Of a DNA stretch of 27,383 bases, positions 1 to 27,383 are shown one piece after another; the stretch's first letter is position 1; every line of letters begins with the position of its first letter. Source of the stretch: an uncultured Ureaplasma sp. (lineage in GTDB: Bacteria; Bacillota_I; Bacilli_A; Mycoplasmatales; Mycoplasmoidaceae). Below the pieces are notes generated by a model. The model did no database searches. It saw only the letters and a list, made by a program, of their open reading frames with translations, and was not told the DNA's origin. The stretch is from positions 1 through 27,383 of the forward strand of contig CACZNK010000037.1 of NCBI GenBank assembly GCA_902782585.1. The letters are read 5' to 3'. Both the position numbers and the translations under genes were made by a program.

Positions 1-2
1 AA

Positions 3-218
3 AATAGTAAAAGTCTTATAAAAACATATAAAATATTTTCAGTAATCATTATTGTAACAATTGCAATAGTTGCCATATTATTTGTGTTATATGCAAACAA
101 ATGTAAAGTTAAAAAAGAGGATCCTTTCAGGGAAGTAGATGAACTTTTTGAAAATGCGGAGAAACTTGACGAAGAATTTGATGTTGGTTCAGATGAAGAA
201 ATTACTTTCGAGGAGTAA
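3..218 (+). CDS. 3' end of a membrane protein (5'-truncated by the window edge), with a C-terminal TM helix and acidic tail
   Basis: Open frame from the window start to TAA 216-218: ...YKIFSVIIIVTIAIVAILFVLYANKCKVKKEDPFREVDELFENAEKLDEEFDVGSDEEITFEE*. Family not recognisable. Confidence 0.75.
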   Translation, partial: NSKSLIKTYKIFSVIIIVTIAIVAILFVLYANKCKVKKEDPFREVDELFENAEKLDEEFDVGSDEEITFEE

Positions 219-285
219 TGTTGCAAAAAAAGTTGGTTTTTTGAAATTTTGTTAAATTTTGCTCACTTTTTGCAACATTACTCCT
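211..285. repeat. Perfect 19-bp inverted repeat with a 37-nt spacer
   Basis: AGGAGTAATGTTGCAAAAA (211-229) is the exact reverse complement of TTTTTGCAACATTACTCCT (267-285). No clear U-tract follows on either strand, so function is uncertain. Confidence 0.85.
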
Positions 286-454
286 TATAGGTGAGTTAAT
301 TCCACCATCAAGAATATTGTTCATACTTTTTACATTACTATTTTTAAGAAAATTAAACAAAGTTTTTATTTAGAATTAATTTACCCAAATTAAATGTCAT
401 TGATTTTAACTTTGCATAGGTAAATCAGATTTCATTAGTTTCAGGATTAAAACT

Positions 455-476
455 TTTTGAGACTTTACTCTATTTT
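455..476. repeat. Copy 1 of a dispersed 22-bp intergenic element (TTTTGAGACTTTACTCTATTTT)
   Basis: First 18 nt are identical to 27242-27259; 20/22 identical to 22111-22132. Confidence 0.7.
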
Positions 477-615
477 CTTACTAATTTATTTTATAAACTA
501 CTTAATTTGTGTGTTTCTTAGAAAAGAGTATTTAATCATTTACTTATGGTAAAGTATATATTATTATTTTTTTATAATCTAAATTAAAATTCATGGTAAA
601 ATATTTATTACAAAT

Positions 616-2133
616 ATGCAAAATAAGAGAGTTCTATTAGCAATATTGGATGGGTTTGGTTATTCGCCTAAAAATAATGGTAATGCTATTTGTTTGGCAA
701 AAACACCAAATATTGACCAATTATTAGATGAATTTCCTTGTGAACTTGTTAGCGCTTCAGGTGAATCTGTAGGTTTACCAATTGGTCAAATGGGTAATAG
801 TGAAGTTGGGCATATGAATATGGGTGCTGGAAGAATTGTTTACACAGGATTAGGTTTAATTGATAATGCAATTAAAACGCATCAATATTGATCAAATAAA
901 GCATTTTTACAAGCATTTGATTATGTAAGAAAACATAATTCTAAACTTCATATCATGGGTCTTGTATCTCATGGAGGTGTTCATTCAAGCTATAATCATA
1001 TTGTTGAATTAATTAAGTTATCTGCTATCAATAATATTCATCCAATTATGCACATTTTTAGTGATGGAAGAGATGTTGATCCACATTCATTTGCTAATGA
1101 TTTAAAAGATTTTGGTAAAGTTTGTGAACAAAATAAAGTAAAAATAGCTACAATTTCAGGAAGATTTTATGCTATGGATCGTGATAAGAGATGAGATCGT
1201 GTTGAATTAGCATATGAAAATATTTTAGGTAAAAGTAAAAATACTTTTAGTAATTTATTTCAATATGTTAATGATTCATATGCTAAAGGTACAAGTGATG
1301 AGTTTATTCTCCCTGCTATAAATTCTAATTACGCAATTGATGATATTTCTTTAAATGATAATGATGCTGTAATCTTTATTAATTTCCGTGCAGATAGAGC
1401 AAGAGAATTAACACACTGTATTTGTTGCTCATCATATTATGATTTTTTACCAGAGCATAGAATAAATAATATTTTTATGGTAACAATGACAAAATATGAA
1501 GGTATGAATGAATCAGCAGTTGCATTTAATCAAGTTGATTTAAAAAATACTATAGGTGAAGTTATAGCTAATCATAACTTATCACAATTACGAATTGCGG
1601 AAACTGAAAAATATGCTCATGTTACATTTTTCTTTGATGGTGGTAAAGAGGTTAATTATAAGAATGAAGAGAAAATTCTAATTCCTTCCCCTAAAGTACA
1701 AACATATGATTTAAAACCAGAAATGTCTGCTAATGAAATTACTGATAATTTATTACCAACAATCGGAAAATATGATTTAACAATATTAAATTTTGCTAAC
1801 CCAGATATGGTTGGACATACTGGTAATTTACTTGCAACTATTAAAGCTATTGAAACTGTTGATACTATGATTGGAAAAATCTATTCCGAGTGTAAAAATA
1901 AAAATGTGACTTTATTTATAATTGGTGATCATGGTAATGCTGAATGTATGTTAGATGATGATAATAACATTGTAACTAAACATACAACAAACCCAGTATG
2001 ATTTATTATTACTGATAAGAATATAAAGATTTCTAAAGATGGTAAATTAGGTAATATTGCTCCAACAATTCTTGAATATATGGGTATTGATATTCCTAAA
2101 GAAATGGATCAACCATCACTAATCAAGAAATAA
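616..2133 (+). CDS. gpmI: 2,3-bisphosphoglycerate-independent phosphoglycerate mutase (505 aa)
   Basis: Three track ORFs join in one frame through TGA=Trp to TAA 2131-2133. Motifs: ILDGFG, GQMGNSEVGH, GGVHS, GRFYAMDRDKRW, NFRADRAR, AETEKYAHVTFFFDGG, NFANPDMVGHTG, DHGNAE. Confidence 0.98.
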
Positions 2134-2138
2134 AATGT

Positions 2139-2918
2139 ATGCAAAATATTATACTTTCAACAAGTAATCAAATTACTAAGTTAGTTAATAAATTGTTTAA
2201 TGATAAGAAATATCGTGATAAGACTAATTTATTTGTGTGTCAGAGCAAAAAAGTTATAAGTTCTTTAATTTCATTAAATTTCAAGCTTAATAAAATTATT
2301 ATTAAACAAAATTCTAAGTATTATGATAAATTTAAAAATTTTACTAATGCTATTATTGTTAATAATCATGTCTATGATTATATGTCACATCAAGAAAATG
2401 GTGATGGTTTAATAGCAATTTTCAGTCAAAAAAATTGAAATAAATCATTAGATATAAATAGCGACACAATTATTTTTGATAATATTCAAAATCCAAATAA
2501 TTTAGGTGCAATATTGAGAATTTGTGCAGCATTTAATATTAATAATCTTATCTTGACTAATAATTCTGTTGATCAATATAACTATAAAGTTATTCAATCA
2601 TCAATGGGTTATGGACTAGATACAAATATTATTATTACAAATAATTTAGCTAAGTCTATTAAAGAACTTCAAAATAAAAATTATATGGTTTATGCTACCG
2701 GTTTTAGTAAAAATGCTATTAATTTAAATACATTAACTAAAAAACCAAAACCTAAAAAAATCGCCATTTTGTTTGGTAATGAAGGTTTAGGATTAAAACA
2801 AAATCAAATGGAACTATGTAACCAAACAATTTTTATTCCCATTAATAAAAAAGTTAATTCATTAAATTTATCTACAGCTACAGCAATTGTTGCTTATTTT
2901 ATTAAAATATGAAAATAA
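2139..2918 (+). CDS. TrmH/SpoU-family RNA 2'-O-methyltransferase (259 aa)
   Basis: Joined across TGA 2436-2438 and 2910-2912; true stop TAA 2916-2918 overlaps the next gene. SPOUT motifs DNIQNPNNLGAILR, FGNEGLGL, IPINKKVNSLNLS. Confidence 0.92.
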
Positions 2919-3853
2919 TTAAGGTTAAACATAATGATGAAAATATTAGATTAGATAATTTTTTATCTAAAACATTCAAATGTTTAAAAAAATCAGAAAT
3001 TTATAAGTCAATAAGAAACAATAAAGTTAAAGTTAATGATAAAAAGGTTAAATTTGATTACCGTGTTAAACTTGGTGATGAAATTAAACTTTATATTAGT
3101 GATGAATTATTAATTAACAATAAGCAACAATATAATATTAATCAAAAGCAAGAATTTTCAATTGTTTATGAGGATTCAAATATTATGATTGTTTATAAAC
3201 CTAAAGGATTATTAGTTCATGCAGATTCAACAAATAATAACACTTTAATTAAACAAGTAATTAGTTATCTAATAAAATCAAAACAATATGATCCAAATAA
3301 TGAAAATTGTTTTGTACCAAGTTTGGTCAATCGATTAGATCGTAATACTGGAGGAATTGTTTTAATTGCGAAAAACCATAGAACTCTAGATTTATTAAAT
3401 GAAAAAACAAAAAACCATGAGATTAACAAGTATTATATTGCTAAGGTTTATGGGATTATTGATCCTAAACAAGCAACTCTAGTTGCTTATTTAACAAAAA
3501 ATAGTGCTAAAAATCTTGTGACTATTACTAAAAAACCAATTAATGATAATTCTAAAAAGATTGTTACAGAATATAGAATGTTAAGTCATGACAATAAAAT
3601 TAGCACTATTGAAATCAATTTATTAACTGGTAGAACACACCAAATACGAGCACATTTTAACTATATTGGATATCCATTAGTTGGTGAAACTAAATATACT
3701 AATAATACTATTGTCAAAACTAATAAATCTAAACATCAGGCATTATGTGCTTATAAAATCATTTTTAAATTTAAAAATAAAAACCATCATTTAGGATATT
3801 TAAATAATAAAACTTTTGTTTTAGATGATAAATTAATTAACATTAACTTATAA
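2909..3853 (+). CDS. RluA-family (RluC/RluD-like) pseudouridine synthase with N-terminal S4 domain (314 aa)
   Basis: RLDNFL S4 start, YKPKGLLVH, catalytic NRLDRNTGGIVL, LTGRTHQIRAH. Confidence 0.95.
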   Translation: MKIIKVKHNDENIRLDNFLSKTFKCLKKSEIYKSIRNNKVKVNDKKVKFDYRVKLGDEIKLYISDELLINNKQQYNINQKQEFSIVYEDSNIMIVYKPKGLLVHADSTNNNTLIKQVISYLIKSKQYDPNNENCFVPSLVNRLDRNTGGIVLIAKNHRTLDLLNEKTKNHEINKYYIAKVYGIIDPKQATLVAYLTKNSAKNLVTITKKPINDNSKKIVTEYRMLSHDNKISTIEINLLTGRTHQIRAHFNYIGYPLVGETKYTNNTIVKTNKSKHQALCAYKIIFKFKNKNHHLGYLNNKTFVLDDKLININL

Positions 3854-3862
3854 TTATGTTAT

Positions 3863-4507
3863 ATGTGTAAAAAACCTGTTGTTTTAATTTGTGTATCTGG
3901 CGGAAGTGGTAGTGGTAAAACAACTGTTGCTGAAGAAATTAAGAAAATTTGTCCAAAGAAAATTAAACTTTTGCATTTAAGTTTAGATCGTTTTTATAAA
4001 AGTAGTTTAAACAACTTGAATATTAATGATTTACATAGCAATGTAAATTTTGACCACCCTAAATCATTTGATTGAGTTTTGATTAAAAAAGTTATTAAAG
4101 ATTTAATAAATCGGAAACCTATTAAAGTACCATACTATGACTATAAAAAATCAAAACGTTTAAATAAATTTGAAACATTTAAAAATTATGATGTTATTAT
4201 TTTTGAAGGTATTTTAACTTTGTATAATGATGAAATTAATAAGTTGGCAAAAATCAAAATTTTTGTTGATACCCCATCTGATGAGAGATTTATAAGAAGA
4301 TTTTTAAGAGATACAAATGAGAGAGGAAGAAATATTAATAATATTATTGAACAATGGAGAACAATTGTTCGGCCAATGTACAATTTGTTCGTTTCTTCTC
4401 AAAAGGCAAATGCAGATATTGTAATTCCTTGATATAAATTTAATACAAGGGCAATAAGGGTATTAAATGCAACAATTCATGAATTATTAAAACCATTAAA
4501 AAGATAA
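3863..4507 (+). CDS. udk: Uridine kinase (214 aa)
   Basis: Joined through TGA at 4073 and 4430 to TAA 4505-4507. Walker A GGSGSGKTT, NFDHPKSFDW, IIFEGIL, RFIRRFLRDTNERGR. Confidence 0.95.
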
Positions 4508-4515
4508 ATTATTAA

Positions 4516-6465
4516 ATGTTTGTTTATTTTCGATATTTAGCTAAAGTAATATTTTCAAAAATACCATTATGATTAATAACAATTGTTGGTTATGTATTTG
4601 CTCTTACATTTTTAATTATTGTTCCTGCACTAACTAAAACATCACCAATTTTAATGTGAAATTTTGATGTAATTAATATTCAAACAATGTTTATAACTGT
4701 TGAAGCAATTAAAAGTGCCTTATTAATTGGTTATGCATTTAAAAGCGATGTTGAAGATGGTTCAGAATTAATAATATATTCTAAACCTTTAAAAAGGATT
4801 AAGATTTTATTACCAAAATTACTATGGATAATTTTAGCTAATCTTTTATTTGATATTGGATATGTATTAATTGGATTATCTACTATGGCATTTGGTAAAT
4901 ATAATGCTATATCTAATCCTTCTGGTATGCAATATGATAAAGTATTATCACTTGTTGGATCATTAATTATTGGCCCTTTTATTGTTGGTCTAATTTTTTC
5001 AAGCTTATCAATGTTTATTGGTAATTTTGGTAACAAATTAAAAATTCTCATTAGTGTTTCTATAGTCGCTATTGTTTTATCTATTTATGATGTTATTGGT
5101 TCTGTTGTTATGTCAAGTAAATCTAAAACTATTACTTCCAAACATGATGGAACTATTAATTCATTTACAATAAGAACTAATGATTTAAAATCTAACAATT
5201 TTTCTTATTACAATACACAACCAGCTGTTGATTTGTATGATATTGATAAAGCAAATCTTGATAAAGGGAATTATATTTATCAAATATTGAATATTAATTA
5301 CCAATTATCTAACTTTTATAGATTATTTAATTTGGATGATGTCAAAACAACACTTGAAGTATCTACATATGGTGAGTATCCAAAATTTAAATCATTTATT
5401 AGAAGTAAAGAAGATAATTTACTTAAATATTTAGAAAATGTGTATAACACATCAAATCAAAATTCATACCCATTTATTATGCCAATATCAACAGATATTT
5501 ATTATGAGAAAAAACTAAAAGACAAATACAATTCATTAGGATTTTTATTTTTAGGACTAAATAGTAGCATTGCATCATGATTGAGATATCTTGGTGCTGG
5601 ACCACATGATATATGATTATCAAATATTACAAAACTATTTGATTTAATGCCTTCAACATATATATCGGATATAAATTTATTAAGTATTAAAGGTAATATT
5701 GTTGAATTTGATACAAATGTATATAACAATATAACACAGAAAGTTTTAACCGATGAGAAATTTACTGAAATTTTTAATGTTAATGATCAAATTAATCAAA
5801 CATATTCACAAAATGCCCAAAAAGAATTTGATCTTTTGTGTTATCAATTTATCGTTGACAACAAAGACAAATATGGTTTTATACTTGGTAATTTAATTAA
5901 CATTAATTTATCAATTGCTAAGATTCAATATAGTATGTTAAAACAATTTTGTATGATTTATTGAACTCAAATTATTCAACAATTAATTAGTGATTCTGAA
6001 TTAAACATTAATAAATATTTAACCAATGAAGATAATAAATTCCAAAACAGTTTTAAAGAAGAAGTAGATATATGAAATCCATATATAGATTCTGAAAAAA
6101 ATAAAATTCAAATAAGTGTAGATAAATTTACTAGATGTTTTTTAGCGTATTCCGGTATAGGACAAATTGATTCTAGTTGAAAAGGTTGAGTTGAAAGAAG
6201 ATTTGCATGCAGTTGTTATGGAATTGATGAATCAGGTAATCCATTATTTGAAAATGATTCAGAAAATAAGAAAAATTATTTTTTTATGTTTCCATGCCAA
6301 TATGTTACTGTATACAATCAACAAGGATATGATATTTCAAAAGTATATTGATACCAAACATCTGAATTTTATACTCATACAAGTACAAGCATTTTTTGAT
6401 GTATAGCAAGTTTTATCTTTTTTGTTGGATCAATGATTACTTATTTAAGAAATGATATTAGCTAA
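4516..6465 (+). CDS. ABC-2-type permease-like membrane protein with a large extracytoplasmic domain (649 aa)
   Basis: One frame from ATG 4516 to TAA 6463-6465 under code 4. Several N-terminal TM helices, an EDGSELIIYSKPLKR motif typical of mollicute ABC-2 permeases, a long polar region, and a final TM ending YLRNDIS*. Confidence 0.75.
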
Positions 6466-7901
6466 TTAATTTGTTTACCAATTAATGAAAAACGATTGCA
6501 AGAAGTAATTTTTACTTTTATAATATCACCTATTTTTGCATGACCAGTAAAATTAACTACTTTTAATTGTGGTGAATAACCACTTAATTTTAAATCATTA
6601 GTTTTACTAATACCATCAACCAAAACATCAAGAGTTTTATTTAAATATTTGTTATTATTTAATTTAGCATATTTACGAACTAATTCATTTAATTTTGCTA
6701 AACGTTTTTGTTTAATATCTAAACTAATTTTATCATTTATTTTTGCAGCTGGAGTACCAACTCTTTTTGAATATATAAAAGTAAAAGCATTGTCAAATTT
6801 TACTTTTTTATAAAATTTAATTGTATTATCAAATTGTTTATTAGTTTCATTAGGGAAACCAACAATAATATCTGTTGTAATTGCACAATTTTTAATATTT
6901 TTGCGTATATATTGAATAATTTTGAAGTAATCTTCAATTTTCATTGCACGATTCATTTTTTTTAATGTATTTTGATCACCTGATTGGATTGGTAAATGAA
7001 TAGCTGGCATAATATTATGATATTTTTTCATTACATCAATAATAGATAAATCAAAATTTCATGGATTACTTGTAGTAAATCTAATACGTGGGATTTTTAA
7101 TTTAGCCACATCAATTAATAAATCTTTAAAATGATACTTTTTAGTTTTAAAATCAATTCCATAAGCATTTACATTTTGACCAATTAGTGTAACTTCTTTA
7201 CACCCATTCTTTTTTAATTGTTTAATTTCATTAATGATATCTTCTTTATTTCGACTAATTTGTTGACCTCGAGTATAGGGAACAATACAATATGTGCAAA
7301 AATTATCACAACCATCCATGATAGATACAAATGCTTTAAATTTATTATCAAGTTGTTTTGGTATTAGTTTATAGTAATTATCATTTTTGTGTTTAATACT
7401 TATAACTTTGACTTTATTTTTGTATATTTCATATACAAATCTTGGTAATTCATCAATATTATGAACACCAAAAGCTAGATCAACTTTTTCATCATTTTTA
7501 ATTTTATTAATAGTATTTTCTAATTGTGACATACAACCAGAAATAGCTAACTTAAAATTTGGATTTATTTCGCGTAATTTGGTTAAAAAACCAATTTCAC
7601 CATAAACTTTATTTTCAGCATTTTGTCTAATGGCACAAGTATTTAGGATAACAAAATCAGCTTTTTCTATATTTTTAGATTGTTTGAAGCCTAAATTAAG
7701 CAAAATTTTAGTCATTATTTGTGAATCAATAACATTGGCTTGACAACCATATGTTTTTATATAAAAATATAATTTTTTGTAAATAGGAAGCTTATATTTC
7801 TTATTAATTTTAAAGTATATTTTCTTGATTTTTTCAGTATTTATATCCCTTTTAGCCTGAGATTTTAAGTCAGGTTCATTGTATATTTTTATATTTTTCA
7901 T
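6462..7901 (-). CDS. miaB: tRNA-2-methylthio-N6-dimethylallyladenosine synthase (radical SAM methylthiotransferase, 479 aa)
   Basis: Joined through TGA 7059-7061. UPF0004 cysteines TYGCQAN, LNTCAIRQNAE, SGCMSQ; radical-SAM CDNFCTYCIVPYTRG; HLPIQSG; TTDIIVGFPNET; C-terminal TRAM domain. Confidence 0.95.
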
Positions 7902-7911
7902 TAGTATAAAT

Positions 7912-7924
7912 ATTATATAATGTA
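7912..7924. promoter_or_regulatory. Palindromic double -10 element (ATTATATAAT) between divergent miaB and lipoprotein genes
   Basis: TATAAT on + at 7916-7921 and on - at 7912-7917, within a 40-bp divergent gap. The same 13-mer recurs upstream of tyrS. Confidence 0.55.
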
Positions 7925-7941
7925 GACAATGAGCTTAATTT

Positions 7942-8748
7942 ATGAAAAGGTTTCATAAACTTCAATTATTACTTTGTTCAGCAATTTCAATTGCACCAGT
8001 TGTTATGTCTACTTCATGTACTCCATCTTATAGAGATAGTATACATGAAGTTAAATTTAATAAAAATGATGAAAACCCAGTAAGCAAAAGTTTAGGTGAG
8101 TGTTCAACTCTTAAAAAATCTTTACAAGATTTGATATGTGGAACAAAGAAATTTCATTCAGGAAATTATATGTTAATTTTTGGTTCTGAATGTAGTCAAA
8201 GTTCTAATAAGTTTTTTTCTGGTGAACCACTTGTAAAGAAAACACATGATGATTATTTTAGACCTGATGCATTTGTAAATTCTATTTTTTATAATTCCAT
8301 CAAAAAACCACAATTTTATAATGCAAGTGTTGATTTTGGTTTAGTTTTATATATTGATATTGAATCTGAAAAAACAGCAAATAAAGATTTATTACGACCA
8401 AATTCTGCAACTTATCGTAAATTTGATGAAAAATGATCTGGTGATGATGTTAAAGAAGCTGAAGACCGTGAAATTAATACTAAGAAAAAGGAGGTAATTG
8501 TTGAAGGTGAATATAAAAGAAAGGATAAATCAGCAGTTACAATGCGTAAACTATTAGATTATTTAACTAAAATGTTTACGCCTGAAGTATTTTCATGTAA
8601 AAGTAGCGAAGATTTACCATACTGTTTAGTTTGAAAAGATGGAATTCCTAGTAAAGATAATTCTAAAAAGATTTCTGGTGATAATTCATTATCAATTGAA
8701 GAATATTTTGATAATGTTCTAAATTTTTGAATTGAAAAAGAACACTAA
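7942..8748 (+). CDS. Lipoprotein, probable thioredoxin-like fold with a CxxS motif (268 aa)
   Basis: Signal peptide ending VVMSTS-C. Reads through TGA 8434-8436 to TAA 8746-8748. YMLIFGSE-CSQS-SNKFF and DLPYCLVWKDG resemble Trx-fold motifs (inference). Confidence 0.75.
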
Positions 8749-8788
8749 ATTATCTAATAAAAATATGTACGTAATTAAATAACAACAT

Positions 8789-9952
8789 ATGAACAAGTGA
8801 ATCAAAAAATCTTTATATGTTTTGTTTGCTTTAGTTTTAGTTGGGTTTATTTGTATCTTTGCAACCCCTTTAAATCATGTAAAAACAATTTCATGTGTTG
8901 GTTCAAGTGGTGTAAAACCATTTGTTGAAGAATATGTTAAAAATAATTTAGACCACAAAAAAATTGACGTTAATGTTGATGCTGGTGGTTCAGGTTTTGG
9001 TATAAACCAAGTTGCTAATAATTATACCAATATTGGAACAGTAAGTAAGAATCCTTTTAATACAGTTAAAGAATCATATAAGTCAAAATGAATTGAAAAT
9101 AAGATAAAAACTATAACCATTGGTTGAGAAGGAATTTGTATTGTTTATATTCCACCAAAAGGAATAAGTAATGATTTAAACTTGAATTCTATTTTAAATT
9201 TAACTCAAGATAACATAACAGATTTATATCGTACATTTTCTGGTTACAAAGATGGGTTAAGTGATGTCAAACCGCATTTATCATTATTTTTAGATGTTAA
9301 TGCTAATTTATCATTATTACCTAATGATATTCAATTATTTAAAAATCAAGCAATAACTCCATATACACGTAGTGGTGGAAGTTTAACTAGTGGTACTGCT
9401 GCTAGTTTTTTTGAATGTTGCCATTTTGATAAATATTTAGATGGATTAAGTGATCGTCAGATTGAGGCATTTAAAAACGGCAATTATGGGAATGATTTTA
9501 AATTATATGATACTGATGAAGCTAATTCACGAGCATGATCAGTTTTTAATAGTAATAAAATTCCAGGTTCAATGATTTATTTATCAGCTAGTTTTGTGCA
9601 ACAGAACTATAACTTAATCAAATCAAATAAATATGGTATTTTGTCATATAACAACATTAAATTTGATGTTAATAAAATTGCTAATGGTTATAATTTTTTC
9701 CGTCCACTTAATTTATTATTAAGTATTGATAATTCAACTGAAATTAAAAAGTTAATTGATGATATTTTATCATATTCATTAGATGTAGGGTTTTTAAATC
9801 TTGGTGCTCAAAAAATTAATAAAGAACAATATAAATCAATGTGTAAAAATACAAATGAAAATTCAACATTTTGAGTTAGTGACCAAGAATTATTAACAAT
9901 TCGTAATGATAGTTGAGATGATGATGGAACTATTTTTGGAGCAATTGAATAA
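8789..9952 (+). CDS. pstS: Phosphate ABC transporter substrate-binding protein (387 aa)
   Basis: One frame under code 4. N-terminal TM, VGSSGVKPF, AGGSGFGI, YTRSGGSLTSGT; first gene of the pst cluster. Confidence 0.88.
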
Positions 9953-9954
9953 TA

Positions 9955-11982
9955 ATGAAAAAAATAATAAATAAAAATGTTTCTCTTGATGCAAAAAAAA
10001 TTAAATTTGATGAATCAATTAAAATTATTACTTCTATTTCTGCATGATTATTTGCATTATTATTTGTTGCATTAATAGGATTTATTATTTATGCATCAAT
10101 TCCAGGTTTTCAATTCTATGGTATTGTTAATATTCTTTTTTCTGGTAAGTATGATTTGAATAAGAATCAAGCAAGTGTATGATTACCAACACTAATTACA
10201 TTACTAACAACATCAATTGCAATTTTGATCGCTTTGCCATTAGGTATTAAAACATCAATATTTATTAAATATCGAATACCAACTAAATTTCAAAAGACAT
10301 TAAGAATTGCAATTGAATTATTAGCAGACATCCCATCTGTTATTTTTGGTTTATTTGCTATTCAAGCAATAGGTAAAATTACTACAGTAATTTTTGGTGT
10401 AGGCACTAATTTTAGTATTTTAACAGCATCATTTATGTTAAGTTTTATGATTCTACCTACTATAGTTTCACTTAATTTAAATGCACTTGATGGTGTAAAT
10501 CATGATTTATTACTAGGTGCTATGGTTTTAGGTAATACAAAAACAAGAGCAATATATAAAGTATGTAAAAAAGAGTGTCGGAATGGCACTGCAACTGGAA
10601 TGCTAATGGCAATTAGTCGTGCTATTGGTGAAACCATGGCAGTAAGCATGATTTTGCAGTCACAAATGTATAGTAATACATTTGATAATGGCTTTATTCA
10701 AATTTTAACAAGTGGTTTAAGAACTTTGGGTGCATTAATCTCTGCTAATATGTTTGCTGAAGCAGGTGGTCCAGCATTACAAGGATTATTATTTGCATTT
10801 GGAATTATCATGTTTATCATGGTTTTAATATTCAATGCAATTGCTATGAGAATAATTAGAAAAAAACAAAATAGAAAAAATAGCAAATGATTACGTATCA
10901 CTAGATATATTAGTAGTTTTGTTTATTTTATTCCAAACACTATTAAGATTCTTTGAGAAAAAATTACTTATCATACAAAAATTGCTAAATCTGATGTTTC
11001 TAAATATGTTAATTCAAGAATAACTAAAAATAAATTTGTTCATATTTATGATTATTGGAAAATATTTTGGGAATGTTTTTCAATGTTTGTAACTTTAGGA
11101 TTTTTATTTTGAATTATTGAAAATATTTTAGTTTTTGGTGTTATTGGAATTACATCTAATTATGCAAGTACTACTGCTTTTAGTAAAGATACAACAGGAC
11201 AAGCAATTGTAAATACAATATTGATTATTTTAATTGCAATATGCATTAGTTTTCCAATTTCATTATTAATAGCAATTTATTTAAGTGAATTTTCTAAAGA
11301 TAGCAAATTAAAAAGAATGTTATTATTCTTTATTGATTCACTAGGAGCAACTCCAAGTATTTTGTTTGGTATGTTTGGATTGATTTTCTTTATTCAAACA
11401 TTAGGATTAACAAGTCAAGGTCAAGCTGGAAAGAGTTTAATTGCTGGTATTTTAACAATCATGATTGTTATCTTACCAACATTTATTCGGACAATTCAAC
11501 AAGCTTTACAATCTGTCCCTAATGAATTAAGAATAAATTCATATGCACTAGGTGCTGGTAAATGAGAAACATTTAGAAAAGTTGTTTTACCAATTGCTAA
11601 GCAAGGTATAAGAACAAGTATTGTTCTTTCAATTGGACGAATTCTTGCTGAAACTGCTCCATTATATTTAACAAGTGGATTAGCAAGTAGTTCATCAATT
11701 TCATTAGTTGGTGAAGGTCAAACATTAACTACAAGAATTTATGCTCAAATATATGAAACAAATATGTTAAAAGCTAATTCAATTATGTATGAATGTGCAT
11801 TTATTACTATGATATTTGTCTTAATAATTATTTTGATTGTACATATAATAATTCCTTGGTATTATAAGTATAAGGCTAAATGTGATAATGATCAGTATGA
11901 GTCAATAAAACGTATTAATAAGGTTAAAAATCAACATGTTAATTTAATTGTAAATGTCAATCAATTAAAACACCAAAATTAA
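9955..11982 (+). CDS. pstA: Fused phosphate ABC permease PstC-PstA (675 aa)
   Basis: No TAA/TAG from ATG 9955 to TAA 11980-11982. Two permease units: IPSVIFGLF...SRAIGETMAV and TPSILFGMFG...GRILAETAPL. Confidence 0.93.
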
Positions 11983-12062
11983 TTCAAAAAAGTTTAAAAT
12001 GTTGTTTATGCTTTTATTAAAGATACAAATAAATATATTTACAATATTATTAGTTAATTAAA

Positions 12063-13235
12063 ATGGACAAGTCAAATAAAATTCATGTATATCAAAAACA
12101 AAAAGCAAAGGAACAAATAACTTTGATTACTATTGAATTTAACAACAAGATGCTTGATGTCAAAAATGTTTATAAGTTAGATTTAAAAAAATGTAAATCT
12201 AAATCTGAAAAATCAAACATTAAAAAAACTTACATTAACAAGAAAAATGAAATTAAAATATGGTTTGCTAATGAAATCAAAAAGATTAAAAGAAAAAATC
12301 TTATAAGTATTGATCAAGATCAATTTGATCATATGAAAGCAAAATCAGTTTATGATTCTCATAAATTTGTTAGAATTTTTAAAAAAATTTGCTTAAATAA
12401 AAACCAAAAACAGATTTACCGTTGTTTAATTAAGAAAAATATTGATTTATTGAATAATAAAAATATTAGTTTTAATTCAAGAAATATCTTTGAAGTAAAC
12501 AATTTTAATTTCTATTATGGAAATTTTCAATCATTATTTAATATAAATATTAAGATTAAAAGAAATAAAGTAACAACTTTTATTGGTCCTAGTGGATGTG
12601 GTAAATCAACATTATTACGTTGTTTTAATAGAATGAATGACCAAATACCTAATACTCATCATCATGGGGTAATATATTTTAACGATGGAACAAATTTATA
12701 TTCAAAGAAATTAAATTCTTCAGTATTAACCACAAAAGTAGGTATGGTATTCCAAAAAGCAACAACATTTCCTATGAGTATTTATGATAATGTTGCTTAT
12801 GGACCACGATCACATGGTATTCTTCAAAAAGAAATTTTAGATAATATTGTAAAAGAATCTTTAATTTCAGCAGCATTATGGGATGAAGTTAGTCATAAAC
12901 TTTTTTCACCTGCTTCATCATTATCTGGTGGCCAACAACAAAGATTATGTATTGCTAGAGCAATAGCTTTAAAGCCAGAAGTATTGTTGATGGATGAATC
13001 TACATCTGGTTTAGATCCAATTGCTACCGCAAAGATTGAAAATTTAATTTTAGAATTAAAGAAAAAATATACAATCATATTAGTTACACATTCAATGGCT
13101 CAAGTTCAACGAATAAGTGATTATACTGCTTTTTTTTATAAAGGTAAATTAGTTGAATTTGGCGAAACAAGAAATATATTCTTTGCTCCTAAAAATAAAA
13201 AGACAAGAGATTATATCTCTGGAAAGATTGGTTAA
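12063..13235 (+). CDS. pstB: Phosphate ABC transporter ATPase with a ~140-aa basic N-terminal extension (390 aa)
   Basis: [55 protein letters not shown]. Confidence 0.96.
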
Positions 13236-13237
13236 TT

Positions 13238-13654
13238 ATGTTTACAGAAATGAATACACTTGAAATTACATCATTCATATTAGGAGTTATTGCATCTCTT
13301 TGCATAAGCATATATACTATTCCTCAATTAATAATGTTGATTAAATCTAAAAATTCTAGTGGGATTTCAGCACCAATGTTTTTAATTTTAATTATTGGCG
13401 ATTTATTTTTTATTATTCAAGGAATTGTTGGACTATTTAATTTTATATCAAGTAATGAAATAGTTGATTGATTCATTACATTATTTCCTATACTTCTTGC
13501 TAATGTTATTTGCGTTATTTGTGGTTCAATAACATTGACAATTAAATTACAGAATCATTTTAGAGCTAAAAAAGCAAATATTTCTGAAATTGAATACTGT
13601 AATAAACTTTTTAGTAAATCAAAAATGAAGAAACATGATAAGAAAAGGGGATAG
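13238..13654 (+). CDS. PQ-loop / SemiSWEET-like small membrane protein (138 aa)
   Basis: Reads through TGA 13469-13471 to TAG 13652-13654. IYTIPQLIMLIKSKNSSGIS PQ-loop motif, three hydrophobic segments, basic tail. Confidence 0.85.
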
Positions 13655-13657
13655 AAT

Positions 13658-14437
13658 ATGTCAGCAAATTATGGATTAGTAAGAATGTCAGAAAGGGAAT
13701 TAACACAAAATTTGTTAAAATTTTATAAGCATGTTAAAAAGAGCTGGATGAATTTGATATCTATTCTCACACAAAAAACCAACATTAGTGGTGAAAACTA
13801 TAAAATGTTTCAAAAAAAAGAGAGTAAATCAAACCATATGGAGGCAAATATTTTAAATGAGAGCATTTGATCTATATCAAGAAACCAACCAGTTGCTAAC
13901 CATTTAAGATTTGTAATTTCTATTATTTATTCAATTTCTGATTTAGAAAGAATGGCTGATTATATTATGGATATAGCTAATATTATTAGACAAAATAAAT
14001 TCAATAAAGAAGCAATATCTGTTATTAGAGAATCACTTAAACTATCATATGCATGCATGAATAGTCTTCTAAGAAATTTAGAAACTAAGGATAAAATTAA
14101 AATAGATCCAAATTTTGCATATAAGTTAGCTAACAAGGTATTAAATTTTTATCGTATTAAATATAAAGAAATTAACAAAAAATTATCAAATATTATCTTC
14201 GATAAAAATTCACCAAAACAAATTGAAGATATTTTAACAAGTATTTCTATTATTACAAAATATTCAGAGAGAAATGTTGATCATGCCGTTAATATTCTTG
14301 AAAATTTTATATATGTAAGAGAATCTAATTTTTTCTTTAGTAAGCATAAAAATTCATCATTAGATTTTGATAGTTTAAACTTAAGTCCATTGCAAAAATT
14401 ATCAAAAAAGAAAAAAACTAATAAACTAAATATATAA
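13658..14437 (+). CDS. phoU: Phosphate transport accessory protein PhoU (259 aa)
   Basis: Joined through TGA 13868-13870. QPVANHLRF...SDLERMADY and SERNVDHAVNI repeats; SD-like AAGGGG upstream. Confidence 0.92.
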
Positions 14438-14485
14438 TATGTTCATTGCTATTTTGATATAGTACACGTTAGAGATTTATAAAAA

Positions 14486-16186
14486 ATGTCAAAAATTAAA
14501 TTTATAGGTTTTGGTGGCTTAAATGAACGTTGTAAGCAATGCTATGCTTTAAATGTAAATGGTAACATTTACTTATTTGATTGTGGTTTAGCTTCACCAG
14601 TTAATGCTCAATTAGGAGTTAAGAAAATTATCCCAGACTTCAATTGGATTGTTGAAAATGGAAATGCTGTAAAAGGAATTTTTATTGGTACTCCTAAATA
14701 TGAAAATTATGCAGGTTTACCTTATTTATTAAAACATTTACCTAAAATTCCTATCTATGTTAGTGATGTTGGAGCAAATATAATTATTGGTTATTTTAAT
14801 TATCTTGCAACTATTGATAAAGTTAATTTTCATCGACCAAATATTAAAATTATTGATTCATTAAAACCACAAATTATAGCTGGCGTGCAAATTACTCCAT
14901 TTTATTTATCAAATTTCTTACCTAAGTCATTTGGTTTTGTAATTAATACTCAGGATGGTGGAATTATCTTTATAGATGATTTTATGATTAGTTCAAATAG
15001 GAATTATGCATTTGAAGATCAAATCTTTGAAATAAACAAAATAACTAAAGGAAGGAACTTAGCATTAATTGTTGGTGTAGGTAATGTCGGAATTAATAAA
15101 GGATTTACCAACCCTTCACATAGAACTGCAGAGTTCTTTTCAGATATATTAAGTGAGAATGAAGATGGGCGAACGTTAATTGCATGTAATAATTTTGATT
15201 TTTATACCATAATGACTATTGCAAAAATTTGTGCAGAAAGAAATAGACCATTTCTTATATATAGTAAATCTGCTTCACAAACTTTCCAATTCTTATGTAA
15301 AAAGAATTATTTTTCTAATAAAAATGTTCAATTTATTAACGACAATGACATTATGCAATCAAAAAATGCTGTAATTGTAATTACTGCTGTGCATCAAAAA
15401 TTATTTGAAAAGATGGAAAATATTTTAAATGATGAAAATCCTAACTTTAAAATATTACCTACTGATTATTTTGTTTATGCGATGCATACAGTTAGTGGTT
15501 ATGAAAAATTAGAAGCCACTTTATTTGATCATATTGTTTATTCAAATGCAAAGAAAATTGTTAAATTACCTAAAGAATTAATTACTGCTACTGCTTCTGC
15601 AGAAGATCATAAGTTTTTAATTGGTTTATTAAAACCAAAATATGCGATTCCATTAAACGGTTTATATATGAATTTTATCCAATACCGAGATGCAGTGTCA
15701 AGATCATATATTCAAAAATCAAATGTTTTGATTCTATCGAATGGAGAATTAATTGAATTTGATAATGGTGAATTACAAAAATCACCTAAATTTATTAAAC
15801 AACAATTACAGTTTGTTAATGTTACAGGAACTGTTGATTCTAGTTCTGCTTCAATATTTGAGAGAGAACAAATGGCAAGTAATGGTGTGTTATTGATTGA
15901 TATATTAATTGATAATAAAACTAAAACAATTACACATCATAATTTTTCATCTATTGGTGTTATTAATATGACAGATGAAAACACAAGAATTATTAATGAA
16001 ATTAATGATGAATGTTTAAAATTAATTAATCAAAACCTAGAGAAAGAATTAGTTGATAAGACTAAATTATTAAATACTAAAGAATTCAAATACTTTATTA
16101 AAAAAGTATTCACTAAATATTATGATAAGAAATTTGGAAAGAAACCTTTAGTAGTGACTACTTTAGTTTTTAGAAAAGATAGATAA
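14486..16186 (+). CDS. rnj: Ribonuclease J paralogue with a degenerate metal-binding motif (566 aa)
   Basis: RNase J architecture (GFGGLNE, LFDCG, IIPDF, SAEDHKFLIGLLKPKYAIPLNG, EREQMASNGVL). The HxHxDH motif is replaced by TPKYEN. Confidence 0.88.
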   Translation: MSKIKFIGFGGLNERCKQCYALNVNGNIYLFDCGLASPVNAQLGVKKIIPDFNWIVENGNAVKGIFIGTPKYENYAGLPYLLKHLPKIPIYVSDVGANIIIGYFNYLATIDKVNFHRPNIKIIDSLKPQIIAGVQITPFYLSNFLPKSFGFVINTQDGGIIFIDDFMISSNRNYAFEDQIFEINKITKGRNLALIVGVGNVGINKGFTNPSHRTAEFFSDILSENEDGRTLIACNNFDFYTIMTIAKICAERNRPFLIYSKSASQTFQFLCKKNYFSNKNVQFINDNDIMQSKNAVIVITAVHQKLFEKMENILNDENPNFKILPTDYFVYAMHTVSGYEKLEATLFDHIVYSNAKKIVKLPKELITATASAEDHKFLIGLLKPKYAIPLNGLYMNFIQYRDAVSRSYIQKSNVLILSNGELIEFDNGELQKSPKFIKQQLQFVNVTGTVDSSSASIFEREQMASNGVLLIDILIDNKTKTITHHNFSSIGVINMTDENTRIINEINDECLKLINQNLEKELVDKTKLLNTKEFKYFIKKVFTKYYDKKFGKKPLVVTTLVFRKDR

Positions 16187-16216
16187 AATAAGTAATATAT
16201 AACTATTACATATCCT

Positions 16217-18196
16217 ATGGTTGAACAACCAACAAATAGTACTTATAAAAATATCAATGATCTTAGTTTAATTAAACCTTTTGATCCAGCTTTTGCTATT
16301 AATGATAAAAAAAAGAATCCAAAGGGTTTAATAAAAAAAATCATTTTATTATTTATTTTATTAGTTGCTATTATTAGAGTTCCATATTGTGGCTCATATA
16401 TTGATGCTTTTATATTTGAATACCCTTTTGGTTTTGGTAAATATCTGTTATATGCTTATATGATTACTTTGATATCCTTATGAATTATAAGTGATGAATG
16501 GTTTAGCAAATTTACTAAGTTTGGATTTATTATTCTTATTTTGTTAATTATTATATTGATATCAATAATGATATCAGCAATATCATCAATAGTATTTGAA
16601 AACACAGTTTGAATAAAAATATATAACTCAAATGTCAATGAATCTGATTTCATATTAAGACTTAGTTATTTTCATAAAAACTTCTTCATTCCTTATGCAA
16701 TTAAAAACACATTATTTTACATATATAAAGGTCTAAATAATTTGTGATTTATGAACACAAGAATGACTTTACCTGAAATAAATCAAAATTTTGGATTTAT
16801 TATTTCTGGAGGAATAATTGGTGAATTTGTTAATGCATCAAATTATTGAATTATTATTTTCTTTTCACTTATTTTAATAATTGTTGTTATTACATTATTC
16901 ATTAAAAATAGTAATACAAAATTTGGCACTTTATTTCATAAGAAAATAATGAAATTATTTTCTAATAATGAGGATAATATTAAAAAAAATGATTTTAATA
17001 CTGTTATTAAACAAAAACAATTAGAGGATAAGAATATTAATTTTCAAAATAAATTTGATATTAATACCCCTCCTTTAAGTTTTTTAGTTGATACTAGTGA
17101 TGATAATGATAGATATAACCAAAATGATGCTAATAAAACTCTATATGCAATTTCCCAAATTATAAAATCATCAAATTTAAATGTTAAATTTAATACTATG
17201 AACATTATGCCAATGTTTACTGAAATTAAATTTCGAGCTAATCGTAATGAAGATGTTGAAAAATTTATTAAGAAAGGTAATGAAATTGGAAAAATTCTAG
17301 GATTAAGTCAATTTTATATTTTAATGAAGGGGAATAATATAACTTTTGAATATCAAAATTATAAACCATCAAAAATATCAATTAAATCAACTTTAGTAAA
17401 TAATAGTATAGGAAATAACATGTGTTATGCTATTGTTGGCATTGATGAAAATAAAAATCCATTGTTTATTGACTATAAATTAGATTCATCTATATTTATT
17501 ATTGGTAAAAAAGGTTCAGGCATAAATATGTTATTATCATGTTTGCTAATAACATCTGCATATATTTCTTCACCTATATTTTTAAGTATTGATATTATTA
17601 CAGGGAATAAAAATTCGGCAATTCAATCATTAGCTACAATCCCTCATATTGGTGAAATGATTTGAAATAATTCTTCTAATGATATTAAAAAACTGTTAGA
17701 TAAATATGTGAATGAAATTAAAGCACGTAAAATTAAATTAACAAGTTACAAAGTTAAAGATCAAAAATCATTTAATGATATATGTGATAAACTAAATATC
17801 CAACCAATGATAACAAAAGTTCTTGTAATTAATAATTTTGATGAAATTATTAAAGACAATTTAGAATGTATTTCAAAAATTGCTTATATTTTACAACATT
17901 GTAATAAATTAGGAATTTGTGTTATTTTAACTGCTTCAGAATTTGATAATAATAATTTAAATATGAGTATTTTTGAAAGCATAAAAAGTATTTTTGTACT
18001 AAAAACAGATTCTAAAGATTCAAGTTTACAATTAATTGGAAATGCACGTGCATCTCAATTATATGGTAATGGTGATGGGTATTTAATAGGAAATAACAAA
18101 AAGAATAAGTTAAGATTTCAAACATGTTATTTAAATCAATATGAATTATCTAATATTGTTAAAATTATTATTGATTTTTATAAATCTAAAAAATAA
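16217..18196 (+). CDS. ftsK: FtsK/SpoIIIE-like membrane protein with a degenerate ATPase domain (659 aa)
   Basis: One frame under code 4. N-terminal TM region, PPLSFL, alpha-domain, GIDENKNPLFID, GKKGSGIN (Walker A position), IPH, QLYGNGDGYL, RFQTCYL; no gamma domain. Confidence 0.8.
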
Positions 18197-18230
18197 AGAA
18201 CCACTAGTAGCTTTCCAGTGGTTCTTTTAT
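18195..18230 (+). terminator. Intrinsic terminator after ftsK, possibly bidirectional
   Basis: 11-bp stem AAAGAACCACT (18195-18205) / AGTGGTTCTTT (18217-18227), 11-nt loop, T-rich 3' flank, immediately after the stop codon. Confidence 0.85.
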
Positions 18231-18591
18231 AAACTATGCACAATTTAGTTGTTTGCTAGTTAATTTAGTGTTCAAAACTTCTAATCCGCTATCCTCTATT
18301 AAATGTCTAAGATGAATTACAATTATTAATTCAACATATGTATCTGTTTTTAGAATTCATATATTAAATCTCTAAACTATTTATCTTTTCAATTTATTTC
18401 TATCTAATCTTGTAACAATTAATCCAACTCAACACAAATTTTCATAACATTATTCAACTAAATAAAAATTTTCAATAGATAGTTGACAAGTTGCAATCAA
18501 ACATTCAATTAACTTGCATAAATTATTAAACCATAAAAAAATTAAAAAATTAAAAAACTTTGGTTAAATTAATAATTTAAAAATTTCAAAT

Positions 18592-19539
18592 TTAATCAAA
18601 TATGTCACCTTTTTTGAATGGAAGATGACCATTAATAATTTGTTTTAAATCTACAGGTTTTTTACCGGGAAGTTGTATTTTTTTGATACAGATAGCATTA
18701 TCTTTTGTAGCAACATATAAGCCGGATTCATTAATGTCAATAATTTTGCCATATGGATATTTTGTTGTATATAATGCATAATCTATAGTTGCAGCATACA
18801 CTTTAATGTTTAAGTTATTAATAAGTGTATAGGCAATTCGTTTATCATATAATGCACGTATTTTAGCATCAATATATTTAGCTTGAGCATTTCAATTAAT
18901 TTTCTCATCTTCTTTAGAAATTTGATTTACAAATATGACTTTAGATTCATCTTGAATTTTAAGTTTGATATCTTTATCAAATAGTTTATTAAGATGATTA
19001 GTTAAGTATTCATAGATTACTTTTTTAACTTTTTCTCTTAAACTATTACCTGTTTCATTATCATCAATTTTTATTTCAATTTGATCAATAATATCACCTG
19101 CATCTAATTTTGGAGACATCACTATAAAACTAACACCTGTAATTTTATCACAATTTAAAATTGCGCTTTCAATTGGACTGGCTCCACGATATTTAGGCAA
19201 TAACGATGGGTGAATGTTTAAACATTTATATTCTGGATAATCAATTATTTGTTTAGGAATAATTTTTCCATATGAACAAACTAAAATCAAATTAGGTTTA
19301 GTTGCTAAAATTTCATCAATTGATAGATTAAGTTTTTCTGGCTGAAATAGTTTGAAATTATTTTTGATAGCAATTTCTTTTATAGGTGAAAATATAATTT
19401 CCTTTTTTCTACCAGAAGGTTTATCAGGTTTAGTAACAACACCAACAATCTCAGCAGTTGAAGCCATTAATGCTTTTAATGCTATTGCCGATACATCATC
19501 TGTACCAAAAAATAATATTCTCTTAGATAATTTATTCAT
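18592..19539 (-). CDS. fmt: Methionyl-tRNA formyltransferase (315 aa)
   Basis: FFGTD, VVTKPDKPSGRKK, SYGKIIP, LNIHPSLLPKYRGASPI, LDAGDII; joined through TGA 18892-18894. Confidence 0.97.
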
Positions 19540-19544
19540 ATAAA

Positions 19545-20195
19545 TTAATTTAACTTTTTCTTTTTAGCAAGTTTAGCTTTTAGTTTCTCTTGTTTTTTAA
19601 GTTCTTTTTCTTCAATTTTTCTATTTCGTTCAATTTCAGCTTCACGAATAGGAGCAATCCATTCCATCTCTTTATTGTAATCACATGTCCCATTAATAAA
19701 TATTTGTCGATCTTGAGTTTTCCTATCAATTTTATTAATAATAACTTCACATTCAATTGCTTGTGGTGGAAATATTTTTCCTGTTTTAGTATTCTGAGTT
19801 TGAAAACACACAACATACAAATCTCTTAACGGTGGACGAACAAATTTGGCTTTTTTGTTAGTTTGTTTTACATGTCTTTTTTCAATAGAATATTGATAGT
19901 CTCTAATTTTATTAACTATTCTTTGCTTTTTTCTTGAATAACTTGGATCATTTGGATTAATATAACTAATCTCATTTCTTTTAGCCACATATGAACTAAT
20001 AATTTTATTTCCATATTGTCCTGAGTCTTTTAAATATTGTTTAATTGATTTTCAAACCTCATCCTTATTATGTCTAGCAGAAATAAGAGCTTTGTTACGT
20101 TCTTCCCTCTTTTTCTTGATCATCATAGGAATCATAGCAACAATAGCAACACCAATAAGTGCTAAAATCACAATCATGCTTGTATTATTACCCAT
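19545..20195 (-). CDS. Conserved mollicute membrane-anchored protein (MG364 / DUF5385-like, ~216 aa)
   Basis: The frame extends upstream of the track ORF to ATG 20195 (alternative start ATG 20207). MGNNTSMIVILALIGVAIVAMIPMMIKKKREE...DEVWKSIKQYLKDSG...RDLYVVCF; lies between rpsT and fmt. Family name from memory. Confidence 0.75.
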
Positions 20196-20260
20196 ATTTT
20201 GACCCATCCTATTGCTATATTAATGCATTTTTATATATAATACATTTTATTATTATTTTT

Positions 20261-20515
20261 ATGGCCAATATTAAAGCAAATATAAAATCAATTCGCAAAA
20301 CAATAAAACGACAAAAAAGAAATCATTCTATTAAAACTATTTATAAAAACAATATTAAACGCGCTAGAAATTCAAAGAATTTCACTGATTTAAATAAATC
20401 ATATAAATCAATTGACTCTGCATTAGCAAAAGGTGTAATTACTAAAAATAAAGCAAATCGTTTAAAATCACGTACTGCTAAAGCTATTAATAAATCAATT
20501 AAATCTAAAGTCTAA
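20261..20515 (+). CDS. rpsT: 30S ribosomal protein S20 (84 aa)
   Basis: MANIKANIKSIRK...SIDSALAKGVITKNKANRLKSR. The upstream extension in the track ORF overlaps the divergent gene and is unlikely. Confidence 0.97.
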   Translation: MANIKANIKSIRKTIKRQKRNHSIKTIYKNNIKRARNSKNFTDLNKSYKSIDSALAKGVITKNKANRLKSRTAKAINKSIKSKV

Positions 20516-21070
20516 ATGAATATTATAACTAAAATAATTTCTTTAAGTTTGTTATTATCTTCATTACCAATATGTACTATATTGACATCATGTAGTTGCA
20601 GTTCACATAATCAAGAATTTAATAATCTATTTTATGGTGAAAAAACTCCAGAAATTAATAAAAAAAATAGAAAAGAAGCTATGTTAATAGCTTCTAAACA
20701 TTTTGAAGAACAATGAAGTGTTACTAATTATGGAACCACTATTAAAGAAGAAATTTTTAATAGCGAAATTAAACCTAAAATAATTACTTGTTATGAATAC
20801 TATTGGAATATAATCTATTATTTTGCAAGTATTTGTAATAACAACACCTATCAAATTGTTAATTGAAACTCTAATAAAAGTGAAGAATTGACAATCAAAT
20901 TTGATATTGAATTAAAATATCCTGATGGTAATCATATATTATTAGCTAAAGAATCTAATCAATTTGAATATAGTTTTGATGAAAATGGTGTGATTACAAT
21001 AACTCTTGATAATGATGATAAGTACACTATACCATCATATAAAGGAAGTTATATTAAAGTAATAAAATAA
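20516..21070 (+). CDS. Putative lipoprotein, hypothetical (184 aa)
   Basis: Signal peptide with lipobox-like ILTS-C(SC); two track ORFs join through TGA; starts directly after the rpsT stop. Confidence 0.75.
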
Positions 21071-22039
21071 TTATTTCACAACAACTTTTGTTGCTTGTCT
21101 ACGCTTTAGTATTTTTACAATTATTCAAATTAAAAATGCAATTGTTATTACAGTAGCAAAAAAGATTATTGCATCACGTTTGTTTTTTGCTTTTTTAATA
21201 TTAGTAATTTCATTAGGATCAATTAGCATGTAATTATAAAAGTTTTCAATGTTCGCAGCACGCAAATAATTCGATATCAATATTCACATATGTGTACCAA
21301 ATGTAGCAACAGCTAATGAAATTGTTGTCCAAAACAATACCATATATGTGTACTGATTATCTTTATCAATAGGTGTATTAAAATCAGCAAAACTAGTTTT
21401 ATAAATAAAAATTGGTAACAAACTATTAATCAAGACAGTTAGTAAAGATATAACATATATACCACTACAAAGTCAATTAACATCAATATAGCTAGTTTTT
21501 AGTTTACGGTATATTTTTTGAATATTTGAAGATAAAACCTTTTCATCACGGAAATTAATAGTTTTAGCTTCAGTATAAAAATTCTTATATCTATTAATTG
21601 AAAATATGAATTTTGGGAATATTAATATAAATATAGGAATTAAAAACAGTAGAATATATGGATTAACATTGTTTTTTCATTGAGTTAGAATTAGTGATGC
21701 TAAAACAATTGTCCCAATAACAAATAGTGAGAACAATCCGATATATGTGAATGCAACTAATTTAGCAAATGAAAGCTCTTTCAAATAAAATTTTGGAATG
21801 TATGAGTAATACATGTTATATTTTTGTAATTTAGATTCTTTTTTAGCATTTTGGAGTTTATATTTACCAAAAAAATCACTATTTGCATAAATAGCATCTT
21901 GATGATTAATTTTTAATGTATTGATTTGATGAGTTGTTAAATTTTCGAATCTTTCTTCGGGTTTAATAAAAAGACTTTCATCTTCTTCAATATTCATGTT
22001 TTTAAATGATATGGTTTTGGTTTCTAAATTGTTTCCCAT
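21071..22039 (-). CDS. Conserved mollicute multi-pass membrane protein (322 aa; possibly MSC_0882-like)
   Basis: No TAA/TAG in frame from ATG 22039 to 21071. About five hydrophobic segments and a basic C-terminus. Family name tentative. Confidence 0.7.
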
Positions 22040-22110
22040 ATAGCAATTCCTATATATTATATTATTATAAAAATCAAGTAACTATGGAGCAAAGTGCTAA
22101 AAATTAACTT

Positions 22111-22132
22111 TTTTAAGATTTTACTCTATTTT
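22111..22132. repeat. Copy 2 of the dispersed 22-bp element (TTTTAAGATTTTACTCTATTTT), overlapping the plsY stop codon
   Basis: 20/22 identical to 455-476, same orientation. Confidence 0.55.
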
Positions 22133-22890
22133 TGATTAATAATAATTGTTCTTTCATTACCATCTTTGATTTTTTTAATATTTGATTTATGTCGATATAA
22201 AACTATTGAAGCACTTAAAATCATAATGCAAAATAAAATAGCAAATAATATTAAATGTTTAGAATAAGGACTTTCATTTACAAAATTTAATGTGTTACCA
22301 AATAAACTATTACCAAACAAATATATTAAATCTAATTGTTTTATAAAAACAAAAAATGGACTAACCAAAGTGCATAACATTGAACCTAATGATACATATC
22401 TTGATGATGCTACAACTATAACTCATATACTAAATGTAATTAATGCAATATATGGACTAATAGCAGCAATAATTCCTCCTGTAGTCATCATTCCTTTACC
22501 ACCGATTCATTTAGATTTGTCTTTATCCTTAAAGTTAATTAAAAACATAATTGGAAAGCAATGTCCAATAGTTGTAAATAATCCAGATATAAAGATTAAA
22601 GAATATAAATTATGATTAGTTGGAAATCATTTACCAATGCTAAATAAATAGATGCATCAACAGCAAACAATTGCTATATATGATTTAGCACCATCTAAAA
22701 ACATTACACATATCCCATATCCTTTTCCAAATACTCTCATAGAATTAGTACCACCAACATTACCACTACCTATATTACGTACATTTTTCTTTAGAAAAAT
22801 AGAAAAGATATCACCAAATAGGATGTTACCAAACAAATACCCAATAATAATAAATGAAAGTGTAACTAATGATGAATAAAGAATTAACAT
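22126..22890 (-). CDS. plsY: Glycerol-3-phosphate 1-O-acyltransferase PlsY (254 aa)
   Basis: Joined under code 4. GSGNVGGTNSMR, DGAKSY, GHCFP, GGKGMTT; SD-like AAGGA upstream. Confidence 0.94.
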
Positions 22891-23879
22891 TGTTTTTCCT
22901 TTTTTGTAATTAAATCAATACGTTTCATATGTCTTGCATTCTTTGAATCTTTAGGATCAAATTTCGAATTAATAAAATTATTAATAATTTTAATATTATT
23001 TTCTAATGTATTAAATCTTCCACTTAATGTTATTACATTACAATTATTATGTTCTTTAGCAAGTTTTGCCAATTTGTAATCATATAAGCATATTGCCCTA
23101 ATACCTTTAATTTTATTAGCAGCAATACACATGCCATAACCCGTACCGCATATTAGTATACCTAAAGCATTAGTTGTTTTAATTACAGCATCAGCTACTT
23201 TAAAAGCATATATAGGGTAATCAACTGATTTAATAGAATTGTTAGTTCCTAAATCTTTGAAACAATATTTTTTATTTAATTTTGCAATAATTTGTTTTTT
23301 CATAGCAAAACCTGCATGATCTGAACCAATGAAAATTAATGGTTTTAGTTGTTTCATAATTTCATTACCATTATATTTACCTTCTCTAATTATTTTAAAA
23401 TTATCAAGGTCAATTATTGTAGAAGGTATATTAGATTTAGTTTTACCTTTAATAATTATTAATTCTGATAAGTGATTTTTAAATATTTTATAAGCATCAT
23501 TAGCATCTTTGATTGGGTTGTTTCCTGAAATATTAGCACTTGATGAATATATTGGACCAGTTAATTTTATTAATGATAATAATTTGGAATTATTAGGAAT
23601 TCGGTATGAAATTTTATTCTTGATAATTGTTAAACCACCAGGTCAATATTTCGAAATTATTTTTTTCTCTCATTTATTTAAACCTTTTACTTGATTAATA
23701 CTGTTAATAAAGAAGATTAGTTTCTTATTGCTTGGTCGTTGTTTTATTTGATAAATAAGTTTAGGATTTAATGACATTAAACCCATAACCGTATCAGTTT
23801 CAACAATTGCAGCAAATTTTTTGGTTTTAAGTAATTTAGCTATTAGCTTTTTTTGATCAAATGAATATTTTTTGACCAT
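22884..23879 (-). CDS. tsaC-rpiB: Fusion of threonylcarbamoyl-AMP synthase (TsaC/YrdC domain) and ribose-5-phosphate isomerase B (331 aa)
   Basis: Checked codon by codon: only TGA (23670, 23643), no TAA/TAG, between ATG 23879 and the RpiB part. TsaC motifs ETDTVMGL, KQRP, YWPGGLT, SYRIP, SSSANISG, PSTIID, IIREG. RpiB motifs GSDHAG, VDYP, CGTGYG, ANKIKGIRA, HNNCN, RH. Confidence 0.9.
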
Positions 23880-23885
23880 ATTAAA

Positions 23886-24515
23886 TTAATTATTTTTTTT
23901 GTCAGGTTGTTTTGGCAAATTAAAATTAACTTTAAATCTATGTAATAATTCGATAGCAATGCGTTCATTTAACATAATTTGACGAACACTTTCAAATTTG
24001 TTGGTATCATTTAATATGTCACGAATTGGCATATTAGTTTTTTGATAATAATTATCTAGTGATTTTTTGACATCTTGATCAGTGATTCGAATATCCCATA
24101 TTTTTGCTAATTCATTAAATAATAAATTACGTTTTAATGTTGTGGTAGCTATATCTTGAAGTGTTTTATCATCTGAAACCATTTTTTTCATAGTCTCATT
24201 TGACATATTTTCATTTTTATCATTTAAAACATTATTTTTAATTCTATCTGCAAAAGATTTAACATCATCATTGTTAATATTAATATCAAAGTGTTTATAA
24301 ATTCCTTGGATAATCAAATCAACTGAATTATTTCTTGCCACAATATTAGCAACTTGTTTATCAATATTTTCTGCAGTTTCATTAGGCATAATTTCTTTGA
24401 TTTTCTTTCTTTGAAATTCAACAAAATTCTTATCTGCTTGTAGTCTATTTAATTCAAATTCTTGACTATAATCAATTTCACTATTCTTTTTAATTGTAGA
24501 TTTTAATTTTTCCAT
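23886..24515 (-). CDS. Trigger-factor C-terminal-domain-like chaperone (MG377/MPN555 family, 209 aa)
   Basis: ATG 24515 with a strong SD (GAAAGGGG). Helical, ending DVKKSLDNYYQKTNMPIRDILND...FESVRQIMLNER. Family recognised from memory. Confidence 0.7.
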   Translation of the reverse strand: MEKLKSTIKKNSEIDYSQEFELNRLQADKNFVEFQRKKIKEIMPNETAENIDKQVANIVARNNSVDLIIQGIYKHFDININNDDVKSFADRIKNNVLNDKNENMSNETMKKMVSDDKTLQDIATTTLKRNLLFNELAKIWDIRITDQDVKKSLDNYYQKTNMPIRDILNDTNKFESVRQIMLNERIAIELLHRFKVNFNLPKQPDKKNN

Positions 24516-24574
24516 ATTTTCCCCTTTCAAATTGTTTGGATAACTACATCTTATATAATCATTATATAAAAAAA

Positions 24575-24600
24575 TTAGCACTCAATAAAAAGAGTGCTAA
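24575..24600. promoter_or_regulatory. CIRCE-like HrcA operator with an 8-nt spacer; may also act as the ffh terminator
   Basis: TTAGCACTC-AATAAAAA-GAGTGCTAA: both consensus arms are perfect but the spacer is N8, not N9. On the - strand it is followed by a T7 run and then TATAAT (24561-24566). Confidence 0.75.
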
Positions 24601-24625
24601 ATATTTAAATTATATATTGTTTGCA

Positions 24626-25963
24626 TTAATGCATAAATTTTGAAAATGGATTAACTCCTCGTCGTAGTTGTTTACCAACTTCTTCCATTTGTTTACGCAT
24701 TTTTTCTCATTGATTAAGTAATTTATTTAATTCATCAGGTTTTCTACCTGACCCTTTAATAACCCTTTCTTTTCTTGATGGTTGTCTTTTAAAAAGATGG
24801 GGATTTTTTCTTTCATTATTTGTCATAGAACTTAATAATATCCCTCAAATTTTAATTTTATCTTCTGCAGAATCAATATCATTTTCTGCAATATTTTGCA
24901 TTGTAGGCATCATCTTAATGATTGAACTTAATGAACCAAGTTTCTTTAGTTGATTCATTTGAATCATTAAATCTTCTAAATCCATTTTACCTGTAAACAT
25001 TTTGGTTAATGATTTTTTTGTTTGTGCTTCATCAATAATATCACAAGCTTTTTCAGACAATGTCATAATATCACCAAGACCAATAATTCTGTCAGCCATT
25101 CTTTCAGGATAAAAAATATCTAATGAACCTAATTTTTCACCACTACCAGTTAACTTAACTGGAACATTTAGTAAATGAGTAAGACTTAATGCTACTCCAG
25201 CTCTAGCATCAGAATCAAGTTTAGTAATAATAAATCCACTAAGATTTAAGGTATTGTTAAATTCTTTAGCAACGTTAATCATATCTTGTCCGGCCATTGA
25301 GTCAACAACTAGAAGGATTTCATCCGGATGAATAGTATCACGAATATTTACTAATTCATTCATTAATTGTTGATTAGTTTGTAATCGTCCTGCAGTATCA
25401 AAAATAATAACATCATTGTTATTAGTCTTAGCAAACTGCAATGCTTCCTTTGCTGTAATAGTTGGATTTTGATTACCTTTTTGATAAAAATCAACATTTG
25501 CCTGTTTAGATAATGTGTTTAATTGATCAATAGCAGCTGGTCGATATATATCAAGAGCAACCAACAATGGTTTTGATTGATTTTTTGATTTTGTATAGTT
25601 AGCAATTTTACCTGCCGTAGTAGTTTTACCGCTTCCTTGAAGACCAACTAACATTATTTTTAATGGTTTCTTGTTATAATCAATTGGTGCATTTTTTGAA
25701 CCTAATATTTTTGTTAATTCATCTTTGATGATAGTTAGCATATATTGTTGAGGATCCATACCTTGTGGTACCATTTGGTCAATAGATTGTTGTCGAATGT
25801 TTTTTATAAAATCTTTTACAACTAATAAATTAACATCAGCTTCAAGAAGACTAATACGAATTTGTTTTAATAATTCTGTAATATCTTCTTCTTTGATGTA
25901 CATGTCATTTAGTTTCTTTGACATGTGTTTTGTAATAATATTAGATATAAATGATTTCAACAT
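24626..25963 (-). CDS. ffh: Signal recognition particle protein Ffh (445 aa)
   Basis: LLEADVN, GLQGSGKTT, DIYRPAA, DTAGRL, TKLDSDARAG, FYPERMADRIIGLGD. The M-domain SMTNNERKNP...GSG is recovered by reading through TGA 24845. Confidence 0.98.
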
Positions 25964-25966
25964 TAT

Positions 25967-27208
25967 CTATTTTCAATTAATTAAAAAGTAATTCTTTTTA
26001 CCTTTTTTAATATATGAGAATTTATTTTGAATTGCATCAGCTCGATTAACAATAAAATCAATATTATCAATCAATTTATTATTAATGAAAATTGATTTTC
26101 CTTGAATTAATTGCCTTGCTTGTGATTTAGATTCACATACATTTAATAAAATTAAAATATCCAAAATATTATATTGATCTTCATTGGCATCAATTTTTGG
26201 CATACCATTTAAAACAACTAATAAATCTTCATTACTTAGTTCATCAATTTTTCCACTGAAAAACATTTCAGATAATTTGATACATTTTTCAGCTTCTGTT
26301 TCACCATGTATATCGCTAACAATAGTTTTAGCTAAAATTTTTTGTCCATATCTAAGTGATTTATTTTCATTGTGTTTTTTAATAATCTCTTTAATTTCAT
26401 CAACAGAAATGAATGTTAATGTTAATAATAATTTTTCTACATCAGTATCAGCTTGGTTAATTAAAAATTGATACATTAAATATGGAGAAGTAATTTTAGG
26501 ATCTAAATAAATTGCTCCAGATTCAGATTTACCAAATTTCGTTCCATCAGATTTAGTTAATAAATTAACTGTCATACCAAATGATTTATTATTGTCATTT
26601 GTTTTTTTTCTTATGAAATCTACCCCATTTGTTATATTACCTCATTGATCACTACCGCCAATTTGTAATGCAACATTATAATCAACATATAATTTATAAA
26701 AATCATAAGATTGAATTAATGTATATGAAAATTCGGCAAAACTAATACCAACTTCAAGTCTTTTTGAAACAATTTCTTTTTCTAGCATCGAATTTACATT
26801 GAAATATTTACCAACATCTCTTAAAAAATCAAGCATATCCATGCCTTTGTAAAATTCATAATTATCAATAATTTTTGCTCCAATTATTTTTTTAATTTGC
26901 GTGTTAATACATTTAATATTGTCTTTAATAGTATCAATATCTAAAAGTTTACGCTCATTTTTTTTACCTGATGGATCACCAATTCTTCCTGTTGCTCCAC
27001 CAATAATAGCATAAGTAGGATATCCAGCATTAATAAATCTTTTTAGTGTAACTAACATTAAATAATTTCCTAAATGTAATGATTTAAAACTAGGATCAAA
27101 TCCACAATATAATCCCCATTTTTTAGAACTAACAAATTCATTAGCTTTATCAATGTTTGTTATGTTATTTAAAACTTTTCGCACTTTTAGTTCATCAAAA
27201 ATATCCAT
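25967..27208 (-). CDS. tyrS: Tyrosine--tRNA ligase (413 aa)
   Basis: YCGFDPSFKSLHLGN, GGATGRIGDPSG, QIGGSDQWGN, KFGKS, C-terminal S4 domain; true stop TAG 25967-25969. Confidence 0.98.
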
Positions 27209-27218
27209 AGTTTTATAG

Positions 27219-27231
27219 ATTATATAATGTA
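27219..27231 (-). promoter_or_regulatory. Putative -10 element of tyrS (TACATTATATAAT, 10 nt before ATG)
   Basis: Identical 13-mer and identical spacing to the element before miaB. Confidence 0.5.
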
Positions 27232-27241
27232 AGATTACAAA

Positions 27242-27263
27242 TTTTGAGACTTTACTCTAATTT
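27242..27263. repeat. Copy 3 of the dispersed 22-bp element (TTTTGAGACTTTACTCTAATTT)
   Basis: 21/22 identical to 455-476; lies between the tRNA and the tyrS promoter. Confidence 0.7.
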
Positions 27264-27340
27264 GAAGTTTTATATATATAGCAAATTATGCACATTGGAT
27301 CAATATTTAAATAGTTTTACTAACTCTTGATTTCAATTTA

Positions 27341-27383
27341 TGGTGGAGCTTATAGGACTCGAACCTATAACCAACCGATTATG
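27341..27383 (-). tRNA. tRNA with CAT anticodon, most likely tRNA-Ile2(CAU); 3' part only, truncated by the window edge
   Basis: Reverse complement CATAATCGGTTGGTTATAGGTTCGAGTCCTATAAGCTCCACCA gives anticodon CAT, T-arm ATAGG-TTCGAGT-CCTAT and an encoded CCA. The acceptor 3' strand AAGCTCC-A resembles Ile2 rather than initiator or elongator Met tRNAs. Confidence 0.88.

Follow-up and report, generated by a model that had tools for sequence, protein, structure and literature searches.

A tsaC-rpiB fusion gene in an uncultured Ureaplasma sp. and its probable origin from neighbouring genes

The fused reading frame and its surroundings

The window, meaning the whole stretch of DNA analysed here (27,383 nt of contig CACZNK010000037.1 from an uncultured Ureaplasma sp.), carries on its reverse strand one open frame in which a TsaC domain is followed by an RpiB domain. 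The features of the locus are as follows:

22126..22890, (-): plsY (PF02660), the downstream gene, whose ATG overlaps the stop codon of the fusion gene
22884..23879, (-): tsaC::rpiB fusion gene, 331 codons and a terminal TAA under table 4, with Pfam domains PF01300 and PF02502
22887..23342, (-): RpiB domain, residues 180-331, with D187-H188, C244-x-T246, H277-N278 and R316-H317-x-x-R320, and a 5-residue insert at 308-312
23340..23345, (-): fusion junction K179-P180, where the last TsaC helix is followed by the first RpiB strand, linker absent
23343..23879, (-): TsaC domain (YrdC-type, type 1), residues 1-179, with TDT at 28-30 and the KRSN residues K46/R48/S114/N116, no SUA5 domain
23355-23357, (-): ATG of M175, the RpiB start under table 11, within the C-terminal helix of TsaC
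23643..23645, (-): TGA encoding Trp79 of the WPG motif, which is conserved in TsaC
23670-23672, (-): second in-frame TGA, encoding W70
23886..24581, (-): upstream gene, product resembling the trigger factor C-terminal domain, with the stop codon 6 nt before the fusion ATG

Translated with table 4, positions 22884-23879 (-) yielded a single 331-aa ORF containing two in-frame TGA codons (W70 and W79), whereas table 11 gave two fragments, an N-terminal one of 69 aa and another of 157 aa that begins at ATG 23357. Three observations support code 4 well: W79 lies in the conserved WPG motif, TGA outnumbers TGG by 90 codons to 24 in the window's 30 long ORFs (at 24% GC), and the neighbouring genes ffh and plsY likewise require TGA to be read as tryptophan. 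Pfam searches identified PF01300 (Sua5/YciO/YrdC) at residues 25-167 (E 1.8e-22, 80.2 bits, gathering cut-off 25.1) and PF02502 (LacAB_rpiB) at residues 182-322 (E 1.3e-44, 152 bits, cut-off 24.7). An initial annotation of this DNA had proposed that under code 4 the YrdC/TsaC domain runs into RpiB without a stop, and the table 4 translation and both Pfam domains bore this out. It had also described the fusion as hidden by the wrong genetic code, which was true only of the ORF track used for that first reading: public annotation already reads the complete frame with the correct code, since nr contains an identical 331-aa protein and the family of the window's protein appears there as the 331-aa MBP5256919.1, [quoted passage not shown]. 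In its own MAG assembly (549 kb, 71 contigs, 79% complete), the fusion protein was the sole match to itself.

The window has no phosphatase gene separating tsaC from rpiB. The overlap of the plsY start with the fusion stop (ATGTTAA) suggests that the two genes are probably co-transcribed and translationally coupled.

As the window belongs to a 71-contig MAG, we considered an assembly or sequencing artefact, through loss of a stop codon or chimeric joining, and nothing was found in its favour. Support for the junction was assessed on Logan assembled contigs rather than raw reads. Positions 22700-24100 were covered by a 25.7-kb contig from run X1, and 22978-24048 by one of 1,071 nt from run X5, which belongs to a different study; both contigs were free of gaps. 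Five variants separated these contigs from the window within the ORF, all synonymous or missense, with no indels or stops at the junction. The region 23340-23400, singled out earlier for a check of read support, was thus crossed by contigs (not reads) of two other studies without a stop or gap. Additionally, the same 90% cluster included 331-aa members from NCBI, ENA and Logan assemblies, and orthologous fusions were present in seven other species genomes. These results effectively refute an artefact.

The stretch was detected in 19 listed runs from 11 studies, which were gut or bovine gut metagenomes where the organism was labelled. Run X3 gave no contig over the locus although its share of the sampled index words was 0.88, so this may be a false blank. 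None of the runs listed was an RNA run covering the locus, and the only run labelled as a metatranscriptome gave one 157-nt contig, located upstream of the fusion gene.

The two halves and their junction

The KRSN tetrad, which distinguishes TsaC from its paralogue YciO (PMC4615747), was complete in the fusion protein (K46, R48, S114, N116). In a 17-sequence alignment of fused proteins, K46, R48 and S114 were invariant and N116 was at least 90% conserved. The TsaC half scored 78.1 bits against the NCBIfam equivalog TIGR00057, below the cut-off of 123.2, and the TsaC half of another mycoplasma fusion (P0031) scored much the same (79.4 bits). Sequence matches of this half in the PDB were the TsaC2/Sua5 structures 9d3h and 6f87. 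Pfam detected no SUA5 domain C-terminal to PF01300 and placed PF02502 there instead, so the protein is not a TsaC2/Sua5 of type 2. The TsaC half is a predicted threonylcarbamoyl-AMP synthase, a role supported by context: the protein had no other match in the 79%-complete MAG, and TsaD was present there together with a 191-aa frame that also matched the TsaD family and was taken as TsaB. For TsaE there were only weak P-loop matches, and TsaE has been lost in some mycoplasmas (PMC4615747).

In the RpiB half, the active-site residues D187, H188, C244, T246, H277, N278, R316, H317 and R320, whose roles have been described (PMC3755991), aligned with those of 6mu0 and 1o1x. This half passed the RpiB subfamily model NF004051 of NCBIfam (158.5 bits, cut-off 135) and TIGR00689 (157.3 bits, cut-off 88.3) and missed the stricter equivalog TIGR01120 (122.6 bits vs 138.65). 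It is assigned to RpiB rather than to LacA or LacB, because the LacA/LacB equivalog models scored only 49-93 bits, far under their cut-offs of 164-325, and because the best match was M. genitalium RpiB (6mu0; sequence E 7e-34, 46% identity, fold TM 0.90). No RpiA was found in the 79%-complete MAG, in which the RpiB half was the only ribose-5-phosphate isomerase found; transketolase and PRPP synthetase were both present. Like stand-alone RpiB (6mu0, and the dimers or tetramers 1nn4, 1usl and 1o1x), the fused half possesses the Asp-His, Cys-x-Thr, His-Asn and Arg-His-x-x-Arg elements; it differs in that its first strand directly follows a 179-residue TsaC and in the insert before Arg316. We rejected this insert as an adaptation to fusion, given that the split RpiB of a congener (G012) also has it and the fused protein of another (G034) is without it.

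The AF2 model (mean pLDDT 94, pTM 0.76) placed a helix at 171-178 directly before a strand at 181-186, which leaves effectively no linker at the junction. Alignment to the TsaC C-termini and RpiB N-termini of split congeners gave the same placement. The stretch of the protein that spans the junction reads ...EIMKQLKPLIFIGSDH.... The earlier claim that the RpiB start of the ORF track (ATG 23357) falls inside the last YrdC helix, with the RpiB strand next, agrees with both the alignment and the model; the junction peptide quoted with it was correct, and the catalytic motifs that had looked intact in both halves were confirmed by alignment of all TsaC and RpiB active-site residues. When TsaC (1-179) and RpiB (180-331) were submitted as separate chains, complex prediction returned a score of 0.00 in a run with controls absent, a result that weighs on neither side of the question of an interface.

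The internal methionine raises a second possibility, namely that the frame yields two products, with RpiB made separately from ATG 23357 (M175) by an internal start of transcription or translation. Initiation at M175 would give MKQLKPLIFIGSDH..., which resembles a normal RpiB N-terminus, and a promoter-like match (TTTAAA-18-TATAAT) lies just upstream at 23399..23370. The genes of this organism show no clear Shine-Dalgarno sequences, which makes sequence no guide to internal starts. However, M175 is not conserved: the column holds Ile or Val in relatives, with Val in G003 and G019 and Ile in G017. The codons forming TATAAT differ in G022 (TATCAA), and a promoter scan of the region returned 46 promoter-like matches against 46.9 expected, which is the level of chance. 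Moreover, the full-length frame is open in eight species, with or without an internal product. We therefore regard separate production of RpiB as very unlikely.

Distribution among congeners and origin of the fusion

We surveyed 41 species genomes of the genus, a gut-dwelling one of the Mycoplasmataceae. The fusion was present in eight of them (G000, G022, G003, G019, G017, G034, G061 and G064), while another eight (G001, G012, G021, G007, G035, G013, G004 and G062) carried adjacent, separate genes, tsaC and then rpiB. The two genes were unlinked in G029, G028 and G006, and several congeners, among them G008 and G036 with single-contig genomes, had a stand-alone TsaC of ~180 aa with rpiB not adjoining. 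Two genomes that appeared to be fused (G001 and G051) were rejected, as the match spanned both halves but contained TAA/TAG stops, which marks split genes. In split genomes, the tsaC stop overlapped or abutted the rpiB start, and in G012 the overlap was 13 nt, with the genes in different frames. Since the two genes touch or share only a few bases, one small change, loss of the tsaC stop by a point change or small indel, would suffice to join them. The fused gene thus descends from neighbouring genes.

In a maximum likelihood tree of the concatenated halves, the fused sequences of the genus and the split G012 formed a clade with support of 99/99. The best tree placed the fused rows in a group of their own, with weak support (69/51), and made the split G012 their nearest relative. 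A single origin of the fusion in a subclade of the genus is most likely on this tree, as the simplest reading rather than a proven one. Within the fused clade, there was no linker in G000, G022, G003 and G019, a linker of a few residues in G017, G034 and G061, and one of ~18 residues in G064, which still shows the former RpiB Met; from this comparison the linker-free state looks derived. Identity among the fused orthologues was 52-79% for the TsaC half and 53-82% for the RpiB half (G000 vs G017: 52% and 61%, respectively). Across the whole tree, at least four state changes were required, two of which were forced by well-supported branches alone.

The same architecture was also found outside the genus. 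A word-indexed search gave ~25 clusters at 90% identity that contained both PF01300 and PF02502, down to 31% identity, and phmmer gave at least 21 clusters at 50% identity with both families among the best 150 hits. The fusion was also present in six gut MAGs of RF39 type that use code 11, including Candidatus Enteromonas sp., MGYG-HGUT-00664 and UMGS1337 (labels: Ca. Enteromonas, Bacilli, Mollicutes), and in the RF39-type MAGs the fused gene followed prfA-prmC (prfA-prmC-[tsaC-rpiB]). An Anaerolineae MAG encoded a protein of the same architecture, HUW12661.1, annotated as "ribose 5-phosphate isomerase B". Loci of Dehalococcoidia, Actinomycetes and Omnitrophota that seemed to span both halves proved on inspection to be adjacent separate genes. 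The novelty suggested in the initial annotation is refuted by these occurrences and by the nr entry: the architecture is common in databases and undescribed in the open-access papers searched, among which no relevant paper on a TsaC-RpiB fusion was found.

RpiB was fused to other partners as well, namely a LMW phosphatase (YwlE-type), SHMT (GlyA), UPRTase (Upp), dCTP deaminase and a second RpiB, and one protein (P0131) was a triple PrmC-TsaC-RpiB fusion. The Bacillus-type gene order is prfA-prmC-ywlC(tsaC)-ywlE-ywlF(rpiB)-glyA-upp, and the gene contexts observed here agreed with an order of prfA-prmC-tsaC-ywlE-rpiB-glyA-upp. Because most fusion partners of RpiB are its neighbours in this prfA...upp region, fusion of neighbours is the best explanation. 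The LMW-phosphatase-RpiB fusions similarly join members of the ywlC-ywlE-rpiB-glyA neighbourhood and differ in the domain pairing. A comparable case is the documented HemK(PrmC)/TsaC fusion of Mycoplasma genitalium, MG259 (Thiaville et al. 2015, PMC4615747). In both proteins a single-domain mollicute TsaC without SUA5 is fused to a neighbour in the prfA-prmC-tsaC-...-rpiB order, but PrmC is N-terminal to TsaC in MG259, whereas RpiB is C-terminal to it here.

Function of the fused protein and the question of coupling

We assign a probability of about 80% to a genuine bifunctional gene that arose by fusion of adjacent, co-oriented tsaC and rpiB. Loss of the tsaC stop codon, by a point change or small indel, would have joined the abutting genes. 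The first fused form would have had a short linker, sometimes retaining the old RpiB Met, and the linker would later have been trimmed to zero in the group of G000, G022, G003 and G019. Both enzymatic activities are expected. The N-terminal half would convert threonine, bicarbonate and ATP to threonylcarbamoyl-AMP for the TsaD/TsaB t6A machinery, and the C-terminal half would isomerise ribose-5-phosphate to and from ribulose-5-phosphate, serving the transketolase/PRPP-synthetase route. The two halves are expected to work independently. RpiB enzymes are dimers or tetramers whose active sites are built across subunits. The fusion protein would form an oligomer of RpiB type with one TsaC domain per subunit; in RpiB homodimers the two active sites lie at the subunit interface (PMC3755991), so assembly through the RpiB half is expected. 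The absence of cross-talk between the halves is a default assumption and not a result, because repeated independent fusion and long retention would also be expected under selection for coupling.

A separate code-4 mycoplasma lineage, represented by P0029, P0031 (from a bird-gut metagenome) and P0032, also carries the fusion. Among these three proteins, identity was 75-84% in the TsaC half and only 42-51% in the fused RpiB half, which has lost the Asp-His and Cys-x-Thr elements and kept His-Asp/Asn and GGRHExR. All three contigs additionally encode a stand-alone RpiB2 in a conserved sfsA-rpiB2-tdk-ychF-fba context. RpiB2 retains GGDHAS and CGSG, is without the His and the Arg-His-x-x-Arg, and has a long C-terminal tail. 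Coverage of the NCBIfam profile was limited to positions ~59-143 in the fused half and ~1-129 in RpiB2. In the LacAB heteromer, active-site residues are divided between LacA and LacB (PMC3755991), and the fused half and RpiB2 divide theirs in the same way. By this analogy, the pattern suggests an obligate heteromeric isomerase in this lineage, with TsaC attached to the LacA-like subunit. The wider proposition, that attachment of TsaC to the RpiB oligomer is under selection and that the LacA-like fused half and LacB-like RpiB2 form an obligate heteromer carrying the t6A starter enzyme, seems improbable to us. If it were true, there would be a real physical or regulatory link between the pentose phosphate route and t6A, and this would apply to the window's protein too. 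This lineage with complementary degenerate RpiB copies is the one piece that may be worth experimental work.

The fusion could instead have been selected for coupling, with RpiB replacing SUA5 as an oligomerisation scaffold for TsaC or as a sugar-phosphate sensor and thereby linking ribose-phosphate supply to t6A. The repeated fusion of this domain pair, at least four times on the tree (two of them forced by well-supported branches) and in several phyla, fits such selection, as does its retention within the genus clade down to ~52-57% identity. So does the other mycoplasma lineage, in which the fused RpiB half is kept despite loss of the catalytic Cys, Thr and His; that half appears complementary to the second RpiB, and TsaC stays attached after the copies have divided the active-site residues. 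The SUA5 domain is absent from mollicute TsaC, and Foldseek alignments to Sua5 extended over both halves. However, the superposition on Sua5/TsaC2 had an rmsd of 18-19 Å and a TM of 0.46, and only the TsaC half fitted. The fusion protein resembles Sua5/TsaC2 (S. tokodaii 2eqa/3aje, P. abyssi 6f87, T. maritima 9d3h) in having an alpha/beta domain of similar size C-terminal to TsaC, but this domain is an intact RpiB (PF02502) rather than SUA5, and the long inter-domain linker is absent here. Genomic evidence also argues against coupling: the single-contig genomes G008 and G036 manage with a TsaC of ~180 aa alone, rpiB not being adjacent; the genes are unlinked in the three species named above; and the linker ranges from 0 to ~18 residues and is not conserved. 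Furthermore, RpiB joins phosphatase, SHMT, UPRTase and dCTP deaminase equally readily, which fits adjacency better than a partnership specific to TsaC. Selection for coupling is thus unlikely in our judgement. The initial annotation had left the choice between fusion of neighbours and an RpiB that stands in for the SUA5 domain as scaffold or sensor; the split congeners and the tree upheld the former, and no support was found for the latter.

Under the preferred reading, a bifunctional gene derived from adjacent tsaC and rpiB, the fusion gives no grounds for a new connection of tRNA modification with sugar metabolism, and its practical value lies chiefly in annotation. Public records name such proteins by one half ("RpiB/LacA/LacB family isomerase", "ribose 5-phosphate isomerase B", "Sua5/YrdC family"), and as a consequence gene inventories can score tsaC or rpiB as missing in reduced genomes; the use of table 11 has the same effect. 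In evolutionary terms, the gene represents a further fusion of neighbours in the prfA-prmC-tsaC-(ywlE)-rpiB-glyA-upp region.

Gene order and transcription signals around the fusion gene

The start codon of plsY overlapped the TAA stop codon of the tsaC::rpiB fusion (ATGTTAA, window 22884-22890), and the trigger-factor-C-like gene ended 6 nt upstream of the ATG of the fusion. The tig-like gene, tsaC::rpiB and plsY look like a single tightly packed operon, an order unlike the prfA-prmC-tsaC context of other lineages.

Features flanking tsaC::rpiB and plsY
24575-24600, minus strand: terminator-like hairpin, 9-bp GC-containing stem TTAGCACTC...GAGTGCTAA followed by a T-run
23886-24581, minus strand: trigger-factor-C-like gene directly upstream of the fusion, product about 209-231 aa
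21071-22039, minus strand: predicted membrane protein of 322 aa, downstream of plsY

The hairpin and its T-run lay after ffh and formed the sole terminator-like site within window 21000-26200. The trigger-factor-C-like product matched the trigger factor C-terminal domain only (PF05698, E 1.8e-6), with neither a ribosome-binding domain nor a PPIase domain detected in it. The predicted membrane protein had no Pfam match.

Insert and partners of RpiB

The RpiB half carried a five-residue insert before its phosphate-binding Arg316.

22944-22958: insert DPKDS, residues 308-312 of the fusion

An insert at this position was common to most fused congeners and the split RpiB of the congener G012; the fused congener G034 and RpiBs outside the group were without it.

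Among public proteins, RpiB was fused to many partners, including a PrmC-TsaC-RpiB triple fusion (P0131, 626 aa), RpiB-SHMT (P0050), RpiB-UPRTase (P0081), dCTP deaminase-RpiB (P0226) and LMW phosphatase-RpiB (P0177).

Complementary RpiB halves in another mycoplasma lineage

Three contigs of a separate mycoplasma lineage encoded both a TsaC-fused RpiB and a stand-alone RpiB2.

TsaC-fused RpiB and stand-alone RpiB2, respectively
L025: 10001-10984 and 20307-20984
L115: 10001-10987 and 18002-18790
L116: 5473-6465 and 12277-12873

Active-site residue losses were complementary in these pairs: the fused half retained His-Asn and Arg-His-x-x-Arg, and RpiB2 retained Asp-His and Cys-Gly-Ser. This division matches that between LacA and LacB, and it suggests that in this lineage the fused half and RpiB2 may form an obligate heteromeric isomerase with TsaC attached.
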